Shown: piece by piece, positions 1 to 64,000 of the stretch | Layout of the letters: each line of letters starts with the position of its first letter | Numbering within the stretch: the stretch's first letter is position 1 | Origin: Octopus bimaculoides | Taxonomy: Eukaryota | Length of the DNA stretch: 64,000 nucleotides | Direction: 5' to 3' | Assembly: GCF_001194135.2 (NCBI RefSeq) | Contig: NC_068984.1 | Coordinates: 17,069,944 to 17,133,943, forward strand | Notes under the pieces: generated by a model | What the model saw: the letters and a program-made list of their open reading frames with translations, nothing else | What the model was told of the DNA's origin: nothing | Database searches by the model: none | Position numbers and translations under genes: made by a program

Positions 1-194
1 TTACTCTAAATTCCACTAAATTCTAGATTAATTTTAAATTCAACTGTGTGTGTGTGTGCGTCTGTGATGTTTATTTTTAAAGAAATTAATGTAAATGGTG
101 AATTGTTTTAGGATAAACTTAACTTTAGTACATAATACTTTTGATTTATAACTTATCAAACTGAATTTTTGAAAGAGAATTATCTTATTCTCAC

Positions 195-407
195 CGTTCA
201 ATTAAAAGATCCAACAGCGTTTGTGGTGTACAGAAGGATCTATAGGTTGTGAGGAATGTTGGTACAAATTTGGGATCAGCATACATATGGTAGGTGAGTC
301 GTTCAACAAGTTTAAGGAGAGTTCCCCCTTTAATTAATGGACTCTCTCCACTTGCTTCTTGGTTCTCTTCAAACACAATGTTGTCACTAGAGTCTTCTAC
401 AGCAAAC
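195..407 (-). CDS. Sos: SOS exon, REM domain start ([14 protein letters not shown]...TFLTTYRSF...LLIER, phase 2/2)
   Basis: Matches SOS1 [30 protein letters not shown]; ttttag|G, CG|gtgaga; 213 nt. Confidence 0.98.
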
Positions 408-589
408 CTAAAATAAAAAAGTTGAAAAAAAAAAAAATGAAAACAGTGGAAAAATGAATAGAAAAGGGAAGCTTTATTTACTTTTACTGTTTTTATGTCA
501 AATTTTCCATGTTAAAATTGTTGGCAGGAATTTCCGCAAACTCAGATATTTGCATATTATTTATTTTTTTAATCTTTTATCTTTCATTT

Positions 590-765
590 GCTGCAGTCAT
601 CAGGCTGTGGTTATGCTGGAGCATTGCCATGAAGAACTTTAGTTGAATGAACTGACTCCAGTAGTTATAAATTTTTTATAAAGCCTGGTATTTATTCCAT
701 TGGTCCTTTTTGTTGAAGCACTAAGTCAAGGGGACGTAAACACATATACAAAGACACACACAAAC
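590..765 (-). mobile_element. SINE family A (window-internal label), decayed 3' part
   Basis: Shares the ...gctccagcatggcc / gtaacttagcggttcggcaaaagagacc body with the near-intact copy at 28839. Confidence 0.6.
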
Positions 766-937
766 ATATAATATCTTATTGGTGATCATTTATGAAATAA
801 AATTGAGAATTTAAATCCTCAAATGGTGTAACAATTCCAAAACTGGAAACATCTGAACTAAAAAAAGAACTTATTGCAGTGAGAATCTGGTTAGTGTCAA
901 AAAAAGAAAAAAAAGAAAGAAAAAGAGTAGTACTCAC

Positions 938-1021
938 TTATATATTAATGGTGGGGGTAACTGCAGTGGATGCTCTTTCTCTTCTTCCTTCAATATATTG
1001 TCTAATGTTCGTTCCAACATA
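938..1021 (-). CDS. Sos: SOS exon, helical linker (SMLERTLDNILKEEEKEHPLQLPPPLIYK, phase 2/2)
   Basis: Matches SOS1 [23 protein letters not shown]; ttttccag|T, AA|gtgagt; 84 nt. Confidence 0.95.
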   Translation of the reverse strand, partial: YVGTNIRQYIEGRRERASTAVTPTINI

Positions 1022-2259
1022 CTGGAAAATAAACCAAATATTGATAATAATAGCCTAACCTTGATTTTTAGCTGAAGCATGGAAAATATTTGTTTTGATA
1101 TATCAGCAGCAATGAAATATAGAAATGTTACGAAAAGTTAAATTGTGTACCAAATTTTAGAGCAGTCATGGTCAAACTGCAGCCTGCAGAGCTTCTTGAA
1201 TGGTGCACCTAATGAAAAACTGCCTTGAATTTTTTCTAATAGTGCAACCTGTGCCTGTTTTAGAGTATCTGTAACCTTGAATCTCCATTTTTTTAAAAAT
1301 CTCTTTTGCAATCTCTGCTGTTCTGACTGTTTAATGCATCCAGTTAAATAACATGCATGTCTTACTCCATTTCATCAATCTCATTATATATAACTATCCA
1401 AACTATTTTTTCTTATTCTTTTCTAGAAAAGATTAAAAGAGGGGACAGAGGGCAGATATATATATAATTCGAGTAATGAAAGAATAACTACTGTCATGAA
1501 GTAGAGAAAAGTGAAAACATTGAAAGAGTCATAAAGAATAAGGGTGCGTAGGCACGTCGGGAGTGGGGGTTGGTGAATTTTAGAAACCAGGGAATATGTA
1601 ACATGAACTTTAAAAAATAAAGTACAGAGGTTAGTCAATATTTGTACAAGAAAAGACAACACTAATCTAGCATTCAGTGTGTATGAGTGATGTCTGTTAA
1701 AAATATTGATTTGTTTAATAAGGAATACTCAAGGCAGTTGTTAAAAAACCTCTGCAACTCTTTTGAAAAAATTCACCATGTCTTTATAATAGCTTGAGCT
1801 TAACAAATATAACAATTAACTATTTAGTATGCCACTTTGATGCACTAAGTAACCTGTCAATGAATACAGGCTTCAAAATGGTCTTAATGTTATCAGAAAT
1901 TAAAATTGTCAAGTAGTAAACATTGTGGAAAGTAATGATAGCTCATTGGAGATGGTAATCATATTATGGCAGAAAGACAAGAACAAACGAGCTAACTTTG
2001 TGTAAAAGTAAAATGAATGAGTTGAAAAACACAATGCAGCAAACAAGGGCAGTAACTACGAAAGATTTGAGCTATAATAATAGACAATATTTCACTGGTG
2101 AAAATATGACTCAAGTTGCTGTATGGGAGTAGATAAAGCAGAGGCAGAATCAAGGAAAGAAGTGATCGATCGAGACCTAACGTGGTGAATGTGCACATCA
2201 ATCCATTCAATAAAGAAAAATGATGTAAAATTTGTAACAAACAGAAAAACCACACTCAC

Positions 2260-2377
2260 CTCCTTGTTTGTAGAGAAATTAATGCAGCCATCCAAGTGTT
2301 CTTTTCGTCTATAGATTTACACAGCATAATTATACTTGGATGGTCTCGGATCTGAATTTCAAATGCATGCTTATACT
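2260..2377 (-). CDS. Sos: SOS exon, PH end ([12 protein letters not shown]...[15 protein letters not shown], phase 1/2)
   Basis: Matches SOS1 EYKHAFEI...[15 protein letters not shown]; tttttcag|AG, AG|gtgagt; 118 nt. Confidence 0.97.
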
Positions 2378-2424
2378 CTGAAAAATGAAAAAAGATATGA
2401 TGGTGATATGTCTATATGTATGTA

Positions 2425-2467
<43 letters not shown>

Positions 2468-3010
2468 ACACACGCACACACACATGCACAAAACCCATGC
2501 AACCATGGATAAATGGATTTAAAATATATGAATATATATATATTTTTATATGTGTGTATGTGTGTGTATGAAAGTGATTATGTAACTGCTGTTCTTTTGT
2601 CAGTCATTAAATTATATTCTGCTCTGCAAACATCTGATGTTTTACTTAAAAGCATAAATATATGAGTTCTAACAACTGGTTGTTAGTATCATTATGTTTA
2701 AGCAAAATCATAAAATTTATACATTATGCTTTTAAGACTAGCAGGGCAACCCTGTGAGGTTGCTACCACCCAGCTTCTTTTAAAAGTATAATAAACAGGT
2801 ACACCAATAAAAGGTATTGAGTAATTCTTTAGGTTAATGTTAATTTTGTTTTTCTTTTCTTATAACTTGACATACGAACAAACACTAATATACATACATG
2901 AAAAGATGTAGAAGCATATTTTGAAAACAAACCTCAAAATGAAATTAAAGAAATATCTATAAATCCATGTAATTTAATTAAAAGCTACCAATATAGAGTC
3001 ATTCTTTTAC

Positions 3011-3199
3011 CTTCAGTATCTTCTTTGTCCACCACTTCTATCTTCCGTAAATAATGTTTCTCTTTGAGTTTGTATTCTGGTGCAGGTCCCATTGTTGAAG
3101 ACCGTCGAAGATTTTGCTTACATAATACCAGCAAACCATCAAAGAGGAACACATACCGTTCTGTAGGACGCCGGCCAGTATATTTAAGTAATATTCCCT
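3011..3199 (-). CDS. Sos: SOS exon, PH domain (EGILLK...ERYVFLFDGL...EYKLKEK...KEDTE, phase 1/1)
   Basis: Matches SOS1 ERHIFLFDGL...EYRLKEKFFMRKV; cttttatag|AG, G|gtaaaa; 189 nt. Confidence 0.97.
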
Positions 3200-3693
3200 C
3201 TATAAAAGAATGAAAAAGCATTAAAAATGTTTGTCAAGAAAACTCCGCTTCATTTTACAAATTAATAATATCCAACAAAATTCTAGAATCTATCAACAGC
3301 TTAGATATAAGGATTTTGAGCTTAAGTAATTAACAATTAGTCTAAATACTACCCTATGAAGGTAAATTAACTAGAACATTAAATTATTCACAAGATTTTA
3401 TTTCCACTTTTGGTAGGTAATTTCCTTCATGAAGATACTAATTTTGTAATTACGGTCAACATTGCCTTAACTCCAATATCTTCCATGCTTAAATATTTAT
3501 ATATTCTTTATTATATGAGATAATTTTTTCCCTTTCTCTTTGAAATATTTAGTATAATTCATTTTTGCTGTTTGTAACATTTTGATTGCTTGCAGTTTGA
3601 TAAAAGCTTAATTAGAGGAAGTAGAATAAACACATTTTAATTGGGAGCTTGCATGTGTGAAAGCAATTCAGAAGAATATTTTTGAATACATAC

Positions 3694-3824
3694 CCATAAT
3701 AAATTCATTGCAACTTTGCCAAATGTCCTTGCCTTCCCAACCATCAATACTTTTCTGAAGTTCATTCATTTTGGCCAATGCTGCCTGTCGTCCACTTTGA
3801 CCTTGTAATCGTAATGAGGTTTCC
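3694..3824 (-). CDS. Sos: SOS exon, DH-PH linker (...[26 protein letters not shown], phase 2/1)
   Basis: Matches SOS1 [27 protein letters not shown]; tttttag|G, G|gtatgt; 131 nt. Confidence 0.97.
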
Positions 3825-3860
3825 CTAAAAATAACGAAAATAACAAAAAACATCCATGAA

Positions 3861-4040
3861 ACATTGTTCTGAACTAATCATGCATTATCTCATAGCTCTG
3901 AGATTTTGATGATGTGATTGTTCATTTTTTTAGAATGGCACTGTAAGATAGGAGTGAGAGGCCAGATTGGGTTGGTTTCAACTTAAGACAGATAGAATAT
4001 TTGGGCTGGATATGGCCAGTTTAAATGCTAAAGAGTTTAA
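3861..4040. mobile_element. piggyBac-type MITE, partial (family D)
   Basis: Body matches 25255 and 60751 copies; ends aatgctaaagag-tttaa. Confidence 0.6.
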
Positions 4041-4369
4041 TGCAGGAGTTAAAGTTTCACTAAGTTTGAAAATATTGATATTTAAATATATTCCAACAGA
4101 TTCAACTCCTCAGTTAGGAAGAATGTGATGAATCTTGACAGAATGCTTCTTTGGGGAACAGAGTCACCCTCTGTTGCAAGTATTCAAACTAGGTCTCTTC
4201 TCTAAGGATAACTCATGGTAATTTCCCCCCTCTCTTTTCTTCCACGGCATCTCTTCCTCTGCCAAAGTGATTAAAAAAATTTTAATAACCTAAAATTATT
4301 TATACTTTTACTTGTCTTTAATCACAAAATTACATCTAAAATAGTGACGGTATTGCTTAATAAACACCA

Positions 4370-4560
4370 TCATCATTTAACATCCACTTTCCATGCTAGC
4401 ATGGGTTGGACTAACAGGTGCTGACAAGTCAGAAGACTACGCCAAGTTCTACGATCTGCTTTGGCATGGTTTCTTTGGCTGGATACCCTTCCTAACACCA
4501 GCCATTTTACAGGATGTAGTGGATGCTTTTTTGCTTTTTAAGTGGCACCAACACTTCAGA
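4370..4560 (-). mobile_element. RTE-associated repeat family C (LINE 3' UTR or RTE-mobilised SINE)
   Basis: (CAT)n tttaacatccactttccatgc...ggataccyttcctaacaccagcca motif repeated about 20 times in the window. Confidence 0.7.
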
Positions 4561-5345
4561 TAAATAATCAAATTATTAAAAAAAATCCAACTAAAATAAT
4601 TTACATAATCTTCAAAGAGACGCAGATAAATTCATTGACTACTAGTTTAAAAGAATTTGAATGAATGCTGCCACCAGTTCTATTCCCGGTCAATAAGAAT
4701 GGATTCCTTGAATAAAAGGAAACGTGTAAGAAATATTGATAATTAGTTGTAAAGCTAGGAAATGGTATTTTAACAACTTCAAGAATCCAACAAAAGAGTT
4801 TCCCAATTAGACACATAGCAGCAGCCCTCAAACACATTAAACAAATGTCATAAGTTTTGTGATGAGAGGTTATGAATCCTAAATCATAGAAAATATAACC
4901 AGCATAGACTAAGGAAACAGTCCTTTTGTACTACATGTACCAGATTGCAATAGTCTAAGTAAAAGAAATTATTATTTGTTGAAAGAAGCAGTTATAAAGA
5001 TAAATCATAAGTGACAGTCTGAATTTGCAGACCCATCAATAAGTATACAAATAATGCCTTAAATAAACTGTCTGTTGTGCCAATTAGTTCAGCTCTTTAT
5101 GATCAAAATCAGCTGTTAATGAGTAAATCAAATCCACTTCTAACAACTCCCATGGAGTGGTTGAACTCAACACTGCATGTCAATTAAAAATGAATTCCTT
5201 CAATTGTTACTGTTTCTGATAAAAATCGAACCACTCCAGCCATTAGTACCATTTGTAACTCACAGCCGCATTGGGCCACTGAGAGTTAAGTGTCTTGTTA
5301 CAGACAATGTAAACATTGTATTAAGAGTTATAGAAAAATACTCAC

Positions 5346-5473
5346 CATGGCCGTCGTTTGCCAAGATTATTTCCAAACTTCTTTTCTACAGATGTTTTTA
5401 AATTAACCATTAAACCAATTGCTTGTCCCAAAAATTCTTTATCTTCATCATTAGGGCTTGTGTCTTGCATCAT
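5346..5473 (-). CDS. Sos: SOS exon, DH end (MMQDTSPNDEDKEFLGQAIG...LGKRRP, phase 0/2)
   Basis: Matches SOS1 SEDQEDKECLKQAI...LAKRRLS; cttctag|ATG, TG|gtgagt; 128 nt. Confidence 0.93.
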
Positions 5474-5659
5474 CTAGAAGCAGTAAATTGAACCAATATT
5501 AAAGCAAATTTAAACAAAACTCCTGGATCTGCTTTTCCTGTATTATCAACTAAAGTTACGTTTTAATATTTGAATACATTAACTCTGAAAACTATTTTGG
5601 TTTTTCTACGAGATTGCAACCAGACTAACAGTTTAGCTTATAGAAGCTGATAATGGTCA

Positions 5660-5948
5660 GTCAGCTTCGAAATGTTATTGATCCCCCCAGGACTTATTCT
5701 TTGTAAGCCTAATACTTATTCTATCAATCTCTTTTGCCAGACTGCTAACTTACAGGGATGTAAACACAATCAGTTGTCAAGTGATGGTGTGGGGGACAAA
5801 CACAGACACACAAACATATATATATATATATATATATACACATCAGGCTTCTTTCAGTTTCTATCCCACTGCCTAAGGTGCCACGCAGTGAGACTGAACC
5901 CAGAATCATGTGGTTGGTAAGCAAAGTACTTACCACACAGCCACTCCT
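5660..5948 (-). mobile_element. SINE family A with central (TA)n
   Basis: Reverse complement of ggagtggctgtgtggtaag...ggttcagtc tRNA-like head plus family body. Confidence 0.75.
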
Positions 5949-6048
5949 ATTATTATTTTAACAAATATAGCTCCACAAATGAATTAGGCATCAACACAAT
6001 CTACTACTATAATTCTATGTTAAATATACAGTAGTCAACTCTAATATC

Positions 6049-6378
6049 TGAAGGCACATGGCACAATAGTTAGAGCATTGGGCTCATAATCACAACGTAG
6101 TGAGTTTGATTCCCAGATCAGGCTATGTTCTTGAGCAAGACACTTCATTTCACACTGCTCCAGTTCACTCAGCTGTGGACATGAGTTGCAATGTCACTGG
6201 TGCCAAACTATCAGCTTTTGCCTTTTCCTTGGTTAACATCAGTGGTGTGAAGAGGGGAGGCTGGTATGCATGGGCAACTGCTAGCCTTCCATAAACAACG
6301 TTGCCCAGACTTGTGCCTCAGAGGGGAACTTTCTAGGTGCAATCCCATGGTCATTAATGACTGAAGGGGGTCTTTACT
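6049..6378 (+). mobile_element. tRNA-derived SINE family F
   Basis: tRNA-like head followed by gagcaagacact...gctccagttcactcagctgt; homologous to 57677 copy. Confidence 0.75.
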
Positions 6379-7247
6379 CTAGAGTATTAATACAGTAGTA
6401 ATACAGCTTACATATATAGTATAGTAATGTTTAACATAATATAGTACAGAAGTGTTTAATATAATATGGTAAATTTATGATTTTTTTTACATGTAAACTA
6501 CTAGTATTATCAATAAAATATTTTTAGTATAACTAAATATGTTGATAGAGATATAAGTAAATTTATGAGTTTTTTTTTTTCTTTTTTACAATGAAGTTTG
6601 TCTGTTCCTTTTAATCTCTTTGAGAGTAACCTGCCTGAGCAGCCCTTGGTTCTATGATACAAAGATCTTGTTTTAAAGTGACCTAAATGAAACTCTTTCT
6701 TCAAAATTTCACATTAATTTATGTTCCAAAAGCCAGTTTAATTAGTAATGACGAAGTTATTTCACTAAATTCTTCATTATTTTTAAAATTAATTGAAACA
6801 AAACAAGTGTATTTGAACAAAAATATGGTAACAAAAGGATTGTAGTCTATTCTAGTTTTGTTGTTCACTAAATACTTCATGAAATAAATCTAACTTTAAA
6901 ATATTTTGTCACTTTCTGCCAACAAAGTGAATCATTTATAATAGTGGTGCTGTTTCAGTTTCCAATACCTCAGCTTGATTAAATTCAGTCATTACGTTAA
7001 TGTTATTTTATTCATTAACATTAACCAATTAATTATCAGAACTTTTCTTGCGATTTTCTTCACAGAAAGTATAGAAATACCTACCCATGTACTTTTTTTT
7101 TTCAATTTAGTAGATATTTCTAACCTTTTAGCTATGATATATTTTAGAATATTTTGGAGAACAACTTGAATATCAAATGGTAAATATCAGTAAACTACAA
7201 GAATTCTTTTTACAAACTCAACAACTATGAAAAAAAAATTCACTCAC

Positions 7248-7346
7248 CTTCATAACATCAAAATAATGCAGCAAGTGATAAATTGGTCCAAGCAGCAGTT
7301 TTGGAAGTACATATTTGACAGCATCTTTGAAATTGTAAGTGTAAGT
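7248..7346 (-). CDS. Sos: SOS exon, DH domain ([33 protein letters not shown], phase 0/0)
   Basis: Matches SOS1 [28 protein letters not shown]; ctttgtag|ACT, AAG|gtgagt; 99 nt. Confidence 0.97.
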
Positions 7347-7436
7347 CTACAAAGTTAAAAAAAAAAAAGTTAATATGTTTTTATATTTTATCTTCCAGAC
7401 TAACAGAGTTGCAAACTAGAAATCTTGTTTATTATT

Positions 7437-7765
7437 TAGTTGTGCCAGGGGCACGTAAAAAGCACCATTCGAGCGTGGTCATTACCAGTGCTGCCTGGCT
7501 GGTTCCCATGCTGGTAGCACGTAAAAAACACCATTCAAGCGTGGTCAATGCCAGTACCACCTGACGGGCCCTCGTGCTGGTGGCATGTAAAAAAACACCC
7601 ATTACACTCTCAGAGTGGTTGGCATTAGGAAGGACATCCAGCTGTAGAAACTTTGCCAAATCGAGTCTGGTGTAGCCTTCTAGCTTCCCAACCCTCAGTC
7701 AAACTGTCCAAACCATGCCAGCATGGAAAGCGGACGTTAAACGATGATGATGATGCTGATGATGT
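7437..7765 (+). mobile_element. Family C copy filling most of the 439-bp intron 7347-7785
   Basis: Three gtaaaaagcacc modules then ggcattaggaaggacatccagctgtagaaa and (GAT)n tail. Confidence 0.8.
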
Positions 7766-7785
7766 TAGAAATGTTAAGGACTCAC

Positions 7786-7893
7786 ATGATAGTCTATAGT
7801 TTCTGTCAACTGCAAAAGTGTATCATGAAGCTCTTTTCCAACAGATGAAACCATGTCTGACATATACTTTTCATAAACAAAGAATTCTTCTTC
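7786..7893 (-). CDS. Sos: SOS exon, DH domain (EEEFFVYEKYMSDM...ETIDYH, phase 0/0)
   Basis: Positionally matches ELAFDPYESYARD...LYLQ; atttcag|GAA, CAT|gtgagt; 108 nt. Confidence 0.9.
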
Positions 7894-8094
7894 CTGAAAT
7901 ATAAATAAAAATGTACTTGTATAAAAACATACATACATGCAAACAAACATACAGACGTGTGTGTCTGTGTTAACACACACACATACATAAGTTGGTATAT
8001 GGATATATAATGTTATAGTGATTGCAAAGATAGCATATATCCAGGGAAACAAAATTCTTCAATAAAACATGCATATATAGTCTTCTGCATGTGA

Positions 8095-8975
8095 CAGTCA
8101 CTGGACTGCAGCCAAGCTGGAGCACTGCTTTGATGGGTTTAGTCAATCAGATCAAACCTAGTACTTATTTTTAAATCTGATACTTATTCTATCTTTCTCT
8201 TTTTGCCAAACTGCTAAGTTACAGTGATGTAAACAAATCAACATCAGCAGTCAAGCAATGAGAGACAAACACAAATGCACACACACGCCCATAACTATTT
8301 CCATATATTTTGGAGACATATTTGCCCGGTATGCGATTTGATCTGAGACCATGTGTTGATATTCAAAACAATTACAGACACATATTAGCCATTCAAAAAC
8401 ACACAATGACTTAATTAACTTCATTTAAACATTTGGTATAAAATTCATCACACAAACTTTGACTGGGTCACTGACACAGCTGCACACTATGCGTGTGTGT
8501 GTGTGTGTGTGTGAGAAGGCATGCGGTCTAGTGGTTAGAGTATTGCACTCATGATCGCTAGATCATGGGTTCCATTGTCACACTGGGCAGTGCGTTGTGT
8601 TCTTGAGCAAAACGCTTCATTTCATGTTGTTCCAGTCAACTCAGCTGTAAATAGGTAACCATGAATGGAATAACCTTCTGATCGGCAGTGTGTATGCCTG
8701 CTCGCTTCACCAGTGACATGGTGTCAGTTGAAAGCTAAAACAACAAAGTGCACCGTGACTAGTAATGTATAACAACACCAAAGAGTTTGGTTGATACCAT
8801 GACATATACACACACACATGATGAGATTTCTTCAATTTCTATCAAATTCCCTTACAAGGCATGGGTCTGTCTGACATTATAAGAGAGGACACTTGCCCAA
8901 GGTACCATGTAGTAAGACTGAATCTGAAACCTTTTGGTTGCAAAGTGAACTTCTTAACCACAGAGCCATGTCTGC
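8095..8975. mobile_element. SINE cluster: family A (-) about 8095-8370, family F (+) about 8516-8810, family A (-) about 8860-8975
   Basis: Family motifs as above, separated by a (TG)n tract. Confidence 0.65.
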
Positions 8976-8988
8976 ATTTATATATATA

Positions 8989-9187
8989 TAAAGAATAAAA
9001 AGTTTTCAATGGTACAACAATGCACTATAATTCCTTCTTCAGATATTCTTAGATGGAGTCGACTCCATCTAAGAATATCTGAAGAAAGAATTGTATTCCG
9101 AAATATCACATAAATTACAACAGGTATATAGTCCTTTTTTTTGTATTATAGTGCATTGTTGTATCATTCAAAACTTTTTATTCTTTA
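8989..9187. repeat. Nested inverted repeat: 52-bp perfect palindrome (9035-9086) inside 43-bp inverted arms
   Basis: ttcttcagatattcttagatggagtc|gactccatctaagaatatctgaagaa; outer arms 8989-9031 and 9145-9187 differ at 2 positions. Confidence 0.92.
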
Positions 9188-9568
9188 CAAACAATACACA
9201 ATGCTTCAAGCGAACTACAATACTCTCCTCTATATATATATAATCAGGAGAAAATACAAAATTTCAAACAGCGGGTATTTTACTCAATTATCTGTATTTA
9301 TTTGAAATACAAATTTTAGGATTTTTCTTGTTTAAATTCCGGAAGTTTGTTTACAGAAAAGTGCTTCAAAATATTGAGGAGTTAAAACTAATTTTTTAAA
9401 AATATCATTCTCGCCAAAGTAATCAATTTAATAGACACCTTGAAACTAATCCCTTATACCTCTAAAAGTTTTATAAATTTTTTTTTCATAAAATGCAGTT
9501 ATATAAATGCAAAAAAAAAAAAAAAAATGAATAAAATTAAATTAAAACATTATATATGTATTCCTTAC

Positions 9569-9709
9569 TTCAGCCATTTCTACAAATGGTATTCCTGCTG
9601 TTGGTGCTTCATTTTCTTCGGCTATTTCCATTTGGTCTTCAATTGAACTAAGTAGGTTAGCGCTGCATTCCATTATATCTTTTATATTACTAAACAATAC
9701 TTCCATTTT
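9569..9709 (-). CDS. Sos: SOS exon, DH domain (KMEVLFSNIKDI...SIEDQMEIAEE...FVEMAE, phase 0/0)
   Basis: Matches SOS1 DVENIFSRIVDI...IEDTVEMTDE...CFEDLAE; tttcatag|AAA, GAA|gtaagg; 141 nt. Confidence 0.94.
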
Positions 9710-10412
9710 CTATGAAATAAAACGAAAATACATAAATATATATATATACATATATATAATAATTAATTTGCATTATTCAAAGACAAATGTATCACTTTTA
9801 ACAATTATTTTGTCAAAATTTAAGACACCAAAGATTGAGAACATACTTAAACATTTTTTAGAGCAAATAATTATTAAAAGTTCATGTCTTTTGACAAAAT
9901 ATTTTTGAAATTGTGTATGTCTAAATGCATTTTGTGTCAAAATATTGAAATATTATTATATATATATATATTACAGCTTTGTTTTGATTTACTGCTGTAG
10001 AAAGGAAAATATTGCAAAGCTACAATTTTCTGACAAATTCCATTGGTTTGATCGTTATGTTAAAAAAACACTTAATCCAAACAATATTTGGAATTTGAAA
10101 ATTTTATCTAATTATACCTAAAAAAATTGCAGAAAACTGAAGCATATTTATTTGTATATTTCAAACATAATTAGTGTCATTATTGAATGGAACTTAATGG
10201 ATATGCCCAAGTTCTTGGCACATGGCATGAGAATCATTCAGATGGTTCAGTTAGTTATTTCTTAGTGGCTGCCAAACTAATGCCAATATGCAATTTATCT
10301 CAGTCTCACTATTCTGTGAAATTAAAACAACTATATATATATTATTTGGTAAATAGATTTTTTTTAAACGTTCATACTGTGTTGGTGCATTAGTAAAATA
10401 AATACCTCTTAC

Positions 10413-10610
10413 TTTTGCCTGAAGAACCTTTTCAAATGGTGCAGCAAATACTTTTATGATCATGTTTAAATCTCGAAGATACTGGTTCTCTTCAAGGATA
10501 AAATCTTTAACAATCTCTTCATAAGACAATGAATCTCGTCGAACTGGCTCTTCTTCAAGCATTAACGATGGGTTATCATCATCATCAGGAAAGAAAAGGT
10601 TCATGAGACC
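10413..10610 (-). CDS. Sos: SOS exon, histone-DH linker and DH start (GLMNLFF...YLRDLNMIIKVFAAPFEKVLQAK, phase 0/0)
   Basis: QYLRDLNMIIKVF matches SOS1 QYIRELNLIIKVF; tttatag|GGT, AAA|gtaaga; 198 nt. Confidence 0.95.
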
Positions 10611-11229
10611 CTATAAAATATATCACAAAAGAATGACTTATAAAAATCTTACAAGAAAAAGCAGTACAAAACGAAGTCCAATTAAGCAAAGACTAGATTT
10701 TTCTAGTCAATAGACATTTTTGTCTGTTGTGGGTGTAGGGTTGGAGAAAGGGGATGTACCCATGGTTTGCAGGCCCTTCAAGACAAGTTGGGTTGATGTT
10801 GTTAACGTTTCAAGTTGGTGGGTGTAGAAAAGAAGATGTATGCAGTTATCTGAAGTTCTGAAGAATAGGACCTGAGGTGGGATCAGGGGGGGGGGGGTAA
10901 TAAAATGGGTGACAAGAGGAGTAAAGATGAGTGGATTTGAGAGTGCTCTGAGGGGCAGAAGCCACTGTAGTAACAGTAGAGATGGGAGAGAAATAGGAAG
11001 GCAGCAAGCTTATGGGCCAGAGATTGGGTATGTTACCAGCCAGTTGTGTAACCTTTCTTTTGATGTGTGACAGCAATATAATTTCATATGCAGGAGCAGT
11101 ACTCTGTTGTGGGTACCATTTGAATTGTGTAGAGAATAATCTCACACCTTGCGTCATCAACACAATCACCATCAGTTTATGTTCCCTTTTCCATACTGGC
11201 AAGGAGTGGATGGTTCAACAAAAACCAAT

Positions 11230-11640
11230 GAATCAGAGGACTGCACTGAACCCCAATGCCTGCTTTGGCATGGTTTCTCTGGCTGGATGCCCTTCTTAAC
11301 ATCATCCACTTTACATAGTGTACTGAGTGCTTTTTCGTGGCACCAGCACTGGTGAGGTCACCAGATAACTTGCAAGAGAAGCTCAGCTCCCCTGAGTGGG
11401 GTATGGTATTGATGGACATGGAAGTATGATAGAGGGACAGTAATGGGCATCTTGCTGAAGAGGTGAATACAAAGCTTTCTCAACTGGAGAGAGAGAGAGA
11501 GAGATGGTGAGGCCATATCCTCAAGGTACAAGGTGAATATGAGAGAGAGAGAATAGGGATTGAGGAACAGAAGAAATGGGTGGGTAAGTAAGTGTACTAG
11601 AGTGTGAAAAGAGCAACAGATGATTGGAAAAGGGCACTGA
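11230..11640 (-). mobile_element. Family C copy with purine-rich upstream part
   Basis: ggctggatgcccttcttaacatcatccact motif; shared upstream segment also seen at 18290, 27830, 43240. Confidence 0.6.
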
Positions 11641-12059
11641 AGTGGACACACTGAATAACTGCTAGGAGGAGGGGAAGTGAAGGAAGTAGGAGAGGACCAG
11701 GAAGGAACAAGTCAGTAATAAATGAATAATTGTGAATGACTTGCTAGTAAATGAAGAAAATGAGACACTACCAAGTCAGCCACCATCACACACACAAAAA
11801 AAGAAGAAAATGATAAAGACAGATAATCAAAATAAAGCTGATAGTAACAAGCCCTAATTCTACATAAGGAAGTTGGAAAAACAGAATCCTTCTAGCAAAA
11901 TAGAAATATTAAAAAACAATAAACGCAATACATCCAAATACAATTTCACTGTGGAATGTCTATGAAATCTATAGCTGAATAAGATACCATGCTGTTTACA
12001 AAATTCTGATCTTATCATTAAGTAATAATCGTTAGTGACATGAGCACAAGACCAGAAAT

Positions 12060-12540
12060 TTTGAAGAATGGGATTAGTTGATTAAATCTACCCCAGCCTC
12101 AAAAGATTTGAACTCAGAATGTATAGAGCTGGAACAAATATTGTAAGGTATTTTGTTTGACATTCTAATGATTCTGCCAATCTGCAATCCTTATAAAGTA
12201 TAGGTCTTCTGGTCTCAAAACAAGAAGAAGAAGAGAAGACAACAATGATGACATCATTTAACATCTGTTTTCTATGCTGGTATGGGTTGGGTCGTTTAAC
12301 AGGAGCTGGCAAGGCTAGGAGTCACCCCAGGTTCCATAATCTGTTTTCGGCACAGTTTCAACAGCTGGATGCCCTTCCTAACACCAACCACTTTACAGAG
12401 TGTACTGGGTGCTTTTTAAATGGCACCAGCACCAGTGCTTTTTATGTGGTACCAACACCAGTGCTTTTTATGTACACCACCACCAGTGCCTTTTATGTGG
12501 TGCCAGCACCAGTGCCTTTTATGTGGTGCCAGTACCAGTC
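12060..12540 (-). mobile_element. SINE family B fragment followed by family C copy
   Basis: atttgaactcagaatgta B-box segment; (CAT) tail and tandem gtgcttttt modules. Confidence 0.65.
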
Positions 12541-12601
12541 TTTTCACAAATTAAAGAAAATACTTGAATGTATTTTATGATAGCATTTCTAATACATTCT
12601 A

Positions 12602-12728
12602 CAGGGTGTCCACAAGGTCTGGGTACATGGAGTAAATAAAATCATAGCATAAACAATTAAATATAAGAAATAATAATTTCTTATAGTATGTGTTAATCCC
12701 CATGTACCCAGACTTTGTGGACACCCTG
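12602..12728. mobile_element. 127-bp Tc1/mariner-type MITE
   Basis: 29-bp TIRs CAGGGTGTCCACAA(G/A)GTCTGGGTACATGG with 1 mismatch; TA on both sides. Confidence 0.9.
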
Positions 12729-13209
12729 TAGTTAAATTATATTAGTAAATTTATTTCCAATAAATAATCTAAGTGATGTCATGATTGTTTATGCTATACT
12801 TGTCAGGCATTTTGATGCATACCACGGTAGATTTTTGATGCATACCACGGTAGATAATTGACAGTGTTTTGCTATTATTTCATGTGAAGTAGACAAAATT
12901 TTAATAATCAAGACTGTGTTGCATAATAGGGTACTTAACAGTATCATTCCATTGGTTACTAGAGTGGTTGTTAAAAAGACTGTCGGTGCAATAAACTCTC
13001 AGCAATAAGTGACAGATTCCAACGCCTTTGTGACTACTACAATAACAATCTTATCATCAAATAGAAAGCTTTAAAACTTTAGTAGATGGCATGTGATGGT
13101 TTTCATTCACTGCATATTAAAAACATGTTAAATACACATTCGACTGTCTTTTAAAAAAAATATGTTATATCAAAACCAACACTTGTAATCTTCTGTTGTA
13201 AAATATTTG

Positions 13210-13425
13210 TTTAAATTTTGGCATAAGACCAGAAAGTTTGGAGGAGGAACTAAGTTGGTTACACCAACTTCAGTATTTGACTGGTACTTATTTTATTGAC
13301 CCCACCCCTCAAAGGATGAAAGGCAAAGCCAACTTCAGCAGCATTTGAACTCAGAATGTAAAGATGGACGAAATACTGTTCAGCATTTTGCTCAGTCTGC
13401 TAATGATTCTGCCAGCATTGTGTTG
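13210..13425 (-). mobile_element. tRNA-derived SINE family B
   Basis: Reverse complement of ctggcagaatcattagc...ctgagttcaaat...ccttttcatcctt. Confidence 0.75.
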
Positions 13426-13992
13426 TGAAATATTGCCAAGAAGCTGCAACAACACACCTCTCTCATCATCATCCTTCCACTGCCTTCCCCGTTTGGTACC
13501 ACTCCCTAGCCACTCCCCCAACTGAGATGCTTTTGCAGCATTCACACTCTATTTGTCCCCTTCCCCCTACCTCAATGCTATCCTCCAGCTTCTCCAGCTC
13601 CTCAACACCCTTTCTCATTTTCCTCCTACACCCATGACCTCCCAACACCTCTTTTCTTCAATGACTCTCAGGATTCCACCCAAAACTATTGTTCCCTTTC
13701 TTCTCCTTTCCCTCACCTTTTGTCCATACTTGCCCTAAAAATGTAGGATAGCCCTAAGCCTTGCCCCTACACAACCTGCCCTTTCCACTTTGTACCTTTC
13801 TTTCTCAATAACCCCACTAATCCCTTACCTTTCATCTGTTCTCTGCCATACTCCTTCCCACCGATTAGTGCCTACTCTACTACTCCTACTCTCTCTACTA
13901 CTCTTCTATTGCAATTATAAATCTGTTCTTTTCAATTTACTCATCCTTTCTCATCATCACCACCATCTATAATCATCACAAACACTCTCTCT

Positions 13993-14228
13993 AAAGGCAG
14001 CGAGCTGGCAGAAACGTTAGCATGCTGGGCGAAATGCTTAGTGGTATTTCGTCTGCTGCTATGTTCTGAGTTCAAATTCCGCTGAAGTCGACTTTGCCTT
14101 TCTTCCTTTCGGGGTCGATTAAATAAGTACCAGTTATGCACTGGGGTCGATATAATCGACTTAATCCGTTTGTCTGTCCTTGTTTGTCCCCCCCTGTGTG
14201 TAGCCTCTTGTGGGTAGTAAAGAAATAA
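13993..14228 (+). mobile_element. SINE family B, near intact
   Basis: A-box tggcagaaacg, B-box gagttcaaattcc, CpGs retained, flanking acactctctct duplication. Confidence 0.88.
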
Positions 14229-15039
14229 CACACACTCTCTCTTCTCAGTTACAGGGGTTAAATATAGGCCCTTAGCTTTGCAAGTGATGAGGTGATCTTA
14301 ACTTGTGCTGGTGCCATGAAAAAAAGCATCCGGCATACTTCGTAAAGTGGTTGGCATTAGGCAGGGCATCCACATGTAGAAACTGTGCAAAAGAAGATAT
14401 TGGTGCAGAACACAATTCTCCAAACTGTCAGATTCTCTCAAACTGTCCAGCCTATAGCAGCATAAAAGTGGATGTTGAATAATGATGATGATGTCAATAA
14501 TGATGAAAAGCTTTACAGCCTACATCTAAAATGGAAATTCTGAAGGTTCTTATACACTGGCACAAACAGTTTAGTATGTCTCAGATTGTTTCTTGCCCTG
14601 CAATATCCACAAAATATTTTCCCATAGCACGTGCCATTCATTCTTATTATACATGGATGACAAAAATCAGTGAACAATCAGCTGAAACCATGTGTACAGG
14701 AGACTGAATACCAACAGAACAGGCATGTACTGCCCAATCACAGTATGAACTATAACTGCAATAATAAAACACTGATAGATTCTTGAAGCTACAACATAAC
14801 GCATGATTAATATAAAACAGTGAGAATAAATAAGCATTACTTCTGAGAGGATAATGCGAATGCTAATGAGTTAAGTGATTAAATGATTTCACTACCATCG
14901 ACAACATCTTTATGACTCCCTTGCAAGAAACAAAATTAAGACACAAATATTCCACCAAAAATTTTTTTTTTTTTTTGTAAGTCAGATACTTAATGTATCA
15001 GTTTTCACTGCCAACCTGCTAAGTTATAGGAGACATAAA

Positions 15040-15049
15040 NNNNNNNNNN
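15040..15049. other. Assembly gap (10 N)
   Basis: N run inside a family A SINE. Confidence 0.99.
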
Positions 15050-15085
15050 AAGTCATGGAGAGAACAAACACAGACACAAAGACAC

Positions 15086-15139
<54 letters not shown>

Positions 15140-15163
15140 TAATTATTATTATTATTATTATTA
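15086..15163. repeat. (AAT)n microsatellite followed by its complement (ATT)n
   Basis: Direct reading. Confidence 0.95.
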
Positions 15164-15518
15164 AATCTATTAGCCAAAATCAAATATAAATGGGAATAAC
15201 AAATTATTTTTGAAAATAATTTAGAAATATAAAAATCATAAAAATTTCCTAAGAGACACAATGTATGGATTAGCTGTGAGTGTCAATTAGAAACCAAATA
15301 ACTGGAACATTTTTTTTTTTTTTTACAGTATAAAATATGGCTGCTTTTCAACAATCAAAAGCTAACAGTTTAACAAAATCAAATCGCAGTTAAATATTTT
15401 AAGTGAAATCTAAATCAACTAATTTCCTCTCTTCCTTATTAAATATGTTATGCTATGCTAATTTGCTTCCCACTCATCCTTGAAACTTTTTTTTTTTTGT
15501 TTTAATAAACAAACCTAC

Positions 15519-15599
15519 CTTATCGGCATTCATGGCAACATTAATATCTTGCTGTGTGACACAAACATGTTTGATGTTTTTAACATAGTTGTCAGTCAG
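15519..15599 (-). CDS. Sos: SOS exon (LTDNYVKNIKHVCVTQQDINVAMNADK, phase 0/0)
   Basis: Matches SOS [27 protein letters not shown]; long T tract + gcag acceptor, AAG|gtaggt donor; 81 nt. Confidence 0.96.
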
Positions 15600-15929
15600 C
15601 TGCAAAAAAAAAAAAAAAAAAAAAAATTAAAATCAAATAAATCAAATGAATAAGTTGAATATGAACAAATAAATTGAAAATTAGCTTGCATTTACATTGA
15701 ATTTAAGTAACAATTAACATCTGTGAAATGTGTAACAAGATTAGGAATGTGTTGGGTTTCCCCCACCCCAAAGTCTAGAACATTAAACAGTGGCATTATA
15801 AATGTTCCTAAATACTGTGCACTGTAAAAAATTTCATGCTTCCAACGGACATTTTTAATCATACCCCTTCCCTACCCAACACAAATCCTTGCAAGTATTG
15901 CTATATGCTTTATCTTTTATGTGTTTCAG

Positions 15930-17000
15930 TTATTGGACTGAGGCCGTGCTGGGGGCAACATCCTCAACAGTTTAGTCAAACAAATCAACCCCAGTGCTTA
16001 TCTTTTTTAAAGTCTGGTATTTATTCTATTGGTCAGTTTTGCTGGACTACTAAGTTATGGAGACATAAACAAACCAACACCAGTTGCCAAGCAGTGGTGG
16101 GAGACAAACCCAACACACACACACACATATATAGATAAGGAAATAATTTTATTTTCAAACACAGGATAATGCTAATAATATAGCCTGAACAGGATAAACT
16201 ATCCATATTTTGCAGAAAAATCTGTCGGCTGCCAGCCATGAAACTCAAAATCACATTCCTGTGATTATGCGTCAAGTTCTTTATCATTAAGCTAAACTGC
16301 CCAGCAGCAAATTCTTCTGCAATTTTAGGATATATAAACCTAGCTTTATAAGACACTATCGTACGTATATATATATATATATAACATCCTGTGCTGGTAC
16401 CATGTAAAAAGTACCCTAGCTGGTGCCATGTATAGAACACGGATGCTGGTACCACATAAAAAGCACCCAGCACAGATTGTAAAGTGGTTGGCATTAGGAA
16501 GGGCATCCAGCCATAGAAACATGCCAAAACAGACAATTGGAGCCTGGTACAACTCTCTGGCTTGCCAGCTTCTGCCAAACGGTCCAACCCATGCCAGCAT
16601 GGAAAACATGATGATGATGATGATGATGATGATGCTTCCATACAGTTTCTTATTTCTTTATTGCCCACAAGGGAATAAACATTGAGGGGACAAACAAGGA
16701 AAGACAAAGGGATTAAGTCGAATACATCAACCCCAGTGCGTAACTGGTACTTAATTTATTGACCCTGAAAGGATGAAAGGTAAAGTCAACTTCGGCAGAA
16801 TTTGAACTCAGAAAGTAACGGCAGACGAAATACTGCTAAGCATTTTGCCCTGCGTGCTAACGTTTCTGCCAGCTCACCCCTTTCCATACAACTGTATGCT
16901 TCCATACAGCTTCTTTTTACCAAATTCACATATATGGCATTGGTTGATCCGGGGCCATAGTAAAAGGCGCTTATCCAAGGTGCCATGCAAAAAAAGAAAA
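15930..17000. mobile_element. Nested SINE cluster: A (-) 15930-16135, C (+) 16385-16632, B (-) 16646-16881 inserted in an A copy
   Basis: Family motifs; ttccataca repeated on both sides of the B copy. Confidence 0.8.
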
Positions 17001-17914
17001 CGAAGAGGCAAAGTAAACTCACTTTTACATAACCCAGGATCTTCATAATTTAGTCATATACTCAAAAATTACACATTAATAAAGTAAGATCATGTGTAAC
17101 TTCAGGATGAACCTAACCTCCCATAATGAAGTTCTAAATTTGGATGAAAATATGCAGATTTCAATTTCCTAGTAGCAGCAGTGTCATCATTGTTTTTGCA
17201 TGTTTTACCCTATGCTGGCATGAGTTGCATAAAACTCAAGGCAAATTTTCTACAGTCAGATGCTCTTCCTGTCACTTACTAACCCTTACATGTTTTCCCA
17301 GTGAGATACTTTCCTTCCATTGGTCCTTATATGTCGAAAACTGAAGCTGTGGGACTTCTGTTTACTGGAGAATGTAAACAAAGACAAGCGAATCATATAC
17401 ACAAAATTCTCATGTAGGTTTCATAATAACCTACTTAAGCGGTTTTCTTCATTGTCTTAAGTTTATAATGTATGTGATTACTCAATGTAATCATACCGAT
17501 GTCAGGCAGTTCAAATGGGGAAAGAATATTAATATTTGTGAAATACTTTTCCCATCAATAGATGATGGTCATTCCTGTTGAATTTAACATATGGGTGTTT
17601 AAAGGAAAGGATAAAAAAAAAAGATTAAAAATGAACAAATGAGGCAATAAATTCATAGGCAATAACTTTCCCAAGATGTTAAATCAAGCTGTAGGGATAC
17701 CAATGTCTATACTCAGAACAGTGCCGAAAAACAATCTAAAAACAGCTTATTGGTAACTTATGCTCATTACAATTGCTTACAAAATCCAATATTTCAATCC
17801 CTTACTGCAACTGGTCCTTCACCTTAGCTCTCTTCTCAAACATTTTCCTCCTACTTACTTCTACCAGAGAGTATAACGACACAATGCAAATTGTTAGGAA
17901 ATAATTAATACAGC

Positions 17915-18606
17915 TCATCATCATTGTTTTTATATCCACTTTCCATGCTTGCATTGGTCAGATGGAATTTTGTGGAGACAGGTTTTCTACAACTGGATAC
18001 CCTTCCTGACACCAACCTTCATCTGTTTCCACATAAGGTAATATTTCCCCATGACCAGACATGTTTTCATGGAAGATTGGGAATGAAGGATACCACTTGC
18101 ACGATGGTAACATTTGTTTTTTTTTACAACTTCATGCAATGTTAAAATAAGGAAAATCACACACACACACTAAAGGAAAAGGAAAACAAAATCAAGGCAG
18201 GGTGAGTATCTTAGGTAGTTTAGAATATTTAATTAGAGTAAAGGTGAATAAAAAAAAGGAGAAATAGAATGCCCCCTTTGTAGTGGCAAGACACCAGCTT
18301 CTGTCTCTCTGTCTCTTTGTTACACTCTGACCTTTCATCCTCTGACACAAGTTCCCCTCCACAAATGCCCTTCCCCTCTCATAATTCCTTGTCTTATGAG
18401 TTACTTGGTTACCCTGCCAGTGCTGGTGCCACTTTAAAAGCATCCAGTCCACACTGTAACATGGTTGGCATTTTGAAGGGCATCCAGCCGTAAAATCCCT
18501 GCCAAAACAGACACAGTAGCCTAAGGTAGTTTTTCTACCTGGCCGGCTCCTGTCACCCGTCCTACGCATGCATGCAAGGAAGACGGACGTTAAACGATGA
18601 TGAGGA

Positions 18607-18610
<4 letters not shown>
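17915..18610. mobile_element. SINE variant (-) about 17915-18150 and family C (+) about 18290-18610
   Basis: ggcatccagc(c/t)gtaaaa core and (GAT)n tails. Confidence 0.65.
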
Positions 18611-18643
<33 letters not shown>

Positions 18644-18928
18644 NNNNNNNNNNNNNNNNNNNNNNNNNNNNNNNNNNNNNNNNNNNNNNNNNNNNNNNNN
18701 NNNNNNNNNNNNNNNNNNNNNNNNNNNNNNNNNNNNNNNNNNNNNNNNNNNNNNNNNNNNNNNNNNNNNNNNNNNNNNNNNNNNNNNNNNNNNNNNNNNN
18801 NNNNNNNNNNNNNNNNNNNNNNNNNNNNNNNNNNNNNNNNNNNNNNNNNNNNNNNNNNNNNNNNNNNNNNNNNNNNNNNNNNNNNNNNNNNNNNNNNNNN
18901 NNNNNNNNNNNNNNNNNNNNNNNNNNNN
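18644..18928. other. Assembly gap (285 N) within a (TA)n tract
   Basis: N run flanked by (AT)n. Confidence 0.99.
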
Positions 18929-19967
18929 ATATATATATATATGCTTCTTTTAGTTTCCATCGACCAAATCCATTCACAAAGTTTTGGTTAGCTCAAGGTT
19001 ATAGAAGACACTTGCCCAAAATGCCATCCAGTGGGGCTGATCCCAAAACCACGTGGCTGGGAAGCAAACGTTTTGTCACTTCATGTAAAATATAACTCAA
19101 AAACATTTCCAGAAGGTAATCTTCTCGCACTTGGACAGAGAGAAAGCTCTCAGTCTAGGTAGACAACATTTGTAAATCTGGTGTAAACAATAAACAAACT
19201 TGTCCTCTTTTATTTTCAGCAATTCAAACAAATATAAAATGGAAAGGATTTTAACATGAGAAACCTGCTTCACTATATTTCCCATGATATTGTGACTGGG
19301 AATTAATGACTGTATACCCTTCCTATTGCCAACTAATATGACATCATAGCTGGTTATTTTAGATAAACCAAAACACCAACTATAATGAACATGTTTTTAT
19401 GCTAATATAACAGAATGTGTCCTGCCAATATGAAACAATAATCATTATACAAATGATAAGAAAAGGAAAGAAAATTTTAAAATGAGAAAATGGAAGAGAA
19501 ATAATGCTTTCTCCTTTCTACTATAGGCACAAGGCCTTAAATTTTGGAGAAGGGGGTTAATTGATTACATTGATCTCAGTACTTGGCTGATACTTGTATC
19601 TTGTTGGTGTTAATATCAGTTGCTGGCTATTTTGAATTCATAAAGGTCTTCTGAGGACAAATATGATGTAATGAACATGCAGATGAAGAGATGAAATACA
19701 TTGCTTAATAAATGAGTGTTGATATCAGGAAGCATATTTGAGGGAGATAATAATCAATGGTATATGTAATACAATATAAAGTTAACTTTTATAAAATGTT
19801 TATACCCAACTTTTGGATAGAGCTGAAAGTACTTTTAATTGAGGATACTGCTTCACTGTGCAATTAATTTTGTGCTTATTTGTGCAACAAGATAGAATAC
19901 AACCATTAAAAGATAAATGAATTGAATCTCTAAAAGACATATCTTGAGACTCAAGATTTAGAAATAT

Positions 19968-20367
19968 ATCATCATCATCATCGTTTAACGTCCGCTTTCC
20001 ATGCTAGCATGGGTTGGACGATTTGACTGAGGACTGGTGAAACCGGATGGCAACACCAGGCTCCAGTCTGATTTGGCAGAGTTTCTACAGCTGGATGCCC
20101 TTCCTAACGCCAACCACTCAGAGAGTGTAGTGGGTGCTTTTACGTGTCACCCGCACGAAAACGGCCACGCTCGAAATGGTGTCTTTTATGTGCCACCCGC
20201 ACAAGCCAGTCCAGGGGCACTGGCAACGATCTCGCTCGAAAATCCTACAGGAGCCAGTCAGGCGGTACTGGCAACGGCCACGCTCAAAATGGTGCATCTC
20301 ATGTGCCACCCGCACAAGAACCAGTCCAGGGGCACTGGCAACGATCTTACTTGGCTTGCCGGGTCTT
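19968..20367 (-). mobile_element. Young family C copy with internal tandem modules
   Basis: CpG-rich; long near-identical stretches shared with 56190-56505 and 59865-60175. Confidence 0.85.
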
Positions 20368-20499
20368 AAGAATGTTATATAATTAGTGAATAACGGTCAA
20401 GGAATAACACTATTCTGAATTATGTAACTGAATATTTTATGTTAAGAGAGAAAGTGTTTCTGAAATAGTTCAAAATGGCAAGAGATATAATAACTACAA

Positions 20500-20905
20500 T
20501 AGGCACAAGCATAGCTGGGTGGTTAAGAAGCTAGCTTCTCAGTTATGTGGTCTTCAGTTCAGTCATACAGCGCAGCACCTTGGGCAAATGTTTTTTACTA
20601 GTCCTGGGCTGATCAAGCCTAGAGAGTGGAACTGAAAGAGGTGTGTGTGTGCGCATACTGGGGGTGGGGGTGCAAACCCTTGTCTAGACATCACAATGTT
20701 TGAAATGAGTATCGTCGTCATATAAGTGATGTCGTTTGTTTCCAGTCGCTTGTGGAAAACATGTCTCACCTCGGAAAAATATTACTTTGCTAGAAAACAG
20801 GTTAGTGTTAGTGACAGGAAAGGAATCCAGCTGCAGAAAATCTGCCTTGCAAAATTCTGTTTAAGCCATGCAAGCATGGAAAATTTAATGTTAAATGATG
20901 ATGAT
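20500..20905 (+). mobile_element. SINE with family A head and (GAT)n tail
   Basis: gtggttaagaagctagcttc...ttcagttcagtc head; aaggaatccagctgcagaaaatc core. Confidence 0.65.
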
Positions 20906-21436
20906 GATCTTAAAACTTTAAATCACATTATTCAGGGAGATACATATGTGATTTGAATAAAACTAAAGCTAAGAATTACAGGAAAATAGTATTGAACTAG
21001 GTTCAAAATATAGAGTAAGTTTATTGGAATTAAATAGAAAACTAAAAGAATAAACTAATGAAAACTAAAAATAAATTATGCTAAGTGGGTGGAATGGATA
21101 TAAATTAATGGTTTAAAAAGGATGTTTTGTTTCTGCGCAATTAAATGTAAGAATAAAACTGCCGCATTTAATTATGAAACTATAGATTAAAAACTTTTGT
21201 GGCAGGTAATAAAATGTGTGAAAATCATTCTATCCAGAAGTTGTTTTGTAAATGAGATAAAAACAAAACAAAAATTTGTAGTGTTAATTTCAAACTGCAA
21301 AATAAGCAGTAGTTAGATTGCAGCTATCTTGTGCATAAATATCATATCAGAAGGTTGTATAGCAAGCAAAGAAATAGCAGTAAAACTATAATAGCAGGAC
21401 AGAGAACAATAAATCTAAAGAAAAATATTGTGTTAC

Positions 21437-21520
21437 CTTAAGTATGTCAGCAGCAATATATTCAAGAACAGCAACTATATATAAAGAGACTTGGTAATCT
21501 ACCTTGTAACGGAAAACCTC
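21437..21520 (-). CDS. Sos: SOS exon, histone fold 2 ([28 protein letters not shown], phase 0/0)
   Basis: Manual translation (absent from ORF track) matches SOS1 [28 protein letters not shown]; tttttcag|GAG, AAG|gtaaca; 84 nt. Confidence 0.97.
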
Positions 21521-23284
21521 CTGAAAAATATCAAAAAGAAACGTTAATTAATGAGAGGGAAAAAAAAAAGCACATTCAAAAAAATATAATACTTAAATTT
21601 GTCATTTATTTAAGTCTGTAAAGAACAAGAATAAATTTCCTGTGCAATGAAGAGTTCCATGTTATTAAACATTCTGTAGTCTGCAAACAATGAAGAAAAG
21701 GTTGTAAAAACAAGGTCAACAAAGACAAAGATACAGAATATATGCTAGAAACATAATATGAATCTGCAGACAGGGGCCCTCAACTTGTGTACAATAGATC
21801 AACATGATAAAAATTTTCAATTACAAAAAGTATTTCTATAGAGCTACAAGCTTAAACATAACAATGATAAAACACTAGCTATTTTTATAAATTTATTTAA
21901 ATGTCATTTAACTGTAATGCCATTTTTGGCATTAATTTATTCAATTTCCTACTTGAATAAAAAACAGAAGTATGTATTGTTATGCTGCATTTTCATAACA
22001 ATTACAAGCCAGATTAGATAATTCAGTCCATATTCTAACGGTACCATCAGAATAATGCCATGGATTTGAATCAATTGTACAGAGTTATATTTCTAGATAT
22101 TAGTTATGTCCAACACTATGTTAATAAAGTTTGAAGGCTTAACAATAAAGCTCTTGACAGTCAAAAAAGATCATTGTCTTCTCCTTATCAGTAATGTTTG
22201 TGGTCATTCTTTCATGGGCTTGCAGCATAGTTTGTTGTCCATTATTTTCATTTGCTGAAATTTTATATCTTAAATCTGCTGGAAGTTTTATTTTATTTCA
22301 CTTATCTATTTTGTTGTTGTTGTTGAGAATATTCTAACAGGAAGGAAAAATACAGAATATTTAGATGTATAACTTTAGATAGCTAAATATATCTTTCTTC
22401 TCAATTAATAAATATAATACAAAAATGTATGACATGCACTTTGGAAAAGATATTCATTTCTATGCCGACTATATTATACTATCACAGTAAAGTACAACTA
22501 GTTATTGTTCCACTAGATACATAGCAAACTATGTCTAATTTAGGTTATTTGTTTATAAATTCCAAATTATTTTTTCCTCAACCAGTTTTTTGTTTTTCTC
22601 CAAAACCTTGTTCACAATTTAACTATTACAACAAAACAAAGGATGTCAGTGTAGTCTACTCAGCAATGCAGACTCCCCAGCAGAAAAAAAACAGAATCAG
22701 TGCCATCATCTATTAGTGAAATGAAGCTAGTAAGTCAATAACTTACATAGTTTTGCTATAAGCACTACTTCCACTTTTCACATTTTTATGACTTTGTAAA
22801 CTAAACAAGTTTACAAACTAAAATCAAGGAATTTTCAAGTGTTAAAATTGATAAAATAAAAATTCAAAAAGAAAAAGAAATAAGGGGGAAGAAACAGCTG
22901 GCAAAAATATCAACAAAAATGATCTTATAAACAGGAAGGGTGACCACGAATGAATAATTTCTAAAAATTAAATAATATAGGATCAAAATCTCATTTGATG
23001 TTTTTATACAAAATTCAGTGTAGGTTGTGAAATAAAGTATTTTTTCTTTAAATATCAACATGGGGCTATCAACTTTGATAATAATGATAATTTACAACTA
23101 TTTTTCATGCTACTCATAGTAGAATGGTGCTGTATAATAGAAACAAGAAAAGTTCAACACCTTAGATGGTTACTGGATATAACAAACAATAAGTGTGTTG
23201 AGGTATCAAAGAATAATCCACCCACCAAAAGATAGTATTCAGACCTGGAATATGACAGCCAGTAAAGCAACCTTTTATAATATT

Positions 23285-23530
23285 AGTTTCAAATTTCGAT
23301 ACAAGGATAGTAGGTTCAGTGGAGGGGTTAAATCGATTACAATGACTACCAGTGCTCAACTGGTACTTATTTTATCGACCCTGAAAGGATGAAAGGTAAA
23401 GTTGACCTTGGCAGAATTTGAACTCAGAACGTAAGAATGGACAAAATGCCACTAAGAATTCTGCCAGCTTGCTGCCTTAATAATCCTTTCTACTAAAGGC
23501 ACAAGGCCTGAAATTTGGGGGGAGGGGACT
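23285..23530 (-). mobile_element. SINE family B (variant tail), one copy plus a fragment
   Basis: aatttgaactcagaacg; taatcctttctact...ggcacaaggcctgaaatttgggg tail. Confidence 0.7.
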
Positions 23531-24539
23531 AGTGGATTACTGCAATAGACTGGAAACATTGATAACAATGGATTTGGGAACTTTATTGTTCCAAATGATC
23601 TATAAGGATCACTATGAAGATATGAGTAAACTTCAATGAAACAAAAAAAATAAATTAGGACAGAGTTTGTTTTTAATACAACACAGTGGAAAGAAAAGCT
23701 GTTCCCCATGTGTGTGCGAGCAGCCAAAAGAAAATGTGTTATTCAAAATGTAACAAATGGTTTAATGAAACTGTACATTTGAAAGTAAAAACCAACAATG
23801 GCTGTAATATGCCAGATGAATTCAGAACTGATTTTTAGAAGTTAAAAATGGAAAGCAGGCGTTAAATGGCGATGATGATGAAGATGATTAAAATTACAAT
23901 TAGTACAAGTCTTGTTTTTCACCTGTAGTCGTTATCATTTATTTTATATAATTTCCTTACATCCTTAATTGATCATTAATTAGAAAGAAATCTGTAATTA
24001 TAAGCAGAGATATTTCTGAGAGACAATCTGCTGCAAGCCACTGGTCAGTCCTTTGGACAGAATAGAAACCAGTCAGGAAGCAGACAACACGGTGGTGAAA
24101 GAGTAGTGGATAGAGCCAGGGCTCTAAGAGATAGGATGATATAAAAAGGAGCAATGTTTGGAAGTAAGGCAGGAAGCAAGATATCAGGTTATCTAACAAG
24201 GAGAGAAGTTAAGAGCTATGAAGAGAAGTGTGAGATGGTTTCAGCCACAAGGCAGTGTGTTAGTATGAATGAGGATATCATTTGGGTGAAGTGGTATGTA
24301 ATGACATTAGGGCATCTCAGTGATTATGAGCACACACAAAAAAAAAAGGATGCAAATGTTAATATGAAGATTATGAGTAGGATGACAATGGACTATTGAA
24401 AGTAAAATATGAATGGAGGGGTCAGCAATCGTTGTTCACTTTAGAAGCAATGTAAAAGATGCAAGTAAGGAGACTAGCACAACCTGTCTCAAATAGCTGG
24501 TACCTCAGTCGATATAGGCTATAGCAAGTTACTACTTAT

Positions 24540-25250
24540 ATCAGCAACCACTACCATGTATATTACAACTATTCTCTATTCTCAGCAACAAATCTCTCAT
24601 CTTCTACCTCTAATAAAACTCTGCTGTTCAAGTCTATATTCCAGCTTCATTGTGTCTGCACTTATGTAACATCTACTCTCTACACCACCCACCTTTCTCA
24701 CTTGGATATCAACAACAAAGGCTTCTCGTGTAGTCTATCTTCTCCATTCCTCTAAATACATCAGGTATCTCTATCACTCTCTGAACTCCTCCAACCAACA
24801 ACACTATTCATTCTGTATTGAGGACATCTCTCTCTCTCTCTCAAGTCATCTGTTTAAGCTGCTTTCCTAGGAGTTCCATTCATAAATTTTCATTCAGGCA
24901 GCTCTTATAGCAACATGCATTGATAGAGCTCTCTCTGAACCACACTCTAGTAACTTTGGTGTACCCCAGGGTTCTATTTTGTTTCTCACACTCATCTCTC
25001 TGCACATTAACAACCTATTAACCTATTTCTTGTCACATTCTCATACAGATATTACAACCTTTCACTCTTCCTTGACCTTCAGCACACAGGTGTTATCCAC
25101 AAGCAGCCTACACTACCTCCATGAACAAACTAAACCTTGAAAATATCTTTCAATAGAGGACATTCAAACCTTCAACAACATAAAAGCACAATTATGGTAC
25201 ATATCAAGGAGACAGTTGTGTCATGCCCTCTCTATACAAACAGCACACAA
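24540..25250 (+). mobile_element. Decayed CR1/L2/Jockey-type LINE reverse transcriptase
   Basis: Translation near 24920-25070: EPHSSNFGVPQGSILFLTL...HINNLL...HSHTDITT (GVPQGS and decayed YADD region). Confidence 0.7.
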
Positions 25251-25254
25251 TTAA

Positions 25255-25474
25255 CCCTTTAGCATTCAGATTACTCAGTCAAATGTAATGCTCATTTATT
25301 CATATTGTTTAGAATTCATCATGTATTATCTCATAGCTTCAAGATTTTAATAATGAGATGGTTTATTTTTTGAATGTCATTGTAGGGTAGGTGTGAGAGG
25401 CCAGATCTGGCCAGTTTGAACATAAAACTGATAAAATATTTGGGCCGGATGTGACCTGTTTGAATATTAAAAGA
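25255..25474. mobile_element. piggyBac-type MITE (family D)
   Basis: TTAA-CCCTTTAGCATTC left end, decayed right end followed by TTAA. Confidence 0.8.
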
Positions 25475-27639
25475 TTAAAACTCTTGAAGTCAATGCCAAT
25501 GTTGTCTCACATTCTCTGATAGTGTCTCATAGTGACTTCCCCACCCCTACATATATAACATTGCCAAACCTCAACCCAAAGACTAGGCAACCCCTTCAGA
25601 ACCAAAAAAAAACCATCAGTTGTTGACCCTCTTCAAAGCTCAAGTATGGCTGATATTAAAGTGCTCCTTACATATCTACAACAGTGTTGCTATATGGTTG
25701 AATGGCAGAGGTCTGTTCACTTAAATACTTACAAACTCTTTGTTACTTATCTCCATCTCTTCTAAAGCCAAAACAACAGCTACTATAATGATCAGTGACC
25801 CTCTAAACTTGCAACTTGCATATCCATTTAAATCAGGACCACTGGAATTCCCTCCCCAATCTATCTATATATATATATATTTTTAATCTGCAGATGGTGA
25901 CTTCAAGATTAATCCCCATTAATCTTACAAGTCTTGGAAGATTAATCTTACCAGTCTTGGGATCATGCATAGACTAGACACAACCTTCGTTACTACTCAG
26001 ACTAATTTGAAAATTAATTTATTGTTAATTTAATATCATAACTAAGAAACAGAAGAATAAATTCCTTTTGTAGACTTCTCAAGATGCAAAAGAGCTCTGA
26101 TTTTGGATTTTGAACTGCTTGCAGTTATGTTAGTGAATCAGAAAATATGTTTGTTCTTGTAGTTTTATTATCTTCAACGTACTTGAGAGTTGTATAAGTA
26201 TTATACAAATATTATATTTGAATAATTAACAGCAATGATTTATTTTTTAAATATGCTAATGTTTCAAACCTTCTCACATATAATTGTGTACATCCACTTA
26301 CTGATTCTCTCAGCACTACTCTAGCAAGAACAGTGCGGTGTACAAATTGTGAATGTCTAACATGACCAAAACACCAGCTTTCTCCCTTGCACTTACCAAA
26401 ATGATTAAAACACTTTTAGTCATTGAGCTAATGTTGTCTTTTCCTTACCACATAATTACTCCTTCTTAGTTTTCCAATGCTTACAGCAGTAAATATGTTA
26501 GCTTTTACATAGGTATATAAGAATTACTTTGGTCTCGGTTATAAAAGTTTAGCAACTATTGAAATACAGGTGAACAAGGATATCTTGTCTGTTGCAACAC
26601 TACTGAACTTGTCTTTATAAAAAATTGTATCAGAAATATCTCTTAACACAATTTTCAAGACCAGAGAGTTTGTTTTGCAGTTTTAATTTTATTAAGATTC
26701 CAATGTAATATTGAGTTTACTATGTAACTGAAGTGAAGTTGATGGAATTTCATTATCTGCATTTCCTTACAAGCTCATATCTGCAACTTCAACAAAGAGG
26801 GAAAACTCACAGACCAATAATTCTAATATTTTTTAGTTTGATATAATTGTTTACATATAGGATTAAAGATTCAGCAAGAACTGGGTTTCAGTTTTGTAAA
26901 GTCATTTTAACATTTCTTTCTTTTTGAAAATTCACCCTGTCATGTCCAACCAGCCACATTTATTACAAATCCTTGATTATCATCTGTATCTATTAGCTTC
27001 AGACATGATGTAAGAGCTGTTTCATATATATAATACAACCATAGTTCAACTTTGATCACACTGCTCTCACCCACATACACAGCAAAGATATTTGCAGCTT
27101 TCCTAAGTTGTAAAAGGACACTTCAAAATGTTTGCTTTATACTATTGAAATAAAATCTTCTGACAAAATGCATTAACGAATTTTCTTATTTTCAGCAATT
27201 CTATACGTATTTATTAAATATTCAGTAAAATTAATAAAAAATAAGTTGTATGCTTTCATAAAATGTGTGACTTATAAACTAGTTAAATCCAATTTAATTG
27301 AAATTGGTCAGTGGTATGGTTTCATAATAAGCAAAAACAAGGCCTGACAGTTCATATAAATAAATAACTATAAATATGTTAAAACAGCAATTGTAAAATT
27401 GAGTGGGAAGGTCAACAATTATACAATAAGAAATGCAAACATTTATTGTCACCAGTTATCACCAAGGTCACTTTACTTTTTATTATTTAATGTTGCTGCA
27501 GTCTTATCTCTCCAGAAAGGAGGAGTTAAATTTCTAAAAAATCTTTTTATCAGTGATTCTTTTAATTATCAACAAACATTTCAAAGAAACACTTTTCCAA
27601 AGGCATTTGCATAAGCATAATAATGAATAACAAAACAAA

Positions 27640-28325
27640 ATGTGATGCGGATGAATGAGGACAGCTGTATAAAGAAGTGCTGATCGCTAAATTTGGAAGG
27701 AGCATGTAGAAGAGGGAGACTAAGGAAGCTGCAAGACGAAGTGAAAACTGATCTCAAGGTGTTGAGCCTCTCAGAGATGATGGGGGCCCAAGATGAATGG
27801 TGTTATGCTGTGCTTGAGAAGACATGTCCATCTTTGCAGAATTGAGGCTCTGCCAAGTCTTCTGCCACAACTCATCTTTCATTTTGTTTTCACTTCTCGC
27901 TACACTAAACTGATATCCTCTACATCCAACTCATTCCCTATTTCTAACCATCTGTTACACTATTTTCACTTAGTGCACTTTCTATTCTGTCTCATATTCA
28001 TGTTGTATCTGGACCTCACTTCTCGTTCTTCCTCTCTCTCACTTTCCAGGTGGGCAGGCCACGTATTCACCTCTTCAGCAAGACACCTGCTCCCCTCCCT
28101 CTATCATAAGTTTCTTATTTCGCCAGTGTAAACTCTGCTCAGTTGAGGGGGTTTTATCTTGTAGTTACTTGGTGGCTTCACTGGTGCTAATGCCACATAA
28201 AAAGCATCCAGTACACACTGTTAAATGGCTGGCATTAGGAAGGGTTTCCAGCTGTAGAAACCATGTTCTTATCAAACCATCCAACCCATGTCAGTACGGA
28301 AAAAGGGGGCATATGATGATGACGA
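27640..28325 (+). mobile_element. RTE LINE 3' end (ORF C-terminus plus family C tail)
   Basis: VMRMNEDSCIKKC...RGRLRK...DEWCYAVLEKT, typical RTE C-terminus, then family C UTR and (GAT)n. Confidence 0.7.
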
Positions 28326-28838
28326 ATTTTTTATGGGGGGGGGGGGGGGGGGGTGATTTAAAATATTTTATTTCTCTTATGCTAACATATTTATAGATAT
28401 TTTTTTTGCAAAATTGTATATCTTGCACATGGATTATAATTCACTTGTATTTCATTTCAGGTTTCTTTTTACATCCAGTCCCCATGCTTGCAAGAATAAG
28501 GTAGTCTTCAAAAATATTTGGTTATTTCTAAATCTATTGGTATTAATTGTTTTTAGATGTAGAAGCTCTATAATATCCATGGAATTGGAATGGAATCAGA
28601 GTAAAGCTGGGATGAAAAACAATTACAAACACAAAATAAGAGTTCTAGTGAGAAATGAAGACATCAGACCATGTGATCAAAATCCCAGAATCTTAAACTC
28701 ATAGCACTAGGCTTCAGAATTGACATCTTAGCTAGCACAGATTAAATCTTCTAGTCAGTGGATACAAAATACTGATGGTGAGGTACATGTTGTTCACCAT
28801 TCAATCAACAGGTAAAAATACTATTGATTTAGTCAACT

Positions 28839-29000
28839 AGGAGTGGCTGTGTCGTAAGTAGCTGGCTTACCAACCACATGGTTCTGGGTTCAGTCCCACT
28901 GTGTGGCACCTTGGGCAAGTGTCTTCTACTATAGCCTTGGGCCGACCAAAGCCTTGTGAGTGGATTTGGTAGACAGAAACTGAAAGAAGCCCGTCGTATA

Positions 29001-29034
<34 letters not shown>

Positions 29035-29175
29035 TATATATATATGCGTATGTGTGTTTGTGTGTCTGTGTTTGTTCCCCCACCATCACTTGACAACCGA
29101 TGCTGGTGTGTTTACGTCCCCATAACTTAGCAGTTCGGCAAAAAAGACCGATAGAATAAGTACTAGGCTTATAAA
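28839..29175 (+). mobile_element. SINE family A, near intact, truncated by gap
   Basis: ggagtggctgtgtcgtaag A-box region, gggttcagtccc B-box region, central (TA/TG)n. Confidence 0.88.
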
Positions 29176-29753
29176 NNNNNNNNNNNNNNNNNNNNNNNNN
29201 NNNNNNNNNNNNNNNNNNNNNNNNNNNNNNNNNNNNNNNNNNNNNNNNNNNNNNNNNNNNNNNNNNNNNNNNNNNNNNNNNNNNNNNNNNNNNNNNNNNN
29301 NNNNNNNNNNNNNNNNNNNNNNNNNNNNNNNNNNNNNNNNNNNNNNNNNNNNNNNNNNNNNNNNNNNNNNNNNNNNNNNNNNNNNNNNNNNNNNNNNNNN
29401 NNNNNNNNNNNNNNNNNNNNNNNNNNNNNNNNNNNNNNNNNNNNNNNNNNNNNNNNNNNNNNNNNNNNNNNNNNNNNNNNNNNNNNNNNNNNNNNNNNNN
29501 NNNNNNNNNNNNNNNNNNNNNNNNNNNNNNNNNNNNNNNNNNNNNNNNNNNNNNNNNNNNNNNNNNNNNNNNNNNNNNNNNNNNNNNNNNNNNNNNNNNN
29601 NNNNNNNNNNNNNNNNNNNNNNNNNNNNNNNNNNNNNNNNNNNNNNNNNNNNNNNNNNNNNNNNNNNNNNNNNNNNNNNNNNNNNNNNNNNNNNNNNNNN
29701 NNNNNNNNNNNNNNNNNNNNNNNNNNNNNNNNNNNNNNNNNNNNNNNNNNNNN
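29176..29753. other. Assembly gap (578 N)
   Basis: N run. Confidence 0.99.
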
Positions 29754-29847
29754 CTACCTACCTCAGTTGCTATGGCATTGTGGTAAATCCGGCCACCCCA
29801 TTAACGGAGACAAAACCCGGATTTAAAACACTGGATGATGATGATGA

Positions 29848-29850
<3 letters not shown>
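29754..29850 (+). mobile_element. 3' end of a LINE-like element with (GAT)n tail
   Basis: CpG-containing ggtaaatccggccacccc...aaacactg then gatgatgatg directly after the gap. Confidence 0.5.
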
Positions 29851-29888
<38 letters not shown>

Positions 29889-31159
29889 TAATATCAACAT
29901 TTTTTTAATGCAAGAATCAGTTACACATATTTAAAATACAGCAGCCCTCAAGTCATTTCAAACTGTAACATTCACTGAAATAATGCAATATATGTGACTC
30001 GGCATATTTTAATGTCTCTGATTGCAATGTTTTGTGTGAGTTTTGGGCTGAGATTTTTACTGTTGGATTCTTTTTTGCATCACCGATAACTGAGACAATG
30101 AAGGAAAGTGTATTTATAATGACACTAGCACTAGTCTGATGAAGGCCAGGCATTATCTCTCCCATTATCTGTTAGCTGGAACTATCATGAGCAAAACAAA
30201 GGAAAATATTTGTTGTGGACACCAACAGTAGAAACCCACTTTCCAAGTTTGAGGACTCCGCTGTCCTATTAAGGTCTATGACTATATGAGCAAAACAAAA
30301 TGGATACCTTGAGAGAAATATACATTCTTATCAAATGAAAACTGCAATCTTATCAGTGACCTATGTTACATCAAAAGGTTACAGAAAGCATCAAACAAGG
30401 ACTATAGGACAAGCAATGGTAAATATAACAGAAACTTGTACGTAATGAGTCTACTTAACCTCAATTTTACTAAAACACAAATTCTAACTGTTTGTGTTAT
30501 AATTCAAGTCTTAAGTCAAGAGCTGCAGCAATTACATACATTAAATACATAACAAAAACAAGACAAAATACAATATAATCTAATTACTAATATACCAACA
30601 CAGCATGAACAGTTGTTTTTTTTAAATAAGTATACTGAAGTTATATTTATATGTTTAAATGATTTATACATATATATACTTCTCTCTACTAAACTGATTT
30701 TTTTAATGTTTTAAAACTATTAAATGGTAATAGTCTGGTCCCTAGGGAATCACTGTTTAAATGTAAATAAAATAAACAATGTTCTGCAGAAGAAATTTCA
30801 ATTCCTGTAAATTGTTCCCTATTGTAGTTGATTTCATGACAGAAAGAGTTAAAAAGAAGAGAAGAAAAGCAAATTCCTTTTGGTATAACCATAGTATTTA
30901 AATTTATTTTTGGAACATATTTGCATAGAATCAGCAAGATTAATCAATAAAGTCTACATTAACAATACACATGTAGATTACTTGTCTCAATATCCATCAG
31001 GAGCATATCATTTTTAATGAAAATAAAATCTAACAATGTAAAAATAATTTAACAAATTTAACAGAATCTTTTAGTGTCTACCAGGGCTCTATTTCTGCAT
31101 TTCAGTCTAGCAGGGAGTCTGTGACTTATAAGACATAATTCAATAAACTTCCACTGCAT

Positions 31160-31248
31160 GGCAACTTGAGCAAGTGTCTTCTACTATGCCCTCATGCTAA
31201 TCAAAGCCTTGTGAGTGGATTTGGTAGACAGAATTTGAAAGAAGCCCA

Positions 31249-31332
<84 letters not shown>

Positions 31333-31505
31333 CCCACACTGCTTGACAACTGGTGTTGGTATTTATGCCACTGTAACTTTGTAGTTCAGCAAAAGCGACT
31401 GATATAATAAGTATCAGGCTTAAGAAAGGAACTGGGGTCCATTCATTCAACTAAAAATTCAAGGAGGTGCCACAGCATGGCCATGACACGTGACCTAAAC
31501 GAGTA
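31160..31505 (+). mobile_element. SINE family A with long (TG)n at about 31251-31331
   Basis: gcaagtgtcttctactat...gaaagaagcccatcg(TG)n...cacagcatggcc. Confidence 0.8.
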
Positions 31506-31699
31506 AGAAGATAAAAGATATATTGCTACCCTAATGAAAGTTTGCTTTGTCCATCTTTTGATACAACTGAAGGCTTTATTTAGGATAGGTTTTAAACCTT
31601 TCCTTCAGTCTTTTACCAAACTGGATATCTGGATATAGAATGTCTCCCTACTTCTGAGAAAAGACTCACAAATATTTGAGCCAACAAGATAGACTTGTC

Positions 31700-32360
31700 C
31701 ACCTGCAGAAAATGTTTGTCACCTTTATTGTGTAGGAACTGACTTAACTCGGTTTTGATAGTGGGGTAATTTCTGGAGTTCTTCATATTTCATGGCATAT
31801 ATTTTATTTTTATTGGCCAATTCTAACAAATTAATTCAGTATCAACATGTTAATAAAGTAAAATTTCATCAGTTCATTGAGGCTGAAGGTAGCATAGATT
31901 TCCGAGAAGGATTTCAGACAAGCAAAAACGATGGTTTGCAAGGTTTAAATAACAATTTCCTATAAATAAATATAGGGGCCTGACTGGCTGCGATCATTTT
32001 GTCAGTTGCTATCAAGACCTCAAGAGTTTTCAGACCCCTGCATTGCCGATTTCCTCTGTAAAATCAAAATAACATCAGCTCATCTGAGAAACGAGCCCAG
32101 TGAGGTGGAGTGGCTCCTGCAGTGAGTATCACTGGCCATTCTCCGCAGCAACACCATCATGGTCATGATAGCAGGACACAGCTGAATACACCATTTGTTC
32201 TGAGGTACATGGCCTATTGCCTCCTCTCCTTCCATCTGCTGCTTAACCTCACCTTTTTGTTTTCTTTTTCTGTTCCTTCGTATTTAAATATTTAATTTAA
32301 AATGTGATCTGTTGGTTCAAAATAAAGATTTTAAATTTCAAAAACAAAAACAAAAAATAA
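31700..32360 (+). mobile_element. Decayed CRE-like (restriction-like endonuclease) non-LTR element, 3' end
   Basis: ILSVAIKTSRVFRP and EPSEVEWLLQ*VSLAILRSN resemble the CRE C-terminal motifs; A-rich tail near 32330-32360. 5' boundary uncertain. Confidence 0.55.
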
Positions 32361-32709
32361 CCCCCACACAACCTCTTATATTGGCACAAAGCCACAATTC
32401 ATAGAGAAGAAGCATATATTAGTCCATTGAATCAACTTGGGTGTTGACTGATACTTATTTGATCAAACCTGAAATGATACAGGACATAGAGGAAAACAGG
32501 ATATAAACTAAATAAAATTCAGTTGCCACATTGCTCTTTCTGACTTTGTGAGGTTTAAATAACGACCAAAGATGTTTACTCATAGATAAGTTGCATCTCA
32601 TTTTGCACAAAACTGTTATACATAATACAAGATTTCATAATTTCCTGTATAGGTCACATTCTGGTATTTGTCATTGAAGTTATGTACTAAAAGTGCAACT
32701 TGTACAGGA

Positions 32710-32878
32710 GTTTTTACATTCTGAGTTCAAATCCCACCAAGGTCAACTTTGTCTTTCATCCTTTCAGGGTTAATAAAATCAAGTACTAGTCAAGTACGGG
32801 GGGAGTGGGAGGGGTCAATGTAATCAAATTGCTCTCTCTCTAATGCTGCTGGCCTTGTGCCTATAGTAGAAAAGGATT
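32710..32878 (+). mobile_element. SINE family B
   Basis: ctgagttcaaatcc...ctttcatccttt...ggccttgtgcctatagtagaaa. Confidence 0.7.
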
Positions 32879-33122
32879 ACGGCACCTACACCTATAAATG
32901 TAACTAGCTGGCATAAATGGTGGAATGGTAGAATAAATGTAGTATAGCATCATTTTCTTCCCCCAATATTTTGAGTTCAAATGAAGGTAGAGATTACAAA
33001 AAACAGCAGAATGTGGGACTAAATGTAACACTCTAAGAGACTGACTTTTCCATGATTGAGAAAATAATTGCAGATAATGTATTGTGATTGACTCAATCAG
33101 CTATGTCCCTTGCCTGTATATA

Positions 33123-33560
33123 CAGGTCATTGTCGACCTACGATCACAATTGGTTCCGACTAACTGGTCGTAAGTCAGTTTGGTCGTAAGTCGGCCTATA
33201 GGCCTACATAGCTTTGTTTTATATTTTTACATTCTTAAGGTACATTCTCAGGTAAAAGTCACACACAGCATTCTGTATTATACTATTATACTGGCATTAG
33301 TCAAAAATTTTGGAGTCTCAAGCAGTCGTCTTATAAACAAATACGAGGTTGCCTTGATGTCTCCACAACAGGATAGTCATTCAACACAGTGGCGATCGAT
33401 AACCAAACTTAGGGGAAGCGTTTGTTAGCTGACATCATCCGTAGACAGGTTAATTTTTAAGAAATTAAACCCATTAGATTTCAACTGGACTATTTATTAT
33501 TGCTACTGGGATCTGGCACACCAATTGCTGTAAAGTCAATGGGCCGTAAGTCGACAACAA

Positions 33561-33563
<3 letters not shown>
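33123..33563. mobile_element. pogo/Tigger-like MITE
   Basis: Imperfect about 20-bp TIRs (C)AGGT(CA/TG)TTGTCGAC(C/T)TACG, TA on the left and (TA)n on the right. Confidence 0.7.
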
Positions 33564-33595
<32 letters not shown>

Positions 33596-33644
33596 GACCT
33601 TGGATGCCAAAATTAGAAATTAATATTTTGGGTTTAAAAAAAGC

Positions 33645-33860
33645 AGTTAGCTGGCAGAATCATTAGCATGCCAAGCCAAATGCTTTGCAGCATTTTGTCT
33701 GACTTAATGTTCTAAGTTCAAATTCTGCTGAGGTTGACTTTGTCTTTCATCCCTTTGGAGTGGATAAAATAATTACCAGTTGAGCACTGGGTTCAATATA
33801 ATCAACTATTCCCCTCCCCCAGAATTACTGGCCTCGTGCCAAAATTTGAAACCCATATCT
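33645..33860 (+). mobile_element. SINE family B
   Basis: gctggcagaatcattagc head and family body. Confidence 0.75.
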
Positions 33861-34959
33861 TGGGTTCAAATCACACAAGTGTCAGTTTTTCCTTTCATCT
33901 CTTCAAGATCACCAAGTACCAATAATACAATGTTATTAATTTGACTGACTATACATTTGCTTATACAAAATGAGATCTTGTGCCAAGTCAAAGGAAATAT
34001 ACTGTATTTAAATAGTTTTAGAAGCAATACGAAGGATTTCTGTCAGCAAAACTGGCGATTTCATCTTTGATGTAATTGCTGTGAATTGCAAAAAATTTGT
34101 GAATTTCAATATTTTATTATATTTTGTTCAGTGACTTTCTTTCAAAAAGAAAAAAAAAATATCCAGTAAAATGAGGTAGAATTAGCTTGAATGTTACAAC
34201 ATTATAGAGGATATCTGATTAAACAAGTAGTTACATGAAAGTAAAGCTCACTGCTTTTGTTTTCAATGGAAACAAACATTAATTCTATATGTTGTAATTT
34301 AGATGGTATACAACATTACATCAATATCTTGTTTAGGAAATCATAACATTTACTAAATTTGAAACCTGTGTTTATGTTCACTTTTGTAAGCATTATATGG
34401 AAGGAACATCATTTTGATGTGATCTCTGTGAGAATTATTTCTCGGTTACTGCCTAAAATAAAGTGTTTGGTAAAATTATAATTTTTCATACTACACATCT
34501 AAAAAGTGTCTGCTATTTTGCATATGTTCTCTATAATGATTTCTATTATAAGCACAAGATTTCTATCATAAGCCCAAGGAGTATAGCCAATTTAACAGAC
34601 TCCAGTACTTGACTGCTACTTTATGTTATTGACCCCAGCCATATCTGAACTCAGAACATATAGTTGTCCCTAGTATTAAACCTCTCCAAGATTAATGGCA
34701 AGATAAAAATAGACCCAGGCAGCTGGCTGTAAATATATCAGATATTACCTTTTACTGGTTTCATTCACGGGACTGCAGCCATGCTGGGACATAGCCTAAC
34801 CCCAGTAATTTTTTTAAAGTTTGTTACTAATTCTGTTAGTCTCTTTTACTGAACTGTTAATGTATGAAGACAAACAAAGCAACACTAATTGTCAAGAGAG
34901 GGTTTGGTTGGACTCAGATTAATCAGATAATGTGAGCCTGAACAAGCTAGGTTTCTGTT

Positions 34960-36605
34960 AGAAGCCTGTGAAACCTTAAATTGCGGTGTGGATTATGGTC
35001 TAGTTACCTGTATTGTAAATCAGGTGGTTCATGAAGGAGTCATACCCAATGACTCATGTAACAGCACCACAGTCAACTGCTACAAAGGTAAAGGTGACAC
35101 CTTAGATAGAAATAATTACAGAGATATCAAATTGTTGGATCAAGTGATGAAAGTTAGGGAGAGGCTCATAGCCCAACTAATTAGGGAGTGAGTTAATCTA
35201 GATGAGATGCAGTTTGATTTTGTGCCAAGGAGAAGCACCATTGATGCTATATTTCTGGTAAGGTAGCAGCAGTGAAAGATTAACCACTGTACTTGGCTTT
35301 TGTTGATTGAGAGAAAGCCTTTGACAGGGTCCCCCAATCCCTTATCTGGTGGTCAATGCAGAAACTAGGGATGGACGAGTGGTTGGTGAGGTGTACAAGC
35401 CATGTACAGGGGCTCTGTCAGTAAAGTGAGGGTTGGCAACAAGTACAGCAAAGAATTAAGGGTATGAGCAGGGTTCACCAAGGATTGGTCCTCAACCTCC
35501 TCTTGTTCATGATAGTTGTTGTGAGAATGCAATGAACTGTGTGTATGCATGTTTATGTTGTTTGAAGATCAAGGGAACCTGTGCATACATAGACAATATT
35601 ACCATCTGTGGTACCAATCGCACAGAACATGACAAGAATCTATCAATTACTTTAGAACAACATAAGCATGCATACACACAATTCATTGCATTCTCACAAC
35701 AATAGCCATCCAGGAAATAACAGTGGAATTTAAGACAGGCTGCCTTGACGGTTCCTCTGTGTTCATGACCTTGTTCTTATAGCTGAACCACTACCAGAAC
35801 TCAAGAAGAAGTTTCAGGTATGGAAGCAAGGTCTAGAATTTGAGTTAACCTAGCAAAAACCAAAGTCTTAGTAAGTAGGAAGGGAGACAAATCACAAATC
35901 CCTTCAGGTAGATGGCCCTACTCAATCTGTAGGAAAGGCATAGGTAGAAACTTCATAAGATATACCTGGTGTAAACTATGGACACATAAGAGGTGCAGCA
36001 ATATCAGAGGAAGATTAACAGGGAAAATAACGTTCGTATGTGGAAGATGCACAGATACAATAAACACCTAAAATGTACAGAAAATAGATTCCATCAACTG
36101 CCAGGAGGGTAAGCTAGAGGTAGTAGATAGTTTCTATTATCTAGGTGACCAAGTTAATAGCGGAGGTGGATGCTCCAAGAGCATAGCAGTGAGTATAAGA
36201 ATAGACCTTTGGCAATATGCTGTACTTGAGAAGACATGTGAAGCCAAGTAAAATTGTAGTTATGGCTGATGTTGGTGTCACCTAAAAAGCACCTTCTGCC
36301 AGTGGCCATTGAAAAGCTCCTTTCGAGTGTTGGGCTTCACAGAGGCAATGACGAATGTCCAAGACCTTTAGCATTATGTTGTGCTTGAGAAGAAGACTCA
36401 TCAAGCCAAGTCAAATCGTAGTTGGAGCCGATACTGGTGCCACACAAATCACACCCATGCTTGTGGCACATAAAGCATTCACTACACTCTCAGAGCGGTT
36501 GGCATTAGGAAGGGTATTCAGATGTAGAAACCATATCAAATCAGACCTAGTCAAACCGTCTGACCCATGCTAGCATGGACAACAGACGTTAAATTATGAT
36601 GATGA
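34960..36605 (+). mobile_element. 5'-truncated, internally deleted RTE LINE (RT pseudogene plus family C tail)
   Basis: KGKGDTLDRNNYRDIKLL, EMQFDFVPRRSTIDAIF, EKAFDRVP, KTKVL, LEVVDSFYYLG with stops and frameshifts; jump to 3' UTR near 36205. Confidence 0.9.
35517..35701. mobile_element. 185-bp TG...CA insertion with 46-bp inverted arms and a Gypsy RT fragment
   Basis: Arms 35517-35562 and 35656-35701 (2 mismatches); flanks atagt/atagc; spacer reads KIKGTCAYIDNITICGTNRTEHDKNL. Confidence 0.85.
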
Positions 36606-37457
36606 TCTCACACACACACACACACACACACAATGAGCTTCTACAGCTTCTGCCAACCAATTTCACTCACAAAGCATGGAGTGGTATGTGCCTATAGCAG
36701 AAAACACTGGCCCAAAGTGCAGCACAGTAGGACTGCATCTGAAACCACATGGTTGCAAAGTGAGCTTCTTAATCAAAAGCAATACATGTTAATAAAATAG
36801 AAAAGGAATACAAAATGTGAAAATCTTCATATGAACAAAGACTGTTAAAGTGAGTGATGTTTCTGGTTGGTTTATAATGTATAGGAATAAATAAGAAATG
36901 GAGACGGGGATATAAACTATTTTTTTTGTTTTAAATCCCAAATAATGTAGCCAGTGAAAAGTGAATGATTACATTTAAGTTTTATAGACCACAAATGCAT
37001 TCTTTTCAATGAACTGTTGAATATTTTGAAAATTATTTCCTTGAGTGATTAGTTATATAAAAAAAGATTTGTTTCATAAAAAGATCATTACAAATAGAAA
37101 TCTATGAGAAGTCCCAATGTCACTTTAACCCTTGGACATTCAAATTACTGTTGAATATAATGCATATTTATTAACACTGTTTTGAATTAATCATGCATTA
37201 CTTTGCAGCTTTCAGATTTCAATGATGTAATTTATTTTTCTAGGATTACAATTTATTTTGCAAGGATTCCAACGTCAAGGCTGTTCTTCTTTACAGGTCA
37301 GAAACTTGAAACATCATCAAAGTCATAAAGAGTAAGCTACAGACCCTCGCCAACAAAATGTCTGCACTACATCCTCAAGATCTGGTGACAGGATAAAATT
37401 TCAAACAGAAAGTCTGTGGGATAGAATGAATCAAACTCCTATCAATCAAGAAATTCT

Positions 37458-37692
37458 TATTTCTTTATTGCCCACAAGGGGCTAAACATAGAGGGAACAA
37501 ACAAGGAGAGACAAAGGGATTAAGTCGATTACATCGACCCCAGTGCGTAACTGGTACTTAATTTATTGACCCCGAAAGGATGAAAGGCTAAGTCGACCTT
37601 GGTGGAATTTGAACTCAGAACATAATGGCAGACGAAATACCACTAAGCACTTCGGCTGGAGTGCTAATGTTTCTGCCAGCTCGCCGCCATCG
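37458..37692 (-). mobile_element. SINE family B, young
   Basis: 13-bp TSD atcaagaaattct (37445-37457 and 37693-37705). Confidence 0.92.
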
Positions 37693-37759
37693 ATCAAGAA
37701 ATTCTGAAAAGGAAATGGGGCTAGATTGTTCATACTCTAAGGAGATCTGAAAGCAACAT

Positions 37760-37950
37760 TGCAAGACAAATGTCAGACTGGCATCCTGAAGCAAAGAACA
37801 TGGTTGGACAACCTAAGAAGACCTGGAAAGGATGCATGAAGGATGAAGCAAAAGCAATCGGTCTCTCTTGGTCTCAAATCATGGAGGTAGTCCAAGATTG
37901 CATCCATTGGCAATGAAATGGTCATGGCCCCATGCTCCTTACAAGGTAAT
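37760..37950 (+). mobile_element. RTE LINE C-terminal fragment
   Basis: WHPEAKNMVGQPKKTWKGCMKDEAKAIGLSW resembles the RTE GRP.KTW motif. Confidence 0.6.
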
Positions 37951-38624
37951 GTGGACAAACTAACTAAACTAACTAGGATGACACTATAAGGTAAGTGTGA
38001 GAGGCCAGATTTGACCAGTTTGAAGATAAAACATGTAGCAATTTGGGCTCCATGTAGCTGGTTTAAATGCCACAGGGTTAAAATAATTAAGTAAATGGTC
38101 AAATTTGGTGGTGATTTTGACAACGATTGATAACTTTAACAGACAAACCAAAGGGTTTTGTGGGCAAGTAAGAGACAAAAACATTATGAGAGATGTAAGA
38201 AGATAGACTGACATAAAATAATGCAAGAGAGATATATCATTTGAAATGACAAAGAGGTACAAAGTAGAACAGGTTTTGCTGTAAAAGATCTTCATAAATG
38301 CACTAAGTCCAAGTCTTCTTAATCACTCAGTCAGGCAGAACATGCTGAATAATCCAACTACGATTTGAATGTTGGGAAGTAACCACACAATAGACAATGT
38401 TAGGACAAAAGGGAATTGAGTCACAAACACCAAAGGAAGTAACACATTATCAGCATATGATGAGCTCAGAAAAAGCAGGCTAAACAATAGGTATATGATC
38501 AAAATTGTTAAAATATATAAAGGATTCTTGAAACTTAAAGAACCAACATATCATCATCATCATCATCATCATTATCAACCCCTGGACATTACTGTCTCAA
38601 GTCTTGGGACTCATAGGGACAGTT

Positions 38625-39415
38625 ACTTTGTTTCTATGGTTTCTAAAAGATTGAGATCACAATATTTCCTCTGAACAGGACACCGGTTCAACACAGGGTT
38701 ACTCATTTACAGCTAAGTGGACTGGGGCAATGTGTAATGAAGTATTTTGCTCAAGAGCACAATGCACTGCACAGTCCAGGAGTCAAAACGATGATCTTGT
38801 GATTGTGAATGCAACATCTGAACCACTAGGCCACATGCCTTCACTAGCATAAAACAGATATGACTGAAAATGGAAATGAAGATACAGTTTGCAATTTCAA
38901 CCATTCCAAGGACAATTAAAAAAAATTTTTTAAATGCAATTCTGAAATTATGTTTGTCTAAAAATTGAAATAAAAATGGAAATTGTAGTTGTGGCTGATG
39001 CCAGTCCGCTTGACTGGCGCCTGTGCTGGTGGCACGTAATAAGCACCATTCACGCGTGGGTTGATGCCAGTGCTACCCAAGTGGCTCCTTGTGCTGGTGG
39101 CCTGTAAAAAGCACCATCTAAATGTTGTCAATGTCAGTACCCCGCAACTGGCTCCTGTGTGGGTAGCACATAAAAAGCACTATCCAAACGTGGTCGATGC
39201 CAGTGCCGCCTGACTGGCTCCCATGCTGGTGGCACGTAAAAAGCACCTACTACACTCTCGGAGTGGCTGGCGTTAGGAAGGGCATCCAGCTGTAGAAACA
39301 TTGCCAGATCAGATTGGAGCCTGGTGCAGCCTACTGGCTTGCTAGTTCTCAGTCAAACTGTCCAACCCACGCCAGCATGGAAAATGGATGTTAAACGATG
39401 ATGATGATTATGATG
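38625..39415. mobile_element. SINE family F (-) about 38625-38830 and family C (+) about 38985-39415 with five modules
   Basis: Family motifs; repeated gctggtggcacgtaaaaagcacc. Confidence 0.75.
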
Positions 39416-40192
39416 ATCCTAAACATATAAATATGTAAAGGATCCTATCTTTTGCAAAAAGTGAAGAGGCAGCTGAGTATGTCTATCACACCTTATTGAA
39501 ATTAACAGTCTAACTTTCCGTAAGGTCAGGCTAATTTAAAGACACTCAAGCTGGACTTATGCTTCAGAGATATTTTAACTACTACAGCTACCAAGAAAAA
39601 GGTGTGTAGCAGTCAGGTGAATAGTGGAAAAAAAATTTACAATAAATTAAAGAAGAAACAGGAAGTAACACCAGACTTTGAAAAGTCAAGCTTGTAATAT
39701 ATAATCTATGAGAATGACTAAGAAATATTCAAAATGTCTCCATATCCAAAAAAAGAAATCAAATATGAAACACTGAAATTTTCAAAGTTACAATTAATCA
39801 ATTAGTAAAAGACGATGGATGTGTTATTGAGAACTTTGCTTCCCAACCATAGAGTTTTAGGTTCAGTTCTACTGTGTGGCACCTTGGGTAAGTGTTTTCT
39901 ATAACCGCAGGCCAACCAAAGCCTTGTGGGTGGATTTGGAAGACATTAAACTGAAAGTCACCTGTCATATATACATATGTATATAAGTGCGTGTGAGAGT
40001 GTGTATGTTTGTGTCTCTTTGTCTTGACAACGTATGATAGTTGTAAATGAGTATCACTGTCATACAAGCAGTGTCATTCATTTCCAATATTCTGCAAAAA
40101 CATGTTTGACCATGGGGGAAATATAACCTTACTTGGAAACAGGTGGGAATGGATAGCAGGAAGGGAATCTGGTCATAGAAAATCTACCTCAA

Positions 40193-40403
40193 GGCAGCGA
40201 GCTGGCAGAAACGTTAAGCAGTATTTCGTCGGTCTTTACATTCTGAGTTCAAATTCTGCAGAGGTCGACTTTGCTTTTCATCCTTTCGGGGTCGATAAAT
40301 AAAGTACCAGTTACGCACTGAGGTCACTGTAATCAACTTAATCCCTTTGTCTGTCTTTGTTTGTCCCCTTTATGTTTAGCCCCTTGTGGGCAATAAAGAA
40401 CTA
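40193..40403 (+). mobile_element. SINE family B inserted in an older SINE (about 39820-40460)
   Basis: 16-bp TSD agaaaatctacctcaa (40177-40192 and 40404-40419). Confidence 0.92.
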
Positions 40404-40530
40404 AGAAAATCTACCTCAATAAACTTCCTCTAAGCCATGAAAGCAATGAAAAGTAGATGTCAAAGCAATGACGATGCTTACAAAATTGTCTCAGAGAACA
40501 TTAAAAAATTAAAAAATCAATCCTCTACAT

Positions 40531-40785
40531 CAGTGTTTCTCAACTGATTTTTACCTATGGACTCCTTTTGAATCCTGTTTAACCAGATGGACTCTCCTAG
40601 CTAATAAGTGTTTAAGAAATCATATCATATTTTTATAATTAAATATTATTAGGAATTGTACATGGAACCCTGCCATTAGAAATGAATTAATGGCTATAAC
40701 TGTGGATGATGCAAGGCAGATGTATTCAGCCTTCTGCAACCTTATTCAGTCAGTTATAACTGTTGATGGCAGACGTTTTGAATAA
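40531..40785 (+). mobile_element. hAT-like MITE end joined to a Tc1/mariner transposase C-terminal fragment
   Basis: CAGTGTTTCTCAAC start; 40663-40785 reads ...IRNELMAITVDD...IQSVITVDGRRFE*. Confidence 0.5.
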
Positions 40786-41227
40786 TACCTTTCCTTATCT
40801 TATGACAAATAAAAATACAAAATTTCATGCTTCCTCTTCATCTCTTTAGTTACAGGTTCTGAAAAATCTCAACACAAACAGCCTCAAGTTAGCTGTTTGA
40901 CCCTGTATAGTCTTTGTTTCAGATTTTGGTTACACACCTATGTAAGGATTACCAAGTGATAATGGACTGCACAAACTTGTCCTTAAAATAATGAAGCCTA
41001 CTGTGATTTTGTAGAAAGTGCTCATGTGCATACAACCAAACAGTAAAGAATGTACACATTGCAGGAGGGAATCTGGCACTCTCATAAGTTCTTGAAATGA
41101 TAATGAACGGATAGAAATCTAAAACCAATGGCTTGGATGTTTTTCTACAACAGAGACCACAGATTTATGATGCTCTATGGTTGTATTATATGGGAATCCA
41201 GAGTAGTCGTTACATAATTCATTAATA

Positions 41228-41425
41228 TTCTTTTCTACTCTAGGCACAAGGCCTGAAATTTTGGGGGAGGGAGCCAGTCGATTACATTGACCCCTGTACA
41301 CAACTGGTACTTAATTTATTGACCCAGAAAGGATGAAAGGCAAAGTTGACTGTGGCAGAATTTGAACTCAAAACGTAAAGAGAAATGAACTACTGCTAAA
41401 CATTTCGCCTGGCGTGCTAACGTTT
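41228..41425 (-). mobile_element. SINE family B
   Basis: Family motifs in reverse. Confidence 0.75.
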
Positions 41426-42639
41426 ATAATTTGTTAATATTCTAACAGAAATCTACCTTGAATACTTTTGGTAGATTCAAAAAGCTCATATACAGGAGTA
41501 GATGCTAAACAGTAAGACCACACCAAGAACTATCTTCAATGCCAGGCAATAAAAAGAAAGTTAATAGCGTTTCCAGTTCACTCCTTTTAATGATCAAAAC
41601 TGCCACAGTAACACATACACATTCCCACCCAAACATTTAAAAATATTATGTTTCTTATAGGATAATTTTATTTATGCATGTTATTCTTGAAGATAAGACT
41701 TTCTCAGCGATTGTTGACCAAAAATATCTTTTTTTTATTAACATCAACATTGCTCAGTCCACACCTATTACTCAACATCCTTGTTCTAATGGTTTGGTTC
41801 TGATGTTTGTACAAACATGCACACGCCACCAAAATTTTGTATGTGAATAAAAGTGTATTGCAAAACAGGCTACAACCCTTATTGTAGAGAACTACACTCC
41901 ATCTGACAAATAATGAGATCCTGGTAAATAGTGACAGGGTAGAGTTCAAGAAGTTATATCAACTTATGAATATGATGAGGAAGATAGTATCAAATATTTT
42001 ACAATAAGCACTCTATACTCTATAAAAAATATAACACTGAAAACTCAAAATTCTGGCATCAATTTCTGGTACCACCAAATCTGATTCCTCAATTTTTAAT
42101 TTGGTTAATCATAATTTCTTTATACTGATTGAAAGTACACAACATGTATGGCTAATGTGAATCATTAGGTTGCTTTTTAGCAGCTGAACTTGTTAAAGTT
42201 TGGATTTAAAGGATACAGCTAGGTCATCATAGCAATTTTTACATCATTAGAGAACTTTCTAACAACTAGGCATAAGACAAAACTTATACAATGAAAAAAG
42301 GGGCTGTTTTTGATACCACAAAGCTATAAAATAAAATTAAACTAGAAAAATACTACAAAAAGAAAATCAGAAACATCTAGTTTATTAGTTCATGTAACAA
42401 GAAAGATTATATGAACAGAAATATATATCATTACTGCTATCCAGTAGCCCCCCCCCCCCCGACTCAATATATACCCAGGTTTTCGCCACTCACTCCTGAC
42501 TCTTCTGTACTCTTTAATCACACTTCCTTCACAATATCCTGCCACTTATATTATGGCGTTTCGAACCTCAAGGTATGCCTGACACTTGCCACCATCTATA
42601 TCTCTCTTTTCATTTACTCAACCATCCCATTTATAGTCT

Positions 42640-43715
42640 GATTCCCGTCCCTTGTGAGTATGCCCGGCATTTTGCTACCATCTCTATCCTGCTGTCTCCC
42701 ACTCTCTCCCTCCTTCTCCCACACTTCCCTCAGGTTAGGTTACCATGAATTTCCTTTGCGGTAGCGCACCTGTTTCTGTTTTCATTCCTGATCTCTCTCT
42801 CTGGCTGGGTTACCTTGTACTTCCTCTACAGCAAGACACCTGTTTGTCTCTCTATCTCACTATAACCTTTCATCATCCAACACAAGATCACCTCCTCCTT
42901 CTTGAAAGTCTTTTTTTTTTGTCTTGCAAGTACTTGGTGACTGTCGGTGCAGATGCTACTTAAAAGCACTTAGTCCACACTGTAAACTGGTTGGTGTTTG
43001 GAAGGGCATCCAGCTGTAAAAATCTTACCGGAACTGACCTTGCCTGTGCTTGTGCCACATAAAAAGCACTAAGTCCACTGTGCTGAGTGGTTGATGTTAG
43101 GAGGGGCATCCAGCTGTAAAAATCCTGCCAAAACAGTCACAGAAGTTTGGTGCAGGTTTCTGCCTGGCCGGGTCTTGTGAAACCATCCCACCCATACTAG
43201 CGTGGAAGGTGGACGTTAAACAATGATGATGATGAGGATACATACATCTATTTTCTTCACTTCTTGCTACATTGGACTGATATCCTCTGCATCAAACCCA
43301 TTGCCTATTTCTAATCTTCAGTCATGCTATTCTCACTCAATGCACTTCCTATTCTGTCTTATGTTGTACCTGGAGCTCACAACTCTTCCTTCCTCTTTCT
43401 CACTTTCCAGTTGGGCAAGCCATGTATTCACCCCTTCAGCAAGACACCTGCCCTTCTTCCTCTCATAGTTTCTTTCTCCAGTCTATACCCAGCTCAGTTG
43501 AGCGAACTTATCTTGCAGATACTTGGCAACCTCATTGGTGCTGGTGCCACATAAAAAGTACCCAGTACACTCTTAAGAAGGGCATCCAGCTGTAGAAACT
43601 AAGCCAAACCAGACATAGAACCTGAAAGAAACCTCTGGCTTGTCTGTTCTTGTTAAACCATCCAACCCATGCCAAAATGGAAAAAGGGACATTAAATGAT
43701 GATGATGATGATGAA
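42640..43715 (+). mobile_element. Two tandem family C copies (about 42640-43235 and 43240-43715)
   Basis: Each ends in ggacgttaaa/ggacattaaa plus (GAT)n. Confidence 0.75.
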
Positions 43716-43967
43716 AGAGAAAGAGAGAGAAGTATACATGCAGATATACTCACAGCCACACCTCTACATACACACACACGAGAGCAGTTACTCTAAATAA
43801 GAACTGGTCTGCCTTCTGATGACTCATCTAACCCATATTAACAAGGAAGAACAGATGGGATGATGATATTGTAATGCTTGCTTTACAATAATTTGAATAT
43901 CTACTCCCTGGCAATAAGCAGGTTATTTAAGTTGAAAATATCAACAATGAAGAAATTGTCACACATG

Positions 43968-44003
<36 letters not shown>

Positions 44004-44138
44004 TGTATTACATGAGTAATCTAAAAACGTGTTCTCATTTTGAAAATCTCTACCTGATTGGTAAAGAGTTCAATAAAAACTCACTGAACTCGTTGATAGA
44101 GCACAGGCGTATTTACTATAAAATATCAAATAACTGAC

Positions 44139-44396
44139 CTTGATGAGGAGATTGTGTACCTTCTCCACTGGCAAAACCAACGTGTTCTTTTTGCCTTTCT
44201 CGAGGGCACCTTGTGCCTCTCGTATCGTCCATACATTAATTGATGTGGGGATGATTTTTTGTACACGTTCCTCCACATCTTGGATGGTATGTAATGGCAC
44301 TGCACACAATGTGAAAAGGAGCTGGAGACAAAGCTTTTCGATGTACTCCAATGCTTCATCTCGTGTTGTTAGATTGGTAATTACTTGGCGTTGAAC
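44139..44396 (-). CDS. Sos: SOS exon, first histone fold (VQRQVITNL...PVEKVHNLLIK, 86 aa, phase 0/0)
   Basis: Matches SOS1 VQGQVHPTL...DVEERVQK...LPVEKIHPLLK; acceptor ttttttccag|G, donor AAG|gtcagt; 258 nt. Confidence 0.96.
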
Positions 44397-44813
44397 CTGG
44401 AAAAAAAAAGACAAACAAACAATTTTAAAATCAAGAGCAAAGATTTATTATTCACAAGGAACATATTCAGTATAGTCTTTTTTTTAATATCATCACATGG
44501 CATGTAATTTTTTTACTTTCCTACCATTTTCATAGAATAGAATACTTTGGGTTTATTTATTCATTTATTGATTGTTATAATGTATTGGATGAAAGTTCAA
44601 ATCCAGTCGAAGTTTAGTCTTCTGAATAGAATTTATGAAAAGGATTTTTCTGCATCTCACCCCTATCGTCTGTATTAATGATGTAAAGCGTAGAGCAAAA
44701 GTTCAAATCTACTTAAAGTATTCTATCTTACAGTTGGCAGAAGGGGTGTATTTAGATATCTTCATTTCTCATTAATACAACTTCTGGACAATCATATTTT
44801 AAATAAATATACA

Positions 44814-44945
44814 GGCGCAGGTGTGGCTGTGTGGTAAGAAGCTTGCTTCACAGCCACATGGTCCTAGGTTCAGTTTCACTGAGTAGCACCTTCAGACAAC
44901 CAAAGCTTTGTGGGTGGATTTGGTAGGCAGAAACTGAAAGAAGCC

Positions 44946-44992
<47 letters not shown>

Positions 44993-45095
44993 TTTGTCCC
45001 TCACCACCGCTTGACAGCCAGTGTTGGTGTGTTTACATCCCCGTAACTTAGTGGTTCAGCAAAAGAGACTGACAGAATAAGTACCAGGCTTTAAA
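44814..45095 (+). mobile_element. SINE family A with (TG)n
   Basis: caggtgtggctgtgtggtaagaagcttgc head and family body. Confidence 0.85.
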
Positions 45096-45789
45096 AGATA
45101 AGACTATATACAAATATATATATATAACTAAGCACCATTCAGATGTTATTGCCACTTCCTTTGTGAAGACGTAACTAATAACTCCTAATTAATAACTCCT
45201 AATTACACTCAACACTTATTTTTGAATTGTCTCACCAAATAGACTAACTTATTTATACAAACAGTTCACAAAGTGAAAGACATTATTTTGCTATGAAGAA
45301 GAGAAGAAGCCTAATATTTTGAGCAAACATTTTCATTAGAGATGAATTATTTTCTATCAATAAGCATTCTCACTCTCGCTCTAATAAAAGGTCCTACCAA
45401 GAAACGTTAGATGACTTCTTTTCTTCACAGCAAAATGATTTTAACTAATTAATTTAACATTTTTATAATGGATTATATGTTGTTTGTGGACATTAGACAA
45501 CACTTTCATATACGTTGATTTTGATGCTCAAGGTCTTTTGTTAAAAAACAATATTGGCAATGATAATGTCAGGAAGAAGATAGTTTTGGATAACATGGCT
45601 TTTGGTTTCAAGAGCGGGAGGGTGGGAAGGAGAGTCAATATCTAACATTATTTGCTCTTTACACTTTAGTTTTCGATACTTTTACTAATCAATTGCTGTT
45701 TGTAAAATTATTTCTACACTTATTTCCATATTCATGCAGATGTTGAAATTCTAAGAATTGCTTACTGTTTCAGTTTTAATTCAGAAATT

Positions 45790-46030
45790 CTAGTCCTGGG
45801 ATATATCATCCATGCACTTAATTAAAAAAAGAAAAGAAAAAACCCAATAAAGTACATATCCTTGCCTCACTCCACTCATAAAAATATCTAACAACTGATT
45901 TTGCACACCAAATTTTCCATTTAAATCAGTTGAGGTATCCTCTTCCTTTCCAACTTCACATGAAAGTTTAGTCCAAAAGGGATTCAACTTTACATCTAAT
46001 TGCATTGCAGACTGACGAGGCTCTTTAGAT
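45790..46030 (-). mobile_element. RTE-type RT fragment
   Basis: ORF track SGVRQGYVL resembles RTE GVRQGCVLSP. Confidence 0.5.
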
Positions 46031-48820
46031 ATTTCTTTGCCATGAGGAAGAGGAGAAATATGATTTAGGCAGGATCCTCAAATTTAGATAACTATTCTAT
46101 TAAGCATTACCATAGACTAACAAGAGTAAAAGATTACAGACAAATGTATTCATGTAAATGCATTGCTTAATTATTTTGGTAATGTCTTTTCTTGCATGAC
46201 TTTAGGACAAATATTCTTTTGTTTTCTAATATCTATTTGCTTCTTTTATTTTTCCATATTTGTTCTATGATTATAAATGGCATGAAGTATGCAGACTTGT
46301 GAGAATCAACTACAGAGGTGAAGTTTATAGCTGTAAAGGCAAAACCAAATGGAGCTCCGGACACAGGCCATTATAATACAGTCAACTTACTCAGTAGGAC
46401 AGGAAGACAAAGAACTTAAAACTACAACATTGAACAAATCAGTATGATGAAACCCCAGAGAAAAGCAGTCAGATAGGTGACAGAAAACAAGGACACCTGT
46501 TTGTTGTTTTAGTCTGGTGTCAGACCTGTGATCAAAATCATTCTACTTAACCAGGCACAATGCACCTAAGACTGCGTCACTCAAGACGTCTTCTTCTCAC
46601 AACATACTAAAATATTATTTGAAGTAGATTTGGTTGCTATGTCTAGCATTTTGAGCAACCACATAGAGGCTCCTTTGTTGGTTTATGAAATGGCATGCTT
46701 AACAGAGCAATTACATAAAAAAAAAATAATAAAAGAGATAGATGCTGAATGTGGAAACATGAATGTTCTGCATGTTACTAATAACCCATATTGAATAAAT
46801 CTATAAAAAATATTTTCTTAGAGGATGTAGAGCCCATAACCTGATAAAAAAGGTTTTGTAAAATATTGATAGTTAATGTTTTATTGGATCAAATTAGTAA
46901 CTGAGAAAAACAGAAAAACTGGACAGAGGAATTTAAAAGCAGCACAAAATGCATGCATGTGTGTGTGTGTGTGTCCGTCAATTTATATCAGTGTGCTTTG
47001 TGTTTGGCCCTGAAAGAGAGACAGTGGATTCAGCATGCCAAAGAAAGATGAGAAATATATGGCTTTGGTAACAAAAGAAGGACAAATGCAATAGCAAGTA
47101 ATGTTGAATGAATAATGTATAAAGCAGCAGGATTAAATGACTAAATGTTTGAAGACAGGAAGGAAAATGAATAATATGATGGGCCAAAGAGCAGATAGAG
47201 GTTGTCTACGAGGAAGGATTCTTTAATAAAAGAGACAGATTTTTCTTGATTGCTAGAAGCCAGTATAGACATAAATTCATACAAAATTATTAAAATCTAC
47301 AGGCAGAGAGATAACTGATATTAATTAAGAACAGAATTAAATGAGAGTGCTAGAAATGTGTTTTAAATTATTTATGCATTATTGTAGGATATTTATGAGC
47401 AACAGAACAGGGAGAAGTAAAACAAGCTACCAGTTCTTCAAACTAGATTTTTAATAAGTCTAAAACAAATCAGTATAATCTACACCTCAATAAATTGATT
47501 AATTTAAATAGATCTTAATATGAGAATTTAATTGTTTTTAATCAATTAGTCACAAAATAGTGAATCTTTTCAAATGCTGCCGTAATTTCAGAGGGAAAAT
47601 CTGAGAGCAGATAAAGTTTTATAAGGGCCCAGTTTATGGAAAATTGATTTTCATTTCTGAATTTATTAGAACATTTTAAATATATAATTCTTATCTACTT
47701 AAGTCAAATATAACCAGTGAATTCAGATAACTAATTTGGAATTTTAAGATAGTCTACATAAGAAATTGTAAGAGAAATAAACCATAGAAGTGAAATGAAG
47801 TAGCCGTGATTTGGTTATTAAAACTACTCTCCTTTGTGCCCAGTACTTCATTTGTTTATCCAAAAAAAAAAAAGCAAGATAAAATAACATGTCTACAATA
47901 ATCTTGCAAATAAATAAATGAAATGAAAAAAAAACCCACTTCTCACTGACTACAATTGTCAAGAGATCAAATGGTTAAAGAATGTTTGTCTGTCTGTCGG
48001 GTAATCTCCTTCCCTCTCTTTCTCTTTCTCTCTCACACACACATACACACACAATAGTCCACAGACAGATTATAAACAATTACTACAATCATTAGGGAAA
48101 AGTAGCCAATGGTTAGCTAAGAGGTAACATTTAAGAGCTATCTGTCAGCTAGTTAAGATTCCTTTAGAAAGAGCATTCCGATCATAGTTAAAATATCAGA
48201 TTAGATAAGCCACACAGATGAAAGAAAGGGAGGAGAAGAAAAAAAAAAAGCAAAACTCCAAGGACAAACTTCGATTTTGTGGAACAAAACAACTGACTGT
48301 TACTCTGCATTCAACAAATACTTTCAAGGAAATAAATATATGGAGCGAGAGCGGGTGATTTTTAATGCCAACATAATACTTTTTATGAGTCAACATAGTA
48401 TTATGTCCTTTGTTTGTGAGAATATGTCAAGACAAATATTTGTACCAAGCAGTAAAAAATTCAAGATCCCACATGTTGTTAGGTCACACGATAGGTCATA
48501 GTGAACTGCTTATTAGAGACTCGAATATTTTGTGGGCGAGGTCGTTGTAAATTACTAATTCAAATTCTGAACATGTTCTTTTTAAATTGTATTATCAACC
48601 AATTCAATTATCTTAAATTGTGATTTAATATTTCCTTCAAATTAAAAAATAAAAATAAACCACCTATGTATACTTCCTTTTTTTCTTTTTTTTCTTCTTC
48701 ATAAATAAATGAACTATCAAAAGAAAATGCGCACATAACTAGGGAACCAATCCTATGCAGACAGAACAATATATGTAATATCTTGTATTATATGAAAACT
48801 AATGAATGGAGTCAACGTGT

Positions 48821-48966
48821 TCATATGTTTGCTCAAAGTTGTCCAATGCTATTCAATAACCAAAATACTTAACCTTTTCTTTCTTATAGCACTAGTCTTG
48901 TAAGAAAGAAAAGGTAAAGTATTTTGGTCATTGAGTAGCATTGGACAACTTTGAGCAAACATGTGA
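48821..48966. repeat. 146-bp foldback, about 68-bp arms with 10-nt loop
   Basis: Arms compared base by base: 5 mismatches. Confidence 0.93.
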
Positions 48967-50269
48967 TAAGAAAGTAACCAATCAAACATTCAGTGGTGAT
49001 CCACAGATTCAACATTGAGCAATGGGAGAGTTTCTTAATGTGATATACAGTGTCTAAGAGACAGGGAAAGAGAAAGAGAGAAAGAAGGAATGAGTTTAAC
49101 TTGAAATAGAGAGCACAATACTTTACAGGGTAAGTGGTGTTGCAATTTCAAAACAAAGAGGGACGATATTGTTTAATCTGATTTTGGACCACCCTACACA
49201 TTCTGTTACATTGAAAATTTGGTTGCATTATTAATACTCAGGTCAAAATATATGCATTACATTTCCTGTCCATTCTGATTTTTTTTTCTATGTCTAGAGA
49301 TTTACAGGATCATTTAAAAGCAAGTAAAAAGAGACAGCTGTGATTCTCTAGTATTTATTATGAAAAGTTGCAGATGAAACTAGAATTTAGAACTAGAAAA
49401 GAAATTTAATTTGTGGTTATTTTAGTGTGCACAAGTGTTTATATTTGTCTTGTTCTGTCGAGGAAAATGCATTTTGGAACAGTGTTCATGTGTATATTAG
49501 AGATCGTAATTTAACATGTAGCTTGATTTATAAGACTTTTGCTTGGAGTTGCACATGTAGTGTATCTTGATGGTCTTTGTTTTTCAAGGAATTTTGTTTT
49601 GTTGTGTGAAGCTGTTATGATAGTGCAGACTGTTATTATAAAGAGTATATTGTTTGTATTTTGTTATGATTTGGGGCAGATAAATTGGAAGCTTAGACAA
49701 GGCTGGCACCTTTATAAAGGACCTGATGTATTGTTTGTAGATTAGTGTCATGTTTTCCTTATTTTAGCAGAATGTTATGTAAGTGAGTGCTTGTAATCTA
49801 TATAATCTTGTTTTTGTTTTGGTTATGTCTTTTATATGTTGTGTGAACGATGACATTAAAGCTTTGTATTGTGAAGCAAAAAATTTTAGTCCTTTGTGTG
49901 AGAAATAATGACTGCTAAATTTGATGCTATACAAAATTACATTCTCAAGTTAGGTAACTGAAAAAAAAAAACATCTTATTTTGCAATGTTAAAAGAAAGA
50001 AAAAACTCATAATTTTTTGTTTGTTTCAGAAACATACTTGAGTTACCTATTTAATAGCTATAAACAGGTCACTTCTGGACAGAAAATATTTATAAATATG
50101 GCTGGATTAAAAAAGAACGTTTGACATGAATAAGGAGGGGTTATTTAGCTTTGGTGTGTATGAATAAATGTATTTACATAAATTCTATATTGTCCTGCAT
50201 TTAACCTAGCAACAACTATGCCAAGGAAACAAGAAAAACAAAATTATGGATAAAATTAACAACAAAATG

Positions 50270-50520
50270 GACACTAATTAAAATTAAGAGGTCTTATAAC
50301 AAAAGAGTAAATGGAGGGACAACCTACACCAATTCAAAGATGGCCTCACGTCTTTTAGGATTGTGAAACTTAGAGAAATATGAGAAACACCTACATCCTG
50401 CAATGGACAGCTCAAGGCTAATGCTATTGATGATGACGATGATGATGGTGGTGGTGGTGATGAGTGATAGTGATGGTGATGATGATGATGGCTGTGATGA
50501 TGACAACGATGATGATGAAG
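50270..50520 (+). mobile_element. LINE (probably RTE) 3' end with long (GAT/GGT)n tail
   Basis: acctacatcctgcaatggacag...gctattgatgatgacgatg. Confidence 0.5.
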
Positions 50521-51438
50521 ACAATGAAAGAATCTATTATTTACTGTCAATGTTGTGTACAAATGATTTATCTTATTTTTAGTTTGATAAAATAAAATGA
50601 AAGTTTAAATACTGATATTCTAAGTGCAGTTCCATCCAATTATGCAAAACCTTGATTTTAGAATAGCATATATTGAGTTACTGCTTCCCCAAGAACTGGT
50701 TAGGTTTGAAATACAATATTGGAACATGTAAACAACAGGAGTGGTTTTCATGTGTAAATCAACACAAACATAAAGTACTAATATGGCAATTAATTCTAAA
50801 CATTGAAGTGTTAAACTGAGAAAACAAAGCTAACCGAAATGACCAATCACAATCCATTAGAGACTGTATCTTATAATTTAAGCTATAACTCAAGATATCT
50901 AGCATGATGACTCATTATAATAATCTTCTTCCTCTGCAAAAATACTACCCAAAGATATTTACATTTAGCATCAACTAGAAGTACGTTCAACCTGTGCATT
51001 CAGATTAAATGTTATTGCTTGCTGAAATAATCCTTTCTAATGCTGAAAGCAGTTCAATAACAAATTCGAACGGTAGAAAGTTATAAACAAAAGTTTCATG
51101 TAATAAGAATATAATTTCAGTGTTTTTAAACAGGAAGTAAAAGAATTCAAATCTGAAAGGAATTTGCTGCAATTTAACCTACCACCACCACCACCTCCAC
51201 CAGCACACAATATCTAACTTATTTTTGTTTCTCATTTTAAATCCATTTATCTATGGCACTATAGATTATATAAATCTGAAAAATTCAGAAATTTGATTAT
51301 GTCCTGAAAACAATTTTATTTTTATTCTTATGAATGAATACCCTTGTTAATATAAAAACACTCATATTTTCCTAATTCAGTATACTGAAGAGAGGGAAGT
51401 ACTTTGGATGAAGACACATCAAAGTGTGTACAGCAAAA

Positions 51439-51503
51439 TATTAAACTTTTGGTCTGTCTATGAGTTGGAGCGTACAACTCATAGGCAGACCTAAAGTTTA
51501 ATA
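51439..51503. repeat. 65-bp hairpin, 29-bp arms with 7-nt loop
   Basis: tattaaacttttggtctgtctatgagttg-gagcgta-caactcataggcagacctaaagtttaata; 2 mismatches. Confidence 0.92.
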
Positions 51504-52249
51504 CTTTAATCCCTAAGCTACAATGCTTTTTATATCTTGGAATAGTATTACCAACTCAAAGTAAAATATCAGTTTTCAGCAGAATATTTTTATGAAATGA
51601 ACAAAATATAGGATGAAGCAGTTTTGTTTTCATCATACATTTTCCCAAGCCATCATAGATTAAAGCTGTTCAACGATATGTAGTGCACTACTCTAATACA
51701 AGTGCCAACTTTCAAAGACTGTTGGCCTTTGTCGTCATCATATTTGTTGTTGTTGTTTGGTCTCAAGTCAGCACTTATCGAGAAGACAAATTACCAAAGA
51801 TATTCCAGCTATGACTATCCCAACATTTTTAAGGAATAATATACCTTAAGCTACATTATCCAGTATGCCCTTTTAAGATGATAGGTTGTGTTTTGAGGGA
51901 GGCCTGGCTGCTGTTTCTAGCAGGTCAGGTCATCATGTGAGGTTCCCAATAGTGTTAATGCTTTTTTTTTTTTTTGCTATGCATGTAAAAATACAAAATA
52001 GGCTGCTAGAATTTCCTTTCTTCTCTTACAAATTACTTGACAATATTAAACCTGCATAATTGTAGCTTTAAATCAGTTTGTAATATTTTTTTTTTTTTAC
52101 AATGTATTCAGAATATTTTTTATCCTAAATTATTAAAATGCCATGTCATAACATATGACAAACCATCCAATGGAATAAATTCTATCACATTCTTCAATAA
52201 CAGCAATTTCTTCTAGCAAACAACCAAATAATTTATGAAGTAATAGCTA

Positions 52250-53150
52250 ATTATCCCTGAGCGCAATGACTTCATCTCTGACCCAGTCAGTTGCATCCAT
52301 CCACTTACCCTTCCTTCTTTCTTAAGAAATACATGGTCTACAAAATTGCCATAACTCCTGCAAGACTACCAACTGGAAAGCAGCATATGCGTTGGGCATT
52401 GCACAACCTGCAATGTACCCCTCCTCTCTAACTGATGTTTTTTTGGGGTTTTCAGCAAGAGAATCTCCCTTCCTAAAGAATTCTCCTACTCACCACTCTG
52501 CAAACCAAGAATCCACTGTAGATGGTTACTCTCAAGGAAAAAGCTTCCTCATTTGCTGCTTCTTTGCTTCTAACTCCACCATGCACATATTCAACAAAAC
52601 TCCTTCAAAACTCCTAAGAGAATGTGCCAGTTATGTGATACCAGCATTAGCCACGACTATGATTTCTCTTAGCTAAAAAATTGCATATAAGAGTGTGGGA
52701 GACATAACAAGATAGGATAATCTCAGTCAGAGAAAAACCCATCAGCACATGCTGCAATGAGGAGATTTGAAGAGACATTTCCAATCCAAGAGATGAAAGC
52801 CAGTTTGAGCCCATAGATTCTCATACAGGCCAGACATAGTCTAAGGTTCGTTGATTTCAAGTGCAACAAGAAGGGACAGGACAAATTCCTTGTAGATCTA
52901 GCTCTATAGAGAAACCACACTGGTATTTACTGTAGAAGGAAAGAATGAGATTCACTGAGTTAAAAGGGATGATTGTTTTCATTACTTTTGAGTTGTTGGA
53001 AGTGACAGTAATAGTTGGCAGGATTAGAAAACTAGGTGCACCTAACACACCCATCCTTCCTCTTCTCTTTATCTTACTGAGTCTCAATCTTCTCTGGCTC
53101 TGCTCTAACCATGACACTCAGTTTCTCCTCCTCAGAGTATCAACCCCCAG
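52250..53150 (-). mobile_element. Decayed CR1/L2/Jockey-type LINE RT
   Basis: Across frames: SNPANY..ITVTSNNSKVMKTII, YQCGF, ARST.NL, AACADG. Confidence 0.55.
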
Positions 53151-53315
53151 AGTATAAACCCTTTCCCTTTCCACATCAATGTACAAATCTTTAGAGCTTA
53201 TGAATGTCATGGACACTCCCTCTGGTTGTGCCATAAACAAAAGAACATTTACAGATGTAATTAAGAGCAAAACCATTATAAAACATTTCAAATTTTTAAC
53301 ACATGCAAACTACTA

Positions 53316-53317
<2 letters not shown>

Positions 53318-53353
<36 letters not shown>
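53318..53353. repeat. (TAT)n microsatellite
   Basis: Direct reading. Confidence 0.9.
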
Positions 53354-55964
53354 GTGTAGAATAGGATATATAAATATGTGAGAAATGGTACTCAATACAT
53401 GTAGCAGAGTTCATTCATTCAGAGCAGATGATTTACTTTCTCATCAGCCCAGGTTTCTCAGTTTCTGTGACATTCCTAAAGGGTGTGATAAAAACAGGAA
53501 ACCCAGGGCAGAAAGAGTGAAACTTTAGCTCTGGATGAATGAATAATGTTAGGTGTGTATGTGTGTGTGTGTTACAAATTCACGCATAACATTTGAGTTG
53601 TTGAAAGTGAGAGAGATAGCATGTTTTATCTACCATATATATTAAAAAATTAGTCACACACATTTATACACACACAAGAGAGAAAGAGGAAAAGGGTTGT
53701 TGCAGTTTGTGACTATTCCAATATGTTGTTGTTATTGTGTACGTTGTTTGTTATTCCTTTGAAATGATTGACAATATAGAACCAACAGGATGGGCAGAGA
53801 ACAATTTCAGAAATGTTAAGGTCAACAATAAGGTTTTCCCATATTCACTTTAAAAAAAGATTGCTACCAACTGCTACCATTACCTGCAGTTAGACTACAT
53901 TTTTGTTCTCCAACAGATGATGTTGAAATAAATTTCAGATTTATATTTAAAACAGTTTTACAGTAGAATTTTTTCTATTTTTGCACTTTTTTAACATTTG
54001 TTTTGTGATTGATACAACTATTCTGGAACAAGAAGTCAATTTTCTGCACATCAATGGTGTCTTCAATAATAGAAAAGTGATTCTTGTGGCATAGTCAGGA
54101 AGATAACAAACATAACTGCAGTTTGTTGTCATTTGAACAGTTGTCTTGGGGTGGATAAACTAACTTTAAGGAAAATTACTCCCTTGAAGGGAAAGATATC
54201 ATTCACTTAAGCTGAAAGGAAGAACACAAGCAGAAGATTACTGAGGTTAGGGATGAGAAGACTTGGAATATACAAACCCCCCCCCCAAAAAAAACCAAAC
54301 AAACTAAAACAATGATTAACCATAAGAAGATAGGAAATACTTGTCAAAGACAGAAGGAAAGGCGCAAGCCTAGACAAATAATGGGTGATATTAGCTCAGT
54401 GAATAACTGAAATCTGGAAGACAAATATACACTGGTAATACAATCAGTGTAGTTGAGTTAAACATTAAAAAAAATACATTGGTAGAAAAAAAAAATAACA
54501 AACAAAAATATTGAATGAGAAAAGAAAGTACTTTTGGATTTTTGTCAACAAGGCTTTACAATCACTCAACTACAAACTGTTTTTATTATATAAAAGATGT
54601 CCATTTTAGTTTATATGATAAACTGTGCTTAATATTACATATTAAAAAATCTTGTGAATGTATTTAATTCACAATATATAATGAAGAATATCAGAAGATA
54701 CCTTTAGAGCATGATACAATATGAACAGAATATTGATGATTATTAATGGTATCTAAATAGATTCAGATTAGTTGCACAGTTGGTTATACCATGTGAAGAG
54801 AGGAAGTTAGCCAACAATACTAATTGCTTTAAAATTATAGAATGATCCAATATGAAACTGGCTTGGTTCTATTTAAATCTAAATAATATCATATCCAACA
54901 ATTTATTCTCCACCACTTTCAGATCAACTAATGAAAACAAATCTTTAAAAGTTCACAATAAAAAGACCAGACAGACAGAAGCCATTTAAAATATTATTCC
55001 AACTATTACCGAAACTTGGCAAAAGAGACTGGATACATATAGAAATCAATACAAATTTTCTAATACATTTTCTGAAATATTCCAATTGACTGATTAATAA
55101 TAAATTTAGATAAAGTTGGAAATGTTATCACAAATCAAATATTTCATATAACTTACTTTTCTAACTATGCTTAACCTAAAAACAAGATAAACTTTAGTCC
55201 TCTAGTTTTGATCAAAATAAATTTAAGGTCAACTTTATCATACACACTTTTCCTATGTTGGCACAGAACAACTATCCCTTGAGAACTGTCTTCTTTAGAA
55301 ACAGCCAAAGGAGACAGAAGACAGTTCTAAAAAGTTACCCACTCTCTTTCTGAACCAATTAATGAAAATCAATCAGCATTGTATCCATCTGAGTACTTTC
55401 TGGTCACCATTTACTGCCAACCATAGCAACAAAAATCAACCAATTTGTATATGTAAGTATTCTGAAGTCTCTTGAAATTGGACTGCTAGGATTTCAAGAA
55501 ACAGAATGAAGAGAGAACAATGATAGCCCTAACCTTGTATAACCTAATTATTTCATAGTACAGTAGACCAGACTTGTACAAATCCCTTGTTTCGCCAACC
55601 AAATTTAAAATGTACTTTGCTTGTCAATTTATTTATCTATTTGTTTATTTATCTTATTATCAAGACCTATCGCAGTGAAGTATGTCAATAATCTCCCAAG
55701 GTTGATTCAAAAGATGTCAAACTGTAAACAAAATCTTACAGAGTCCTCTCCAAGTCTTTCACAGAGTTTGGCTGAACTGAATACCAGCTATATGCTGGTG
55801 AAGTCCCCAACTCACCCCCTCTCTCATCAGTAAGTCACGGACTGAATGTTTGGCCGAGTAAAGGATACGAGGGCCAAGAGGGTGTTTAAGTCTGCTCTTC
55901 ACTTCATAGGTACTTATTACAATTAACAAAAGCATGATACAAACTACCAGGTTATGCTCACTGC

Positions 55965-56008
<44 letters not shown>

Positions 56009-56505
56009 GTGTCCACCCTGTCTTGACATCATGTGAATGCATTGCAAATGAATTACATTCAATTCCAATATTCTGTAAAAACATGTTTGGGCATGGGGCA
56101 ATATTACCTTGCTTGGAAACAAGTAAGGGCTGGTAAAAGGAAAGGCATCCATTTGTAGAAAATCTGCCTCAATAAATCTGACCCATACAAGCATGGAGAG
56201 GATTTTCGAGCGAGATCGTTGCCAGTGCCCCTGGACTGGCTCTTGTGCGGGTGGCACATAAAATACACCATTTTGAGCATGGCCGTTGCCAGTACCGCCT
56301 GACTGGCCTTCGTGCAGGTGACACATAAAAGCACCCACTACACTCTCGGAGTGGTTGGCATTAGGAAGAGCATCCAGCTGTAAAAACTCTGCCAAATCAG
56401 ATTGGAGCCTGGTGTAGTCATCTGGTTTCACCAGTCCTCAGTCAAATCGTCCAACCCATGCTAGCATGGAAAGCGGACGTTAAACGATAATGATGATGAT
56501 GATGA
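55965..56505 (+). mobile_element. Older SINE with a young family C copy (about 56190-56505) appended
   Basis: (TG)n body; CpG-rich modules matching 19968-20367 in reverse. Confidence 0.8.
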
Positions 56506-57064
56506 TATATATATATGTGGTGTGCTCAATACAGAATAACAGTCATTTGATACTAAAATGTATTGAGAAAAAAAAAACATGTAAAGACAGATTTCATTTC
56601 TTTCAAGCTACCAAGCAAGTTTCTGGATAACTAAGTTTGTGCAGTGTAATATAGTAAATATAACAGAAGCCAACAAATCACTGACACAACAATAAACAAA
56701 AAAAAGTAACCACAAAAATGCCTAATTGATAGGCTACACACACCTATTGATCCTTTATACAATGAAACAAGAATACTAAAATCGGAAGTGTAAAATTGGA
56801 AGAGACTTGTGAGGAGCACAGAATATGATTTACCCGCTTCATTTCACTTATACCTCACAACTAAAGGCAATGTTTGATTATTGACAAACATATGCACCAC
56901 TCCAGAATGATACACCATTTATAAAACTACAAATAAACACAAAACACACTGCCAGATACATGTAAACACAAAATGCACATGCCAAAATAGCTGCAATATT
57001 GGTTACTCAACTATACTGAAATCCTCTGCTGGATTACTTTCCAAGCCTCCTTCAGTGGTTTTCA

Positions 57065-57450
57065 AAATCATCATCTTTATTATCTAATATGGGTTCGACA
57101 GTTTGACAGGAGCTGGCAAGTCAGAGAGCTGTACCAGACTCTAAGTGCCTGTTTTGGCATGGTTTCTATAGCTGGATGCCCTTCTTAAAACCAAGCACTT
57201 TACAAGAGTGTACTGGGTGCTTTTTACATGACACCGGTAGGGTGATCTTTGCGTGGCACCAGCACGAGTGCTCTCTTATGTGGCACCCATATGTAATCTT
57301 CTTTACATGGTACTGGCACAGGTGCTTTCCTAAATGGTGCTAGGTGCTTTTTTCATGTGGTACTAGCATGGGTGCTCATGCATATGACACTGGCACAGGT
57401 GCCTTTTTACATGGTGCTGACATAGGTGCCTTCTTACATGGCACTGGCAC
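57065..57450 (-). mobile_element. Family C copy with about seven degenerate 20-25 bp modules
   Basis: Repeated ggcacaggtgc..ttt..acatgg. Confidence 0.7.
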
Positions 57451-57676
57451 ATAAAACAATTCAGAAGTTAAACAGTCACACACTAACAATATTTATGCTT
57501 TGTCTCCTCTAAAACCACGACCAGATACGGGAACAGTAAAATTGTTACAACATACTCTAAATGACACACTGCTAACTCCAAGCCCACCAAAAGCAATAGG
57601 TTATCTGGGGAACAAAATTTATGAAATAAACTGGAGAATTTATTGGTTATATCTATGCTGTAGAGATCACAAAACT

Positions 57677-58019
57677 GCTGAGACCCCCCCCTTCAGTCAT
57701 GACTGACCATAGGATTGCACCTAGAAAGTTACCCTCCCAGGCACAAGTCCAGGCAAGGTTGTTTATGGAAGACTAGCAGTCGCCCATGTATTCCGGCCTC
57801 CCCTCTCTACACCACCAGTGTTATCCAAGGAAAAGGCAAAGACCAATACAGTTTGGCACCAGTGACGTCGCAACTCATTTCTACAGCTGAGTGAACTGGA
57901 GCAACGTGAAATAAAGTGTCTTGCTCATGAACACAATACGCAGCTTGGTCCGGGATTCAAACTCACAACCTCATGATCGTAAGCTCGACGCTCTAACCAC
58001 TGAACCATGCGCCTTCACA
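57677..58019 (-). mobile_element. tRNA-derived SINE family F, young full-length
   Basis: Head gaaggcgcatggttcagtggttagagcg...gtttgaatcccgg; 11-bp TSD atcacaaaact. Confidence 0.92.
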
Positions 58020-58784
58020 ATCACAAAACTAGGACTAACATAACTAGATTCTTTCCCATTGTCATGTTAGGTGTTATTATATACACCTGTTACACAAGCG
58101 ATCTCCACTCATATCTGGAACCAAGTAAATTACAGTATTTCCTTGGTGTATTAATTACACTATCTTATCCTTGATTTTAACTGGAGTAGAGTTTATACAC
58201 AAGGCAAAGATAAAACTACGAAGGAAAAAAAAATTTTGCGTTAAGATTTAACATTAAATTAGGGATGTGACCATATACACAAGTAAATATGGTATAGCTA
58301 CTCCTTACCCATGCTGCCTTTTCAAAGATATATATATTTATTTTATATATAATATATATATATACATATTCTAGGTCATGCCTTCATTTGTTCTAAACAA
58401 TTCTTTACTGACGCTTAAATTTGGACATTATCGTTTATTTCTGTTATACCCTTGATATTGATATCACATTTCTAATCTTGCTACAGATCTGTGAAATAAA
58501 CATTTTATACCAATTTCTATGACTCTTACATAGTTAGGTTGGTTGACAAACTATAAATAACATCCAAATATCCTTGAAGTCATACCCTGCCAACATAAAA
58601 AAAGAAGGCACAATAAATTTGTGTAATCACCACTATACTTTGCCTAGAAAATGAAAGAAATGGGATGGTTAAGGCTTGAATGCCTTTAGATTTACTCAAA
58701 CATAGCTGACCTGAGGCTCAAAGCAAGAGAAACTCTATAATTGTTTCAATTAAAAATCAATGATAAAAATAGATATTTACATAT

Positions 58785-58985
58785 TGTTGCCAGTGTCGCC
58801 TGACTGGCTCCTGTGTCAGTGGCACATGAAAAGCACCATTCGAGCGTGGTTGTTGCCAGTACCGCCTGACATGCCAGTGGCATGTAAAAAGCACCCACTG
58901 CACTCTCGGAGTGGTTGGTGTTAGGACGGGCATCCAGCTGTAGAAACATTGCCAGATCGGATTGGAAAGTGGACGTTAAATGATG
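58785..58985 (+). mobile_element. Family C copy, internally deleted
   Basis: Family motifs. Confidence 0.8.
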
Positions 58986-59864
58986 ATTTACAAAGAAATG
59001 ACTGACAATGATTTAGAAGTTTAGGTTTACTTGCCATCAATCACTCACTCTCTCTCTCTCTCTCTCTCTCATATCTTACTTGTTTTCAGTTATTAGACGT
59101 AAGAGTTTTAGTTGAACAAATTCACCTCAGTACTTATTTTTTGTTGCAAGTCGGGCACTTATGCTATCAGTTTCTTTTGCTGAACTGCTAAGTTACAGTA
59201 ATACAAAGACATAACATCATTTAACATCCATTTTAAATGATGATAATAATGATGGATGTGTGTGTGTGTGTGTGTGTGTGTGTACACACTCATACTCAAT
59301 GAACTTCCACCCTGACTACAATCAACAATTTTTATGTTCAAAACTTAAAGTATCTCCTATTAGTTTACCACTTCAGTACATTCCTTAAATTACATGTCCT
59401 GCCCACTGCTGATAACTGCAATGTCAGCTAGATATCCACTACATGGTTTCAAAATATCCTGTTATATATGCATGCCATCCTAGACTTCATTAAGCAGCCA
59501 TTTACCTAATCAACAAAAAAGGTTGTGATATATTTTCTGAGATTACTCTAAAGGTTTCTGCCCACAATTTGTTACTTGTAATAACTCATACTTGTGTCAC
59601 TGCATCTAACTTTCAGGAAACCCCTTCTAATCACACTATATATACAGCTTCCAAACTCTATGTTAACTATATAAGCCTTCTGTTGTATCTTGGGAGGGTC
59701 ATTATGCCAACACTACACCAGAACATACAAGTTCACATCAAGAATCTTGCAAACCAAATAAAAAACGAAACGTAAATCTTATCTTATAGAAAATCTCTTC
59801 CTTGAAGAAGAGAATCATTGTCTAAAACCACTTGCTAGTTTTAAAAACAGAATTAATAAGGGTT

Positions 59865-60175
59865 CATCATCGTTTAACATCCGCTTTCCATGCTAGTATG
59901 GGTTGGACGATTTGAATGAGGACTGGCGAATCGGATGGCTGATCTGACACAGTTTCTACAGCTGGATACCCTTCCTAACACCAACCACTCCAAGAGTGTA
60001 GTGGGTGCTTTTACGTGCCACCAGCACGAGGGCCAGTCAGGCGGTACTGGCAATGGCCATGCTCAAAATGGTGTTTTTTACGTGCCACCTGCACAGGAGC
60101 CAGTCCAGCGGCACTGGCAACAATCTCGCTCAAATGTTTTCTAACATGCCACCGGCACAAGTGCCAGTAAGGCGA
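59865..60175 (-). mobile_element. Family C copy
   Basis: (CAT)n gtttaacatccgctttccatgc and modules. Confidence 0.85.
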
Positions 60176-60750
60176 CATTTTGCTAATACAAAATCTAAGT
60201 GAAGATAAAACTTAGCGGTTTTTATGAGGACATTTTGCAAGCTTTCAATATGATTGACATTCATGGGGGTGATTTTGGTTTAAATTATTGCACAAGTAAA
60301 TATGTGATATGTTGATGAACTGGTGCAAAGTGAAAACAGTAGTCTATTTGTTAGATGTATAATAAAATGCAAGAACAAAAATAAGCAGGATACACACACA
60401 CACACAAAGATGTTAAGAAACAAACACAGTCATGTGCTTTGTACCTCAACTTCTGATGACTGCTAAAGTACTTGCATAACACAACCTGGTGGATTTTAGA
60501 ACTGCAAAAATCCTTTTTTCATCAAGATAACTAAACCTAACCTTTATTAGTTGGATTTAGCAATCCTAATAAAGGATGGAACTGGCTTTATGGCAACACA
60601 TAATGAACCCCAGTGAGTTATCAAGAAGAAAGTAAATACCTCATGCTTCCACATTCAATCCAAGTTCATTAAAAGTTAATCAGTGACAAAGTCATAGACA
60701 ATCCCTTTCTATAATAAGTTTAACTCTACTTCCAGTATTCAGCTCTTTAA

Positions 60751-61184
60751 CCCTTTAGCACTCAGATTACTCTGTCAAATGCATTGCTTTGGAGTAATCA
60801 TGCATTATCTTGTCGCTTCAAGAGGCGGTGAGTTGGCAGAATTGTTAGCACGCTGGACAAAATGCTTAGCGGTATTTCGCCTGTCACTACGTTCTGAGTT
60901 CAAATTCCATTGAGGTTGACTTTACCTTTCATCCTTTTGGGGTTGATAAATTAAGTACCAGTTGAGTACTGGGGTCAATGTAATCGACTGTCCTCCTCCC
61001 CCAAATTTCAGGCCTTATGTCTATAATAGAAAGGATTATCTTGTAGCTTCAAGATTTCTATGATGTGATTGTATAGTTTTAGAATGATATTGAAGGGTAG
61101 CTGTTAGAGGCCAAATCTGGCTGGTTTGAACATAAAACAGGTAGACTAGTTGGGCTGGGTTTGGCTGGTTTGAATGCTAAAGGG
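60751..61184. mobile_element. Complete piggyBac-type MITE (family D) carrying a family B SINE (60824-61034)
   Basis: TTAA-CCCTTTAGCA...TGCTAAAGGG-TTAA; SINE flanked by 20-bp duplication attatcttgt(c/a)gcttcaaga. Confidence 0.92.
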
Positions 61185-61924
61185 TTAACCAGCAATTATT
61201 TGTCCTTTACTTGTTTCAAATACTAAAAAAATGAATGCAGTAAGACCAGCCTTGTACTTATAATTTCAAAAAGTTTATAGCTTTTCTTTACTAATGAACA
61301 CTTGAAATTAAAAGAGAAGAAAGACTGAATTCCAAATAAAATAGGATAGACAATAATATCACAAATGTGAATATTTGAAATAATTATCAGTATTAATAAT
61401 ATACCAGATTTAAGAGCGGTGATGAAAACTACTATTACCACATATTTCTGAAGGGGAAAAAAAATACATATTTGAATGTGTCAAGTACCTAGTAGTGAAT
61501 ATAAAAACACGTCTGGACAGAGAAAAAAACAAATCTTAACTATTAAAATAAGTTAAAAACAGAGATACCAGAAGTTTATTGCCATACACAGAGAAACATT
61601 TATTTGATGATGTAACTCTTTAAAATAAACAAGTTCAAACATATATATATATCTAGCAATATACTAATAACAATCTCATCTCTTATGTACTTAAAATGCT
61701 TTAACTGATTGGAAGAGATACACAAGTAATTATCGATAACAATGTACAAAGGTTGATTACATTACTTATTATCGTCTTCTTAATGTTTTGTATGTACTAT
61801 TTGAACAAGCTTTGAAACGGGTGAAACTTGAAGTCACAGTCAATCCTATTCTATAATAAATTTAACTCTGATTCTAGTGTTCAGTCCTTTAACCAGAAAT
61901 ATTTATTTTTAATCTTCTGTGTCA

Positions 61925-62620
61925 GTCATAGGAGTGTGGCCATGCTGGAGCACCATGCTGAAAGGTTTAGTCAAACAAATTGCCCTCAGTACTTATTTTT
62001 TAAGTCCAGTACTTATCCTATTGGTCTCTTTTGCCAAGGCATTGTTACAGCGACATAAACAAACCAACACCAGTTGTCAAGCAGTGAGGGGACAAACACA
62101 AAGACACACACACACAGACACAAGACATCCACACAGTTTCTGTCTACTGAATTCACTCACAAGGCACTGGTCAGTCTGGGACGATATTAGAAGACACTTG
62201 TCCTATGTGCTATGCAGTGGGACTAAACCTGCACTCAACAACCCTAATATATGTACATAAATACATACATGTGTGCATGCGTGTGCACATTCATATACTT
62301 TTGTACATATTAATTTACAAAGCGGAAAAAAGAAGCATCCAATAGATATAGTAGGGTTTATTAATTCACTCGCATTTCAGTTCTACACAACACTGATCAC
62401 TATACCTCAACATCATTTTACATTTGCTTTTCCATGCTGGCATGGGTTGCATGGGGCATCACAGACAAAGTGAATTCTTATTCAGAGTTACTGTCCTACA
62501 TAGGTCAGAGATCATCTCTCACATTTCTGGCATGTTTTCTATGGCTAGATAACTCTCTTATCACCAACCACTTTACAGAGTGTACTGGGTGCATTTTATG
62601 ATAGCACCAGCACTAGTGAA
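61925..62620 (-). mobile_element. Family A (about 61925-62230) and family C (about 62410-62620) copies
   Basis: Family motifs in reverse. Confidence 0.7.
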
Positions 62621-64000
62621 GCTGCTTTATCCCAGGCAAAACTAAAAAGTCCTCTGTAATCCATGTTTGTCTCCGTTGAGACAGTGATGAAAGAGGACAA
62701 GAAAGAGGGGGGGGGAGATGACAAGCAGTAAAGAAGAGTAAGAGTAAGTAAGGATTGAGTACAAATAGGCATTCAATTTCATTCCATTCCTTGCTATACA
62801 GGCAGAAGAATGGGGAAAAGTTAAGTGTTATAATAAGGAGAAACAATGATAGGAGAGGAGATGAGCGATAGATGAGAAGATAAAAAACAGAGGAGTAGTA
62901 TATGACGATTGTATACAAGTATAATGTTCAGGAAAAGACCCTTTACATCCCAATGTTCATCATCACCAGTCATGAGTTTCACATCTATTTTTCTATGCTT
63001 GTATGGGTCCTCTTCATTACAGTACTTCACTGCAACTTGAGATCCTGTCTTCCTTTTGTAAAGTTGAGCCTCTTGAAACCAATCTTCACTACTTCATACC
63101 ATATCCTCTTTGGACACCACCAAACACTTCAAAAGTTGATACCAGCAGACATACAAATATTTATAATAAACACACACAAACACATGCCTGTGCATGGGTT
63201 GTTGCGTGAATGTTTGCACTCCCATGGTACTGTCATTAACGCTCAAAGGTTTCCCTACGGTGGGGATGTTGTGGTGATGCTTTTTAGACCCAGGCATGGC
63301 CGTGGGGTAACAAAACTGGCTTCACAATCATGCTGTTTTAAGTACTATCCTATTGCATAGCACTACAGGCAAGTGTCTCTTACTATAGTTTCCAGCTGAA
63401 AATGCCTTATAAGTGAAATTCAGAGATGAAAATTGTACGGGAGCCCATTGGGTATGTGTGTGTGTGTGTTTTCACCTGGTTTCATGTTGACACTGTGGAC
63501 AAAGGTGACATGTTTATGTTTACTGTTACCTGCATAACCAGTAGCTTGAGAGTTTTGAGGTGCAAAAACCAGTGGAATAAAATAAACTTGCTCAAAAAAA
63601 GAAAAACAAAGAATGTAAAGGATACCCAGCTGTAGAATACTATTCCAAGCACTAGTAATGGCAGCGATCTGTAAAATATTGCTTGAATAAGTCTTGTCCA
63701 GTCCATGCCAAACGTAACTGGAGAAGTTCAAAATATAAGAGAATTCTCAGTTATGCAGGTGTTATAGAAAATAAAGTTGGCAGGAGATATTGAAACACTG
63801 CTGTCGCATCTAGGTACCAGCAGGATATATGACTGGTTGTAATATTCATCTTGACAAAGGTTCTTGTCTTGTGAAAAAGAAAAAAATAGATCTCTTGCTA
63901 TCCCACTCCTAATTCACCCGAACTATGAAATACCCTTCTGTTGAAAACTATTAAGTGGTACCTCAAAAGAACAGATCTCTACAGAGATTCAATAATGAGG

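What the first reader, a model, noticed from the sequence alone, without database searches (positions are those of the whole stretch)
35517..35701. Miniature element with LTR-style ends, MITE-style arms and a captured Gypsy RT active-site motif
Seen: starts TGTTG, ends CAACA, has 46-bp inverted arms, and a 5-bp near-duplication (atagt/atagc) whose removal restores the host RTE sequence. The 93-bp spacer is an open frame resembling Ty3/Gypsy RT around YxDD (AYIDNITICG...EHDKNL). Established: TG...CA ends with 4-6 bp TSDs are the integrase signature, but LTRs are direct repeats rather than long inverted arms. Inference: an integrase-mobilised foldback derivative of a Gypsy element (two copies of one LTR end around an internal fragment), possibly an undescribed non-autonomous class. 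A transcript would be a hairpin able to seed small RNAs against the parent.
Basis: partly seen in the sequence, partly recalled or inferred. Interest (0 to 1): 0.7.

Follow-up and report, generated by a model that had tools for sequence, protein, structure and literature searches.

The report
Palindromic mini-insertion derived from a Gypsy retrotransposon
A 185-base insertion in an octopus-type genome carries a real piece of a Ty3/Gypsy reverse-transcriptase gene between two inverted copies of what looks like one LTR end, and was probably pasted in by the retrotransposon's own integrase; it is an unusual by-product or derivative of an LTR element, seen here only as a single copy.

Summary
Window 35517-35701 is a 185-bp unit. 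It has 46-nt inverted arms (2 mismatches), TGTTG...CAACA ends and a 93-bp spacer, and ATAGT/ATAGC flank it. It sits inside a decayed RTE reverse-transcriptase gene. Octopus vulgaris RTE relatives read ATAGTC (Val) at that point.

The RT claim also holds, though the standard searches (Pfam, phmmer, PDB) missed it because the match is only about 28 residues. A degenerate DNA pattern back-translated from the spacer peptide (51 bits) hit at least 120 metagenome contigs. It also hit 4 "MAG" contigs in a 596-Gb prokaryote genome collection. Every hit is the YxD[DN] box of one clade of compact Ty3/Gypsy elements (PR-RT-RNaseH-IN, about 4 kb). The spacer also matches this clade at positions the pattern left free: 3 of 125,320 windows score as well.

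Elements of this clade make 5-bp duplications. Their LTRs start TG[T/A][T/G]GTG, and one starts exactly TGTTGTG and ends CAACA.

Best reading: a Gypsy-derived palindromic mini-element inserted by integrase, perhaps a snap-back reverse-transcription product. Whether it is a one-off or a mobilised family could not be tested, because the host genome is not in any searchable collection. Ginger-type MITEs (TGTNR ends, 4-bp duplications) are a described kind and remain the main rival.

The parts
35512..35516 (.). Left copy of the target-site duplication (ATAGT). This is RTE sequence: the GT belongs to the Val codon GTC of the RTE RT.
   Evidence: Sequence. RTE relatives have Val/GTC here.
35517..35562 (+). 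Left arm, 46 nt, beginning TGTTGTGAGAATG. Candidate LTR terminus (att end).
   Evidence: Inverted repeat I1. Unique in the window. The first 7 nt are identical to the LTR start of clade member L007, and the clade consensus is TG[T/A][T/G]GTG.
35563..35655 (+). Spacer: a sense-strand fragment of a Ty3/Gypsy RT gene spanning the YxD[DN] box (..KGTCAYIDNITICGTNRTEHDKNLSITL..). Homology runs from about 35565 to about 35657, so it fills the whole spacer.
   Evidence: The pattern scan gave at least 120 metagenome hits, all RT. The prokaryote-genome control gave only the same RT family. Pfam shows PR-RVT_1-RNaseH-IN in the relatives, with the motif inside RVT_1. tblastn of 12 pol proteins hit only this spot in 64 kb. 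Free-position score test. 87% identity over 30 nt at the DNA level.
35656..35701 (-). Right arm, the inverted copy of the left arm (44/46 identical), ending CTCACAACA.
35702..35706 (.). Right copy of the target-site duplication (ATAGC). It differs from the left copy by one T>C change.
   Evidence: Sequence. The in-frame empty site is restored when 35517-35706 is removed.
34983..36204 (+). Host of the insertion: a decayed RTE-type non-LTR retrotransposon copy (RT domain) with stops and frameshifts. The element interrupts it between RT motifs.
   Evidence: Six-frame translation. RVT_1 at E = 1.4e-12. 55-58% identity to RTE RTs, including one from Octopus vulgaris. 77-78% nucleotide identity to O. 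vulgaris RTE copies, with the alignment breaking at 35516.

Best explanation
The element is a dead, non-coding mini-derivative of a Ty3/Gypsy LTR retrotransposon. It consists of 93 bp of that element's RT gene between two inverted copies of a 46-bp segment that is most likely one LTR end.

Because both ends carry the same TG...CA terminus, a duplex of this kind offers two equivalent integrase (att) ends. The retrotransposon's integrase joined it into an old RTE copy with a 5-bp staggered cut. That gives ATAGT on both sides, and one copy later mutated to ATAGC.

My preferred route to such a molecule is inferred, not shown. It is an aberrant reverse-transcription product: strong-stop DNA that starts at the LTR end makes a wrong jump into the pol RNA, copies about 93 nt, and then folds back and copies its own first 46 nt. 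Such a product has no PBS, PPT or direct LTRs, so it cannot be retrotransposed again. By this route it would be a one-off or low-copy by-product.

Today it has no evident function. It lies in an intron of a SOS-like gene, and if transcribed it would form a 46-bp hairpin.

What is shown: the inverted repeat, the ends, the duplication, the RT origin of the spacer, and the 5-bp duplications and similar LTR termini in the RT's clade. What is inferred: the LTR origin of the arms, the action of integrase, and the snap-back route.
For: - Structure and uniqueness.
- The empty site is restored in frame and matches RTE relatives at protein and DNA level.
- The spacer is Gypsy RT. The 51-bit pattern derived from it finds at least 120 metagenome contigs and 4 MAG contigs, all with the same RT context.
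- The relatives have the PR-RVT_1-RNaseH-H2C2-rve order, with the motif inside RVT_1.
- The spacer is the only tblastn hit in the window.
- At positions not fixed by the pattern, only 3 of 125,320 windows score as well.
- Clade members are LTR elements with TG..CA ends and 5-bp duplications: L043 GGAGT, L051 AAATG, L024 GTTCG/CGAAC depending on strand.
- LTR 5' ends in the clade are TGTTGTG (L007, which also ends CAACA), TGATGTG, TGTGGTG and TGACGTG, against the arm's TGTTGTG.
- RT homology fills the spacer up to both arms, with no other filler.
- Ty3-like elements are reported as recently active in O. vulgaris (PMC13282606).
Against: - Only one copy was seen, and the parent element was not found. 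No Gypsy sequence other than the spacer is in the window or in 21 kb of O. vulgaris.
- The arm-to-LTR link rests on 7-8 terminal nucleotides compared across phyla.
- The duplication can also be read as a perfect 4-bp ATAG. The inverted repeat extends one base further (T...A). Both fit a 4-bp-duplicating transposase equally well.
- No comparable inverted LTR-end mini-element was found in 0.81 Mb of contigs rich in this clade.
- I found no literature precedent for integrated snap-back products.
- The snap-back route needs two low-homology template switches.
Confidence: 0.5

Rival explanations
1. It is an ordinary non-autonomous cut-and-paste DNA transposon (MITE), most likely of the integrase-related Ginger2/TDD or Ginger1 kind. 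Its internal region was replaced by 93 bp of filler copied from a Gypsy RT during gap repair. It would be moved by a Ginger-type transposase with a 4-bp (ATAG) duplication.
For: - TGTNR terminus, 46-47 bp TIRs, small size, and a perfect 4-bp repeat ATAG.
- Ginger1 and Ginger2 are defined by TGTNR ends, 40-270 bp TIRs and 4-bp (TDD: 5-bp) duplications (PMC2836005).
- Ginger2 MITEs starting TGTTACGG are described in insects (PMC3845634).
- Ginger transposase signatures occur in molluscs (PMC10294476).
Against: - The duplicated site is neither the TATA/RTATAY of Ginger2 nor the CCGG/CCGT of Ginger1.
- The filler would have to come, by coincidence, from the element class that shares the TG..CA ends and the 5-bp duplication. 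LTR elements are a small fraction of octopus repeats.
- The terminal 7 nt fit the LTR ends of the RT's own clade.
- RT sequence fills the spacer completely.
Confidence: 0.2
2. It is one member of a multi-copy family of Gypsy-derived TIR elements that a Gypsy or Ginger-like integrase excises and re-inserts repeatedly. That would be an undescribed non-autonomous class linking LTR retrotransposons and Ginger DNA transposons.
For: All the evidence for Gypsy derivation applies. Bao et al. proposed that Ginger1 TIRs arose from two LTRs in opposite orientation (PMC2836005). The two arms differ at 2 of 46 positions, which is also compatible with descent from a diverged family.
Against: - There is one copy in 64 kb and none in 21 kb of O. 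vulgaris.
- There were no hits in the metagenome, prokaryote-genome or viral collections, although none of these holds the host genome.
- To my knowledge, excision by an LTR-element integrase has never been shown.
Confidence: 0.2
3. It is not a transposition at all. A double-strand break in the RTE copy was repaired with captured retrotransposon cDNA that had folded back on itself. The TG..CA ends and the short flanking repeat are then incidental (microhomology or fill-in of overhangs).
For: From my own knowledge, capture of retrotransposon cDNA at breaks is established in yeast. The element is single-copy here.
Against: Three integrase hallmarks would have to coincide by chance: exact TG...CA ends, symmetric 46-bp ends, and a 4-5 bp direct repeat of target sequence with a clean in-frame empty site.
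Confidence: 0.07
4. It is a hairpin RNA gene (microRNA or endo-siRNA precursor) selected for its structure.
For: A very stable 46-bp stem, z = -10.7.
Against: There is no Rfam match at E <= 1. The 93-nt loop is protein-coding debris. It sits inside a dead RTE within an intron, and no conservation data exist.
Confidence: 0.03

Closest known systems
Compact Ty3/Gypsy LTR retrotransposons with the RT box ..GT(F/Y)AY(L/M)D(D/N)(V/I)T(I/V)(C/T)G....EHDxNL.. (metagenome loci L007, L014, L024, L043, L051 and others)
   Same: The spacer is 17/28 identical at the amino-acid level and 87% identical over 30 nt. Shared features are TG..CA ends, 5-bp duplications, and LTR starts of TG[T/A][T/G]GTG including TGTTGTG.
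   Different: These elements are about 4.0-4.2 kb with 120-260 bp direct LTRs and a full PR-RT-RNaseH-IN frame. The window element is 185 bp, its repeats are inverted, and it has no room for a PBS or PPT.
Ginger2/TDD and Ginger1 DNA transposons and their MITEs, e.g. Ginger2_NA of Bombyx and Rhodnius (PMC2836005, PMC3845634)
   Same: TGTNR termini, TIRs of tens of bp, 4-5 bp duplications, an integrase-type DDE enzyme as the mover, and a miniature non-coding form.
   Different: Ginger elements carry no RT sequence. Their targets are TATA/RTATAY or CCGG, and the site here is ATAG(T). No Ginger transposase partner could be looked for.
TRIM / LARD / SMART non-autonomous LTR retrotransposons (e.g. 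TRIMs in bivalves, PMC6934838)
   Same: Small non-coding derivatives of LTR elements that depend on a parent's enzymes, with TG..CA ends and 5-bp duplications.
   Different: They keep direct terminal repeats plus a PBS and PPT, and they are copied through RNA. This element has inverted ends and none of those signals.
Self-primed (snap-back) minus-strand strong-stop DNA in retroviral reverse transcription (from my own knowledge of the HIV-1 literature; not retrieved here)
   Same: It predicts a DNA whose two ends are inverted copies of the LTR end next to the primer-binding site.
   Different: It is known as an in vitro or abortive product. I could not find a described case of one integrated in a genome with an internal pol fragment.
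Foldback (FB) elements and DIRS-like retroelements with inverted terminal repeats
   Same: Inverted termini. DIRS elements also carry an RT related to Gypsy RTs.
   Different: FB arms are long arrays of subrepeats. DIRS elements use a tyrosine recombinase and make no duplication, whereas the spacer's RT clade carries an rve integrase.

Membership tests
Ty3/Gypsy LTR retrotransposon derivative | Internal sequence homologous to a Ty3/Gypsy pol gene | tested here: met
   The spacer matches the RVT_1 YxD[DN] box of a PR-RT-RNaseH-IN clade.
Ty3/Gypsy LTR retrotransposon derivative | 5'-TG...CA-3' termini and a 4-6 bp target-site duplication | tested here: met
   The ends are TGTTG...CAACA, flanked by ATAGT/ATAGC (4 of 5 positions match; ATAG is perfect). 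Clade relatives make 5-bp duplications.
Ty3/Gypsy LTR retrotransposon derivative | Long terminal repeats in direct orientation | tested here: not met
   The only repeats are inverted 46-47 nt arms; no direct repeat longer than 15 nt was found.
Ty3/Gypsy LTR retrotransposon derivative | PBS next to the 5' repeat and PPT next to the 3' repeat | tested here: not met
   RT-coding homology fills the spacer to within about 2 nt of both arms, leaving no room for either signal.
Ty3/Gypsy LTR retrotransposon derivative | Arms identical to an LTR end of a Gypsy element in the same genome | not testable with these tools
   The host genome is not in any searchable collection. Only the terminal 7-8 nt could be compared with relatives from other organisms.
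MITE (non-autonomous TIR DNA transposon) | Terminal inverted repeats, small size, no coding capacity, flanking duplication | tested here: met
MITE (non-autonomous TIR DNA transposon) | Many homogeneous copies with different duplications | not testable with these tools
   There is one copy in 64 kb and none in 21 kb of O. vulgaris, and exact-match scans of the metagenome, prokaryote-genome and viral collections were empty.
Ginger1 / Ginger2-TDD | TGTNR termini and 40-270 bp TIRs | tested here: met
   The terminus is TGTTG and the TIRs are 46-47 bp. Definition taken from PMC2836005.
Ginger1 / Ginger2-TDD | Characteristic target: 4-bp CCGG/CCGT (Ginger1), or 4-bp TATA within RTATAY (metazoan Ginger2) | tested here: not met
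   The duplicated site is ATAG or ATAGT within GATAGT.
Ginger1 / Ginger2-TDD | Autonomous partner with the same TIRs encoding a Ginger transposase | not testable with these tools
   No integrase or transposase homolog is in the window, and the host genome is unavailable.
DIRS-like retroelement | Tyrosine recombinase and no target duplication | tested here: not met
   The RT clade carries Integrase_H2C2 plus rve, and a duplication is present.
Known structured RNA (Rfam) | Match to a curated covariance model | tested here: not met
   No match at E <= 1 in 34800-36900.

The most novel reading that the evidence does not exclude
Cephalopod genomes hold a family of short TIR elements built from one Gypsy LTR end in inverted duplicate around a pol remnant, and an integrase-type enzyme excises and re-inserts them. 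This would be a living intermediate between LTR retrotransposons and Ginger DNA transposons, the transition that Bao et al. (2010) proposed but could not document.
Probability: 0.15. Interest if true: 0.8.

Novelty: new variant of a known kind. Interest (0 to 1): 0.55.

Why it matters
Integrase-related DNA transposons (Ginger) are thought to share ancestry with Gypsy LTR elements, but no structural intermediate is known. Here Gypsy coding sequence sits between inverted LTR-like TG..CA ends, and the unit was inserted with an integrase-style duplication.

That leaves two readings. It may be a fossil of an abortive reverse-transcription product that an integrase still accepted, which would show that two identical att ends are enough in vivo. 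Or it may be a member of such an intermediate family. Either reading can be tested directly once the host genome is searched.

Practically, it also shows that a 25-30 residue gene fragment invisible to Pfam, phmmer and PDB searches can be placed securely with a back-translated pattern scan.

Tried and rejected
Searches that failed because the match is too short:
- Pfam hmmscan of the 61-aa and 33-aa peptides gave nothing at E <= 10.
- The word-index protein search found no candidate.
- Exhaustive phmmer over 1.84 billion representatives returned only a repetitive bacterial surface protein, P0005. I judged this spurious from its repeated weak 'NLSITL' matches and its MBG / Listeria-Bacteroides repeat domains.
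- PDB phmmer at E <= 10 returned no RT.
- These negatives reflect the 24-28 residue length of the match, not absence of homology.

Searches for more copies:
- Exact scans for the arm 25-mer found 0 in the metagenome, prokaryote-genome and viral collections.
- The two ORFs inside the element are not on record as called genes.
- The arm sequence is not in any searchable paper.

Other leads that went nowhere:
- Rfam gave no match.
- Searching with a SOS-like exon to identify the species and fetch an orthologous empty site returned only 62%-identical TARA plankton contigs. Species identity therefore rests on repeats shared with O. vulgaris.
- A scan of 0.81 Mb of Gypsy-rich contigs for other inverted LTR-end mini-elements found only an unrelated 139-bp inverted repeat in L088.
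- An 11-mer identical to the element's end at 46594-46604 has no LTR-like context.

Readings considered and rejected:
- Autointegration would put the TG/CA termini next to pol sequence, not facing outward.
- A 2-LTR-circle junction would have the termini facing inward.
- A TA (Tc1/mariner) or 3-bp TAG duplication cannot be excluded from one copy. Both require the same extra assumption, a pre-insertion T>C change in the RTE, and they lose the symmetric TG..CA ends.

Handling of relatives: I printed only termini and the RT box of the Gypsy relatives, not whole elements. Temporary files copied from the fetched contigs were deleted.

Full report
**1. What is in the sequence**

Window 35517-35701 reads TGTTGTGAGAATG...CATTCTCACAACA. 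The repeat finder gives one strong inverted repeat, 35516-35562 against 35656-35702. It is 47 nt long, 96% complementary, and has 93 nt between the arms. Counted from the TG...CA ends, the arms are 46 nt and differ at two positions, both transitions.

The arm occurs nowhere else in the 64-kb window, and none is expected by chance. The unit folds as a hairpin of -86.9 kcal/mol, z = -10.7 against shuffles.

**2. The insertion site**

The element interrupts the RT domain of a decayed RTE-type non-LTR retrotransposon on the + strand. The evidence for the host is:
- typical RTE motifs in the six-frame translation;
- RVT_1 at E = 1.4e-12;
- 55-58% identity to RTE proteins, one from Octopus vulgaris.

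The flanks are ...CATGATAGT | element | ATAGCCATCC... Cutting out 190 bp restores LLLFMIVIQEITVEFKTGC in frame. Relatives read LLFIIVLQAITEEFKTGC. A 21-kb O. vulgaris locus contains an RTE copy that aligns up to window base 35516 at 77.6% identity, and it reads ATCATAGTCCTCCAGG at the site. The ancestral target was therefore most likely ATAGTC.

The simplest reading is a 5-bp duplication, ATAGT, whose right copy later changed to ATAGC. A perfect 4-bp ATAG with a pre-existing T>C change in this RTE copy costs the same single substitution, so one copy cannot decide between the two.

**3. Source organism and genomic context**

The window shares many repeat families with O. vulgaris. One SINE-like unit matches at up to 90% over 291 bp, and G+C is 35%. 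The source is an octopod or a close relative.

The element lies between two minus-strand exons of a SOS-like Ras/Rho-GEF gene, so it is intronic.

**4. Is the spacer really RT?**

Standard searches said no:
- Pfam gave nothing.
- The word-index protein search gave nothing.
- Exhaustive phmmer gave only a spurious bacterial repeat protein.
- PDB gave no RT.

These failures reflect length, because the candidate match is under 30 residues. An open frame is also weak evidence: a minus-strand frame is open too, and about 5% of 61-codon windows here lack stops.

I therefore back-translated a relaxed form of the peptide, Y-x-D-[DN]-x-T-x-x-G-x4-E-H-D-x-N-L, into a degenerate DNA pattern carrying 51 bits. 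For about 10^12 bases I estimate roughly 10^-3 chance hits. The results were:
- In the window it matches once, with 0 in shuffles.
- As a control, in 596 Gb of prokaryote genomes it hit 4 contigs, all from MAGs.
- Every hit, including those four, has the same context..PFGvTNgvacFQR....nlkGTfaY(L/M)D(D/N)vT(I/V)(C/T)G....EHDxNL.rF... I take the four MAG contigs to be eukaryote contamination.

Long frames through the motif contain aspartyl protease, RVT_1, RNase H, Integrase_H2C2 and rve, in the Ty3/Gypsy order. The motif lies in the YxDD box of RVT_1.

Because the loci were selected with the pattern, I scored only the positions the pattern left free. The spacer has K, G, T, A before the Tyr, the Cys of TICG and the Leu at +22, each among the commonest residues in the family. 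Only 3 of 125,320 six-frame windows of the 64 kb reach its score.

Further points:
- tblastn of twelve full pol proteins against the window hits only 35568-35642, at up to 68% over 25 aa.
- At the DNA level, 30 nt are 87% identical to several relatives.
- Homology fills the spacer to within about 2 nt of each arm.
- YxDN is a normal variant in this clade, present in 27% of distinct members, so it is not a broken active site.

The spacer is a fragment of a Ty3/Gypsy RT gene.

**5. Are the arms an LTR end?**

This could be tested only indirectly. Eighteen clade members in the metagenome contigs have recognisable LTRs. These elements span about 4.0-4.2 kb with LTRs of about 90-260 bp, and a G-rich polypurine tract precedes the 3' LTR in many of them.

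Three elements with clean borders show 5-bp duplications: L043 GGAGT, L051 AAATG, and L024 GTTCG/CGAAC depending on strand.

Their LTR 5' ends are TGTTGTGC (L007, whose LTR also ends ..CTACAACA), TGATGTG[A/G], TGTGGTG and TGACGTG. The arm starts TGTTGTGA. An exact 7-nt match to one of about 15 distinct termini has a chance of roughly 0.015-0.03 by my estimate. That is suggestive, not proof.

Together with the RT fragment and the 5-bp duplication, it makes a single Gypsy parent the most economical source of both parts.

**6. Mechanism**

A duplex with the same TG...CA terminus at both ends gives an integrase two equivalent att ends. Concerted joining would produce the observed duplication.

The element has no direct LTRs and no room for a PBS or PPT. 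It therefore cannot be copied by the normal retrotransposition route.

I see two ways it could exist.

(a) A one-off aberrant reverse-transcription product. Strong-stop DNA begins at the LTR end, makes a wrong first jump into pol RNA, copies about 93 nt, then folds back and copies its own first 46 nt. Read on the window's minus strand, the order is arm, antisense RT, inverted arm. That is what minus-strand synthesis would give. However, the symmetry of the arms means the plus-strand version fits equally well.

(b) A family excised and re-inserted by an integrase-type transposase, as Ginger elements are.

I favour (a), because excision by an LTR-element integrase is not known. No analogous mini-elements turned up in 0.81 Mb of contigs rich in this clade. 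I also found no precedent in the literature.

**7. Comparison with known kinds**

That is not so:
- Ginger1 and Ginger2/TDD transposons have TGTNR ends, 40-270 bp TIRs and 4-bp duplications (5 bp in TDD). They encode Gypsy-like integrases (PMC2836005).
- Ginger2 MITEs beginning TGTTACGG are described (PMC3845634).
- Ginger signatures exist in molluscs (PMC10294476).

The element fails the Ginger target preference: its site is ATAG(T), not TATA or CCGG. It also carries RT sequence, which no Ginger element does. A Ginger-type MITE with captured filler nevertheless remains the main rival.

It also fails two defining features of LTR elements and their TRIM/LARD derivatives: direct repeats and PBS/PPT signals. 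I therefore file it as a new variant of a Gypsy derivative with inverted ends, not as a member of either family.

**8. Limits**

Copy number, the parent element, an orthologous empty site and small RNAs could not be examined. No searchable collection holds the host genome. These are the decisive tests, and they are simple to run on the assembly.

Noticed in passing
window 44070-44414 (-) and 10251-10604 (-): Two exon-like ORFs belong to a SOS-like Ras/Rho-GEF gene on the minus strand: an N-terminal histone-fold-like segment and the start of the RhoGEF/DH domain. Relatives on TARA contigs are followed by RhoGEF and RasGEF ORFs. The studied element therefore lies in an intron of more than 30 kb. 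No near-identical protein was found in the 5.8-billion-protein collection (best 62-65%).
   Followed up: partly
window about 36450-36780, and about 20 further copies (e.g. 56205-56495, 59864-60177, 19966-20323, 38974-39408, 7440-7755): An abundant SINE-like repeat, often next to (CA)n. It matches Octopus vulgaris locus L005 at up to 90% over 291 bp. It accounts for several of the long spurious ORFs (MKPD..TRLQSDLAEFLQLDALPNANHSE...).
   Followed up: partly
window 15040-15049, 18644-18928, 29176-29753: Three runs of N (10, 285 and 578 bases), i.e. assembly gaps. The second is flanked by (TA)n microsatellite.
   Followed up: no
protein P0001: A 194-aa 'RNA-directed DNA polymerase, partial [Escherichia coli]' on a 586-bp contig is the closest relative (57%) of the window's RTE. 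It is evidently an animal (octopus-type) RTE fragment mislabelled through contamination.
   Followed up: no
loci L126-L129 (MAGs labelled bacterium Ust_3, Rubritalea sp., Ekhidna sp.): Contigs binned into bacterial MAGs carry the eukaryotic Ty3/Gypsy RT family. They are probably host (eukaryote) contamination of the bins.
   Followed up: partly
loci L007, L014, L024, L043, L051, L076 and others: The Gypsy clade related to the spacer is unusually compact: about 4.0-4.2 kb including about 90-260 bp LTRs. Many members have the sequence after the 5' LTR starting ATTTAAT.../ACTTATT... rather than a TGG-type primer-binding site.
   Followed up: no
L088 2017-2155: A 139-bp inverted-repeat unit with 46-nt arms (93%) and TGCTAG...CTAGCA ends, on a eukaryote-derived metagenome contig. 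It is unrelated in sequence to the window element and single-copy among the loci.
   Followed up: partly
window 46594-46604: TTCTCACAACA is identical to the last 11 nt of the element. There is no similarity beyond it, no LTR-like partner and no repeat context, so it is probably chance.
   Followed up: yes
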